A stretch of 64,000 nucleotides of DNA from Octopus sinensis (GCF_006345805.1 NC_043005.1:50034001-50098000), one strand, 5' to 3'. Numbered from the stretch's first letter, positions 1-64,000 are shown. The notes: a model not told the origin generated them from the sequence alone. Translations and numbers: made by a program.

Positions 1-527
1 GTTTCTACAGCTGGATGCCCTTCCTAACGCCAACCACTCCGTGAGTGTAGTGGGTGCTTTTTACGTGCCACCGGCACAGGTATCACAACTACAATTTCCA
101 TTTGATTTTTTGATGTTGATGTACTTGAGTTAATAGGTCTCCTCAAGCACAGCAGGTCGCCCTACAATCCAAGATAAGCACAGCAGGCTGTCCTGTGATC
201 CAAGGTACTTTGGATGGGCTGGGGCTTCTATGTGAAGCTGGTGCAGGAAACAGCCATTGACCATACTATTGGAAGTTGCAGTACATCACTGGTCACAGTT
301 TTTTACATTGTTTTAGCTCTCGAATGATGCCACTCTGCTTGCTAGGTATGCAGGCCAACACTTCCCCTGATCAAAAGACTTATGTCACAAGGTTACTTGT
401 TTGCAACTGAGTGGGGTGGGGTACATGAAATTAAGTACTTTGCTTGAGAATACATGCTTCTTGGTCCAGGAATCTGTAAATGCAATAATCCTAACCACTA
501 GGCCACACATCTTCACACACAGAGAGA

Positions 528-559
<32 letters not shown>

Positions 560-978
560 ACACACACACACACATACACACACACACACACAGACTACAC
601 AGCCTTGGGCTGGCCAGTTCTTTCTGAGTGAATTTAGTAGCTTTCATCTACCAAAGCTATGTGGAGGCCAGGTGTGTGTGTGTATATATACATCTATCTG
701 TCTGTTTGTCCATCTGTCTGTTTGTCCATCTGTCTGGCTGTCCTTCTGTATGTGTGTGTGTCTGCCTGTCTGTGTGTCTGCCTGTTTGTCTGTGTGTCTG
801 TCTGTCAGTCCGTCCATCTGTCCATCCATCTATCTATCGGTTTGGTGATGCAAATAGAAAAGTAGAAATAAAAGCATGAGTACATGGTTTTTAGTAATTA
901 CCAGCTGAGGTTACAGCACTAACACATGGAACTGTTGCCCTTTAAGTCACTCTGTACGTTCTGCCAATTATTAATAAT

Positions 979-1011
<33 letters not shown>

Positions 1012-1013
1012 TG

Positions 1014-1050
<37 letters not shown>

Positions 1051-1059
1051 GTGTGTATG

Positions 1060-1090
<31 letters not shown>

Positions 1091-1095
1091 GTATA

Positions 1096-1217
1096 TATTT
1101 ATTTTATAGAAGGAGCTTCTACAGGACTAGAGCTGTTTCATTCAGATGAATCTTCATGAAGATTTCATCTGAATGAAACAGCTCTAGTCCTGTAGAGCTC
1201 CTTCTATAAAATAAATA
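1096..1217. repeat. 122-bp spacerless palindrome in a (TA)n run
   Basis: Centre TCTTCA|TGAAGA. Only two 1-nt indels between the arms. Confidence 0.95.
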
Positions 1218-3145
1218 CTTTACTCTGCTATGTATTGAGTACCTTATTTACTGTGGTTAACCCTGACTCAACCCGGAACCTACATATATATGGATATTTA
1301 TATATATATATATATACAACACATAGTAATGATAATAAACCTTGGATGGAATTTATAAATATTTCAATGCATCACAATATGCGTTTCCACACATATCATG
1401 TCTCTTAAGATCACAGTCTGTATTCCTTGATGACTATAGTGTAGTCTGTAGTATCTGTGGCCATCAGGTAGGTCATCTTCATGGATTCATTTCTTCAGGT
1501 GATATAGTATCAATAGATGTTTAACTGAGGTGGTTTATCACTTTTGATCAGGGAGAAGGTTGAGTGAGGTGTGTGTAGCCAGCATAATGGAATATGAGAT
1601 TTTATATGCATAATCAAAATGTTTCCCATCAACAAATTTAAAGGATATATATATATATATATATATATATAGGCACACATGCACACACACATGTAGTCAT
1701 GTATGTGTGTATATGTGTATGTTCTTGTGTTTGTGTTTGTCTTCTCACCCATTGGTTGACAACCAGTGTTTGTTGTTTGTTTATGTCTTCGTAGCTTAAC
1801 AGTTTGGAAAAGAGACCAATAGAATTAGTACTGGGCTTAAAAGAAGACCGAGTACTTGAGTCAATCTTCAATGCAATGCCCCAGCATGGCCACAATCCAT
1901 AACTGAAACAAGTAGAAGATAAAAGAAAGATATATATATATATAATATATATATAATATATATATACACACATACATAACATCTTTTTCTATGCTTGCAT
2001 GAACTGGACAGAATTTGTTGAGGCAGATTCTTTTTACAGTCAGGTGCCTTTGCTGTCACTAATCCTCACCTACTTTCAAGTAAGGTGATACTTTCTGTGA
2101 CCAGACATCTTTTCACATGAAGCCAAGGCAAGGAGGTAGTAACACACATGCACACACATATATAAAGAGTAAAGAGCAAAGAACCCCTTTGGTCATGAAT
2201 GATCATGGAATTGCAAATAGAAAGTTCCCCTCAGAGGCATAATTCTGGGTAAGGTTGTTTATGGAAGATCAACAGTGACCCATGCATATCAGCCTCCTCT
2301 CTTCCCACAACTGACGTTATCCAAGGGAAATGCAAAGAGCAACACATCTTGGCACCAGTGTCATCGCAATTCATTTCTGCAGTTGAGTCTCTTGCTCAAG
2401 AACACAACACACACAGGCTGAACCAGCAATCAAATTCGTTATCTCATGATTGTGAGCCTGATGTTTTAACCACTGAACCATGCACCTTCATACACACACA
2501 CATACATAGACATATACACAGAAATACACGATGGGCTTCTTTTAGTTTTCAATTACAAAAATCTACTCACAAGGCTTTGCTCAACGTGAAGCAAAGGTAC
2601 CATGCAGTAGGACTGAATCCAAGACCATGTTGTTGGGAAGCAGACTTCTTACCACACGGCTATGCATGCACCTACAAAATCAGTCATGCTGGTATAATGA
2701 GATTATTCATCTTTCATTTACTGAATTCTACCCACTAAAACTTCTGCCATTAATACAAGCCCAGTAAAAAGCAAACGAATATCTTCTTTGGATAAATGCT
2801 AAGGGACACCATCTTGGAGAATAATGTAGTAATCAAGCTGGGAAAGTCGTCTGAAATCTAATATATGGATTGCTACTATATACATCTTAATATGACAAGA
2901 AACTGTGATTCAAATATTGCAGGCTGCAAAGCTATCAAGAGAAATTTCAAGTGAATTTTGAATTGTATTAGCAATATGCATCCATTGAGAAAGGACACCA
3001 GATAGCCATGAAACATTTTTTATTGAACTAAATATGCACCCAGTAACCTTTCTGAAACAGCTGTAGTGTTTCACAGCTTCTTCCCTTTATTTCATTTATA
3101 CAATTATATATGTAGGGACACTCATGGCTCTCTGGATCTCTGGAG

Positions 3146-3527
3146 CAGTGATTCCCAATGTGGGGTATATGCCCCACTGTTGAGGCATGGGAAAATTGTG
3201 GTGGGGCATGGGATCCAAATTTTTTGAGGGGGAGTGTATGTGTGTGTGTAGGGGGGGGTGGAATTTCGAAAATCTTTTTATCACAGCAAATATGCTAAAC
3301 CTATACTCAACCAAGCCAAATCATTCTCTCCAGCCAAGCATACTCTATAAAGACTGTTTACTACAGTAAAGTGCTCTTCTAATGTCCTAGTGTGGATATT
3401 TTGTAAAGGAAAGTATATAATTATGAAATGTTAAATATAAAGTTGTTTTTTTCCAACTGCCAGTGGGGAATATATTTTTCTGGAAAGTTATAGTGAGGCC
3501 CAGAGGAAAATAAGTTGGGAAGCACTA
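3146..3527. mobile_element. hAT-type MITE
   Basis: TIR CAGTGATTCCCAA / TTGGGAAGCACTA. 8-bp TSD CTCTGGAG / CTCTGGGG. Confidence 0.8.
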
Positions 3528-3629
3528 CTCTGGGGCAATATTAATCAACAGGCTGCAAAGCTTGGAAACCAGGAATCCTCTCCAAAATGAGATGCTACTT
3601 CCTTGCATTGAGAAGTCACAACCCTAACA

Positions 3630-3812
3630 TTAGGGACATGTGATTAGAATGTCACAGGAATGAATGGTAAGAATCAAGCCAAGACTTAGAGACTTAGGGG
3701 TAGACCAAAACTGAGATGGTTAGATAACATCCATAGTCTCAGTAAGTCATATTTAGGAACTCAGCTGGAAAGTCTAATGACAGTTGCTTCTGATTGGACC
3801 CTTCTGTAGGAA
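3630..3812 (+). mobile_element. Old RTE-like LINE C-terminal fragment (different family)
   Basis: GHVIRMSQE, then GRPKLRWLDNIHSL...LMTVASDWTL across a frameshift. Confidence 0.5.
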
Positions 3813-3974
3813 GTGTCTGAGGACTCTATCCCCACAATTCTTCCAGGAATACTGAGTAACAAAGATGGATGGAAAAGCAATTTGGGAAATGTTATAGACA
3901 TGGGATCTCTACAAATGCTTATCATAGATGGTAAAACCTAGTATCTGTAAGTGTATGAAGAGTTTTAGTAACAT

Positions 3975-4210
3975 ATTGTTCGAAGCACCATCTGAATGTG
4001 GCTGATGCCAGCGCTGCCTGACTGGCTCCCATGTCAGTGGCATGTAAAAAGCATCCACTATGCTCTCAGGGTGGTTGGCATTAGGAAGGGCATCCATCTG
4101 TAGAAACATTGCCAGAGTAGATTGGAGCCTGGTGCAGCCTCCTAGCTTGCCAATCCCCTGTCAAACCATCCAACCCATGCCAGCATGGAAAATGGACGTT
4201 AAACGATGAT

Positions 4211-4242
<32 letters not shown>
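3975..4242 (+). mobile_element. RTE-type 3' UTR fragment
   Basis: Standard terminus and (GAT)n tail. Further plus-strand copies at about 6722-6895, 28036-28203, 52200-52512, 55430-55742, 59172-59392 and 63131-63273. Confidence 0.85.
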
Positions 4243-5187
4243 TTCATAAGGATGAGCATGGAAAATATGAGGGATTGTTTGTGTATTCTGATTTGTGTGG
4301 TGACTGCAGTTTGGTACTGTTGTCATGTCCTTACTTGAGAATGTTTCTAAGCCTTCATGAGAGAACAAATATCCTTTCTGATCATCAACACATCACCACC
4401 TCATTTTGAACAAATACTATCTACTAAAGAAACCGACTAGGAAGCTTCTACATGGTCACTCAGTCTGCTAGAGAGAGTAGCTACATTTTCTTCATATCAC
4501 ACTAACAAATTATACCATGTAGTCCTCGATGTACAAATAGATAGAATGATCATAGACCAAAGGAGAGTTTGAGAAAGAGCTTGATTTTTCAGCTCAGATA
4601 CCATGACAAGTCAACGATCTAACATCATGAGATCTTGTTGCACATCTGATAAATGCGAAGAGAGGGGGGAGGGAGAGAGCTAAGGAAAGAGAGACAGAGA
4701 GAGTAGTATTGTTGCTTTGGTTGTAGGCAACAAGGAAATGAGGTGAAAGAACGATGCGATGCAGGAAATGGTTGGAGATGAAGGTTGACAGAGGAGGAAT
4801 GTGAGAAGGTCAGAGAGTAAGAAGAATGAAAGGGGATGGCTAGGGCATCTGGAATCATCAGAGAGGTAAAGTAGGAGCCAATGATATTTCATTATGCTAC
4901 TTATAGTAATGAATGCTTTTGATTATAGATTTGCTAAATTAGGATTGACCTAGGACAAGACAATAATAACAAGAGCAACAACAACAATAAAATAGATATA
5001 TTGATTACACACATAAAACTGCTACAAATCCATTGGTTCAGCCACAGTAATGGCTCACCATTAGTTGAACTATCCGCTCCTAGAATTAGTGAATAAACGG
5101 CTGAATATTACACAGACATTTATACCCCTTATCATAATTCTCAGACAGAACCAAGTTGTATCTTTAAACCACAGTTATCATTTACTC

Positions 5188-5654
5188 CAGTGGCTCTCAA
5201 CTGGGGTCCACATGACCCTTGGTGGGGTCCATGTATGATTTTGTTGCTAAAGTTTACGAGCAATAAGTTAGTTATATTTCTACAATATATAAAAAATTTT
5301 AACAATTTTTAAGAAAATTCCTGTTGGTTGTCATTCCTTAAGGTCTGTTTTCCTTCCTGGAATGGGTTGAATGGTTTGATCAGAGCTGATAAGCCAGGGA
5401 GTTGTGCCAGGTTCCAGTCTGATTTGGCCTGATTGCTATAGCTGGATACCCTTCCTAACATCAACCACTTTAAAGTGTCTTGCTGGGTGAGTTTAGTGAT
5501 GTTGGCATGAGTGCTTTTAAGAGGCACTGGTGCAAGTATTTAATTATAAGAATCTAATGGGAATTTTTTCAAACATCAAATGGCTTTGAGGGTCCAACCA
5601 CGTAAAATAGAAAACAAAGGGGATCCATGGGTAAGAAATGGTTGAGAAGCACTG
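5188..5654. mobile_element. hAT-type MITE interrupted by an RTE 3' fragment
   Basis: TIR CAGTGGCTCTCAAC / GTTGAGAAGCACTG; degenerate 8-bp TSD. Confidence 0.7.
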
Positions 5655-6027
5655 ATCAACTCAATTTCAGCCAAGAAAGTAGTTTTGTGTTAGTATGGAG
5701 CTAAGGTAAAGAGAATTGCCCAAGATTCCATGCAATCAGATTAAACTCAAAATCTTGTGATTGGCAAGTGAATTGGTGGTATGATTAAATGCACCTTGTC
5801 TATGTTGCAAAATGATTTGCAACAGGAATGATGGAAAATCAATGAAAATATCTTCTTGCATATACAGGGTTGATGTAAGATTAAAATGACTAGATGTGGC
5901 ATATAAGCTGTCCTATGTATATATATATATATATGAGTATTGTAGTTCACTTGAAGTATTGTTATATCGAAAAAGGTAAAAAGAAAGGAAATAGAAAGCT
6001 TCTGACAATGCAGAAAGCTTTATAAAA

Positions 6028-6065
6028 CCTTTATATTTCAGGGGCAAGGGCCCATCTTCAGAAAA
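6028..6065 (-). ncRNA. Minimal PLE-type hammerhead motif (inverted partner of 6151-6188)
   Basis: Minus strand: UUUU-CUGAAGA-U-GGG-CCCUUGC-CCU-GAAA-UAU-A-AAGG. Confidence 0.55.
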
Positions 6066-6150
6066 TGAACAGTTGGGGAAATGTCCAGGTATTTCAGGTT
6101 CTGTCAACTCTTTCAAATTTCCTACATAACTAGACATTTCCCAGATATTT

Positions 6151-6188
6151 TCTTCTGAAGACGGGCCTTTGTGCCTGAAATATAAAAG
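6151..6188 (+). ncRNA. Minimal PLE-type hammerhead motif
   Basis: UCUU-CUGAAGA-C-GGGC-CUUUGU-GCCU-GAAA-UAU-A-AAAG. Loop-less palindromic stem III (AUAU); stem I has one mismatch. Confidence 0.6.
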
Positions 6189-6667
6189 TTTTATAAAAAT
6201 TTCCGCATTGTCAGAAGCATTCTACTTTCTCTCTTTTTACCTTCCTATATAAATATTTTGTTATGAACAAAAAATTATATTCAGATAATTTCTCATTCAT
6301 ATGATGCAGATTTGAACACTGCTCTCTGGTTTTGCAAAACAAGATGAAAAAATAATTCATTGTGACTGTTTAAAATGTAGGCGGTATGATTTTGACATGC
6401 TTTTTATTGTGTGGGCAAACTATAAATACTAGTATTGAACATATGGTAAGTGAGGGCCTGGTTTCCTAGTTTCTACGGCGTATGTGCTCCCCAGCTGGAT
6501 GGGACGTCAGTCCATCGCAGCATTACTCATTTTTGCAAGCTGAGTGGACTGGAGCAACGTGAAATAAAGTGTTTTGCTCAAGAACACAATGCGTCGTCCG
6601 ATCCAGGAATCGAAACCACAATCTTACGATCATGATGCTGACACCCTAACCACTAAGCCACGTGCCT

Positions 6668-6706
<39 letters not shown>

Positions 6707-7078
6707 TATATATAAAAAAAAAATATATAAAGCACCCAGTACACTCTGTAAAATGGTTGGCATTAGGAAGGGCATCCAGCTGTAGAAACCATGCCAAACC
6801 AGGCAATACAAGTTGGCACAGTCCTCTACCTTGCCAGCTCCTGTCAAACCATCCATCCCATATGAGCATGGGAAACATATTAAATGATGATGATAAGAGG
6901 ATAATGGTATATATATATAAATATATGCTGTGTGTGTATATATTGTGTGTATATAAATTGTGTATATATATGCATGCATGCATGCCTGCCTACCTGGCTA
7001 CCTATGTATGTATGTATGTTTCTATCTATCTATATTATTGACATCATAAGAATTTAGAAATTTTGAAGGAATGTGAAA

Positions 7079-7301
7079 TAATTCTATTTTGAAATGGTGA
7101 AATTGGAAGCAGATAATGCTGTGAATAATGAGGTATAAATGTTGGGTTAAAAAAAAATCTTTGGATAAAAAAAACTGAAAGAATACCAGTGGGATGGCAG
7201 CCTTTGATTTTTCATATCCAAATTGCTTTTTAATCACATATTCACATGCTATTATTTATAGCATTATCCGCTTCCAGTTTCATCATTCCAAAACAGAATT
7301 A
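7079..7301. repeat. Inverted repeat with about 52-bp arms and a 120-bp spacer (MITE-like)
   Basis: 7080-7130 is the reverse complement of 7251-7300 at roughly 80% identity. Confidence 0.65.
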
Positions 7302-8274
7302 TACTTACGTACATACACACATACATACACACACATCACTTATATATGTATGTATGCATGTATTATGTATGTATGTATTTATGTATGTATGTATACACAC
7401 ACACACGATTACTTAAGACTAGATACTTTAAGACCTTTGTAAGGAGTAAGCAAAATTAAAAAACTAAACGTGTATTCTGTGCATTTTCTATATTCCCCAA
7501 TTTCAAATTCAAACTTTTAATCCCACCAAATTTCATGAAAATGTGATTATCTCCCTTGTACTGTTTGACTGCTAGAGTACTGCACTGGTATGTGATTTAA
7601 CAGAATTAAAAAAAAAAATTATTTGTCTACTTCTGAATTGTTTCATAAAAAATAAAATATAGTAAGATGAAATTCAATAACCTGAATGGGTGATTCAGCT
7701 TTTATTTCTAGCAACAGATATTCTCCAAATTACAAGACACAATCTAACCAGTTTAGGTAGCAAACATTCAGGGATGATTATTAGTGTATATCGTCCCTGT
7801 CAATTTAACCACTTATTATTATAGGTGGATCCTCTATTTGACATTTGAAAGTGTATCACAAATGTGTGAGTATATATTTATGTGGGCATGGCTGTGTGAT
7901 AAGAAGTTTGCTTCCCAACCACATGGTTCTGGGTTCAGTCTTGGCACCTTGGGTAAGTGTCTTCTACTATGGCCTCAAGCCAACCAAAGATGGAAAGTGA
8001 AAGAAGTCAATCGTGTGCATGTGTGTGTGTGTACATACATACACATATATATATATATATATATATATCTATATATATGTGTGTGTGTGTATATATATAT
8101 GTGTGTGTGTATGTATATATATATATATTATATATATGTATGTATGTATATATATATATATAGTCTTCCTTAAAACAAATTTTGATAAGGTTTGTTTTTT
8201 TCAAGAAGAACTGAAACATGTAAAATTTCTAAGAAAATTAAAATTTATCTTATATAGTGGCATTTTCAAACTTC

Positions 8275-8351
<77 letters not shown>

Positions 8352-8389
8352 TGTTTTATTGGCCAAAATTATGACAGGAATGACTCAAG

Positions 8390-8659
8390 CAGTGTTTCTC
8401 AACCGTTTTTTTTACCTATGGACTCCTTTGATTCCTATTATACTCCAAGCATTCAATGTTTTAAAAAAATCCTATTATATCGTTATAATTAAATATTAGG
8501 AATTGTATAAAAATAATTATTGAAATATTTTGTGTATTGTAGAATTATAAACAAGTTATTGCTCATAGATTTTAACAACAAAAATTTAATGTCGACCCCC
8601 CCATAGGCCATATGGACCCTAGTTGAACATCAAGTTGAGTACAAAGTTGAGTACCACTG
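8390..8659. mobile_element. hAT-type MITE
   Basis: CAGTGTTTCTCAAC / GTTGAGTACCACTG. Body homologous to 55791-56016. Confidence 0.75.
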
Positions 8660-9132
8660 ATCTAGAGTGTCATGTCAAGGCAACTCTCAAACATTGCCTT
8701 GGTATGTAACTCACAGTCACTCTTGGAGCAAACTCACTTAATAATAATTGTTATGTGTTGCTTTATGTATTCAGTTCTCTCTTTTTCTGATTATGAAAAA
8801 AAATGTTCAGACACACACACAAACACACACACACACACACCCGATTCATGCATGCGTGTATTCTGGCCTAGGACATATATGACTAGGTATTCTTTTATTC
8901 TTTTACTTGTTTCAGTCACTTGATTGCGGCCATGCTGGAGCACCTTAAAGGGTTTTAGTCAAAGAAATCAACCCCGGGACTTATTCTTTGCAAGCCTAGT
9001 ACTTACTCTATTAGTCTCTTTTGCTGAACTGCTAAGTTATGGGGGACACAAACACTTCAGCATTGGTTGTCAAGAGACTATGACAGTGCAAACACAAACA
9101 CACACACACACACACACACAAACATATATATA

Positions 9133-9460
9133 TCATCATCGTCCGCTTTCCATGCTAGCATGGGTTGGACGATTTGACTGAGGACTGGCGAACCAGATGG
9201 CTGCGTCAGGCTCCAATCTGATCTGGCAGAGTTTCTACAGCTGGATGCCCTTCCTAACACCAACCACTCCGAGAGTGTAGTGGGTGCTTTTACATGCCAC
9301 CGGCACGAGGGCCAGTCAGGCGGTTCTGGCAATGGCCATGCTCGAAATGGTATTTTTTACATGCCACCTGCACAGGAGTCAGTCCAGCGGCACTGGCAAC
9401 AACCTCACTCACATGTTTTGTTCACGTGCCACTGGCACAACTGCCAGTAAGGCGATGCTG
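9133..9460 (-). mobile_element. RTE-type 3' UTR fragment
   Basis: Reverse complement of the same terminus. Further minus-strand copies at about 1-260, 5325-5535, 33776-34085, 58785-59165 and 60001-60475. Confidence 0.85.
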
Positions 9461-9715
9461 GATATATATATATATATATATATATATTGCAAAATCCAAA
9501 CTAGAATAGCAGCCAACAACTGATGAAGGGTCGTTCCCTATGTAGTTTGTCTTGTTTTCCATTTGAGTCTTTTGTTGTTCGAAAAAAGAGTTCATATTCC
9601 TTGTACTCATACTTCATATTTTTTTGTTGTACATGTTTCATGATGTCCTGTACCCACATATGCATATATATACATATAAATGTAAGTATGTACATATACG
9701 TATGTATATATGTGC

Positions 9716-9750
<35 letters not shown>

Positions 9751-9754
9751 CATG

Positions 9755-9845
<91 letters not shown>

Positions 9846-10487
9846 ATATTATATATATATATATATTTATATATTATATACATATATGGCTGGCTTCTTT
9901 CAGTTTTCGTCTACCAAATCCACTCACAAGGATTTGGTCAGCCCGACATTATAGTAGAAGACACTTGTCCAAGTGCTATGTGGTCAGGGCTGGCCCAAGG
10001 TACTGGCAACTCAGGCAGTCAACCAGGATGCTATGTGCTAATGGACATCAAGGAGGGTGTAACAAAGACAAGGAAATTTCCATGACTGTCAGCTTTTACA
10101 TGCCAAAGTTCTGCTTACCCTTGGCACCAGCAATTCTAGGGCCAGCCCTGCACATGGTGGGACTGAACGTAGGACTATGTGGCTGGTAAACAAGCTTCTC
10201 ACCACACAACCATACCCGTGCCTATGTTTAGCTTTGCTTGGTGAATTTATATCCATTGAGAATTTCTCTTATCTACTCAGATTAATGTTTGTATGGAAAC
10301 TTGGCTAAAACCTTCTGCAGAATAACTAATAACAGAACACATACACAACCAAATGCACATACAAAACATAAAAAGATAATATATAAGTGTACATACATAT
10401 ATATGTACATATATATATATATAATATATATATATATATATGAACATGTATATATATATAATATATGATATATATATGTATATAATA

Positions 10488-10525
<38 letters not shown>

Positions 10526-10800
10526 CACAGATCATTGTAATTTGATGAAAAAGAAAGTATTCAATATTACACATCATATTTATTGATATGTTTGATATAC
10601 AAACATAGACTGTTTACAGTCATATACACTTACATACTTGTATACATAAACACACATACATATGTATGTGTTTGTGTGTGTATGTGAGTGTGCGTGCATG
10701 CGTGTATGTGATCTTAGTGATATATTTATGTATATAAATATGTATAGTTACATGCACATACACATGCATAACACACACACAACACACACATATACATATA

Positions 10801-11075
10801 TACCATAACATGCATATAAATATACACATGTATCTACACATAAACATGGAATTCTTAGAAAATACACAGACACACACACATACATACATATGTACCATAA
10901 CATGCATATAAATATACACATATATCTGTACAAATACACGGAATTCTAAGAAAATGCACACACACAAACACACACACTCACTCATACACACATATGCACA
11001 CACATATATCATAACATGCACATAAATAGACACATGTATCTACACACAAACATGGAATTCTAAGAAAATACATGT
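10801..11075. repeat. Minisatellite, three units of about 90-115 bp
   Basis: CATAACATGCATATAAATATACACATGTATCTACAC...GGAATTCT(T/A)AGAAAAT repeated three times with variable CA-rich spacers. Confidence 0.8.
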
Positions 11076-12344
11076 ACGCAAACACACACTCATACATACA
11101 CACACACATGCACACATATATACTGCCCCACACTGACATACATACATGCATACATACACACATATACTCATACATGGCCAATACACTGGTACACACCCAT
11201 ATGGATCTTTCATAAGTTAACAGCCCATTCTCTAATCTGGAATTGTATATACAGATCTTCAATTACTGAAAGAGCTTTCAGCCTGTGTCAGTGACCAGTG
11301 TACATAGCTAATGTAAGGAAGAGAGTTCTGGAGAAAATCCCAGGAGTTACAATGCTTATACTCTTGGGTGGTCATATATATATATATAACCTTGATTGAC
11401 ATAGCTTCTGTTGGTTCAACTAAATGGATGTACCAACAAGATATAACTAGTCACCATCATCATCTTGATGATGATGACAATGGTGGTGGTTGTTTTGGTG
11501 GTGATATTGATGATGATGATGAGGTGATGGTGGTGGTGGTGATGATGATGATGGTGGTGGTAATGGTGGTGGTAGTGGTGTTGTGGTAGTGATAATGATG
11601 ATTATGATGATGATGGGGGATGCTGATGTTAGTAATGATGATGATCATCTTGGTCATCATCATCATCCTCATCATCATTGTTAGCATTGTTGTTACTCTA
11701 ATCATCGTCAACATTATCACATGTAAGACAGAGCCAGTTATCAGCCGAAGTCTCTCATGGGGGGTTGTGTTCTCCATTTCTCTTTGGTTGGAAATTACAA
11801 GAAACTGTTTTTCGTTTTCTTCTCTATCTGGTGGTTGCTATGACAAAGAGCCTGTGTGGTGGACAAGATTGAAAAATCTGAGAACAGAACAGAACAGACA
11901 TCTTTCTTTTAAGCCAAGCCCTCATTGACTTCTTCAAGTTCCATTCAGAGAAGAAGGTTACCGTGGAGAGAGGTGTACTGCTCTCTACTGAATTTATAGG
12001 AAGCTGAAGGGGAATGGGATTAACCCTTTAGCATTCAGATTATTCTGTCAAAGGTAATGTTTATTTACTCTCATTGCTTTAAGTTTATCATTCACAAGCA
12101 AAACATACCCCCCGTCCAATGGACGGTGCTGAGTTGTCAAACATTTAAACCAAATTTTCTCAAAACAACTTGTCTGACCGTCCCATAGGCCTCCCCTTTG
12201 AGAAATACTGATTTAACCTAAATTTGAGACACCAGCAAAAGAAGAAATAAAGATAGACTTTTTTCTATTCCAAAGAAAAACAATTTTATTCACACAAATA
12301 TGCAACTGAAGAGTTTAAAGTACCAGTAAAGATAAGGCTGTTGA

Positions 12345-12660
12345 CTGGGAGAACACAAACATGGTTTAAACAGTAAGCTTGGCAGGAAAGAAACGTGCCT
12401 TTAAGCAGTACAAAAACAACAAAAAATGGAAGGTGCAGTTATGTACAGGTTAACAGAAGAAAAGCAGGACAAAACGGCTTTATCGATGGCATTCTCACCT
12501 GGAATCGATTTTTGTAATTTTTTCAAGACTTATATAAACCCTGATACCGTCGGTATCTACATATCAAATTTGAACGCAATCAGATGGAGGATGCCCGAGA
12601 TCCTAGAAGCCACACACACACACACACAGACAGACAGAACGGATTTTATATAAGAGATTA
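12345..12660 (+). mobile_element. Possible non-autonomous Helitron/Helentron-like element end
   Basis: ATCAAATTTGAACGCAATCAGATG...(CA)n(CAGA)n-GAACGGATTTTATATAAGAGAT resembles Lep1/DINE-like ends. Confidence 0.4.
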
Positions 12661-13108
12661 TCTTGTAGCTTCAAGATTTTATTGATGTGATTGTTTAATT
12701 TTAAAATGACATTGTAAGGCAGGTGTGAGAGGCCAGATCTGGTTGGTGTGAACATAAAACAGTTAGGATATTTGGGCCTTTAGCGTTTACATTATTCTGT
12801 CAATAGTAATGTTCAGTTGTTCACGTCATTAATTAATCATGCATTATCTTCTAGCTTTGAGATTTTGATGAGGTAACTATTAATTTGTAGTGAGCTGGCA
12901 GAATGGTTAGCATGCCAGACAAAATGCTTAGCACTATTTTGTCCCTCTTTACATTCTGAGTTCAAATTCTGAGTACACCAAGGTTGACTTTGCCTTTTAT
13001 TCTTTCGTGGTCAATAAGATAAGTACCAGTCAAGTTTTGGGGTTGATGCAATTAACTAACACCCACCCCTGAAATTTCAGGCCTTGTACAGATAGTAAAG
13101 AAGATTAT

Positions 13109-13150
<42 letters not shown>

Positions 13151-13895
13151 CGTTGTATATTCAATCTCCTTACCAATAACTAATATGTAGCTTCCTATCA
13201 CTGTCACCCATCTATAGCCTATCCCTCCATCACCCTTTCGCTATGGTGTAGGTGTTTTGCTTGGTGATTAGGGTGTTGGATTCATGATTGTAAGATTATG
13301 GTTTCGAATCCTGGACCAAGTGATACGTTGTGTTCTTGAGTAAAATACTTCACTTCATGTTGCTCCTGTCCATACAGCTTGCAAAAATGAATCATCCTGT
13401 GACAGACCAGTGCCCAGTCCAAGTGGGGAATTTATATGCCATGGAAACTAGGAAACTGGCCCTTATAAGTCAGCATGACTCAAGAAGCTAATATTTTGCC
13501 TTTTACTATGGTTTTGTCTCTTTCATAAGTCTTTCTCCTGTTCACCCTCTTAGTCATGTTGTCTTAAATGAATGGAGAGACAGCATATTATGAAGGGGAC
13601 CCTTTATTCATGCAGGAGACAAGACAACCTCTCCAGTGTTAATGCTATGAAAAAAAAATGCTCCCTGTACAAAGAGTAAAGTGGTGGGCAAATGAACAGA
13701 AAGAATGTAAGGTGGAGACAACTTTAAAATTGATGAGGGTAACAAATATAAAATGGAAACCATGCCACAAAAATGAAATTTATTAGCAAGTTGTTTGTCC
13801 CTAACTTGTTTAGGAAGGCAGAAGCTTCAAAAACGAATTGATTTATTGACTTAGACAGTGATGCCCCCTCCAACTCTTGCCTGCAGAGAAAGCAA

Positions 13896-14839
13896 ATGCT
13901 GGTAATAAAGGGCCTCTTGCTCAAAGTGAAAGGTAGACTGTGTGATGTATGTGTGCAAACAGCTAAGCTACATGGCAGTGAAACATGGGCTGTGACTGCT
14001 GAAGACGTGTATAGGCTTGAAAGAAATGGAGCTAGTATGCTCCGTTGGATGTGTAATGTCGGTGTGCATACATGATAGAATGTAAGTGCCCCGAGAGAAA
14101 AGTTGGGCATAAGAAGTATCAGATGTGGTGTGCAAGAGAGATGACTGCACTGGTATGGTCATGTCTTGTGTATGGATGAGGATAGTTGTGTGAAGTAGTG
14201 TCACACCCTAACAGTGGAAGGAACTTGTGGAAGAGCTAGACCCAGGAAGACATGGAATGAGGTGGTGAAGCATGACCTTTGAATGTTGGGCCTCACAGAG
14301 ACAATGACAAGCAACTGAGATTTTTGAAGACACGCTGCGATTGAGAAGACCCGGCGAGTCAAATGAGATCGTAGCCATGGCTGATGCCAGTGTTGCATAA
14401 CCAGCCTGTTTAAATATACCCTTCAATTGTCTGGCAATAGGCTTTGCTTGAGAAGACCTGTTGAGTCAAGTGAAATTGTAGTCATGGCTGATGCCAGTGC
14501 CATCTGACTGGCACCCGTGCTGGTGGTACGTAAAAAGTACCATTCGAGCATGGTTGATGCCTGTGCTGCCTGACTAGCTCCCATGCTGGTGACATGTAAA
14601 AAGCACCGTTCAAGCGAGGTCAATGCCAATGCCACCTGACTGTTCCCCATAGTGGTGGGACATAAAAAGCACCCACTACACTCTCAGAGTGGTTGGCATT
14701 AGGAAGGGCATCAAGCTGTAGAAAACTTGCCAGATCTGATTGGAGTCTGGTGCAGCCTCCTGGCTTGCCAGTCCTCAATTATACCGTCCAACCCATGCCA
14801 GCATGGAAGGCAGACATAAAATGATGATGATGATGATGG
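13896..14839 (+). mobile_element. RTE-clade LINE 3' end (ORF C-terminus + 3' UTR + (GAT)n tail)
   Basis: KGLLLKVKGRL...LHGSETWAV...LHWYGHVLCMDEDSCV...GRARPRKTWNEVVKHDL with in-frame stops. The UTR contains GGCACGTAAAAAGCACC-type repeats; tail is GATGATGAT. Confidence 0.92.
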
Positions 14840-14867
14840 GAAATACACACACACACACACACACACA

Positions 14868-16537
14868 TGTATCTATATATGTGTATGTGTGTGTATAGTG
14901 AGAGAAAGAAAGAGAGAGACAAAGAGTGAGAATGGAGAGAATATATACACATATATACATGCATATATATTCTTTTATTCTTTTACTTATTTCAGTCATT
15001 TGACAGTGGCCATGCTAGAGCATTGCCTTGAAGGATTTTTGTCCAACAAATTGACTATAGGACTTATTTTTTTTAAGCCTAGTACTTATTCTATTGGTTT
15101 CTTTTGCCAAACTGCTAAGTTACACGGACATGAAAACACCCACACCAGTTGTCATGTGGTGATGGGAGGGACAAACACAGACACAAAGACACACACACAT
15201 GTAGATATATACAATATATATATATGTTCTTCTTTTTGCCTTTGTGAGTTACAAATATTGTTATCTGTGGAGACATATTTTGTAGAAAAAGAAATAGCGG
15301 TCTTTTGGCTGCTATTTCTAAAATTTTTCGGTATGTGGTGAAGCAACTTGTTGTTAAACCCTTAATTATTGTTATAATTATATATATATATATATATATG
15401 TTTATAAATTTATACATACATACATAAAACAGACTTCTTTTAGTTTCCATCAACCAAATCCAAGGCTGTGGTCAGCCTCTTTACTCTTTACTCTTTCACT
15501 TGTTTCAGTCATTTGACTGCGGCCATGCTGGAGCACCGCCTTTAGTTGAGCAAATTGACCCCGGGTCTTATTCTTTGTAAGCCCAGTACTTATTCTATCG
15601 GTCTCTTTTGCCGAACTGCTAAGTGACGGGGACGTAAACACACCAGCATCGGTTGTCAAAGCAATGCTAGGGGGACAAACACAGACACACAAACACACAC
15701 ACACACACACATGTATCTATATATGTGTATGTGTGTGTATAGTGAGAGAAAGAAAGAGAGAGACAAAGAGTGAGAATGGAGAGAATATATACACATATAT
15801 ACATGCATATATATTCTTTTATTCTTTTACTTATTTCAGTCATTTGACAGTGGCCATGCTAGAGCATTGCCTTGAAAGATTTTAGTCCAACAAATTGACT
15901 ATAGGACTTATTTTTTTAAAGCCTAGTACTTATTCTATTGGTTTCTTTTGCCAAACTGCTAAGTTACACGGACATGAAAACACCCACACCTGTTGTCAAG
16001 TGGTGATGGGAGGGACAAACACAGACACAAAGACACACACACATGTAGATATATACAAATATATATATATGTTCTTCTTTTTGCCTTTGTGAGTTACAAA
16101 TATTGTTATCTGTGGAGACATATTTTGTAGAAAAAGAAATAGCGGTCTTTTGGCTGCTATTTCTAAAATTTTTCGGTATGTGGTGAAGCAACTTGTTGTT
16201 AAACCCTTAATTATTGTTATAATTATATATATATATATATATATGTTTATAAATTTATACATACATACATAAAACAGACTTCTTTTAGTTTCCATCAACC
16301 AAATCCAAGGCTGTGGTCAGCCTCTTTACTCTTTACTCTTTCACTTGTTTCAGTCATTTGACTGTGGCCATGCTGGAGCACCGCTTTTAGTTGAGCAAAT
16401 TGACCCCGGGTCTTATTCTTTGTAAGCCCAGTACTTATTCTATCGGTCTCTTTTGCCGAACTGCTAAGTGACGGGGACGTAAACACACCAGCATCGGTTG
16501 TCAAAGCAATGCTAGGGGGACAAACACAGACACACAA

Positions 16538-16576
<39 letters not shown>

Positions 16577-17641
16577 CACGAGGGCTTCTTTCAGTTTCCG
16601 TCTACCAAATCCACTCACAAGGTATTGGTCGGCCCGGGGCTATAGCAGAAGACACTTGCCCAAGATGCCACGCAGTGGGACTGAACCCGGAACCATGTGG
16701 TTGGTTAGCAAGCTACTTACCATACAGCCACTCCTGCGCCTATAGCCTGAGGCTATAGTAGAAGACATTTGCTCAAGGTGTCATGCAGTGGCACTGAACA
16801 CAGAACCATGTGTTTGGGAAGCAAGCTTCTTACCATACAGCCAGGCACATCACCACCTATACTCACACACACACGTGTGTGTGTGTGTATATATTATTCA
16901 ACAAGAATATTATTGATAGTGACTTTGAAATTTTGGTCAGTTAAGCCATTGTCAGACTGATGACAATGGCTTAACTGGCTAAAATTTTGAAATCACTATC
17001 AATAATAATCTTGTTGAAGAATAATAAATTTTCTTCTACAAAAGTATAGTGTAAACCCATCAAATTAATGTAAAACTGTTTTTATTATAACTGACCATAA
17101 AAACGAACACTAACATATACATGTGTATGTGTATACACACACACAAACGTATGCACATAGATAGATTTAGTTATACATACACACACATAAATATCTCTAA
17201 ATATCTATGACTCACTCTTTCTGATGACAAAGAAATGCAAGAAGTCTGTATCACACCACTTCAATATGGCAATACACTCCCATCATGCAATGCAATTACT
17301 AAAGCAATAAAAACATAAATTTCATTTATAGCAATGGTTCTCAAGCATGGTCCATATGCCCTTTGGGGGTCTACGTGACACTTGGAGTCCATACAAGATT
17401 TTGTTGTTAAAATGTATGCACAAATAATTGATTCTGCTTCTTAATATACAAAATATTTTAAGAATTTTTCAAAACATAAGCAGAGGCATGGCTGTGTAGG
17501 AAAAAGCTTGCTTCCCAACCACTTAGTTCTGAGTTCAGTCCCACTGTGTGACACCTTGGGTAAGTGTCTTCTACTATAGCCTCAAACCGACCAAAGCCTT
17601 GTGAGTGGATTTGGTAGATGGAAACTGAAAGAAACTTGTCG

Positions 17642-17673
<32 letters not shown>

Positions 17674-17961
17674 TATAAATTTATACATACATACATAAAA
17701 CAGACTTCTTTTAGTTTCCATCAACCAAATCCAAGGCTGTGGTCAGCCTCTTTACTCTTACTCTTTCACTGTTTCAGTCATTTGACTGTGGCCATGCTGG
17801 AGCACCGCTTTTAGTTGAGCAAATTGACCCCGGGTCTTATTCTTTGTAAGCCCAGTACTTATTCTATCGGTCACTTTTGCCGAACCGCTAAGTGACGGGG
17901 ACGTAAACACACCAGCATCGGTTGTCAAAGCAATGCTAGGGGGACAAACACAGACACACAA

Positions 17962-18002
<41 letters not shown>

Positions 18003-19079
18003 CACGAGGGCTTCTTTCAGTTTCCGTCTACCAAATCCACTCACAAGGTATTGGTCGGCCCGGGGCTATAGCAGAAGACACTTGCCCAAGATGCCACGCA
18101 GTGGGACTGAACCCGGAACCATGTGGTTGGTTAGCAAGCTACTTACCATACAGCCACTCCTGCGCCTATAGCCTGAGGCTATAGTAGAAGACATTTGCTC
18201 AAGGTGTCATGCAGTGGCACTGAACACAGAACCATGTGTTTGGGAAGCAAGCTTCTTACCATACAGCCAGGCACATCACCACCTATACACACACACACAC
18301 ACACACGTGTGTGTGTATATATATATTATTCAACAAGAATATTATTGATAGTGACTTTGAAATTTTGGTCAGTTAAGCCATTGTCAGACTGATGACAATG
18401 GCTTAACTGGCTAAAATTTTGAAATCACTATCAATAATAATCTTGTTGAAGAATAATAAATTTTCTTCTACAAAAGTATAGTGTAAACCCATCAAATTAA
18501 TGTAAAACTGTTTTTATTATAACTGACCATAAAAACGAACACTAACATATACATGTGTATGTGTATACACACACACACACACAAACGTATGCACATAGAT
18601 AGATTTAGTTATACATACACACACATAAATATCTCTAAATATCTATGACTCACTCTTTCTGATGACAAAGAAATGCAAGAAGTCTGTATCACACCACTTC
18701 AATATGGCAATACACTCCCATCATGCAATGCAATTACTAAAGCAATAAAAACATAAATTTCATTTATAGCAATGGTTCTCAAGCATGGTCCATATGCCCT
18801 TTGGGGGTCTACGTGACACTTGGAGTCCATACAAGATTTTGTTGTTAAAATGTATGCACAAATAATTGATTCTGCTTCTTAAATATACAAAATATTTTAA
18901 GAATTTTTCAAAACATAAGCAGAGGCATGGCTGTGTAGGAAAAAGCTTGCTTCCCAACCACTTAGTTCTGAGTTCAGTCCCACTGTGTGACACCTTGGGT
19001 AAGTGTCTTCTACTATAGCCTCAAACCGACCAAAGCCTTGTGAGTGGATTTGGTAGATGGAAACTGAAAGAAACTTGTC

Positions 19080-19110
<31 letters not shown>
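14868..19110. repeat. Compound local tandem duplication a-b-a-b-C-b-C
   Basis: Period about 842 bp (14868-15705 / 15709-16560) and about 1426 bp (16577 / 18003). Junctions fall inside (CA)n/(TA)n. Confidence 0.92.
16897..17018. repeat. Hairpin with about 58-bp arms and a 6-nt spacer (second copy 18329-18450)
   Basis: ...AAGCCATTGTCA-GACTGA-TGACAATGGCTT... Confidence 0.9.
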
Positions 19111-19111
<1 letters not shown>

Positions 19112-19561
19112 CCTTGATAAATTTGATAGGTTTAGCCAGTATAGGCCCAGGCCATGTCTAACTTAATACACCACCTGGTGAAGTCTTTTAGTCCATATAT
19201 GAGGCACCATGGCTCATTCTAGCAAAGAGTTATTATTGTTGGAGACATATCCAGGTGTAGGAGGTTGGTCCGGGATTTTTTGAAGAAATTTGTTCCAGTG
19301 AACATTTGAATTTTATGGGATCTGTTTCTGTTTTGATGTATTTTGGCATAGTATTAAAGAGAGCTTGACCGGTTGGAGTAAAGTAATTGTGACATGATGT
19401 TACTGTGTGTTCCGAGTTCAATTTTTGTAGTGGGCGGATAGCATGGGGGACAAGTCTTGGACGGATTTTAAAATTGATGCTAACATCATTTGTGCAATAT
19501 TGATGGAATAATTTTCCACATCACACAAATGATGTAGCTCTCCTGGCGGCATTGGAGAGAG
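19111..19561 (-). mobile_element. CR1-group (CR1/L2/Crack-like) LINE 3' end
   Basis: SLQCRQESYIICVMWKII...GQALFNTMPKYIKTETDPIKFKCSL/KFLQKIPDQPPTPGYVSNNNNSLLE. Ends against (TA)n. Confidence 0.75.
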
Positions 19562-19766
19562 ACCCCATGCTCAGTTGGTACTTATTTTACCAATCCTAAA
19601 AGGATGAAAGGCAAAGTCAACCTATATAAGGGTAAAGTAAAATAAACAAAGAATATACATACTAGGTATAAAAGCAATGACTTTTTTTTATAAAAGAAAA
19701 TCCTCCTCAAATCATTTATTTGTATACATATATTTGTCTTTGTTTTTATAAAAACCTGTTTCTGTT

Positions 19767-19800
<34 letters not shown>

Positions 19801-19821
19801 TTATATGTATATATATATATA

Positions 19822-20045
19822 TAAATCGTTTTGGGATTTTGTTTGCCAGATTCTTTATATGAGTTCGTGTGTTGAAGCATATTCTGTTGTGTCTGGGGAG
19901 AGTAATTTTCTTTTTGTGCCTTATAATATAACACACTCACCGGTAAAATTTCCACTTACTTCTTATTTTTATTTTCCTAAAATTTTCGTTGCGTCTTGCA
20001 ACCTTTTCAATAGTTTTGACTCTGATCATTATTTACACTGCGTTC
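19822..20045 (-). mobile_element. Interspersed repeat with U3-A8 HHR-like motif, abutting (TA)n
   Basis: The same sequence recurs at 36671-36835, with a partial inverted copy at 36838-36960. Confidence 0.6.
19977..20013 (-). ncRNA. Minimal hammerhead-like motif, U3-A8 core variant
   Basis: Minus strand: CUA-UUGAAAA-G-GUUGC-AAGAC-GCAAC-GAAA-AUU-U-UAG. Perfect 5-bp stem II, AAUU palindromic stem III, 3-bp stem I. A second copy lies at 36774-36809. Confidence 0.5.
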
Positions 20046-20738
20046 CTTTTTGTTTGTTTGTGTGCAAGTGTGTGGGTCAGTGTGTGTGTGTGCCTATACA
20101 TGCATGCATGTACGTATGCATGTATGTGTGTATGTATATATATATATATGCATGTGTGTGTATGTATATGTGTGTATACATATGTATATATGTATGTATG
20201 TGTGTGCATCTGTATGTATGTATTCTGCATATTCATGTGATTGCATGTCCGTGTTTGTGTATTTTCTATGTATGTGTGAGCATGTGTTCCGAGTATAATA
20301 TTGTGTTTGGTACCTTAAAGCCCCTGCTGATCCCTAATAATTTTTAACAGAGACATAAGCTCAGAAAATTAACTCTTTCGTTACTATATTTCTGTCTGTT
20401 TTGGTTTTTTTTAATTAATTGTGAATATAATTCTTTTATTTTTTTACTTGTTTAAGTCATATTACTGTGGCCATACTGGACCACTGCCTTGAAGGTTTTT
20501 TTTTGTTTTTTAATCCAACAAATCGACACTAGAACTTATTTCTTAAGCCTAATACTTATTCTATCATCCCCTTTGATGGATTGCTAAGTTACAGGGGTAT
20601 AAACACACCAACACTCACTCTCAAGTGGTAATGGGATGACAAACAGACACAAAACATACACATACACACATACATACATACATACATACGTACGTACATA
20701 CATATATACATACATACATACATACATACATACATACA

Positions 20739-20769
<31 letters not shown>

Positions 20770-20773
<4 letters not shown>

Positions 20774-21023
20774 CATAGTAGAGCAGGCTGGTTTATGGGT
20801 TACCCTGGATTTCTTGCTCATAAGGGGTTTAGCCTTACGGCATATCTTCAGACCCCAAAAGCTGCTGGCCTGAGACCTCTTTAAAATATTATGATATTTA
20901 AGATATTTTAAAGAGATCTCAGGTCAGCAGTGTTTGGGCTCTGAAAATAGGCTGTAAGGCTAAACCCCTTATGAGCGAGAGACCCAGGGTAACCCCATAA
21001 ACCGGCCTACCACACTATGATAT
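20770..21023. mobile_element. Fold-back MITE of undetermined superfamily
   Basis: About 115-bp inverted arms, TATCATAGT...GGGTTACCCTGG / CCAGGGTAACCCC...ACTATGATA, with an AT-rich centre. Confidence 0.8.
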
Positions 21024-21103
21024 TAACTGCTCTACATCTTAGAGTGTACCTCTCCCCTGGATTTATGTATTTCTACAAATGATCCTATACATATATATAT
21101 ATA

Positions 21104-21327
21104 AGTTCAGCAAAAATTTAGATTCAGATGAATATGGTACTTAAGTTAAAGGCACCAGAATTTGGTATGGTATTATCCATATAAATCAAATGGGGTGATT
21201 ATAATCACTGTGGCTGAAGAGTGCTCTACATTTTAAAACTGATGTAATACTTACATTGTTTAATTAAATGAAGTAGCATGAAACGATTGTACTACACTAC
21301 CTTTGGATATCCTTGTTGCTTATTTTG

Positions 21328-21332
<5 letters not shown>
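21104..21332 (+). mobile_element. About 230-bp non-coding HHR-bearing element flanked by (TA)n on both sides
   Basis: Unique sequence between TA runs. Contains the module shared with the 51.5 kb element and the plus-strand HHR. Confidence 0.6.
21209..21296 (+). ncRNA. Type I hammerhead ribozyme motif, long stem II, GUA cleavage triplet
   Basis: UGUGG-CUGAAGA-GUGCU...AGCAU-GAAA-CGAUUG-U-A-CUACA. 5-bp stem I, 5-bp stem II base, 59-nt stem II region. Homologous to the 51.6 kb motif. Confidence 0.78.
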
Positions 21333-21387
<55 letters not shown>

Positions 21388-21842
21388 ATATATATATTTG
21401 ATAGGCTTCTTTAAGTTTCTGTCTACCAAATCCACTCACAAGGTTTTGGTTGGCCCAAGGCTACAGTAGAAGACACTTGCCCAACTTTATCATTATTAAA
21501 CTATATCAGGAATATAAATTAGCATGAAACTAATGTGAGTGGTTTTAATTTAGATCAGATTGAAACAAGAATCTTGTACCAAAGAACCTGGTGCAGTTTC
21601 AGGTAGATTGGTAGGATTTGATCAGGTAGATTGGTAGAACACTAGTTGATCAAACTGACCCTAGTATTTGACTGTTACTTTATTTTATGGACCCCAGAAG
21701 GATAAAGGGCAAAGTTGACCGTGACATGATTTGAGCTCTGAATGTAAGGGGCTATAATTAAAACCACAAGCCATTTTGTTCTGCTACTCAACCGATTATG
21801 ATATCTCTGCAAAATTAATATAAAATAAAAAAAAAGTGTTAC

Positions 21843-22003
21843 CTGATTAGCCTTGGGTAAACATTCTAAAATACTAAGCATGAGTTTGGCACTTCCATCA
21901 GGGTCTCCTGGAAGACGCACGGTAAGAGCGTCCAACAACATTTGATACAACACATTAGTAAATAGTGGTTCTGGAAGTTCCCTTAGATAATCCTTTAGAA
22001 CTC
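21843..22003 (-). CDS. syd-1: Internal coding exon of a Syd-1/RhoGAP100F/SYDE-family RhoGAP (middle of the RhoGAP domain)
   Basis: Minus strand reads tttatttgtttcttttcttctctttccag|GAGTTCTA...GCTAATCAG|gtaac, with a strong polypyrimidine tract and AG/GT sites. 161 bp = 2 nt + 53 codons: (G)VLKDYLRELPEPLFTNVLYQMLLDALTVRLPGDPDGSAKLMLSILECLPKANQ. LKDYLRELPEPLFT is the RhoGAP core; the LP.DP.G.AKLMLSIL.CLP.AN segment matches insect Syd-1/RhoGAP100F as I recall it. Confidence 0.92.
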
Positions 22004-22103
22004 CTGGAAAGAGAAGAAAAGAAACAAATAAACATAAGTATACAGATTAAGGATCATTCTTTTACCTTCTTAGGCTTTGTGTGTGTGTGTGTATGTGTGT
22101 GTG

Positions 22104-22153
<50 letters not shown>

Positions 22154-22830
22154 GTGTGTGTGTGTGTGTGCGTGTAACAGTTTCTTTCAAAATTTCCAAG
22201 TCTGGTGGGAGAATATTATCCTCAGAATGAAGAATGGGCATGAATTCTAGTAATAGAGAGGACACTACAAACAAAAGATGTCAAAATGTTGGTGTAAAAC
22301 CAGGTGAGGGATTTAGAGTACCACTTAAGATGAGGGACATTCTCTAAGATAGGCTTCCATAGAAGTTAATCTTTATTATTATTAATTATCCTGTACATTA
22401 CTGTCTCAATTACTTGGATATGGTTTCCATGGTGTATAAGTGACTGAGGTCTCAACATTCCCTATGGTTGCCAGTCCATCATAGGGCTACTTACTTACAG
22501 TTAAGTGAACTGGAGCAACTTGAAGTAAAGGGTTTAGCTCCAGAACACAATGTACCAACTAAGACAGAAATGTTTGCTGTTTTCTTTTGTATTTTACCCT
22601 AGTACTGCCAGTGTCATGTGGTCAATAAAAGAAATTATTACTGATTTTTTCCTTCTTCGGCAGTTTCATACAAATTTCATATGGCATCATCTTGGACACC
22701 TCTGTGTTCCTAAGGCGTACCATTCAGGAAGTCCTGCAAGCTGCAGTTTGCCCATGACTAATTTATAAATTTACTTTATTAGTACTGACCTGGAGCAAAA
22801 CAACACAACAACAAAGAACTGCCAATTATA

Positions 22831-23754
22831 TTGGGTCATCCCATAAATAATGCATTTTTAAAAATATTTTTTTTATTTTTCAAAATTAAGATAAACAAAG
22901 TTCTTTTTTAATCTAAAATATACTCTCCTTCATTTTCTACAATGCTCTTCGATCTATCTGGTAGACTTGTAAGGCCCCCTCTTCCAAAATTCACTTGTGC
23001 GTGACGAAAAATACTCCTCCAGTATTGTTCAGGCCTTGTCTACAGAATTCATATTTTTTCCATCCAAATGATTCTGAAGACTGCAGAATAAATGATAATC
23101 AGATGGAGCAATGATTGGCGAATATGGTAGATGGGGCACCGCTTCCTATTCAAACTGCTCCAGCCTTTAGAATGTCATCTTCACTGTATGTGGCTGAGCA
23201 TTATCCTGATAGAAGAACACATTTTGTCTTGAAACTAAAGATGGTCATTTTCTGATGGCATGAAGGTGTTGATGGATGATTGAATGACCAAACCCAAGCT
23301 TTACTACTTTCTCAATAGTTACGATAGGGTTTTGTTCCATCAGGGTTTGCAGGACATCTTCGTCAAGCTCTACAGATCTTCCAAGATGAGGCTTATCTTT
23401 TAGACTGTAGTTTCCAGCTCGGAATTTCTGGAACCACCATTGACACTGGCTTGCACTTACTGTCTGATCTCCATGTACTGCATTAATATTCCTTGCACTT
23501 TCCATTGTGTTGTTGCCTTTATCGAATTCATTAAGTAAAATATGTCGAATATGCTCCTTTGTCACTTCCATTATAGCTTTGAAAAAATAACTGTTAAAAT
23601 AGAACTGCACTTTTCAAAACTTGCATTAAGAATAAGGTCAAGGTAAAATTACTACCTGCTTTTATAGCAAGTTGATGCAGGTAGTTTATCCCATCCCCCT
23701 CTGACTTTTAGTTCATGCAATTGAAAAAACTACATTATTTATGGGATGACCCAA
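22831..23754 (-). mobile_element. Internally deleted mariner (924 bp) with intact TIRs and TA TSD
   Basis: TIR TTGGGTCATCCCATAAATAATG at both ends. HTH region MEVTKEHIRHILL...QWWFQKFRAGNYSL is joined directly to QDNAQPH...PYSPIIAPSDYHLF...EGEYILD*. Confidence 0.95.
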
Positions 23755-24227
23755 TATATTGGGATGCGATTCGAATTCAGTTGGTTGTACTTGTTTTACT
23801 ATAAAATTCAATATCTTGTTTTGTCTTTTCTCATTCACTTGCGTCAGTCATTGAACTCTGGCCAAGCTGAAGCACTGCCTTGAAGGATTAGTCAAAGAAA
23901 TCAACCCAAACATTTATTTTTTCTTTTAAAGCCTGGTACTTATTCTATCGGTCTCTTTTTGCCAAACCACTAAATCGTAGGGACATAAACAAACCAATAC
24001 CGGTTTCAAGCAGTGGAGGGGACAAACAGAGACACTAAGATACTCCATTTGTTGTCTTTTCACCTCATCTTTGTGTTTTCTTTATTTTGGAACTACACAC
24101 ACACACACATATGTATATGTATGTATATGTATATATATATATATATATATACAATAAGAGGCTTCCAAATAAGAAAGCGTTGTGCTAGAAAGAGCAGTAG
24201 AAATCTCAAGACCACATATATATATTA

Positions 24228-24283
<56 letters not shown>

Positions 24284-25441
24284 GACAGGCTTCCTTCAAT
24301 TTCCATCTACCAAATCCTTTCACAAGGTTTATTTATTTTTGGATTATATATGTATGGCAAATATCTTTCAGTTTCTGTCTACCATATCCACCCACAAAGC
24401 TTCGGGTTGACCCAGGGCTATAGTTGAAGGCACTTGCCCAGGGTGTTGGCACAGTGGAACTGAAACTGGGACCATGTGGTTGAGAAGCAAAGTTTTTACC
24501 ATACAGCCCATGTCTTCGACAGCTGATGGAAATCAGTCAACCAAAGTACATTTTATCAAAAATAGTTGACAGGAAAAAGAATAAGCAAAAAAAGAAAATG
24601 CAATTGATCAGTATTGATTGATCAAAGTAACAGTTGCTCAAAAGAACAAACATTAAAATAAGGTTACAGTGTCACATTTTACTGAGATAACTTTCTTATT
24701 AAGAATGCAAAAACCTATGTAGTTTTACGTGTGTGTGTGAGCGAGTGAGTGTGTGCGCGCGTGCACGTGTGTGTGTGTGTGCATGCGTGCACATGTGTGT
24801 GTGTGTGAGTAAGTGTGTGTGTGTGAGTGTATGTGTGTGAGTGAGTGTATACTTGTGAGTGAGTGTGTGTGTGTGTGTGTGAGTGTATGTGTGCGAGTGT
24901 ATGTGTGTGTTTGTGTGAGTGTGTGCCCATGTCTGTCACGTCTATACTTACAGTTTACAACTGGTGATTTTAGGCTGTAAATGTAAATATGAAAGGCACT
25001 CACTCACACACACGCACACACACAGACACACACGGACACAGAAACACACGCACTCTTTTATATCTGTGTATTTCTTTTACTTAACTTAACTTAATCAAAT
25101 CAAACTCACTATTTATTTCTAAGTTTGGTAACTTATTCCATTGGTGTCCTTTTGCCAAACTACTAGCTTACAGGGGTACGAACAAGCCAGTACTGTTTGT
25201 TAAGTGGTAAAAGACAAACATAAAGATGGGTGCACAAATACACACTCATGCATAGACAAACATATATAAGCATGTTCGTGTATACATATATATATATATA
25301 TATATATATGAAATTGCAGTAGAGTCCACTCGAACAGACAGCCATGTTAAAGTGGCTATGAATATTACTTGTATATATATATATATATTCAAATATATGT
25401 ATATATGTATGTATGTATGAATGTATGTATGTGTATATATG

Positions 25442-25507
<66 letters not shown>

Positions 25508-25522
25508 ATATACATATATATA

Positions 25523-26083
25523 CAGGGTTATTTAAAAGAATGAACTGATTTCATTACCCAATATTTTATAAGGAAAAGAAATAGAAAACTCCATCTAAGT
25601 TGCAAGTATTTACTCATAACTAACTTTTATTTCCTGTCTTACAATTGTTCAATGTGGCCACCATCTGCAGCATGGGTAACAGCTATGCGATAAGAGAATT
25701 CCTCCCAAACGCCTATCAGCATATCACGATCCACTGAGTTGATCGCTGTTGTTATTCGATGTTTAAGGTCATCGAGGTTAGTGGGTAGTGGTGGAACATA
25801 AACACAATCTTTTACATATTCCCACAAGAAAAAAATCTTAAACATCGAATAACAACAGCGATCAACTCAGTGGATCGTGATATGCTGATATGCGTCTGGG
25901 AGGAATTCTCTTATCATATTGATGTTGCCCGTGCTGCAGGTGGTGGCCACATTGAACATTTCTAAGACAGGAAATAAAAGATCGTTGTGAGTAAATACTT
26001 GTGACTTAGCTGGAGTTTTCTATTGTTTTTCCTTATTAAGATAGTGCATAATGAAATCGGTTCGTTCGTTTTGAATAACCCTG
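25523..26083. mobile_element. Fold-back Tc1/mariner element made of two inverted right ends (rosa/DD41D-like C-terminus)
   Basis: TA-flanked TIR CAGGGTTATT. Arms 25523-25767 and 25837-26083 both encode the end of FFLWEYVKDCVYVPPLPTNLDDLKHRITTAINSVDRDML...GGHIEQL. Confidence 0.85.
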
Positions 26084-26091
26084 TATATATC

Positions 26092-26129
<38 letters not shown>

Positions 26130-26367
26130 ATGTGTGTGTGTGTGTGTGTGTGTTTGTATGTGTGTATATAAATACATGTCTGTCTATGTATATATATATA
26201 TATATATATACACATAGATATATGTGTTTGCGCATGAGTATATGTTTGTGTGCTCATCTTTGTGTTTGTCTCTTACCACTGGACAACCGGTACTGGCTTG
26301 TTTGTATGCCTGTAAACTAGCAGTTTGGCAAAAATGTTAAATATTGTGCTTTACAATGCCTTCCATG

Positions 26368-26426
<59 letters not shown>

Positions 26427-27552
26427 GCTTCTGTGCACTATCTGTCTCCCATATTCCCTCACAAAGGCAATGGCTGACCTTGGGCTATAGTAGAAGACAC
26501 TGGCTCAAAGTATCTTCATTAACCATACACCCACTATCTATAACATGGCATTACATATGGTTTAATATTTTAGAATAAAGGATAAAGATCCTTCCCAAGT
26601 CATACAGAGGAATAGTGTCAATTTCCTGGTTTCCATATATTCCATATATTCTCCACCTGGATGGGATACTAGTCAGTTGGTGGATTACTCACTTTTGCTA
26701 GCAGAGTGGACTGGAGCAATGTGAAATGAAGTGTTTTATTCAAGAACACAACACGTCACCTGGTCCAGGAATTGAAACCACCAAGTTATGATCATGATTC
26801 CAACACCCTAACCACTAAGCCATGTATTTGTGCTTGTGCCTCAAATTAACATTTTAGTAATTAGAAAAATAAGCCAGTAAAAAAATGACTCTATTACTTA
26901 TTTTTTCTTAACCCATTTTCTATATTTTGTATATTTACTTATAATTCAATTATTTACTGGTTTGAGCAGCTGTTACTTTGAGGAGTTATTTATTCAAGTA
27001 ACTGCTTTTCATCATCGTTTTTTCTTTATTTTATCATCTGTTTTCGATAAATTGACATCTAACCATGAAATTTGACCTCATGCTGTTGTCAGAAACTAAT
27101 TTTACATAAAAGATAAAAAGAAAATGCATTATGAGGTAAACACATACACACACACACACATGCTTGCACATGCACACACATAAAATTTTTGGTTGAGATG
27201 CTTGACACTTCTCCCTTGCAACTATCTTTTATTTTATATCTTATACATGTTTCATTCATTTGATTGTGGCTATGCTGGAGCACTGCCTTGAAAGCCTTTT
27301 AGTTGAACAAATCTGCCCCAACACTTATTTTCCTTTTTTTTAAATCTGGTACTTATTCTATTAGTCTCTTTTTACCAAACTACTAAGTTATGGGGACATA
27401 CAGACACACACATATATATCATGGGCTTCTTTCAGTTTCCATCTACCAAATCTACTCATAAGGCTTTGGTTGGTCCAAGGCTATAGTAGATGACACTTGC
27501 CCAAGGTGCTATGCAGTGGAACTGAACCCAGAGTCACATGGTTGGGAAGCAA

Positions 27553-27586
27553 TAATAATAATAATGATAATAATAAAAATAATGAT

Positions 27587-27636
<50 letters not shown>

Positions 27637-27945
27637 TAATAATAATAATTAAGATTTCAAATTTTGGCACAAAGTCAATGATTTAGTGGGAGGGGATAAG
27701 TCAGATCAACCCCAGTTCTCAACTTGTACTTATTTTATCAACCCTGAAAGGGTGAAAGATTAAGTCGATCTCAGCAGCATTTGAACTCAGAATGTGAAGA
27801 CGAATAAAACACCACTAAGCATTTTACCAGTTGTGCTAACGATTCTCCCAGCTCACTGCTTTAGATGATTATAATGATGATGATGATGATGATGATGATG
27901 AAGATAATAATGATGATAATAACGATGATGATGATGATCATGATG

Positions 27946-27979
<34 letters not shown>

Positions 27980-28000
27980 TTAATGATGATGATGATCATG

Positions 28001-28054
<54 letters not shown>

Positions 28055-28204
28055 TTGGCATTAGGAAGGGCATCCAGCTGTAGAAACTCTGCCAGATCTG
28101 ACTGGCCTGGTGCAGCCTTCGGGCTTCCCAGACCCCAGTTGAACCATCCAACCCATGCTAGCATGGAAAGCGGACGTTAAACGATGATGATGATGATGAT
28201 GATG

Positions 28205-28255
<51 letters not shown>

Positions 28256-28264
28256 AACAATAAC

Positions 28265-28303
<39 letters not shown>
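27553..28303. repeat. (AAT)n/(GAT)n/(AAC)n trinucleotide fields
   Basis: Direct inspection. Interrupted by SINE B and RTE ends. Confidence 0.9.
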
Positions 28304-28304
<1 letters not shown>

Positions 28305-28384
28305 CACTGATGCATTATCAAGCAGTGGCTTTCGTAGCTTCTGATCTTAACTGATTGGCAGTGTTATTGTTCAAATTGTTCAAA

Positions 28385-30200
28385 AATAATCCAAAGGAGA
28401 CAATGGGGAAAATGTTGCTCCTGCAGAAAATTAATCCAAGGAGTTGTGGAGCAGATTACGGGGAAACAATATGGTGTATAAAAGGGATGCAATGTGGATA
28501 GGAACTATCAAGACAGAATTACAAGGAGGAAAGGAACAAAGGAATATTGTCGTAAGCATGGGTGATGTGAAAGAACAAGTAATTGCACTAATACCCATAA
28601 CAATGACACTTAGGAAAGTTAAGATGGGTTACCGATGTGGGAAGAAAGGCCCATCACTGAACCATCTTCTGTTTATGGATGACCTGAAATTGTTTGGGAA
28701 ATCTGAAAAACAGATAGAGTCCCTAACCAAAACGGTCTAGAAGTGTAGTTGGAACATCGGTATGGAATTTGGGATCACCAAATACTCAGTACTTAATATG
28801 AAAAGAGGGAAGAAAGCAGCCTGCAGAGGATTGTGGTTACCACCAGGAGAGACCATGGGTGAACCCAACAGTAGTGGGTATAGATATTTAGGGATTTGGG
28901 AGCTGGATGACATTCTACAGAGAGACATGAATGTCAAGATCAGTGAAGCATATCAAAAAAGGGTGAAGATGGTGTTGAAATCCAACCTGAATGCCTAAAA
29001 TTTTATTACTGCAATGAATATCTGGGCAGTTGTGGTGGTCAGACATAGTGTGTTCATCCTCAAATGGACTAAGGAGGAAATGTCAACACTGGATAGAAGG
29101 ATGAGAAAGTTGATGATGCTGCATGGGGTGCTACACCCTAAAGCAAACGTAAACAGATTGTATATGAAAAGAAAGAATGGCGGCAGAGGACCAATTAGTA
29201 TAGACCATTGTATAGGGATTGAAAGGAGAACGCTTGCCGAGTATTTGATAAATAGTGATAAAAACCTGATGCAATATGCCGTGAAAGCTATGTGAGAAAA
29301 TGAAGATGAAATGATGGGCAAGGTAGAATTTAACCAGAGAGCTGAGGAGAAGAGAAAAGAAGACCTTCTTGAAATGAGAATGCATGGACAGTTTGAAAGG
29401 AATACACAAGATGTTAAGGATAATACAGCATCATGGGCATGGCTTGAGCAAGGTAATTTGAAGCATACCACCAAAAGCCTGATCCTTGCTGCAAAAGACC
29501 AGGCTCTTGCTACCAATTCAATGAAGTATAGCATCTATAAAACTTCTGACATCCAGAAATGCAGAATCTGTGGAAAGAGTGTGGAAAATGTATCCCACTT
29601 GGTAAGTGGAGGTGAGAGTCTTGCACCAAAAAATACAAATGTCACCATGATAAAGTGTGTGTGTATCTTCATTGTATCTTATGCCGTAAATACCAATATG
29701 AAGTATCAGAGAACTGGTATGAACATGTACCAAGTAAAGTTATGCAGGAGGATGGAAAAGTAACACTACTCTGGGACTATGATTTTCAGATGGATCATGT
29801 AATTGAACACCGTCGACTGGATATTGTCATATTGAATAAGAGAGTCAAATACTGTCAGATCATTGATGTAGCCATACCAACTGACATGAATGTTGTGAGT
29901 AAAGAGGTTGAAAAAATCACCAAGTACTCTGAATTGAAAGTGGAAATGGCAAGATTGAATGGAATGCAAGAGGGTCATGTAAAAGTGATAGTAGTGGTGA
30001 TCGGAGCATTGGGCTCAATCTCATTGAAACTTCAAGACTTCTTAAGGCAACTGGAAATTCCATGCAAGATGACGTCTTACAAAAAGCAGCCGTATTGGGC
30101 ACAGCGCACATCTTAAGGAAAGTATTAGGTCCTTGTTGTGACTTGACAAATGACTAAAGACTCCGGTGAATTTTTACCTACTCTGTGTTACGAAGGAATA
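28385..30200 (+). mobile_element. R4/Dong-like non-LTR retrotransposon (RT + CCHC knuckle + restriction-like endonuclease), truncated and internally deleted
   Basis: LNHLLFMDDLKLF (RT), YRYLGI, HPKANVNRLYMKRKNGGRG, MHGQF, CRICGKSVENVSHLVSG, HRRLDIVI...IIDVAIP...KEVEKITKY. Several stops and frameshifts. Ends in (AAT)n. Confidence 0.92.
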
Positions 30201-30221
30201 ATAATAATTAATAATAATAAA

Positions 30222-30590
30222 CTGTGTAGAATATTCGAATGCATGCTAAGTGAGAAGATGAAATTGCAAGAATGTGGGCAATGATAAGAGTAACTGTCAC
30301 CCCAATATTAGTAGGGGCACCTGGAGCACTAACAACCAAGTTCAAGAAATATGTCAGAGAAACTGGAATTGGTAGGAGGGTAGAATATACTAAAAAAACT
30401 GCTCTGTTTGTAGCAGCAAGGATTTTGAGATTGGTTCTTGGGTGTGAAGTATCTTTCATATTTAACATCTGAGTACCAAGTCTTATAATTTGTAGAAAGA
30501 GACCCTCTGAGACCTTTGATGACAGGATCCTGTATGCTCTCACAGAATTAACCAGAGCAAGTAAGATGGAGAATTCTGAGAAGTAAAATT
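30222..30590 (+). mobile_element. 3' end of a second R4/Dong-like family
   Basis: RMWAMIRVTVTPILVGAPGALTTKFKKY...KKTALFVAARILRLVLG is an RLE C-terminus. Followed by AAT/GAT repeats. Confidence 0.75.
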
Positions 30591-30719
30591 TAATAACGAT
30601 AATAATAATGATAATATTAATGAGGAGGAGGATGATAATAATGATGATGATAATTTCTAATGAAACAATTTGTCAATGCCAACAGCTCCAAAACGAAGTG
30701 CCATTAACTAGAAGTGGAT

Positions 30720-31170
30720 GGAACTCATGGAAGAGGGAGATCCATGAAGACATGGGGTGAGGTACTGAAGAATAATCTCAGAATGCTGAGCCTTTCGGAC
30801 AAGATGACAAAGGACTGAGATACCTGACACCTTGCAGTACTCAAGAAGACATGTCCACCACAATAGAGGTATTAAGGCTACATTCCCTGATGAAGAGGAT
30901 TTGCCTGCAAGAGTCCTGTGCTGGTGCCATGTAAAAAGCATTCATGCCAGTGCCACGTAGAAGCACTCATGTCAGTGGTGCATTAAAAGTATGATGAAGA
31001 CACTGTTAAGTAGCTGGTGTTAGGAAGGGCATCCAGTTGTAGAAACCAAATCAGACTGGAGCCTGGTGCTACTTCCCAGCTTGTCAGCTCTGATCAAACT
31101 CTCTAACCCATGCCAGCATGGAAAACAGATGTTAAAGGATGGTGATGATGATGATGATGATGATGATGAG
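30720..31170 (+). mobile_element. RTE 3' end
   Basis: GRGRSMKTWGEVLKNNLRML, then the TTAGGAAGGGCATCCAG...CCAACCCATGCCAGCATGGAA terminus and (GAT)n. Confidence 0.85.
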
Positions 31171-31253
31171 GATAAACGGGTGAAATACAAAGTTGTACCA
31201 AGTGGAAATTGAACTTAGAACATAAAGAGCAAGGCATTTTGTCTGGTGTTCTA

Positions 31254-32490
31254 TTAGGTTGTCAAGAAAGTTCTTGCGGAATTTTTAATTTTGGTTTTAA
31301 ATGATGTATTTTGAAATTAATTTTCATTAAATTACTTTGACTTTATATATCATTTTAAAGCCCGTTTTTTCACTCTGTCTAATCGTTTTACTCTTTTTCT
31401 TTTTGAATAATTAGGCCATTTTGTCCGGAACGTTGAATACAACATGGAAAAAAAGCAAATTTGCACAATTTTCTTATTCCAGTTCAAGCTAGGTCGAAAA
31501 GCTGCTGAAACAGCTTGTGATATCAACGATGCATTTGACCCAAGAAACCACTAATGAATGTACGACACAATGGTGGTTCAAGCAATTTCGTAGCGGTGAC
31601 AAGAGTCTTGAAGATGATAAGCGTAGTGGTTGGCCATCGGATGTTGACAACGATCAACTAAGAGCCTTAGTTGAAGCTAATTCACTCACAACTGTTTGAG
31701 AGCATGCTTCTGAATTAGACGTAACATATATGACAATTTCCAACCTCTTGAAAGAGAATGGAAAAACAAAAATACTTGAGAAATGGGTACTGCACAAATT
31801 GAACGACAACAAAAAAAAAAGCCATTTTGCAGTGTTGTCTACCCTTCTTTTAATGCAACAAGAACGACCCATTTCTCGACCGGATTGTGACTTGCAAGGA
31901 AAAGTAGATTCTCTACGACAACCGGCAACACTCAGCTCAGTGGTTGGATGCTGACGAAGTTCCACGGCACTTCCCAAAGCCAAAGTTACACTAAAAGAAG
32001 GTCATGGTGACTGGTGGTCTGTGGCTGGTTTCATCCATCACAGCTTTTTGGATCCAGGCAAAACCATTACAGCGGAGAAGTACTGTCAGCAAATGGATGA
32101 AATGCATCAGAAACTCTGACAACAACAGCCAGCATTGGTCACACAACTGACCCTGCAGTAGTTGAATGAATTGGGCTATGAAACTCTGCCTCATCTGCCA
32201 TACTCACCAGACTTCTCACCTACTGACTACCACTTTTTCAAGCATCTCGACCTCTTCCTGCGTGAGAAATGCTTCAAAATCCAAGACAATGCCAAACATG
32301 CCTTCAACGGCTTCTTCACCACCAGAATGCAGGATTTTTACACTACTGGCATAAATAAACTTGTTTCATGTTGGCAAAAGTGTGTTGTTTCTGATGGTGT
32401 TTATTTCGATTAATAAAGTTTTGTTTGAGCCGAGGTAAGTGCATCTGAATTTAAAAGTTAAAAGCCACAATAACTTTCTTGACAACCTAA
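31254..32490 (+). mobile_element. Near full-length mariner, cecropia subfamily (Hsmar1/SETMAR-like), inactive
   Basis: TA|TTAGGTTGTCAAGAAAGTT...AACTTTCTTGACAACCTAA|TA, 1237 bp. MEKKQICTIFLFQFKLGRKAAETA...KWVLHKL...DRIVTCKEK*ILYDN...PYSPDFSPTDYHFFKHLD...WQKCVVSDGVYFD, with stops and frameshifts. Confidence 0.96.
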
Positions 32491-33236
32491 TAATAATTCC
32501 GTAACACCACCAGCCAACATTTTTGAGGGTGGGGATACATTATTTAGATCAACTCTGGTGCTCAACTGGTACTTATTTTATTCACTCCAAAAGGATAAAA
32601 GGCAAAGTTGACCTTGATGGAATTTGAACTCAGAACAATGACAGAACAAATGCCACTAAGCATTTTGCCCAGCATGGTAATCATTTTGCCAGCTTGCCAC
32701 CTTAGGATTTTGCCTAACATGCTAATATTTCTGCCAGCTCACTGCCCCAATCCACCAACTAATAATAATGATGATAATAATCATAGCATGGCTCACACTC
32801 ATTCTAGAAAATAGTTCTGCTAGGCATACCTCACAATCTAAACAAGACACTTTCAATTCAATAGCACAACTGTCATTGCACATATTCAAATATTCTACAC
32901 AATTATCACCTTATAATATAACACAATCCACACGGAACATAATCTATAGAATCAGCACCCAGAAAAATAATGCAGCATATTCTTGCATAATCAACACCTG
33001 ATATTATAACACATCCTACATATCACTAACAACTCACATAAATCATATTCTGTACACAATTGCCACCTGAAAATATAACACAACCCAAATGGCATATATT
33101 CTTTATATTCTGCATAATCATCACACAACGCTAAAACATGTAACACAACTGAAACAGCAGATATGAAATGCAGTCATAAACCAATGAAATAGCAGAACTC
33201 ACATACCGCGTATCTGTGCAAAAGAAGAAACACTAA

Positions 33237-33599
33237 CCCTTTGAGTGCAGAAAGCAGATATATTTGCTCGTAATTTTATTACCGTTAAATGCAGAAAGTA
33301 TTTTTACTCTACAGCTTTGAAAAAAAATTCTCCTTATGCTGTGAGAAGCAGAGACACTCGGGTGACACTTTTTATGGAAGGCAATTATTCAGATTTAAAA
33401 AACTTTTTCACATATTTCATCAAATATTTCTTCATAAAGCAAGAATCAAATATTTTTAGTGGTGGATATGAAAGCCATATCTAAAGAAGATACTGAAAAA
33501 AGTATTGCTGAAGTAGAAAATATCAATTCAAATTTTTTTGGTGGATAATTAAACATCATTACAGGAATGACTATGAAATTTAATTACGCTGTCAAAGGG
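33237..33599. mobile_element. piggyBac-derived non-autonomous element
   Basis: CTAA|CCCTTTGA...TCAAAGGG|TTAA. Confidence 0.65.
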
Positions 33600-34172
33600 T
33601 TAAAATAACAGAAGCAAGCAATAAAACAGATCTTACAATAAAGTAAACTGATGTAGTACACAATCTAATTCTACATCTCCAAAAGACAAAGCTGCACAAG
33701 TGTCTTAGCAGCAACACTGAACTTCATGTGGTGCTGGTGTAGAAATGTGCATAAAATTGTTGAGAATATCATCATCACTGTCACCATCACCATCATCATC
33801 ATGACCATTTAATGTCCATTTTCCATGCTGGCATGGGTTGGATAGCTTGACAAGAGCTGGAAAGCCAAAGAACTGCACCAGGTTCCACTCGTCTGTTTCA
33901 GCATGGTTTCCATGCCCAGATGCCCTTCCTAATACCAACCACTTTATAGAGTGTGCTCAGTGACTTTTACATGGCACCAGTATAGGCACTTTGCATGTGG
34001 CACCAGCATGGATGCTTTCTATGTGGCACCAGCATGGGTGCTTTTTACATGGAACCAGTGGGAGTGTATATTACTTTTACATGGCATTTCTAATTTAGGT
34101 GCAAAGCCAGCAATTTTAGGTGGAATGGTTTGTTGATATCAAAGCACCAGTCTAGACCCTGGCACTAGACTA

Positions 34173-34580
34173 ATCGCTGATCATGTATGGAAAAATGGAG
34201 ACTATCTCCCCTTGTGGGATGAAATTAAAATAATAGACAGAGAGCACCACTGGAAAATACAAAAACTAAAAGAAGCAGCACATATGCTAGGACACAACAA
34301 CTTCCTAAGCAGACCGAGTTCAGATATGAGCAGCAAATTGCCCACGGGCATATGGCATAGTGGTTAAGAGTGCAGGCTACTAACCCCAAGATTCCGAGTT
34401 CGATTCCAAGCAGTAACCTGAACAATAATAATAATAACATTGAAAATATCATAAGAACGAGAACCCAGGTTCAAAATTTCCCCATGACACCTGAAGAAGG
34501 CTGGAGGGTATATCAGCTGAAACGTGTTAGCAACAAACAAGATGGGGACAAACATCTGTTGAATGTAAATAATGTAAGTA
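34173..34580 (+). mobile_element. Penelope-like element 3' end: GIY-YIG C-terminus + tRNA-like segment + hammerhead
   Basis: Open frame 34173-34365 reads IADHVWKNGDYLPLWDEIKIIDREHHWKIQKLKEAAHMLGHNNFLSRPS..., matching the PLE endonuclease C-terminal pattern (H.W...KI.D.E..W..R..KEA). A box TGGCATAGTGG and B box GTTCGATTCC lie at 34346-34418, followed by the HHR motif. Confidence 0.8.
34485..34529 (+). ncRNA. Degenerate hammerhead motif in a PLE 3' end
   Basis: UGACAC-CUGAAGA-A-GGCUG-GAGGGUAUAU-CAGCU-GAAA-C-GUGUUA. Stem I pairs over 6 bp and stem II is present, but only one nt lies between GAAA and stem I, so the GUH triplet is missing. Confidence 0.65.
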
Positions 34581-35699
34581 ATAGACTGATACTTTGTTTT
34601 ACAAACCCTGGAGGAACAAAAGGCAGAGTGATCTTAGAAGGATTCAAACCCAGCATGTAAAGAACTAACAAAAATATTGCTAGGCACTGTTGCCTATGTG
34701 TTAATGGTTCAGTCAATTCATTGCTTTAATCATTTCTAATTTTGAAACAAGATCAGTAATTTTGAGGAAAGGATTAGTTAATAACATTAAGCGCACTACT
34801 CAAATGATACTTCATTTTTTTTTTATCCTGAGAGGATGAAAGGCAAAACTGACTTTGGCTTGATTTGAACTCAGAACAAACAGCTGGAAAAAAGATGAGA
34901 AAGCATTTTGTCTGATGCTCTAATGTTTCTGCCAATCCATCACCCTTAATATTGGTTTCATATTTTGGCACAAGACCAGCATTTTATCGGGGGTGGGTGC
35001 AAGTCAGTTACATCAACCCCAGGGCTTAACTGGTACTTACTTTATCAATCCTGAAAGAATGAAAGGCAAAGTTGACCCCAACAATATTTGAACTCAGAAC
35101 GTAAAGTTGAAAGAAATGCCACTAAGTATTTTCTCTGGTGTGGTCACAACTCTGCCGGCTCACCATCTTCATCACCCTTAATGTTTGGACCTAACATAAG
35201 TAGAAGGTCAGAAATTTGGGGTTAAGGAAAGCTAGTTAAACTAATCTCAGATGTTGTGTGGCACTTGTTATTTTATTGACCCAGAAAAATTGAAAGTGCA
35301 AAGATGAACTTGGCAGGATTTGAACTCACAACATAACACTGCAACTATTGTGCCAATCCAATACCCTTATTATCTATCAATAATTGTTTCTAATCTAGGC
35401 ACAAGGCTTGAAAGATTTATGGAGAAAAAGAATGGGTTATATTAACCCCAGTACTTGATTGTACCATATTTTATAAATTCTTGAGAGATAAAAGGTAAAG
35501 TTGATCTCTGCAGGATCTGAACTGAAAACATAAAGACCTGTAACTAAATACTACAAGAACGAGTGAGAAGACATTGCAGAATCAATTATGAGAAAAACTC
35601 TTTATAGAGAACAAAAGTATACCAAAGGAATGAAAAGAAACATCTGAATAGGGTACTGTCACCTAGGGCCTATCAAGGAATCCCTAGAGATCAAAGAAA

Positions 35700-36300
35700 T
35701 CCTGATTGCCAAGGGCAAATGCTCTCTCTCTCTGCTGTGTTCTCTGGTTTAATGGTATCTCTTGAGAGTAGACCCACTTCAGGCATTCTCACTACACTTA
35801 CCAACTTCCCAGCAAAATCATCAGAGAGCATCACCTTCTTCTTCACATTTACTTTCCTCTCTATGAGGCACTTGAAGTTAATGAAGGTTTTCAGCCCTTT
35901 TAATATTGTTTACTGAACTATCACTTTCTCCAGAGTCACGAGATAAAGGAAAACGTCTTTCAGTTTTTGGCTTAAGGAAATTGAAAGAGCAATCTTCAAA
36001 ATGGATTTAACTGACAACCTGAAGCATTCTTGAAGCAACAGTAACTTCAACATAATTCTGTAAAGCAGTAATGCTCAAACACTGAATGAGTATCTGCAGA
36101 ATGTTTTCCTCTCCCTGCATGCATCTTTGACAGGGTACTTTTCTCTATATGGGTACTCTTCTCTTCCAGGTTGCAAGTAAGGTGCATTTCATCAAACTGC
36201 AATGTGAATCTGTCCCACATTAGCTTCAGTAGGTATTCAATTTCATTGCATCTCTAACATCAATGTAGTTAAGTGGTCGATGTACATTATTCTGATGCAA
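35700..36300 (-). mobile_element. Decayed Tx1/L1-like LINE 3' region
   Basis: Degenerate CCHC knuckle PCQRCMQGEENILQILIQC at 36079-36135 (His replaced by Gln). Downstream KGLKT and ERKV motifs. Confidence 0.55.
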
Positions 36301-36670
36301 GTGGTTATAGTACACTATTCTTTCCAAAGTATAACATCTGATATATAATATCTATTGTTCAGCATGATAGCAGTGACCAGTTATAAAAGCACAAGGTCAC
36401 AAATCAGTTAAATAGGCATAAGGGTATCATTGCTTGAATAAACTCAAATACTTGATTGTAATTTGTTTGATAGTCCCTGGAAAATGAATAATGATTCATA
36501 ATATTATTTATGATCTAGTTATATTACTATTTATAATATTATTTATAATATAATTCATGAGATGAAGTAGTGGAAATATAGCCCTCTCACAGTAGTAGAA
36601 AATAAAGACACCATCATTCTTTGAAACTTTAGAATTCAAACTGATCCATTTATTCAGGTTATAAACTAGA

Positions 36671-36960
36671 TATTCTGTTGTGTCTGGGGAGAGTCATTTT
36701 CTTTTTGTGCCTTATAATGTAACACACGCACCAGTAAAATTTCTACTTTTTTCTTATTTTTATTTTTATTTTCCTAAAATTTCGCTGCGTCTTGCAACCT
36801 TTTCAATAGTCTTGACTCTGTCCATTATTTACACTGTGTGAGTGTGTTACATTATAAGGCACAAAAAGAAAATGACTCTCTCCAGACACAACAGAATGTG
36901 CTTCAACACACAAACTCATCTTGTAAAGTATCTTGCAAACCAAATCCAAAAACAAAACTA
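36671..36960. mobile_element. Direct copy plus partial inverted copy of the 19.8-20.0 kb repeat
   Basis: 36671-36730 is the reverse complement of about 36838-36898. Inverted termini of this kind are typical of PLE insertions. Confidence 0.6.
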
Positions 36961-37240
36961 GATATTGTTGGGTGAAAATCACATTTACAAAACATGTTTG
37001 CTCACAGTTATGACAAACCTAGCTGACTGCAGTACCTCTGTGAAAATGCTTGAAAAATTAAATAAATTCAAGGATCTTGAAATATATCTTAAAAATGCAG
37101 CATCTTAGAATGACAGCTGTACCTGTGATAGAGCTCTGGAGATAATACCAAAAAGTACTCTTAAATGCTATAGCCAAATATCAAGAAACCCAAAAGTAAC
37201 AGACAACAAAAAATTGTACTCCTCCATCCAGAGTAAAACA
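36960..37240 (+). mobile_element. Decayed RLE (R4-like) endonuclease C-terminal fragment
   Basis: With frameshifts: ...SVKMLEKLNKFKDLEI..., ...TAVPVI.ALEII..., ...KIVL. Confidence 0.55.
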
Positions 37241-37274
37241 CTGTCACCATGATTGTCATATCTGTGAGCAAACT

Positions 37275-38080
37275 TTCTTGAAATGAGAATGCATGGACAG
37301 TTTGAAAGAAATACACAAGATGTTAAGGATAATACAGCAGTGTGGACATGGCTTGAGTGAGGTGATTTGAAGCGTGCCGTCAAAAACTTTATCCTTGCTG
37401 CAAAAGACCAGGCTCTCACTACCAGTTCAATGAAGTATAGCATCTATAAAACTTCTGACACCCAGAAATGAAGAATCTGTAGAAAAAGTGTGGAAAATGT
37501 AACCCACTTGGTAAGTGAAGGTGAGGGCCTTGCACAAAAAGAATACAAATGTCGCCACAATAAAGAGTGTGAGTATCTTCATTGGCTCTTATGCTGTAAA
37601 TACCAATATGAAGTATCAGAGAACTGGTATGAGTATGTACCAAGTAAAGTTATGCAGGAGGATGGAAAAGTAACGATACTCTGGGACTATGATTTTCAGA
37701 TGGATCATGTAATCGAACACCATTGGCTGGATATTGTCATATTGAATAAGAGACACAAATACTGTCAGATCATTGATGTAGCCATACTAAATGACAGGAA
37801 TGTTGTGAGTAAAGAGGTTGAAAAAATCACCAAGTACTCTGAATTGAAAGTGGAAATGGCAAGACTGTATGGAATGCAAGAGTGTAATGTAAAAGTGATA
37901 CTAGGGGTGTTCGGAGCACTGGACTCAATCCCATTGAAACTTCAAAACTTCTTTAAAAAGCAGCATTATTGGACACAGCATGCATCTTAAGGAAAGTATT
38001 ATCTGTCTAAGGTCCTTGTGACTTGACAAATGACTAAAGATTCTGGTGCATTTTTACCTACACTGTTACGAAGGAATAAT
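37275..38080 (+). mobile_element. Second copy of the 28.4-30.2 kb R4/Dong-like element (3' part)
   Basis: About 90% similar by eye to 29370-30200. ORF 37490-37990 carries ENVTHLVS, LAQKEYKCRHN, WDYDFQMDHVIEH and IIDVAI. Same 3' UTR ending GAAGGAATAAT. Confidence 0.9.
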
Positions 38081-38785
38081 AATACTAATAATTATGATGA
38101 TGATGACAATGATAATGATAATGCTGATGGTGATGATAACAATAGAACAATCATCAAACACAACATACACTTGATGCAATAAGCACTTAATAATCTAAAA
38201 CAATACAACTCCTGCAACATATATTATACAAGATGAAAATTCTATAAAATAGCACAACTTACATTACTCACACCACACACAATGGAACAAGCACTCATAT
38301 AACATGAACCAAGTCCTCAAAAAATATCCTCACTAATACAGTACACCAACAGGAGGAATCTAAACTCTATTCTCCTCCGTGCAATATTCACAGAATTAAG
38401 AACACATTACTGCACACACTTCAGGAACACAGAGGGACACCAGGAAGTACTATAGAAATTTGCATGGAATTGCTGAAGAAAAAAAAAATAATGCTACTTT
38501 CTTTTCCTGACTGCAAGAGTTCAAGACATTGACAGTACTATGACATAATACAAAAGAAAAGAAATAAAGTGTGGAGAAATTACACCAAGAAAATATGTGA
38601 AGTCGACAAACTTGTATTGATGATTTTTGGTAGAGGAACTAAAACCATTAATCATCATCATTTAATGTCCACTTATACATGCCTGCTTAGGTCAAATGGG
38701 ACTTGTTGAGGTAGGTTTTCTATGACTTGATGTCAATCCTGTTGCCAACTCACACCTGTTTCCAAGCCAGGTAATATTTTCCTAT

Positions 38786-38995
38786 ACTCTTTTACTCTTT
38801 TACTTGTTTCAGTCATTTGACTGCAGCCATGCTGGAGCACCACCTTTAGTCGAGCAAATCGACCCCGGGACTTATTCTTTATAAGCCCAGTACTTATTCT
38901 ATCGGTCTCTTTTGCCGAACCGCTAAGTAATGGGGACGTAAACACACCAGCATCAGTTGTCAAGCAATGCTGGGGGGACAAACACAGACACACAA

Positions 38996-39051
<56 letters not shown>

Positions 39052-39213
39052 GACAGGCTTCTTTCAGTTTCCGTCTACCAAATCCACTCACAAGGCATTG
39101 GTCGGCCCGAGGCTATAGCAGAAGACACTTGCCCAAGATGCCACGCAGTGAGACTGAACCCGGAACCATGTGGTTGGTTAGCAAGCTACTTACCACACAG
39201 CCACGTCTGCGCC
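38786..39213 (-). mobile_element. SINE family A, full length
   Basis: Reverse complement of the 57389 copy. Others at 16327-16740, 17751-18166 and 40151-40585. Confidence 0.9.
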
Positions 39214-40371
39214 TATAGCTAATCATGTTTTTTAAATGGAAGACTGGAAACAAACATAGAAATTCCCACCAACAGATTCATTTAGTAACACATAAATAGA
39301 CATATGGACAGACATCTGGGAAAACACATGACGCCCATGGACTATTGTCCATGGGAAGGGATGAGGATACTCAGAGAGAGTTCTATGAAACATGTGGAGA
39401 AATACCAAAAGGAATGCATCAAGAGACATGGAAAGAAGCATGGAAATACATGGAGTAATTTTTATAGGAACATGCCAGGAGACTCATGGGGAGATCTTTA
39501 GCAACACAGAGAGTGACAGTTGGAAAGTTTACATGGAGAGAATCACACAAACATGGGAACACAAAGGAAGACACATGAGAATGAGAGATACATAAAAGAA
39601 CATGTAGAGAGAGACAAATGAAGTTTACATATGAAAATTTGTTTTGAGCTGAATTGTTATATATGTAGAAATCAATGTGGAAACATGTGGCAAAGAAGAG
39701 TCTCATGTCAAAACTAATATGTTGTCATAAAAGTTTAGAATGATAAGCATTATTCTTGCCAAAATGCGTCTTCTAAAATAGTCTTGTCTGCCAGTAGACA
39801 TATTAAACTAAACTGTCATTAAAATCAGGATTAACTTGGTTGAATATAATATTTGTTCTGAGAGAAAACAAATAACATCTTCATTTTCATAATTTGACTG
39901 GCATTCCAGCTGTGTCCATTCCACCTTTTCTATTTTTACCATAAAATTGTTAGAGAGTCGGGTAAAGTATCTGCAGTATTTAGTTATGTGTGCTTACTTT
40001 CAGAGTTCAAATCTCACCAAATCTGCCTTTCATTCTTTCAGGATTGGTCAGTTAAATGCTGGTAGTGTTTTGATATTCTTGACCCATATGGTGGTAAACT
40101 AGTGGAATTGTTAACACACTGGGCAAAATGCTTAGTGGTGTTTCATCTCTCTTTTACTCTTTTACTTGTTTCAGTCATTTGACTGTGGCCATGCTGGAGC
40201 ACTGCCTTTAGTCGAGCAAATCAACCCCAGGACTTATTCTTTGTAAGCCTAGTACTTATTCTATCGGTCTCTTTTGCCGAACTGCTAAGTTACAGGGACG
40301 TAAACACACCAGCATTGGTTGTCAAGCGATGTTGGGGGGACAAATACAGACTTAAAAACATACACACATAC

Positions 40372-40427
<56 letters not shown>

Positions 40428-40867
40428 GTATATATGATGGGCTTCTTTTAGTTTCCATCTAACAAATCCACTTTGGTCGGCCCGAGGTTATAGTGGAAGA
40501 CACTTGCCCAAGGTGCCACACACTGGGACTGAACCTGGAACCATGTGGTTGGTAAGCAAGCTACTTACAACACAGCCACTCCTGTCCAGGTTCTGATTTC
40601 AAATTCTGTTGAGGTCGACTTTGCCTTTCATCCTTTCAGGGTCGATAGAATAAATATCAGTTGAATTGATGTAACTGACTTGTCCCCTTCCTGAAATTGC
40701 TAGCCTTGTGCCAAAATCTGAAACCAATATTCTTATTTTACAAAGCATGCATGGGCAACATTTTTTAAGAAGCAGGCTGCATGAGACATGAATCGTCATC
40801 AAATGGGCTGCACTGCTAAAAAGAGTCCAAGGTGTGCCATTTAGAAAGTCCCACAGGCCACAATGTG

Positions 40868-41345
40868 GAGGCATATGGCTTAGTGGTTAGAGTGTTGGAC
40901 TCATAATTGTAACATTGTGGGTTCATCTCCTGGACCAGGAAATGTATTGTGTTCTTGAGCAAAACACTTCACTACACATTGCTCCAGTCCACTCAGCTGA
41001 CAAAAATGAGTAATCTTGCAACAAACCGGTGTCTTATCCAAGTAGGGAATTTATACGCCATGCCATGAAACCAAGAAACCAGCCCCTATGAGTCAGCATG
41101 ACTCGAGAAGGTAAATTTACCTTTTGTGGTAGGGTGTAGCTTATTGGTTAGAGTGCTTGACTCATGATTGTGGTTTTGATTCCTAGACCAGGTGATGTGT
41201 TGTGTTCTTGAGCAAAAGACTTCATTTCACGTTACTCTAGTCCACTCAGCTGGCAAAAAATGAGTAACCCTGCAATGCTATGAAATCAGGAAACTGGCCC
41301 CTATGAGTCAGCAAGACTCAAGAAGATAACTTTATCTTTTATCTA
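40868..41345 (+). mobile_element. Two head-to-tail copies of tRNA-headed SINE family C
   Basis: TGGCTTAGTGGTTAGAGTGTTGGACTC...GTGTTCTTGAGCAAAACACTTC...CCACTCAGCTG occurs twice. Other copies: 13253-13505 (+), 6451-6668 (-), 26575-26825 (-), 56815-57050 (-). Confidence 0.85.
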
Positions 41346-41689
41346 ACAGGCCACAATTTGCCCATGATTGCTATAATGAATAAAGTGAATGGAATTATAA
41401 TAGGAGAATAAGAATATCTGGAACTAAATTTAACCATTGTATTCTTGGATTTTCTAAATATATCTTATTGATCTTTTACTTGTTTCAGTCATTAGACTGT
41501 GACCATGCTGGGGCACTGCTTTGAAGAATATTAGTTGAACAAATCAACCATGGTACCTTTTTATTTTTAAAGCTTGGTAACTTATTCTATGGGTATCATT
41601 TACTGAACTGCTAAGTTACTGGGACTTAAACACACCAACACCAGTTGTCAAGAGATAGTGGAGGACATACACAGACGCACACACACACA

Positions 41690-41729
<40 letters not shown>

Positions 41730-41850
41730 GAAAATATAATTTTTCACCAGTAATATAAATCTACAATTCTCCCACCTGTAACTAGTTTGATAAGAGTGAA
41801 TGCAAGAAACTTTAGGCACTTGAATCACTCTGTTGCTTCAACTAAATATT

Positions 41851-42080
41851 TATTTCTTTACTACCCACAAGGAGCTAAACACAGAGGGGACAAACAAGAA
41901 CAGACAAAGGGATTAAGTCGATTACATCGACCCCAGTGCGTAACTGGTACTTAATTTATTGACCCCGAAAGGATGAAAGGCAAAGTCGACCTCGGAGGAC
42001 TTTGAACTCGGAACGTAACGACAGATGAAATACGGCTACGCATTTCGCCCGGCGCGTTAAAGTTTCTGCCAGCTCGCCGC
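41851..42080 (-). mobile_element. tRNA-headed SINE family B, full length with TSD
   Basis: CTTCAACTAAATATT is duplicated at 41836-41850 and 42080-42094. Head GCGGCGAGCTGGCAGAAAC...GAGTTCAAA. Confidence 0.92.
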
Positions 42081-42416
42081 TTCAACTAAATATTGATGAA
42101 TACACACACACGCGCACACACACCACACACACATATATAAATGTATGGGTTTTCAACTCTTATTTTTAAACAATATAGGTGCTACCTGGCACCCTTAGTC
42201 GTCATTAGTGACAATTCAAGTTTTCCTTTTTGGTTTTATATTGCGTATAACTGCCTTTGTTATATATATATATATATATGTATACACATACACACACACA
42301 ACAGGTTTTCATTCAGTTTCTGTCAACCAAAACCACTTACAAGGCTTTGACCAGCCTGTGGCTATAGTAGAAGACACTTGCCCAAAGTGCCAAACAGTGG
42401 GATTGGAATCATCACT

Positions 42417-42640
42417 CTGAAAGCAAGGATTATGGCAGCATTCACCAACTTAAACAAGGAGACTGTCCAGAAGAGTTGCAGGAGATTCTGAAATCATGTG
42501 GACACCGTAGTTGAAGGCAAAGGCGATTTTATTGAATAAATTTACACTTTAGCATTTCAGGATATTTTAATGTAATTTTGGTAAATATATGTTAAAATGA
42601 GATGTCAGTGTAATTTTCATTTTTGTGTAATTTCGATGTA
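42417..42640 (+). mobile_element. maT-like transposase C-terminus and 3' flank
   Basis: LKARIMAAFTNLNKETVQKSCRRF*NHVDTVVEGKGDFIE* at 42417-42539. Confidence 0.75.
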
Positions 42641-42652
42641 TATATATATATA

Positions 42653-42885
42653 TAGGGTAGCCCCAAAGTAGGTTTACAGTTATCACATAGGCACTTTAAA
42701 CTTTTATAACATTTTATTATATTTAAATTTCTATCTTAGAAACTGAAAAGGGAGCTTGACAAAATTAACTAAATTAGCATAGAATAATGGTTTCATAAAT
42801 TTTTTTATAATTAGGACCTAAACTTTTAATAAATGATTGCGAAAGAGATAGTTGAATAACTGTAGACCTACTTTGGGCCACCCTG
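42653..42885. mobile_element. Tc1/mariner MITE in a (TA)n run
   Basis: About 30-bp TIR (C/T)AGGGT(G/A)GCCCAAAGTAGGT(C/T)TACAGTTAT; TA flanks. Confidence 0.85.
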
Positions 42886-42937
42886 TATATATATATGCAT
42901 ATATATATGTATATATATATATGCATATATATATATG

Positions 42938-43023
<86 letters not shown>

Positions 43024-43075
43024 TATATATATGCATATATATATTATATATATATGCATACATATTAATATATAT
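42886..43075. repeat. Long (TA)n-type microsatellite (representative of dozens)
   Basis: Other long arrays: (TA) 8280-8349 and 9712-9885; (CA/TG) 22079-22172; (ATAG) 26368-26425; (TATG) 43750-43928; (GAT/GGT) 11505-11700. Confidence 0.95.
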
Positions 43076-43643
43076 ATGTGTGTGTGTGTGTGCATTAATA
43101 TTAATACACACACATATATGTATACATACCTAACTATATTAAAAGATAATAAATCAAATGGAACGCACCTGGTATATATATATATATGCACACACACATA
43201 TTTATATACATTCATATATCTATGTGTGTGTGTGTGTTGGGTGTGAAATCACTTGCTTTATAGGTTTGTATACGTTAGTACATTCAACATGAACTGCATA
43301 AAGGACTCAATACTGGAGTACCGACTTCACTCAAAATATTATTTACCATCAATGGAGACTGTCTACTTTGATGTTCTGCTGATACTAACTTCTCAAAACC
43401 GTGTTCAGTAAGAAGAACTGCCAATTTAATTGAACATAATACACCACCAACTTGATTCCACACAAGATATAAAGCGTTCCTCCCTTCTTCCCCCCACCAC
43501 TCATGTATTTATGTTCTACTTACATCTGTTTGATTTTGTTCTTGTGATCTTTATTCTTTAATTCTTCACTTTACTTCTTCAATTGATTGCCATTATTTTG
43601 TATGTGTATATATAGAAAAATATTTCAAATACATATGGGTCTG

Positions 43644-43678
<35 letters not shown>

Positions 43679-43765
43679 CTCTTTCTCTCTCTCTCTCTAT
43701 TTATCTATCTATCTCTTTCTCTCTCTCTCTTTTTATGTATGCACGCATGCCTGTATGTATGTATG

Positions 43766-43799
<34 letters not shown>

Positions 43800-43831
43800 T
43801 GTATGTATGTATGTATGTATGTATGTATGCC

Positions 43832-43884
<53 letters not shown>

Positions 43885-45120
43885 GTATGTATGTATGTAT
43901 GTAAGTATGTATGTATGTATGTATGTATGAATCTCTTTTTCTGTCTCTGTCTGTCTCTCTGTCTCTCTTTGTCACTGTCTATCTGCCAGCCTGTCACTGT
44001 ATATATAGATGTATATACATATACATATTTAGAAAATATATGCATATATGCACACACATACATACACACACACACAGATACATGTTTGTGTGTGTGTGTG
44101 TGTGCATGTATTTTTTCGTCTAAGTATTCATATATATTTGTAAATAATATGTATTTCTATAAATCGTATATTTATACAGATGCTTTTTATGTTTCTAGAT
44201 GTTTGTGTACACTTTTGTAAGAACAGGATTTTTTTTTTTTTAAAGACAACATCAGACTTGTAAGACTTGACATTATGTTCTAAATTACTATTAACTAGTG
44301 AACTCATACCATAAAAAATGATGACAGCTTTATTAATTATAGACAATGTGTCACATTATGAAAAAGAAAAGTTTCTTTTCACTATCATGTTTGTTACTAA
44401 TACATATACATTGTATATATCACATGGCTTATTTTTAAAAACAAAAAGGAAAAGCCAGCTAATACAAACAAAATGCCAAAAGTGCTTACATTCATATAGA
44501 TATATATATATAAATGAAGAAATAAATAGACACACGCACAGATATATATATATATATATAGGTGTGGGAGTGGGTGTGTGGTAAGTAGATTGTTTACCAA
44601 CCACATGGTTCTGGGTTCAGTCCCACTGCATGGTGTCTTGGGCAAGTGTCTTCTACTATAGCCTCGTGATGGAAACTGAAAGAAGCCTATTGTATATATG
44701 TATATATATGTGTGTGTGTATGTTTGTGTGTCTGTCCGCCTAGCATTGCTTGACAACCAATGCTGGTGTGTTTATGTCCTTGTCAATTAGCGGTTCGGCA
44801 AAAGAGACCAATAGAATAAGGCTTACAAAGAATAAGTCCTGGGGTTGATTTGCTTGACTAAAGGCAGTGCTCCAGTATGGCCACAGTCTGAAACAAGTAA
44901 AGGAGAGTAAAGATTCTATATCTGTGTGTGTGTGTGTGTGTGTGCGTGCGTGCGTGCATGCAGGCATAGCTATGCATAGATACAGATGCAGTCGTGTGCA
45001 TAAGAAGTCTGCTTCCAAACTACATGGTTTGGGGTTCAGTCCCACTGCATGGCACCTTGAACAAAAGTTTTCTACTATAGACTGTCCAAAGCCTTGTGAG
45101 TGGATTTCGTAGTCTAAAAG

Positions 45121-45500
45121 AGGATCAGTGATTATTTAGCCTGGCCTTAAATGGACCCACTGTTGCCCTAGTATATTGTGTTGTGGTATGACACCACCAT
45201 TGCTTTGTAGATCCTAGCCTCTGTGTTACATTGACCATTTACTGGGTGGTCACTGTTAACCCTACATGGCCTTGGGGCATTCACAAATATTTGTTTGATG
45301 CTAGGCACATGGCTGATCAAGATCTTTTAGTTATGCCTATTGAATAGTCTTCTATACATATGGTCCTTTGTAAAATGCTTATCCACTAATCTAAAGGAAG
45401 CCCAGCCAATGCAGCTTTTCACATTAGGTGAAACATGTAGAACAAACCAGAGCACTTTATGGTGGCACTTTCTCTTGTGGCCCAATCTTCTAAGTTCTCT
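45121..45500 (-). mobile_element. Penelope-like element fragment (RT-endonuclease linker and N-terminal GIY-YIG), decayed
   Basis: Minus strand: KVLWFVLHVSPNVKSCIGWASFRLVDKHFTKDHMYRRLFNRHN*KIL...CRVNSDHPVNGQCNTEARIYKAMVVS...IY/(frameshift)ATVGPFKARLNNH. This fits the PLE motifs WF.P..S.NV..NIG..F..L.DKHF...H...FNR, C...P..G.C and Y.G.T...FK.R..NH. Confidence 0.75.
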
Positions 45501-45637
45501 TACAGAGTTTAGAAATCTGAGAGGGAATTATGTTGAATAAAATCATGACTAACTGATCCTCTTGCATTTTCTTTTACCCAGTGCCAGGAACTTTTCAGCA
45601 CTCTCTTGTACACACACACACAGGTATTCGTTTAGAG

Positions 45638-45928
45638 CAGTGGTTCCCAAAGTGGGTGGTGGAAAGTTCCAAGGGGGCATTGAAGAAAAATGGGGTGATA
45701 ATAGGGTAGTGATTCATGTAAAAAGTGGGGCAATAATGGGATAGCGTTTCATGTAAAAACAGCAAAATAATGGGTTCATTAGGCTAAGTTTATTTGTGAA
45801 ATACTGTTACTTTGAATTTGCTTCAGAAAGAGGTCTATGTTTGTGATGGTTAGTTGGGGCGGGGGAGCCAGGTATGTGGCCTGGGTGTCAAGGGGGCGGC
45901 AACCTGAAAACGATTTGGGGAATCCCTG
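45638..45928. mobile_element. hAT-type MITE
   Basis: Perfect 8-bp TSD GTTTAGAG on both sides. TIR CAGTGGTTCCCAAA / TTTGGGGAATCCCTG. Confidence 0.88.
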
Positions 45929-46959
45929 GTTTAGAGTATCTTTATATCTCTTTCTCATTTGGTATTTAGAAGCTGTCTCCAGTTCTTGAATAGCAAAAAC
46001 AATAGCATTCTAGGTGAGATAGGATGTACTTATAGGCAGTTCCATGAGAAGCTACAATTCCCGTCAATGTTGGTAGCATTTTTTAACTAGTAGCCCGTGT
46101 ATCCATACATATAACTTTCTGTTGGTCTGATAAATATTTCTCATCAAATCTCTGTCTGCCTACATGTGTGTGTATGCACGTATGTGTGTATGCAGTTATG
46201 TGTATGTATGCATGTGTATATATATATGTATGTATGTCTATGAAATTCACACATACACATGAAACACTAGTTGGTTCTGGAATATAGAAGAAATCACTGG
46301 TCCAAGGAGCTGTGTAGTGGGACTGAACTTAAAACCACAAGGTAGTGATATGAACTTCTTAATCACTGAGCCATACATGCATAGGCACACTCACAAATAT
46401 ATACTCATACATACACACAGTGTTAGATTTAGGACAAATGAAGCCCTGTGCTAATTAAGTTATGAGTGCCCTTACTCAGACAGGGCCCCGTTATGAGGCC
46501 CTGGTTAATAGGGTCCTATGCTTAAACACACCTAAGCACATTGGTAATTCTGGCACTGTACACATATATACACACACACATGTGCATGCATGCACACACA
46601 CACACACAAACACACACACACCACACACAAACACATACATGCAAACACGCACACACACATAACTCATCGACACACACATAAACACGTGCATGCACACACT
46701 TATACATGCATGTCCATCTACTTGACAAACTCTTGCAAAATGAATTTTTTTAAATGAGGGGATTTTAACCCAAACATAAAGAATTTAACTAAATACCACA
46801 AGGCATTTTAACCATCCCAACTACTGACTGTGTCCTTGCTCTTCTATAAAGTTACTAATTTGCTTATCATCTTCTGAGTTCAAATCCTGATGGATCTGAG
46901 TTTGTATTTTCTCTCTCTCTCTCTCTCTTGGTTTATATCAAGAAAATAATTTCCATACC

Positions 46960-47650
46960 ATGAAACACATGGAAGTGAGAAACCCAGTAAGACATGGGAT
47001 GAAGTACTGAAGAACAACTTCAGGGAGCTGAACCTTTCAAGTGAGATGACAAAGGACCAAGATTCCTGGTGCCTGGCCATACTCAAGAAGATTTGTGCCC
47101 ATCAGCAAAAGTGTTAAGACCGATCCTTCTGGTAGTGTAAAGCATTCATGATGGTACCACATAAAAGCACCCATGTGGTGTCATGTAAAAGTACCTGTGT
47201 GCTGACATATAAAAGCATCCATGTAATGTCATGTAAAAATGTCCATGTGGTGCCACATGTGGTGCTATGTAAAAGTGCCTTTGTGGGATCACATAAAAGC
47301 ACTTGTGCGAGGTGCCACATAAAAGCACCCATGTGGTGTCATGTGGGCTGGCATATAAAAGCATCCATGTAATGTCATGTAAAAATGCCCATGTGGTGCC
47401 GCATGTGGTGCCTGTGTGATGCTATTTAAAAGTGCCTTTGTGACATCACATAAAAGCACTTGTGCGGGTGCCACATAGAAGCACCCAGTGCATTCTGTAA
47501 AGTGGTTGGTATTAGGAAGGCTATCCAGCCATAGAAACCATGCCAAATCAGACTGGAATCTGGTGCAGACCCCACCTAGTTTGCCAGTTCTGATCACACC
47601 GTCCCACCCATGCCAGCATGGAGAATGGATGTTAAATGATGATGATGATT
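46960..47650 (+). mobile_element. RTE 3' end with expanded UTR minisatellite
   Basis: KPSKTWDEVLKNNFRELNL, about 340 bp of CATGTAAAAGCACC-type units, standard terminus and GAT tail. Confidence 0.85.
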
Positions 47651-48343
47651 ATACTACATAAATTTTTGATTTATTGAGATAATCTTTGGTTCCAGATGAT
47701 GCATCATAATTACCAAATGACAATTAAAACCAGCTTGATTCAAAATGAAAAGTTAATCTCAGGTGGAGTTCATCTTAATTACTGTCTGTTAATTATAATG
47801 CAACCTCTAGAGGTGGAAATAGTTTTAATAAATCAAGTCTTTTTGTTTTTCAGCATTTAAACCAGCCGTATCTGGCCAAAATGTCTTATTTGTTTTATGT
47901 TCAAACAGGCCAGATCCAGCCTCTCACACCTACTTTACAATGTCAGTCTAAATATAAACAATCGGATCATCAAAATCGCAAAGCTACAAGATCATATATG
48001 ATTAATTCAAAATAATGTGAATAAATAAGCATTACATTGGGTAGAAAAATCCAAATGCTAAAGGGTTAATATACCAGTAATTATTTGTTATTCAAATACA
48101 TGCATTATTCAAATACATGCCACTAATCACTTCAAGTTATTTCTCTTAGCTCATTTTTGTATATATAAATATAAGAACATCTCTATCTTTACTCTTTTAC
48201 TCTTTTTCTTGTTTCAGTCATTTGACTGTGGCCATCCTGGAGCACCGCCTTTAGTAGAGCAAATTGACCCTAGGACTTATTCTTTGTTAGCCTAGTACTT
48301 ATTCTATAGGTCTCTTTTGCCGAACCGCTAAGTCACGGGGATA

Positions 48344-48565
48344 CAGTGTACATTTAAACACATGAGAGATGGCCATAATAAGCCAGCTGACTCGCTAGAA
48401 AGTGTAGTTAAACTACAAACCACTGATAGTTGTAATTCTGAAAGGGAATGAAAAACAAAACTTATTTTTCATTCTCTTTCAAAATTACAACTATTAGTGG
48501 TTTGTAGTTTCTAGCAACTCAGATGTCCTCTTATGGCCATCTCTTATGTGTTTAAATGTACACTG
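48344..48565. mobile_element. Fold-back MITE with TA TSD, inserted into a SINE
   Basis: TA|CAGTGTACATTTAAACACA...TGTGTTTAAATGTACACTG|TA. Inverted over nearly its whole length. Confidence 0.85.
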
Positions 48566-50191
48566 TATTTATGTATATATATACATACATATTTCATCGT
48601 GATAATTACATCATAATATGCATTTAAAAGCTTCTATACAGTTATCGGTTACTATATGCCATCATACAGTAGGGTTATTCCTTAAGCTGGTTATGCATGT
48701 AGAACTTTGTTAGTATATAGAATTTGTGTAAAAAATTATACAAGATGGAAAGAAACAGGCTTTAATTACAAATTACAACATTTGTTTCTGTGCGGTGGTA
48801 ACAGCATTACTATTATATTAATTATTTTACAAATAATTACATAAAATAATTTCATAACTAAATAAAATTCAGCAGCAGCTGTGTGCCAGCACTTCATTTG
48901 CTTTAAAAGCACTACTGGATCATGTTCAATTTTCTTCTTTTTAGATATTGATGATGATGATGATGATGGCGATGATATTTATAGAGGTGTAGGTGTGGCT
49001 GTGTGGTAAGAAGCTTGCTTCTCAACCGCATGGGTCCAGGTTCAGTCCAACTGTGTGGCACCTTGGGCAAATGTCTTTTTCTATAGCCTCAGGCTGACCA
49101 AAGCCTTGTGAGCGGATTTGGGAGATGGAAACTGAAAGAAGCCTGTCGTATATACATATGTGTGTGTGTGTGTGTTTGTGTGTGTATGTGTGTGTGTGCA
49201 TATATTTATGTGTGCATGTCTTTGTGTCTATGTTTGTCCCCCATCATTGCTTGGCAACCGATGTTGTTGTGTTTATGTCCCCATAACTTAGTAATTCAGC
49301 AAAAGAGACTGACAGAATAAGTACTAGGCTTACAAAGAATAAGTCCTGGGGGTAGATTTCTTTGACTAAAAAACTCTTTAAGGCAATGCTCCAGCATGGC
49401 TGCAGTCAAATGATTGAAACAAGTAAAAGAATAAAATAATATGTATGATGTGCTTCCATCCAGTTTCCACAACCAAATTCACTAAAAAAGTTGAAGACAC
49501 TTGCTCAAGGTACTGTGCAGTGGGACTGAACCCAAAACTATGTGGCTGCACATCAAGCATGAAATATTACTCAACACATCATTTTCCAACTCTATTAATT
49601 TGTGGTCACAGATATTGCTGTTATTGTTGTTCCTATGTCAATCCTCATCAAGCAATTCCTTTGTCTTTTTTTTTTTCATCCTAAGATGTGAAATAACTGA
49701 ACTCCTGCTGCTGTTTCTAGGAGATCAAGTAACCATATAGAGGAGATCTCCTTCAGAACTGGTATCAAAATATGTGTGGTCATATGCTTAAATTAGAAAT
49801 CAATAACAGCTTCACTTCACTGGTTACTTGCAAGAGCTGTGCGATAAATTGTTTTCCAATACATGATATGACACTGATCATATGCTATCTTCATAGTGTT
49901 ATCACAGGCGATCTTCACAGTTTGATGGGAATAGATGTGTGATAAAGTGTATGCAATGCTTCAGACTGATAATTCACTTTATCTTTGCAGCATACTCGGA
50001 AGTAAATTGAAATATAGAAATTTGAAATATGTTACATACACACATGCACGTGTGTGTATGTATGTATGTGTGTATATGTAAATATGTAAATATATATATA
50101 TATGTGTGTGTATATCTATATCTCTCTATCTATATATATATATATATATACATACACACACATATATATAAATATATACATACACACACAC

Positions 50192-50244
<53 letters not shown>

Positions 50245-50248
50245 CATA

Positions 50249-50632
50249 CATGGTGCGATGGGTAGATTGTTGCTATTTTATATTGTTAATTTCATGCATG
50301 CACATTGTTTGTTTTTGATTTTGCCGATTACGCAGTATAGTAGGGTCAGTTGGATACTGTCTAAGAAATTCAGCACCATGATATAATTTACTCTACCAGA
50401 AATCTGGAAACGACATACAGTATGGCTTAGCATTCATGCTGGAAGCTCCAATATGAACAGATGGTGAACACACAGAACAACTTTTGCCTTGCCGTGTCCC
50501 CAAAACATGTACCGAGAGTGATAAGAATTAAACATCCAGTCAACATCACGGTGTTTGGAGTGATCACTAGTGATGGCAATGTTGTGCCTCCATTTATCAT
50601 TCCACATGACCTCAGATTCAACATGGAGACCC
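50249..50632 (+). mobile_element. maT (DD37D)-like transposon left end with internal deletion
   Basis: TA|CATGGTGCG terminus. NTQNNFCLAVSPKHVPRVIRIKHPVNITVFGVITSDGNVVPPFI resembles the maT catalytic region. Confidence 0.7.
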
Positions 50633-50808
50633 ACATCATATATATATTTATATAGACACACATGTATATATACATGCAAATATACATAACACAGATACAT
50701 ATATATAAATACATTTATATAAAAATATACATGTATGTATATGCATATATCTATATATATCTGTATATCTATATATATATATATATATATATAGGTATGT
50801 ATAAATAC

Positions 50809-50875
<67 letters not shown>

Positions 50876-51103
50876 TATATATGCATGTACTTATTGGCTT
50901 TTGGCCAAATTTGGAATTATTTTTAAATTGTTAGTGCTGTAAATATTTATCTATTACTCAATCACAACTGCTTTCTCATCTTCCTTACATCTCTTTCTCT
51001 CCTTCTTCTTCTTACTGTCTTATGCATTCTCTTACCTCATCATGTTTGTGTAGGTGTATATGTATGTGTATATATATATATGTATATGTATATGTGTGTG
51101 TAT

Positions 51104-51146
<43 letters not shown>

Positions 51147-51452
51147 CGTGTGTATGCGTGTGCATGTACAAATATTCTTTTCTACTCTAGGCACAAGGCC
51201 CGAAATTTTTGTGGGGGAGGTCAGTCGATTAGATTGATCCCCAGTACGCAACTGGTATTTAATTTATCGACGCCGAAAGGATGAATGGCAAAGTCGACCT
51301 CAGCGGAATTTGAACTCAGAATGTAGTGGTAGATGAAAAACATGTACAAATATTAACTGAAGAATACACACATACACATACATTGATATATGCCAACCCA
51401 TATACATACACAAATATACATATACATATGTGGATATTATATATATATATTA

Positions 51453-52115
51453 CAAAGAGCAATAAAGGATTCAAGTTAATTTAAAAAAATTTACTTGAAT
51501 ATGGTACCTAACTTAGATGCACCAAAAAAAAAACTATACTGATTTAACATACAGTAATGTGGGGTGATTATAAGCGAGAAAGACGCAACAAAATGGATAG
51601 GTTTTTAGTACGATCGTTTCATCAAGGGACAGTTTTATTAAAAGTTGCAAAGATTACAGCATATAAACGAGTCCGTACTCATCAGCTAAAATACATGTAA
51701 GTTCTCAGACATCCTAGTGTTTGAGGCTATACTCATGAAGTATGTAGATAATTAAACAGATTTCTAAAGTTCATTAAAGTTCTTTAAAGATGATGTACAG
51801 TCTTATCACAGAATTTAAAAAAGTTTTGATAGCACATCACAGAGAAGGTGACCTAATCCATATGAATTTCCATAGATATGATGAGGGATTATATACTCAC
51901 AGAAGACAAATTTACCATTGTTAATTACAACGAGGTGGGTCTCAATTCCTGCTATTAGCATTACAGAGAGGGTGAATTAATCCTTGTATATAGCACAGAT
52001 TCCAATGGTGTAGATGTAAAAATTTCCAGAGAAATGGAGATGAATTTCATATTCACAGGCGATAAATTTTACAATGGTTGAACACAATGAGGTAGGTATC
52101 ATTATATATATATAT
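51453..52115 (-). mobile_element. About 660-bp non-coding HHR-bearing element ending in (TA)n
   Basis: No recognisable ORF. Carries the minus-strand HHR and the shared 76-bp module; TA runs at both ends. Confidence 0.5.
51603..51691 (-). ncRNA. Type I hammerhead ribozyme motif, long stem II, GUA cleavage triplet
   Basis: Minus strand: UUUUAG-CUGAUGA-[58 nt]-GAAA-CGAUCG-U-A-CUAAAA. 6-bp stem I, intact core, palindromic stem III. Stem II is imperfect (G-U closing pair, GGAC/GUCC). Confidence 0.75.
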
Positions 52116-53561
52116 CATACACAAAGCACATGCATATATATCCACACGTATCCATATGTGTAAACATTTACATAGAGAATTACAGTCACAATAATACACA
52201 TATTGGTGCCACATAAAAAAAGCATTGGTCCTGGTGCCATGTAAAAAGCACTGGTGCTGGTACTATATAAAAAGGCACTGGTGCTGGTGTCACATAAAAA
52301 AATATCAGTACTAATGTAAAAAGCATCCAGTACACTTGATAAAGCAGTTGACATTTGGAAGGGCATCCAGCTGTAGGAACTAAGCCAAAATAGACAATGG
52401 AGCATGGTATGGCTTTCAGTCTTAGCAGCTCCCATAAACTGTCCAACTCATGCCAGCATGGAAAATGAATGTTAAATGATGACGATGACGATGATGATGA
52501 TGATGATGACAATGATTGGAAAAAAAACTTCCTTCATATTTCAACACATCATCATTAAGAATCTCACCTGTATTATTGATTCTGTTATGAGTTGGTAATA
52601 TCTCAAGAATTAAGACAATTGGAATAATCAAGTCTGTAGTGACTGACATAAAGACGTACTCAGCTCTACCCAAGCTATTTTGTTTTCTAATTATTTCATC
52701 TTATTTTCAATCTGGGTGTGTGTGGTAAGTGTCTACAGTAGGTTTGGACTGACCAAAGCGTTGTGAGAAGCGTTGGATGGAAACTGGAAGAAGCCCTCGT
52801 GTAAGCATGTGTGTGTGTATATATATAAATATACATATACATACCAGACATATATGGACCACCTCTTTCCAGAGGTAGAAATGAGATTGTATAGGGCCAA
52901 TGCCACTACCTAGGGGAAAAGTATGATTACAGATGCATCAATGACTGCTGAGGTTGACTTTGCCTTTCATCATTTTAAGGTTGATAAAATGAGTACTGGG
53001 GTCGATGTAGTTGCCTAGTCCTCACCAACAAATTCTCAGGCCTTGTGCTTATAGTAGAAAGGATTATTATTATTATATTATTATTATTATATTATTATTA
53101 TTATTATTATATTATTATTATTATTATTATTATTGTCAAAGGTGGTGAGCTGGTGGAATCGTTAGCAAGCTGTGCTAAATGCTTAGCGGTATTTCGTCTG
53201 ACTTCATATTTTAAGTTCAACTGCCGCTGGGGTCACCTTTGCATTTCATCCTTTCGGGGGTCGATAAATTAAGTACCAGTTGAGTACTGGGGTTGATGTA
53301 ATAGACTAGTCCCCTCCTCCTCAAATTTCAGGCTTTGTGCCTAAAATAGAAAGGGTTATTATTGTTGTTGTTGTTGTGGTGGTGGTGTTGATGGTAAATT
53401 GGCAGAATTGTTTGAGTGTTATACATAATGCTCTGCTGTATTTCTTCAGATGCTTTACATTCTGTGTTTAAATATTACTGTAGTCACCTTTGCTTTTCAA
53501 TTTTAAGAAGTTAATAAAATCGTGTACCAGTCAAATGCTGGGGTTTGATGGTATCAACTAA

Positions 53562-53795
53562 GGCAGCGAGCTGGCAGAAACGTTAGCGCGCTGGGCGAAA
53601 TGCTTAGCAGTATTTCGTCTGTCGTTACGTTGTGAGTTCAAATTCCGCCGAGGTCGACTTTGCCTTTCATCCTTTCGGGGTTGATAAATTAAGTACCAGT
53701 TACGCACTGGGGTCGATGTAATCGACTTAATACCTATGTCTGTCCTTGTTTGTCCTCTCTATGTTTAGCCCCTTGTGGGTAATAAAGAAATAGGT
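53562..53795 (+). mobile_element. SINE family B, full length
   Basis: Same sequence as 41851-42080 in the opposite orientation. Many decayed copies at 32.5, 34.8-35.5, 40.6, 51.2 and 53.1-54.3 kb. Confidence 0.9.
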
Positions 53796-54351
53796 ATCAA
53801 CTCAGACTCACTTCACATTCTTTTCAGACATGTCTTACATTTGTTTGGAAAAAACAAGATGATATTAAAACAGGTTAGTAGTAATAACTTTTCCACTATA
53901 GGCACAAGGCCTCAAATTTTGGGCAATGGGACAAGTTGATGACATCAACTGCTGTGCTCAACTGGAAATTATTTTATTGACCCTAAATGGAAGAAAAGCA
54001 AAGTTGACCTTGTTGAAATTTGAACTCAGATCATGATTACAGATGAAATTCCACTAAGAATTCTGTTTGATGTTCTAATGTTTTTGCCAGCTTGTTGCCT
54101 TAACAGGCTTCTTGTAATAATCGTTTTTACTATAGGCACAAAGCCTGAAACTAGGCGGGAGGAGGTAAGTTATAACATTGACCCTAATGCTTAACTGATA
54201 CTTAATTTATTGAACCCGAAAGATGAAAAGCAAGGTTGACATTGGCAGATTTTGAACTCAGAAAGTAAGGATGAGCGAAATACTGCTAAGCATTTTGTCC
54301 AGCATGTTAATGATTCTGCAAGCTTGCTACCTTAACACCGTTCTCTCTCCC

Positions 54352-54398
<47 letters not shown>

Positions 54399-55790
54399 CA
54401 CACAGTGTATTGCTCCAGTATTACTTGGGCTAGTGATGATAGATCAAAAGTATATATAACATGAAACTGAATGTTAATTTTATACCAGTGCTTTTTTTAA
54501 AATCATCACTACATTCGATCATACACATTGTTTATTTCAACAGGATAATTTTTAAGGTCGTGAACCAATATAGACACCTTGAAATTAAGTTACTTGCTGG
54601 TCCCTCCCTACTCTCTATCTCTCTTTTATTATTATATTATAGATTACTGTATCTAGTGGTAATACAAACTAAATTTTTCAAAACCATGATTATTTTTTAA
54701 TCTCTGCTCAATCTCCCATTTGTGTTATGTACATATTAGGCACAAGAAAGATTTTTTTTGTACGTTTTTTGGAGTAAAACTGCATCCAGTAGCTATCTTG
54801 AATGTTTTGTTGAGTGTTGTGTTTATTGCAGTATGTTATTAAAGCCCTAAGATGCTGCCCAAATGCCCTACACCTTCTAAGGCTTCTGGCAGTGAGCCTA
54901 AGCTATAGTAGAAGACACCTGCTTCTGTAACTTTGTTTTTATTTTTGTGGGTAGGAAAGTTGGCCCTTAATAAACCCCTTTTACTTCTGGAAAGAGGTGG
55001 TCCATATTAATCTGGTTTCTATCTCTTGACCTGTCCAAAATGTGACACTCTACCAGGAGTTTGTAACTCCACTATCATAGCCCTCAGCTATCACACCATG
55101 ATAAAGACTGGGCTTTGTGAGCACAACTAATGTATATAGTTATTGAGAATCTCAGTTATGAATGGCTGGCCCTTTGAATTACAGGTACACCTCATTTCTG
55201 CCAGCTGAGTGGACTTGAGCAATGTGAAATAAAGCGCCTTGCACAACATGCTGCTGGGACTTGAACTCATGACTTTATGATCATGAGCTGAACAGTTGTA
55301 AACTGTTCACATTAGTGAAGTCTAATCTGTTGTAAACGTCTGGATCAGATCCACTCATAATCATTTCCCTCCTGATTGGCCACAGTACACTTAAAAACAA
55401 TCATGGGTTCTCCACCCCATGTCAGTGACATGTAAAAAGCACTTTTCAAACTTTGGGCCTCACAGAAGCAGTGACACGTGGCTGAGACCGTTGGTGATAT
55501 ACCATGCTTGAAAAGACTGGTCAAGTCAAGTGAGATCATAGTCGTGGCCGATGCTGGTGCTTCATAACTGGCACCTGTGCCAGTGGTGCATAAAAGTCAC
55601 CCACTACACTCTTAGAGTGGTTGGTGTTATGAAGGGCATCCAGCTGTAAAAACCATGCCAAATCAGATTGAAATCTGGTGCACCTCTCCAACCGTCTAAC
55701 CCATGCCAGCACGGAAAACAGACGTTAAATGATGATGATGATAATCCATTGCTTTTGCATTCACTTTCCCAATGCTGGTATGGTTAAAAG

Positions 55791-56016
55791 CAGTGGTTCT
55801 CAACCATTTTTGTCTATGGATCCTTTTGATTCCTATTTTACTCATAGCTATTCAGCATTTAAAAAAAATCTTATTACATTTTTACAATTAAATATCATTA
55901 GGAACTGTATAAATAAAATTGTTAAAATATTTTTGTGCATTGTAGAAGTACAATCAGTTTGTTGCAGATAAACTTTAACAACAAAATCTTACGTGGACCC
56001 CAGTTGAGAACCACTG
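55791..56016. mobile_element. hAT-type MITE
   Basis: Perfect 14-bp TIR CAGTGGTTCTCAAC. TSD GTTAAAAG / GTTTAAAG. Confidence 0.88.
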
Positions 56017-56029
56017 GTTTAAAGTTTAA

Positions 56030-56249
56030 CCCTTTAGCATTTAAACTGGCCATACCTGGTCAAAATAATCTAGCTGTTTTATCTTCAAACTGGCCAGATT
56101 CAGCCTCTCACACCTACTCTACGATGTCATTATAAAAATAAACAATCACATCATTGAAATCTCAAAGCTACAAAGTAATGCATGATTAATTGAAAACAAT
56201 GTGACTAAATAAGCTTTACATTTGACAGAATAATCTGAATGCTAAAGGA
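56030..56249. mobile_element. piggyBac-type MITE
   Basis: TTAA|CCCTTTAGCATT...AATGCTAAAGG. Further copies at about 47848-48065 and fragments at 12024-12085 and 12655-12870. Confidence 0.8.
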
Positions 56250-57388
56250 TTTGACCAAACTTCTTGATGTTGCATTTTATAACTGCATAACACCAACTTT
56301 TTGTTTTCAAGTCATGTACCTTATTCCCTCCATCACAAGTTCCAGCCCTTGTCGCATAGTGGGTTGTGTGCATCAATGACCCTGAGAACTATGCTAGTGG
56401 AGTGCAGGCTCTTGGTAGGGCCTCTCATGCTAGACCCAGGGCTAAATAACCACAAAAAGAGAGATTGTTACAACTAACATATGTCTTCTTTCTTCTTTAA
56501 GCCCAAAGGATAGAGCCCACACTAATACTGAACCACCTCTTTCCAGAGATAAAAATTGGATTGCGTAGGGCCAGCACCATTACCTAGTAAAAAGCAAAGT
56601 CACAGATGCTTTGAACACAATCCCAAACCAACAAGATCTGGGAAAGGAAGGCTTTTCTCAAGGAAACATTGGCAGGGTACTGAAGCAGAGCTGAAAAAAA
56701 AAATACAGGGATCCATCTGGGAAGAAGCAGAAAAGACAGCCCAGAGTTAAGAACAGTGAAAAAAAAGTTGTTGATGGCCTATGCTCTATAGGGAATGTAG
56801 AAAAAAAATGGTAAAGTTACTTTCTTGAGTCATAGTAACTAGTAAAGGTTAGTTTCCTGGTTTCATGGTGTATATATTACCCACCTGGACAGGGAGCTAG
56901 TCCGTCACAGGATTATTCATTTTTGGCAGTTGAGTTGACAGGAACAATGTGAAATGTAGTGTTTTGCTCAAGAACACAATGTGTCACCCAGTCCAGGAAT
57001 TGAAACCACAGTTTTATGAACATGAGTCCAACACCCTAACCACTAAACCATCGATGCAGTTCCACATAGGGAGTGAAGAGTTTAAGTAGGTACATTTTAT
57101 TAATTGTCTTTACTATGCTGAACTGCCAAACCACCAGACATTTTGTTCATGCAAAGACATCATTGCTACATAAACACAGCATAGCTATTGAAATAGTGTC
57201 AATATAAATACACACACACACACACACGCACATGCAGTGGGCTTCTGTAGAATTTCTACCCACCAAAATTTTACTCATGTGACACTAGTCAATCAGGCAT
57301 CATAGTAGGAAACTTTTGCCCAAGGTGCCCATTCTGTGACACTGAACATCAAAGCACATGGTTGCAAAATAAAATTCTTAACCATATA

Positions 57389-57793
57389 GGCGCAGGAGTG
57401 GCTGTGTGGTAAGTAGCTTGCTTACCAACCACATGGTTCTGGGTTCAGTCCCACTGCGTGGCACCTTGGGCAAGTGTCTTCTACTATAGCCTTGGGCCGA
57501 CCAAAGCCTTGTGAGTGGATTTGGTTGGCAGAAACTGAAAGAAGCCCGTCGTATATATGTATATATATATATGTGTGCGTGTGTGTGTGTCTGTGTTTGT
57601 CCCCCTAGCATTGCTTGACAATCGATGCTGGTGTGTTTATGTCCCCGTCACTTAGTGGTTCGGCAAAAGAGACTGATACAATAAGTACTGGGCTTACAAA
57701 GAGTAAGTCCCGGGGTCGAGTTGCTCGACTAAAGGCGGTGCTCCAGCATGGCCGCAGTCAAATGACTGAAACAAGTAAAAGAGTAAAAGAGTA
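57389..57793 (+). mobile_element. tRNA-headed SINE family A, full length
   Basis: Head GGCGCAGGAGTGGCTGTGTGGTAAG...GGTTCAGTCCC, internal (TA)/(GT) microsatellite, GAGTAAAA tail. More than 25 copies or fragments in the window; other plus-strand copies at about 44560-44910, 48985-49435 and 63440-63835. Confidence 0.9.
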
Positions 57794-57964
57794 ATATGGC
57801 TATGCATGCACCTTACAAAAGTAATTCTAAATAAAGCATAAGGTGATAGTGGAGTATGTGACTGCTTCTTTGAAATGTATACAAGTCATGTTCTTCCATA
57901 CTAGCATGGATTAGTTACATATATTATTAAGGTATTATTTTATAGCCTGATAACCTTTTTTCCT

Positions 57965-58290
57965 TGTGAAGACACATGGCTCAGTGGTTACAGTGTTAGG
58001 CTCACATTTATGAGGTGGTGAGTTTGATTCCTGTACTGGGCTCTGTGTTGTGTTCTTGTGCAAGACACTTTATTTCGCATTGCTCCAGTTTACTCAGCTG
58101 TAGAAATGATTTGCGATGTCACTGTATTGGCCTTTGCCTTTCCCTTGGATAACATCATTGGCATGGAGAGTGGAGGCTGGTATGCATGGGCGACTGCTGG
58201 TCTTCCATAAATAACCTTACTGGACTTGTGCCATGGAGGGCAACTTTCTAGGTGCAACTGCATGGTCATTCATGACTGAAGGGGGCCTTT
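57965..58290 (+). mobile_element. tRNA-headed SINE family D
   Basis: Head like family C, distinct 3' body ending CATGACTGAAGGGGGCCTTT. Reverse copy at about 2175-2470. Confidence 0.8.
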
Positions 58291-58478
58291 ATACTTTCTG
58301 ATGCCCATTTTCCCATGTAAGGCATCCAAATGCAAAGGCAGCAGATTATTTGTTGACATTGGAAATGTCAACAACATTACCACATGTATACAGCAACAAT
58401 TTTCAGTGAAGCTAAAAACACAAAGAAACAAGCGCAGGTAGGCAATGCCCTCACCCACAAAATTTACACATGTATGAG

Positions 58479-58556
<78 letters not shown>

Positions 58557-58710
58557 ATATGTATGTGTGTTTGAAAACCCCACTGGAATGGGAGAAAGCG
58601 CTAATAATCTGAATGATATGATCTGAATGATATATATATATGTAAAAAATGTAATATATAAATAAATATCTATAAACATGAACCATCCGATCTTCTGATT
58701 ACCTCATTTC

Positions 58711-58767
<57 letters not shown>

Positions 58768-59932
58768 ATATATATATATATATATCATCAGCATCTAACA
58801 TGTGACTTCCATGCTGGCATGGAAGGGATGGTTTGACAGGAGCTGGCATGGCCAGGAGCCACACCAGGTTCCATAGTCTGTTTTGACATGGTTTCTACAG
58901 CTTGATGCCCTTCCTAATGCTAACCACTTTAGAGTGTACTGGATGCTTTTTATGTGGCGCCATTACTACTGCTTTTTACATGGCACCAGTGCCTCTTATG
59001 TGGTTCCAGCACCAGTTCTTTATACATGGCACCAGCACCAGTGCTTTTTATGTGACACCATCACCAGTACCATTTATGTGGCACCAGCATCAGTGTGTTT
59101 TTATACGGCACCCGCACTAATCCTTTTATGTGGAACTAGTACCAATGCTTTTTATGTGCCATCTTAGTGCTTAGCATGGCCATTGCCAGTACCGTCTGAC
59201 TGGCCCTCGTGCTGGTAGCATGTAAAAGCACCCACTACACTCTCGGAGTGGTTGGCGTTAGGAAGGGCATCTAGCTGTAGAAACTCTGCCAGATCAGATT
59301 GGAGTCTGGTGCAGCCATCTGGTTCGCCAGACCTCAGTCAAATCGTCCAACCCATGCTAGCTTGGAAAGTGGACGTTAAACAATGATGATGGTGGTCTTC
59401 TAGTTTCGATCTACTAAGTCTATTCACAAGACATTCGCTCACTTAGGATACATTCATATGTGTGTATATCTGTGTGTGTGTGTGTGTGTGTGTGTGCATG
59501 TGTGTAGTGCACATGCATGCATGTATGTGTATTCTAGTTTGTCTACAAAAGGAGAAGGCAGTATTCATTTTTCTTGCATCTCGTGATTCTTGCCAATATA
59601 ATGTTTTTGTTGTTCATATCTGAAGACCATGGGTGTCATGAAATACAAAGTATAAGAAGAAAAATTTATTTTGATATATCATAATCATGAACATCATTAT
59701 TACTGTTGTCATCATCATCATCATCATCATCACATTTTTTATCTGTGTTTTTTTTCCAAGGCAATATTGAATGTCATTTGCCCTTTCTGGTGCCAGACTG
59801 CTATTTATTTTCAAATAAGTTTCTGCTTATTCAAATGGTCTTTGCATACTGAATGACTAAAACGAGGTGTTTTTGTTTACAGGAAATGTAAATAAAAATT
59901 GTTGATGCCAATGTGAAAATACACAGAGACAA

Positions 59933-59971
<39 letters not shown>

Positions 59972-60751
59972 TACAGACACACATACACACGTACACATAC
60001 ATCATCAGCATCATTTAATGTCTGCTTTCCATGCTGTCATGGGTCGGACAGTTTGACAGGAGCTGGCAAGCTGGAGGGTTGCATGAGGCTCCAGTTGCCT
60101 GATTTGGCATAGTTCTCAAGGCTGGATGTCATTCCAGGTGCCAACCGCTTTACTGAGTATACTGGTTGCTTTTTACATGGCAGCAGTACAAGTGTTCTTT
60201 ACACGGCACCAGCACAGGTGCTTTTTGCGTGGCACCAGCACAGGTGCTTTTTACATGGCACCAGTGCAGGTGTTGTTTACATGGCACTAACATAAGTGCT
60301 TTTTGTATGGCACCATCACAGGTGTTTTCTACATGACTCCAGCACAGGTGTTCTTTACATGGCACAAGCACAACTCCTTTTTGTGTGGCACCAGCAACAG
60401 GTGTTATTTATGTGGCACCAGTACAGGTGTTTTTTAACATGGTACCAACACTGGTACTTTTATGTGACTCCATACAAACTCCTCAAAACACACATATCAC
60501 TCTCACACGTTGATGGGCTTATGAATGGCTTCCCATCCAAGAATTTCTTTCTTGCATTGATATGATACTACAAGCAATTGAACCTGAAACCATGAAGTGA
60601 GCTTCATAAGCACACAGCTGTGTCAAGGCTCGTGGAGCTAATTCTGGATAAAGAATTTGAAGTTTGAGTTCAATTCATTTGAACATTACTAGGTATTTCT
60701 ATACTGAGCATGTCTAGCTCTCATTTATTGTCTCTCTGTCTATCTGTAAAT

Positions 60752-61038
60752 ATGTATGTATGTATGTATGTAGTATGTATGTATGTATGTATGTATGTAT
60801 GTATGTATGTATGTATGTATGTATGTATGTATGTATGTACACACAAGTGCATGCATGCACACATACATATATACATACATACATGCATACATACATACAT
60901 ACATGCATACATACATACATACATACATACATACATACATACATACATGCAATCATACATACATACATACATACATACATACACACATACATACATACAT
61001 ACATACATACATACATACATACATACATACATACATAC
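60752..61038. repeat. (TATG)n followed by (CATA)n, an inverted tetranucleotide array
   Basis: Orientation switches at about 60838-60860. Confidence 0.9.
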
Positions 61039-62300
61039 AAAAATAACCTGTTGCTGATGTTGATATTTTAATGAAGGTGTCTTGGGTCTAGGTTAGAAAC
61101 TGGTTCATTCTCTATTGGCAACAAATCTTGAAATAAAACTGAACAATCACATACCTACCTACCTACCTACCTACCTACGTATATACGTATGTACATAAAT
61201 ACATCCATCCATCCATCCATCCATCCATCCATCCATCCATCCATCCAACCATCCATACATACATACATACATATTTACATACATGCATGCATGCATACAT
61301 ACATACATACATACATACATACATACATGTAACACACTGCCTAAATACCAATCTTGAGAAATTAGGCTCCTCAAAGCCAGAAAGGAGAAAGCTAATTTGA
61401 AGACAGATTCAATCCATCACTGGAACTGTAAAAATCTGTAAAACTATCAAGAAGTTTATAATTTACGTATATATGTGCATGTGTAGATATGTAACTATAT
61501 GCATGAAAATACATACATAAAACATTAGAATACATACATAAAACAAAACATACAAATCTGCACACATACATACATACATACATACATACATACATACATA
61601 CATCATACATACATACAATACATACATACATACATACATACATACATACATACAACATACATACATACAAAAATACCTGTTGCTGATGTTGATATTTTAA
61701 TGAAGGTGTCTGGGTCTAGGTTAGAACTGGCTCATTCTCTATTGGCAACAAATCTTGAAATAAAACTGAACAATCACATACCTACCTACCTACCTACCTA
61801 CCTACGTATATACGTATGTACATAAATACATCCATCCATCCATCCATCCATCCATCCATCCATCCATCCATCCATCATCCATCCATCCATCCAACCATCC
61901 ATACATACATACATACATGCATACATACATACATGCATACATACATACATACATACATACATACATACACATACATACATACATGTAACACACTGCCTAA
62001 ATACCAATCTTGAGAAATTAGGCTCCTCAAAGCCAGAAAGGAGAAAGCTAATTTGAAGACAGATTCAATCCATCACTGGAACTGTAAAAATCTGTAAAAC
62101 TATCAAGAAGTTTATAATTTACGTATATATGTGCATGTGTAGATATGTAACTATATGCATGAAAATACATACATAAAACATTAGAATACATACATATAAC
62201 AAAGCATACAAATCTGCACACATACATACATACATACATACATACATACATACATACATACATACATACATACATACATACATACATACATACATACATA
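61030..62300. repeat. Tandem duplication, unit about 630-660 bp
   Basis: Terminal module at 61047 and 61676; ORF end at 61338 and 61994. Confidence 0.9.
61338..61785 (+). mobile_element. 3' end of an RLE-type non-LTR element with (CATA)n-containing UTR and tail
   Basis: [41 protein letters not shown], then UTR, (CATA)n, a 105-bp terminal module with AATAAA, and a (CCTA/CATA)n tail. Confidence 0.65.
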
Positions 62301-62535
62301 CATACATACATGCATAACATATCATTTAAGGATATATGAGCATGTCTAGACATGCAACCATATGCATGAGAATGCATACATAAATCAAAACATACAAATC
62401 TTCACATATACATACATACATGCAAAATACCCTGTGGTTGATGTTGAAATTCCAGTGAAGAAATTCATTGGATCTAGGTTAGAAACTCGCTCTTGGCATG
62501 AAATCTTGAAATAAAACTGAATAATGACATACATG
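61994..62535 (+). mobile_element. Duplicate ORF end plus a more divergent UTR/terminal module of the same (CATA)n element
   Basis: 61994-62220 is nearly identical to 61338-61560. 62320-62530 is a diverged UTR plus terminal module. Confidence 0.65.
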
Positions 62536-62553
62536 CATGCATACATACATACA

Positions 62554-62586
<33 letters not shown>

Positions 62587-62627
62587 GCAACATTGTTATT
62601 ATCATCATAATCATCCTCCTCATCATC

Positions 62628-62684
<57 letters not shown>

Positions 62685-64000
62685 GTCAACAATTATTCTG
62701 TGCTAATGAAAAGAAATAACCCAGAAATCACGATACACAGATATTGTTTTGAGCTGAGTTGGAGTGCTAGGTTCCCTTGTTTGAAATATAAGGACACAGA
62801 TTGTGTTGTATAGCCAGCTGGAGACGATGTGTCCTAGGGCTAAATTACAGCAACATTAGTCCTAAACCAGGACTACCATGTTATGTTGGCAAACAATCTT
62901 TACTACATTGTCATCATTATTTTATCATTTAGTTTTCCATGCTAGCATGGATTAGATGGAATTTATTGAAGCAGATTTTCTATGACAATATGTCCTTCCT
63001 GTTTTCATTGCCAGCCCTCACCTGCTTCCAAGTCAGGTAATATTTCCCCATGGTCAGACACATTCTCACAGAAAATCAGAAATGGAGGGCACTGTTTATA
63101 TGGCAGTGGTATTTATTTACAACCACATGATGGCGTTAGGAAGGACATCCAGCTGTAGAAACACTGCCAGATCCGACTGGCCTGGTGCAGCCTTCGGGCT
63201 CCCCAGACCCCAGTTGAACCGTCCAACCCATGCTAGCATGGAAAGCGGACGTTAAATGATGATGATGATGACATGATGACAAGACAAGGAGATAGTAATT
63301 CACTCACTCACACATGCAACACACACACACACACACACACACTCACACACACACATACACACACACACATACAGAGTTAAGCCAGTCTGACAGTGAAACT
63401 TCAAAGTTACTGTCAATAATATTCTTGTTTCAGAATGGCATGACTGTAGTAAGAAGCTTGCTTCTCAACCTCATGTTTCCAGGTTCAGTCCCTATGTGTG
63501 GCACCTTGGGCAAGTGTTTTCTACTATAGCCCCGAGCTGACGAAAGCCTTATGAGTGGATTTGGTAGACGGAATCTGAAAGAAGCCCATCATATATATGT
63601 ATCAATGTGCATATGTCTCTGCATCTGCATTTGTCCCCCCACCACTGCTTGACAACTGATGTTAGTGTGTTTACATCCCTGTTACTTAGTGGTTCAGCAA
63701 AAGAGACCAATAGAATAAGTACTAGACTTACAAAGAATAAGTCCTGGGGTCGATGTCTTTGACTAAAAACCCTTTAAGACAGTGCTCCAGCATGGCTACA
63801 GTCAAATGACTGAAACAAGTAGAAGAATAAAAGAATATATATATGATGGGCTTCTTTCTGTTTCCATAGTCCAGATCCACTAACAAGACTTCATTTGGCC
63901 CTGGGCTATAGTAGAACACAATTGCTCAAGGTGTCACACAGTAGGTTTGAACATGAATCCATGTGGTTGAGAAGGAAACTTCTTTTGCAGCCAGCCACAT

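What the first reader, a model, noticed from the sequence alone, without database searches (positions are those of the whole stretch)
51603..51691. Complete hammerhead on the same strand as the Syd-1 pre-mRNA
The minus-strand motif has an intact core, a perfect 6-bp stem I, a palindromic CGAUCG stem III and a GUA triplet, with predicted cleavage between 51609 and 51608. The host exon is also on the minus strand and no upstream exon was found before 64000, so this is probably in the same intron. An active intronic ribozyme could cut the nascent transcript of a presynaptic-assembly gene. Stem II is imperfect, so activity is uncertain.
Basis: partly seen in the sequence, partly recalled or inferred. 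Interest (0 to 1): 0.8.

Follow-up and report, generated by a model that had tools for sequence, protein, structure and literature searches.

The report
Decayed hammerhead-bearing repeat copy in an intron
The hammerhead ribozyme motif is really there, but it is one of two diverged copies of a short mobile repeat that carries such a ribozyme, and this copy looks too decayed to cut the host gene's RNA efficiently, so it is an ordinary relic rather than a regulator.

Summary
On the minus strand at 51691..51603 there is a complete type I hammerhead core: CUGAUGA, GAAA and GUA|C, with cleavage between 51609 and 51608. Helix I has 6 bp and ACGAUCGU is an 8-nt palindrome. Rfam Hammerhead_1 matches these exact coordinates below threshold (21.1 bits, cut-off 34).

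A second, homologous copy lies on the plus strand at 21209..21296. The two are only 63% identical overall, yet all 12 invariant core nucleotides are kept. Helices I and II carry compensatory changes, and both copies have the same unusual ~58-nt helix II.

Flanking homology points to a ~320-nt foldback element (arm, hammerhead, spacer, inverted arm) next to (TA)n microsatellites. This resembles retrozyme or Penelope-type hammerhead repeats. The class is unresolved.

The flagged copy has lost helix II pairs next to the core. Its hammerhead fold is predicted 9-13 kcal/mol above an alternative fold that buries the cleavage site. It has no partner copy nearby.

It is on the sense strand, 29.6 kb upstream of the only RhoGAP exon in the window, so it is probably intronic. 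Nothing indicates a role for the host gene. The Syd-1 identity was not tested. Verdict: a relic of a known kind, of low interest.

The parts
51603..51691 (-). Copy A (the finding): a complete type I hammerhead-like motif. Helix I is 51691-51686 with 51608-51603. The core CUGAUGA is 51685-51679. Helix II with its insert is 51678-51621. GAAA is 51620-51617. Helix III with its loop is 51617-51610. Predicted cleavage is between A 51609 and C 51608.
   Evidence: Sequence read. The descriptor finds it. Rfam Hammerhead_1 gives 21.1 bits at these coordinates. The covariance model R1 gives 90.1 bits.
51574..51602 (-). Spacer downstream of hammerhead A. It is homologous to the tail of copy B (TATCC..TTGTTGC..TTAT).
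   Evidence: The on-diagonal blastn match 51686-51579 to 21213-21325, E=1e-5. Alignments.
51473..51573 (-). Arm rcY. It is the reverse complement of the arm that lies upstream of the hammerhead in copy B.
   Evidence: Local alignment score 29 against a shuffle mean of 11.3 (sd 1.9), with 0 of 2000 shuffles reaching it. nhmmer E=0.02.
51355..51460 (.). (TA/CA)n microsatellite that abuts the end of copy A.
   Evidence: The microRNA-like Rfam hits here are low-complexity artefacts.
21209..21296 (+). Copy B: the homologous hammerhead-like motif on the opposite strand. Helix I is UGUGG/CUACA. The core CUGAAGA is 21214-21220. Helix II is a roughly 23-bp hairpin. GAAA is 21280-21283. Loop 3 is GAUU. 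Predicted cleavage is between 21291 and 21292.
   Evidence: Its minimum-energy fold is the hammerhead fold. Rfam Hammerhead_1 gives 15.4 bits. R1 gives 105.6 bits.
21103..21204 (+). Arm Y of copy B, 4 nt upstream of its hammerhead. It is the complement of arm rcY of copy A.
21297..21330 (+). Tail of copy B, homologous to the spacer of copy A. It runs into (TA)n at 21331-21398, where the second arm would be expected.
21843..22003 (-). Host-gene exon encoding part of a RhoGAP domain. It is the only exon of this gene found in the window.
   Evidence: Pfam PF00620, E=1.3e-9, profile positions 58-108 of 148. tblastn with the ortholog gives 92.6% identity. Splice sites read. 69 homologous exon fragments were found.

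Best explanation
The motif is a solo, partly decayed copy of a short interspersed repeat of about 0.3 kb and 33% G+C. The ancestral element carried a genuine type I hammerhead ribozyme.

The ancestral ribozyme is inferred to have had the usual metazoan architecture: a 6-bp helix I, and a 2-bp helix III closed by a palindromic tetraloop. It also had an unusually long helix II hairpin of about 23 bp. It sat between two inverted arms of about 100 nt.

In the element's own life cycle, the ribozyme would have cut read-through or multimeric transcripts into unit lengths, as in retrozymes and Penelope-like elements. This step is inferred.

Copy A landed, or was truncated, in sense orientation in a very long intron of a RhoGAP-domain gene. 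Since then it has lost helix II pairs next to the core. It has also gained a competing helix that buries the cleavage site. It is therefore most likely inactive, or only marginally active, and has no role for the host gene.

Shown: the motif, its second copy, the covariation, the preferential conservation of the core, the arm arrangement and the predicted misfolding. Inferred: the ancestral activity, the mobility mechanism, the intronic position and the present inactivity.
For: - Two homologous copies. They share the 17-mer ATGAAACGATYGTACTA without mismatch. The helix II inserts are 58 and 59 nt and align with P=0.011. There is an on-diagonal blastn match with E=1e-5.
- Core conservation. Overall identity is 57 of 91 columns, but all 12 strictly conserved core nucleotides are identical (Fisher p=0.002). 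The core plus adjacent blocks are 25/27 identical against 32/64 elsewhere (p=6e-5). The only core difference is at N7, the one position free to vary.
- Covariation. Helix I changes U-A to G-C. Helix II changes G-C to C-G and G.U to U-A. 86.7% of cells are paired, against 36-47% when the partners are slid.
- Copy B's minimum-energy fold is the hammerhead fold.
- Both copies are sub-threshold, end-to-end matches to Rfam Hammerhead_1.
- A 6-bp helix I and a short palindromic helix III are the published hallmarks of metazoan type I hammerheads (PMC4209133). Two base pairs plus a tetraloop is called typical of invertebrates (PMC7229834).
- The reverse complement of A's downstream flank matches B's upstream flank, about 9 sd above shuffles. 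This gives an arm-HH-spacer-arm foldback. Its size and G+C fit the '170-400 nt, highly self-paired, <45% GC' retrozymes (PMC7229834).
- Both copies abut (TA)n. That is a reported preferred target of Penelope-like elements (PMC8557442).
- Decay of copy A. Pairs 10.3/11.3 and 10.4/11.4 are broken. The hammerhead fold lies 9-13 kcal/mol above the minimum-energy fold in every context tried, against 1-6 kcal/mol for copy B.
- CpG observed/expected is 0.29. This fits U11.1 (in both copies) and the GAUU loop (in B) being C-to-T decay at CpG.
Against: - Only two copies could be examined, so covariation rests on single events.
- The structure used for counting was derived from copy B.
- The conserved blocks were partly chosen after seeing the alignment.
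- Both copies score below the Rfam gathering cut-off.
- Both have G10.1.U11.1 instead of the highly conserved G-C.
- No loop-loop tertiary contact can be recognised.
- Neither copy is in tandem, which is the defining arrangement of metazoan retrozymes.
- No RT or GIY-YIG remnant lies within 2.7 kb upstream of copy A.
- Fold z-scores are not significant: -0.40 for A and -0.83 for B.
- Natural hammerheads with 2-bp helix II, or even a mismatch at 10.1/11.1, can be active (PMC3088659). Inactivity of copy A is therefore predicted, not shown.
Confidence: 0.6

Rival explanations
1. The element is a foldback or MITE-like DNA repeat that targets TA. Its hammerhead boxes are fortuitous. A and B share them only by common descent, and no ribozyme ever existed.
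For: - About 100-nt inverted arms flank a central hairpin, with (TA)n on the flanks.
- Neither copy is in tandem, and there is no RT nearby.
- Both copies are below the Rfam threshold.
- Descriptor matches of this looseness occur at 0.009-0.08 per 64 kb, so hundreds are expected per large genome.
- 63 chance matches to the core-plus-helix-III pattern were found in bacterial genes.
Against: - The core is conserved far better than the rest of the element (p=0.002 and p=6e-5).
- The only core change is at the free position N7.
- There are compensatory changes in helices I and II.
- Helix III matches the Rfam type I consensus ACG..CGU and is palindromic. No shuffle out of 1500 reproduced that.
Confidence: 0.2
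2. Copy A is a catalytically competent intronic ribozyme that cuts the nascent pre-mRNA of the Syd-1-like gene and so affects its expression, as a domesticated hammerhead.
For: - The core is intact, the orientation is sense and the position is probably intronic.
- Intronic type I hammerheads derived from retroelements are known and active in amniotes: RECK, C10orf118 and DTNB (PMC6155905, PMC3088659).
- Hammerheads with 2-bp helix II can be active (PMC3088659).
- Monomeric invertebrate retrozyme copies self-cleave in vitro (PMC7229834).
Against: - Helix II next to the core is degraded relative to copy B.
- A competing 13-bp helix is predicted, and the hammerhead fold takes about 1e-7 to 1e-10 of the ensemble.
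- There is no partner copy to form the extended helix III.
- No tertiary-contact loops can be recognised.
- It is a member of a dispersed repeat, with another copy antisense to the same gene.
- No conservation evidence is available. The only ortholog locus obtained is too distant, and it holds no such motif within 10 kb of the exon.
Confidence: 0.07
3. It is an intron-encoded C/D box snoRNA, with CUGAUGA as the C box and UUGAUGA as the C' box.
For: - A UGAUGA box lies near the 5' end, there is a 6-bp terminal stem, the length is about 89 nt and the setting is a sense-strand intron.
- There is a weak Rfam hit to Afu_294: 16.6 bits against a gathering score of 43.
Against: - There is no D box. 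The sequence before the 3' stem arm is UCGUA, and the arm itself is CUAAAA, not CUGA.
- The base before UGAUGA is C, not a purine.
- No snoRNA family reaches threshold.
- The homologous copy B is antisense to the gene.
Confidence: 0.01

Closest known systems
Metazoan type I hammerhead ribozymes of non-LTR retrozymes (newt satellite 2, Schistosoma Sm-alpha, coral and mussel retrozymes; Rfam RF00163)
   Same: - Type I topology with an intact 13-nt core.
- 6-bp helix I.
- Helix III of 2 bp with a palindromic tetraloop, matching the ACG..CGU consensus of RF00163.
- Low G+C.
- An inferred unit of about 320 nt with strong self-pairing (PMC7229834, PMC4209133).
   Different: - Helix II is a 58/59-nt irregular hairpin of about 23 bp, not 4 bp plus a 6-nt loop.
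- G10.1.U11.1 replaces G-C.
- No recognisable loop 1/loop 2 contact.
- The copies are solitary, 30 kb apart and in opposite orientation, not in tandem arrays.
- Both score below the Rfam gathering cut-off (21.1 and 15.4 bits against 34).
Minimal hammerheads in the pseudo-LTRs of Penelope-like elements
   Same: - Short palindromic helix III.
- Association with a mobile element.
- Insertion next to (TA)n.
- The inverted-copy-plus-direct-copy arrangement described for Penelope-like insertions could explain arm Y of copy B (PMC8557442, PMC4209133).
   Different: - No RT or GIY-YIG coding remnant within 2.7 kb upstream of copy A.
- Copy B is bounded by (TA)n on both sides.
[quoted passage not shown] Neither is seen here.
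- No tandem partner.
Intronic hammerheads of amniotes (HH9/HH10; RECK, C10orf118, DTNB)
   Same: - Type I hammerhead.
- Sense strand of an intron of a protein-coding gene.
- Thought to derive from retroelement hammerheads (PMC6155905).
   Different: - Those are single-copy and conserved across birds and mammals.
- They have stable helices with tertiary contacts or pseudoknots, and they cleave in vitro (PMC3088659).
- This one is a decayed repeat copy with no conservation evidence and a predicted misfold.

Membership tests
Hammerhead ribozyme, type I (Rfam RF00163) | Conserved core: C3 U4 G5 A6 N7 G8 A9, G12 A13 A14, the A15.1-U16.1 pair, and H17 at the cleavage site | tested here: met
   Copy A has CUGAUGA...GAAA...U-A|C. 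Copy B has CUGAAGA...GAAA...U-A|C. All 12 fixed positions are identical in both copies.
Hammerhead ribozyme, type I (Rfam RF00163) | Three helices around the core, with helix I open-ended | tested here: inconclusive
   Helix I has 6 bp in A and 5 bp in B. Helix III has 2 bp plus a tetraloop in both. Helix II is sound in B: 5 closing pairs and about 23 bp in all. In A only G.U and U-A remain before a 2x4 internal loop.
Hammerhead ribozyme, type I (Rfam RF00163) | G10.1-C11.1 closing pair of helix II | tested here: not met
   It is G.U in both copies. This may be C-to-U decay at a CpG (CpG observed/expected 0.29), but that is inference.
Hammerhead ribozyme, type I (Rfam RF00163) | Score at or above the curated gathering cut-off (34 bits) | tested here: not met
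   21.1 bits for A and 15.4 bits for B. There is no hit in the whole-window gathering scan. The long insertion in helix II accounts for much of the shortfall.
Hammerhead ribozyme, type I (Rfam RF00163) | Site-specific self-cleavage giving 2',3'-cyclic phosphate and 5'-OH ends | not testable with these tools
   This needs in vitro transcription and cleavage, or end-specific RNA sequencing.
Metazoan non-LTR retrozyme | Short tandem repeats (dimers to multimers), each with one type I hammerhead | tested here: not met
   No tandem repeat includes either copy. The covariance model R1 finds no third copy in 64 kb with filters off. nhmmer finds none either.
Metazoan non-LTR retrozyme | Unit of about 170-400 nt, G+C below 45%, highly self-paired RNA | tested here: inconclusive
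   A unit of about 320 nt is inferred by combining the two partial copies: arm Y from B and arm rcY from A. G+C of the hammerhead part is 0.32-0.34. No single copy has both arms.
Metazoan non-LTR retrozyme | Expression as linear and circular unit-length RNAs | not testable with these tools
   No transcript data are available.
Penelope-like element (hammerhead in the pseudo-LTR) | Adjacent ORF with a telomerase-like RT and a GIY-YIG endonuclease | tested here: not met
   A Pfam scan of all three sense frames of the 2.7 kb upstream of copy A gives no RT or GIY-YIG hit. Copy B is delimited by (TA)n 105 nt upstream.
Penelope-like element (hammerhead in the pseudo-LTR) | Insertion bias for (TA)n microsatellites, with inverted truncated copies | tested here: met
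   (TA)n lies at 21090-21104 and 21331-21398 around copy B, and at 51355-51460 after copy A. The arms are in an inverted relationship. This is compatible with the family but not specific to it.
Domesticated intronic hammerhead (amniote HH9/HH10 type) | Sense orientation inside an intron of the host gene | tested here: inconclusive
   Same strand as an internal RhoGAP exon with canonical splice sites. The exon covers profile positions 58-108 of 148, so upstream exons must exist. None is found between 22 and 64 kb. No gene model or RNA data are available.
Domesticated intronic hammerhead (amniote HH9/HH10 type) | Conservation at the orthologous position across species | not testable with these tools
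   The only ortholog locus obtained (L001) aligns with the window only in the exon, at 74% nucleotide identity. It reaches only 10 kb from the exon and holds no related motif.
C/D box snoRNA | C box RUGAUGA near the 5' end, D box CUGA near the 3' end, and a terminal stem | tested here: not met
   No CUGA precedes the 3' stem arm. The best snoRNA hit is 16.6 bits against a cut-off of 43.

The most novel reading that the evidence does not exclude
Copy A is still catalytically competent in vivo, for example helped by co-transcriptional folding or by proteins. It would then cleave the nascent transcript of the Syd-1-like RhoGAP gene inside a >40-kb intron. That would make it an invertebrate counterpart of the domesticated intronic hammerheads of amniotes, acting on a presynaptic-assembly gene.

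A milder version is also open. The two copies may reveal an undescribed retrozyme-like family with a ~23-bp helix II and ~100-nt foldback arms, which disperses as single copies into (TA)n.
Probability: 0.06. Interest if true: 0.65.

Novelty: new member of a known kind. Interest (0 to 1): 0.28.

Why it matters
Hammerhead motifs inside repeats are abundant in invertebrate genomes. Mussel and coral have thousands, and 235 Rfam Hammerhead_1 hits were reported for the giant squid (PMC7229834, PMC6962438). One more decayed copy in an intron is therefore not surprising.

There are two modest points of interest. First, the family has an unusually long helix II and foldback arms, and it occurs as solitary copies next to (TA)n. 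If a genome-wide census confirmed this, it would add a variant to the retrozyme/Penelope-like hammerhead repertoire. Second, sense-strand intronic copies like this one are the raw material from which domesticated intronic ribozymes could arise.

For the host gene, the practical message is that there is no reason to expect ribozyme-mediated regulation.

Tried and rejected
- **Rfam scans.** The whole-window scan at gathering threshold and a 701-nt scan at E<=10 gave no hammerhead. Only 191-nt scans with laxer filters exposed the sub-threshold Hammerhead_1 alignments.
- **Single-sequence folding.** z-scores are -0.40 for A and -0.83 for B, so this is uninformative.
- **MAFFT with 500-nt flanks.** It misaligned the copies on microsatellites. 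This was replaced by anchored alignments.
- **More copies in the window.** blastn, nhmmer and the covariance model R1 with filters off found none beyond A and B.
- **Relatives elsewhere.** Two metagenome pattern scans were run. The first returned nothing. The second returned 63 matches, all in unrelated, mostly G+C-richer bacterial-type sequence, with helix I of at least 5 bp in only two.
- **Orthologous retention.** The related-species contig L001 aligns only in the exon and holds no related motif.
- **Penelope-like coding remnants.** None upstream of copy A. An earlier attempt failed on stop codons.
- **Upstream RhoGAP exons.** An arginine-finger regex, L001 ORFs and hand-written consensus queries (heuristic only) found only the known exon.
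- **C/D snoRNA reading.** Rejected for lack of a D box.
- **Do not use.** The 'A+-40' block picked the wrong CUGA. One search supersedes it. In one search the 'core+adjacent' line used wrong columns and is corrected. The 'strict 12' line is valid.
- **Not attempted.** A protein-database search with the 50-aa antisense ORF over copy A. It was judged very unlikely to retrieve repeat copies for its cost.

Full report
**1. The observation**

Read on the minus strand, positions 51691-51603 spell UUUUAG-CUGAUGA-[58 nt]-GAAA-CGAUCG-UA|C-UAAAA.
- The seven-nucleotide box and GAAA are intact.
- A15.1 (51617) can pair with U16.1 (51610).
- The triplet is GUA, and the scissile bond falls between 51609 and 51608.
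- UUUUAG pairs perfectly with CUAAAA.

One qualification concerns CGAUCG. As a hairpin it would leave a 2-nt loop, which cannot form. The realistic monomeric helix III is A-U and C-G closed by a GAUC tetraloop. The octamer ACGAUCGU is self-complementary, so two copies could also form an extended helix III.

Helix II is weak. It has G.U and U-A, then a 2x4 internal loop, then GGAC/GUCC and an A+U-rich distal part.

**2. Is it more than chance?**

- A descriptor set no stricter than the candidate itself (CUGANGA, helix I of at least 6 bp, at least two closing pairs in helix II, helix III of at least 2 bp) finds only this site in both strands of the window.
- Over 1500 dinucleotide-preserving shuffles, the expectation is 0.009 per window. 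It rises to 0.08 if helix II is left unconstrained. It is zero if helix III must be palindromic.
- Rfam reports nothing at gathering threshold and nothing in a 701-nt scan.
- In a 191-nt scan with laxer filters, Hammerhead_1 (RF00163) aligns end to end at exactly 51603-51691(-). The score is 21.1 bits against a cut-off of 34. Rescaled to this one family over the whole window, E is about 5e-4.

The motif is therefore unusual for a single window. It is not significant for a gigabase genome, where tens to hundreds of such matches would occur by chance. An empirical reminder came from metagenomes. A pattern holding the core plus this helix III sequence matched 63 contigs of unrelated, mostly G+C-richer sequence that look like bacterial genes. 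Only two of them had a helix I of 5 bp or more.

**3. A second copy changes the picture**

Relaxing helix I to 4 bp or more exposed a second site on the plus strand, 21209-21296. It reads UGUGG-CUGAAGA-[59 nt]-GAAA-CGAUUG-UA|C-UACA. It is homologous to the first site, not an independent match.
- Both contain ATGAAACGATYGTACTA without mismatch.
- The helix II inserts differ in length by one nucleotide and align better than shuffles (P=0.011).
- blastn gives an on-diagonal match, 51686-51579 to 21213-21325, with E=1e-5.

Overall identity is only 57 of 91 columns, and the differences are not spread evenly.
- All 12 strictly conserved core nucleotides are identical (Fisher p=0.002).
- The core with its adjacent blocks is 25/27 identical, against 32/64 for the rest (p=6e-5).
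- The two differences in those blocks are at N7, the one core position free to vary, and in loop 3.

On the hammerhead structure:
- Helix I shows a U-A to G-C exchange and an A-U to G.U change.
- Helix II shows G-C to C-G and G.U to U-A exchanges.
- 86.7% of cells are paired, against 36-47% when the 3' partners are slid by 1-3 columns.

Copy B's minimum-energy and centroid folds are the hammerhead fold, with a helix II of about 23 bp. Rfam Hammerhead_1 also aligns to B end to end, at 15.4 bits.

The caveats are real. There are two sequences only, the counted structure was derived from B, and the conserved blocks were partly chosen after the fact. Even so, the pattern is what one expects from lineages of a source element that were selected to keep a working hammerhead. 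It is not what uniform neutral decay of a fortuitous motif would give.

**4. The element around it**

Downstream of hammerhead A, the minus strand carries a roughly 30-nt spacer. Then comes a stretch of about 100 nt (51573-51473) whose reverse complement matches the 100 nt immediately upstream of hammerhead B (21103-21204). The local score is 29 against 11.3 +/- 1.9 for shuffles, with 0 of 2000 shuffles reaching it. nhmmer gives E=0.02.

The 33 nt after hammerhead B align with A's spacer. They then run into (TA)n at 21331-21398, just where the second arm should start. Copy B's arm begins at a short (TA)n (21090-21104). Copy A's arm ends 23 nt before a (TA/CA)n tract.

The simplest ancestor is arm Y, then 4 nt, the hammerhead, the spacer, then arm rcY. 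That is about 320 nt at about 33% G+C. Copy A lacks the 5' arm and copy B lacks the 3' arm.

This fits the published description of metazoan non-LTR retrozymes: type I hammerhead, 170-400 nt, low G+C and highly self-paired RNA (PMC7229834). The exception is that neither copy is in tandem.

It also recalls Penelope-like insertions: a hammerhead near the 3' end, an inverted truncated copy next to a direct one, and (TA)n targets (PMC8557442). However, no RT or GIY-YIG remnant lies within 2.7 kb upstream of copy A.

A TA-targeting foldback DNA element is not excluded. I could not resolve the class. No further copy exists in the window, and the source genome is not in any DNA collection the tools can search.

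**5. How copy A is likely to behave**

Compared with B, copy A has lost pairs 10.3/11.3 and 10.4/11.4.

Its 5' helix II strand (AGUACGG) is complementary to UCGUACU at the cleavage site. The predicted minimum-energy structure is a 13-bp helix that buries GAAA, helix III and the scissile bond.

The hammerhead fold is at -3.2 kcal/mol against -12.0, which is about 1e-7 of the ensemble. It stays 9-13 kcal/mol above the minimum with 20, 40 or 80 nt of flank. Copy B is only 1-6 kcal/mol above.

Helix III is of the short type. In newt and axolotl elements this type needs a second copy for efficient cleavage. Two base pairs plus a tetraloop is described as the invertebrate type, and monomeric coral and mussel units do cleave (PMC4209133, PMC7229834). 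No partner copy is nearby.

Both copies have U at 11.1, giving G.U instead of the conserved G-C. This position and B's loop 3 change are both C-to-T at CpG. The window is strongly CpG-depleted (observed/expected 0.29), so decay by deamination is a reasonable inference.

Energy models ignore tertiary contacts, and natural hammerheads with two-pair helix II are active (PMC3088659). Inactivity is therefore a prediction, not a result.

**6. The host gene**

The only recognisable exon is on the minus strand at 22003-21843.
- It has a polypyrimidine-AG acceptor and a GTAA donor.
- It matches Pfam RhoGAP positions 58-108 of 148 (E=1.3e-9).
- It is 92.6% identical in protein to the exon of a distant species (L001).

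It begins in the middle of the domain, so upstream coding exons must exist. None is found between 22 and 64 kb. The next downstream exon of L001 is also absent from the window's 21.8 kb.

Copy A, 29.6 kb upstream on the same strand, is thus very probably within an intron of at least 42 kb. This was not demonstrated. That the gene is Syd-1 was not tested.

Copy B lies about 550 nt beyond the exon's donor site and is antisense to the gene, so it is not a hammerhead in the pre-mRNA.

**7. Comparison and verdict**

By mechanism, this is a hammerhead of the metazoan type I kind borne by a mobile repeat. As a family member it fails two formal tests, the Rfam cut-off and G10.1-C11.1. It fails the tandem-array criterion of retrozymes and the coding-capacity criterion of Penelope-like elements. 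I therefore file it as a new, atypical member of the known kind 'repeat-borne type I hammerhead', not as a member of a named element family.

It is not supported as to an active, gene-specific ribozyme.

- Best explanation: relic copy, 0.6.
- Fortuitous motif in a foldback repeat: 0.2.
- Active intronic ribozyme: 0.07.
- snoRNA: 0.01.

Interest is low to moderate. Such motifs are common in invertebrate genomes (PMC7229834, PMC6962438). Only the unusual helix II and foldback architecture, or an unexpected demonstration of cleavage in vivo, would raise it.

Noticed in passing
window 21209-21296 (+), with arm 21103-21204: A second, better-folding hammerhead-like copy of the same repeat. It is antisense to the RhoGAP gene and about 550 nt from the exon. 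Predicted cleavage is between 21291 and 21292.
   Followed up: yes
window 51163-51354: A SINE-like insertion of about 165 bp (51177-51340) is flanked by a perfect 14-bp direct repeat, CATGTACAAATATT, which looks like a target-site duplication. At least a dozen related copies are scattered through the window.
   Followed up: partly
window about 16900-19160: An apparent tandem duplication of about 1.43 kb. There are identical model hits at 16917-16998 and 18349-18430. There are identical ORFs at 17264-17440 and 18702-18878.
   Followed up: no
window 23245-23610 (-), 25642-25866 (-), 28444-30116 (+), 37490-37990 (+): Transposon coding remnants inside the same intron: mariner/Tc1-like transposase pieces and LINE-type reverse-transcriptase ORFs, recognised by eye from the translations.
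   Followed up: no
window 51339-51454: Sub-threshold Rfam hits to mir-297, mir-466, mir-1277 and similar families fall in a (TA/CA)n microsatellite. They are low-complexity artefacts.
   Followed up: partly
whole window: There is strong CpG depletion (observed/expected 0.29, with GpC at 1.03). This suggests germline DNA methylation across this intronic region. The TpG/CpA excess is partly inflated by (TG)n and (CA)n tracts.
   Followed up: no
window 20797-20996: A palindromic, hairpin-forming element lies just upstream of copy B. It has a very weak hammerhead-like regex hit at 20855-20797(-) and hairpin hits on both strands at 20854-20938. Its relation to copy B is unknown.
   Followed up: no
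L041 1977-2068 (+) and L057 5245-5330 (+): Two of the 63 metagenome pattern matches also have a helix I of 5-6 bp. They could be genuine bacterial or phage hammerheads. They are unrelated to the window's family.
   Followed up: no
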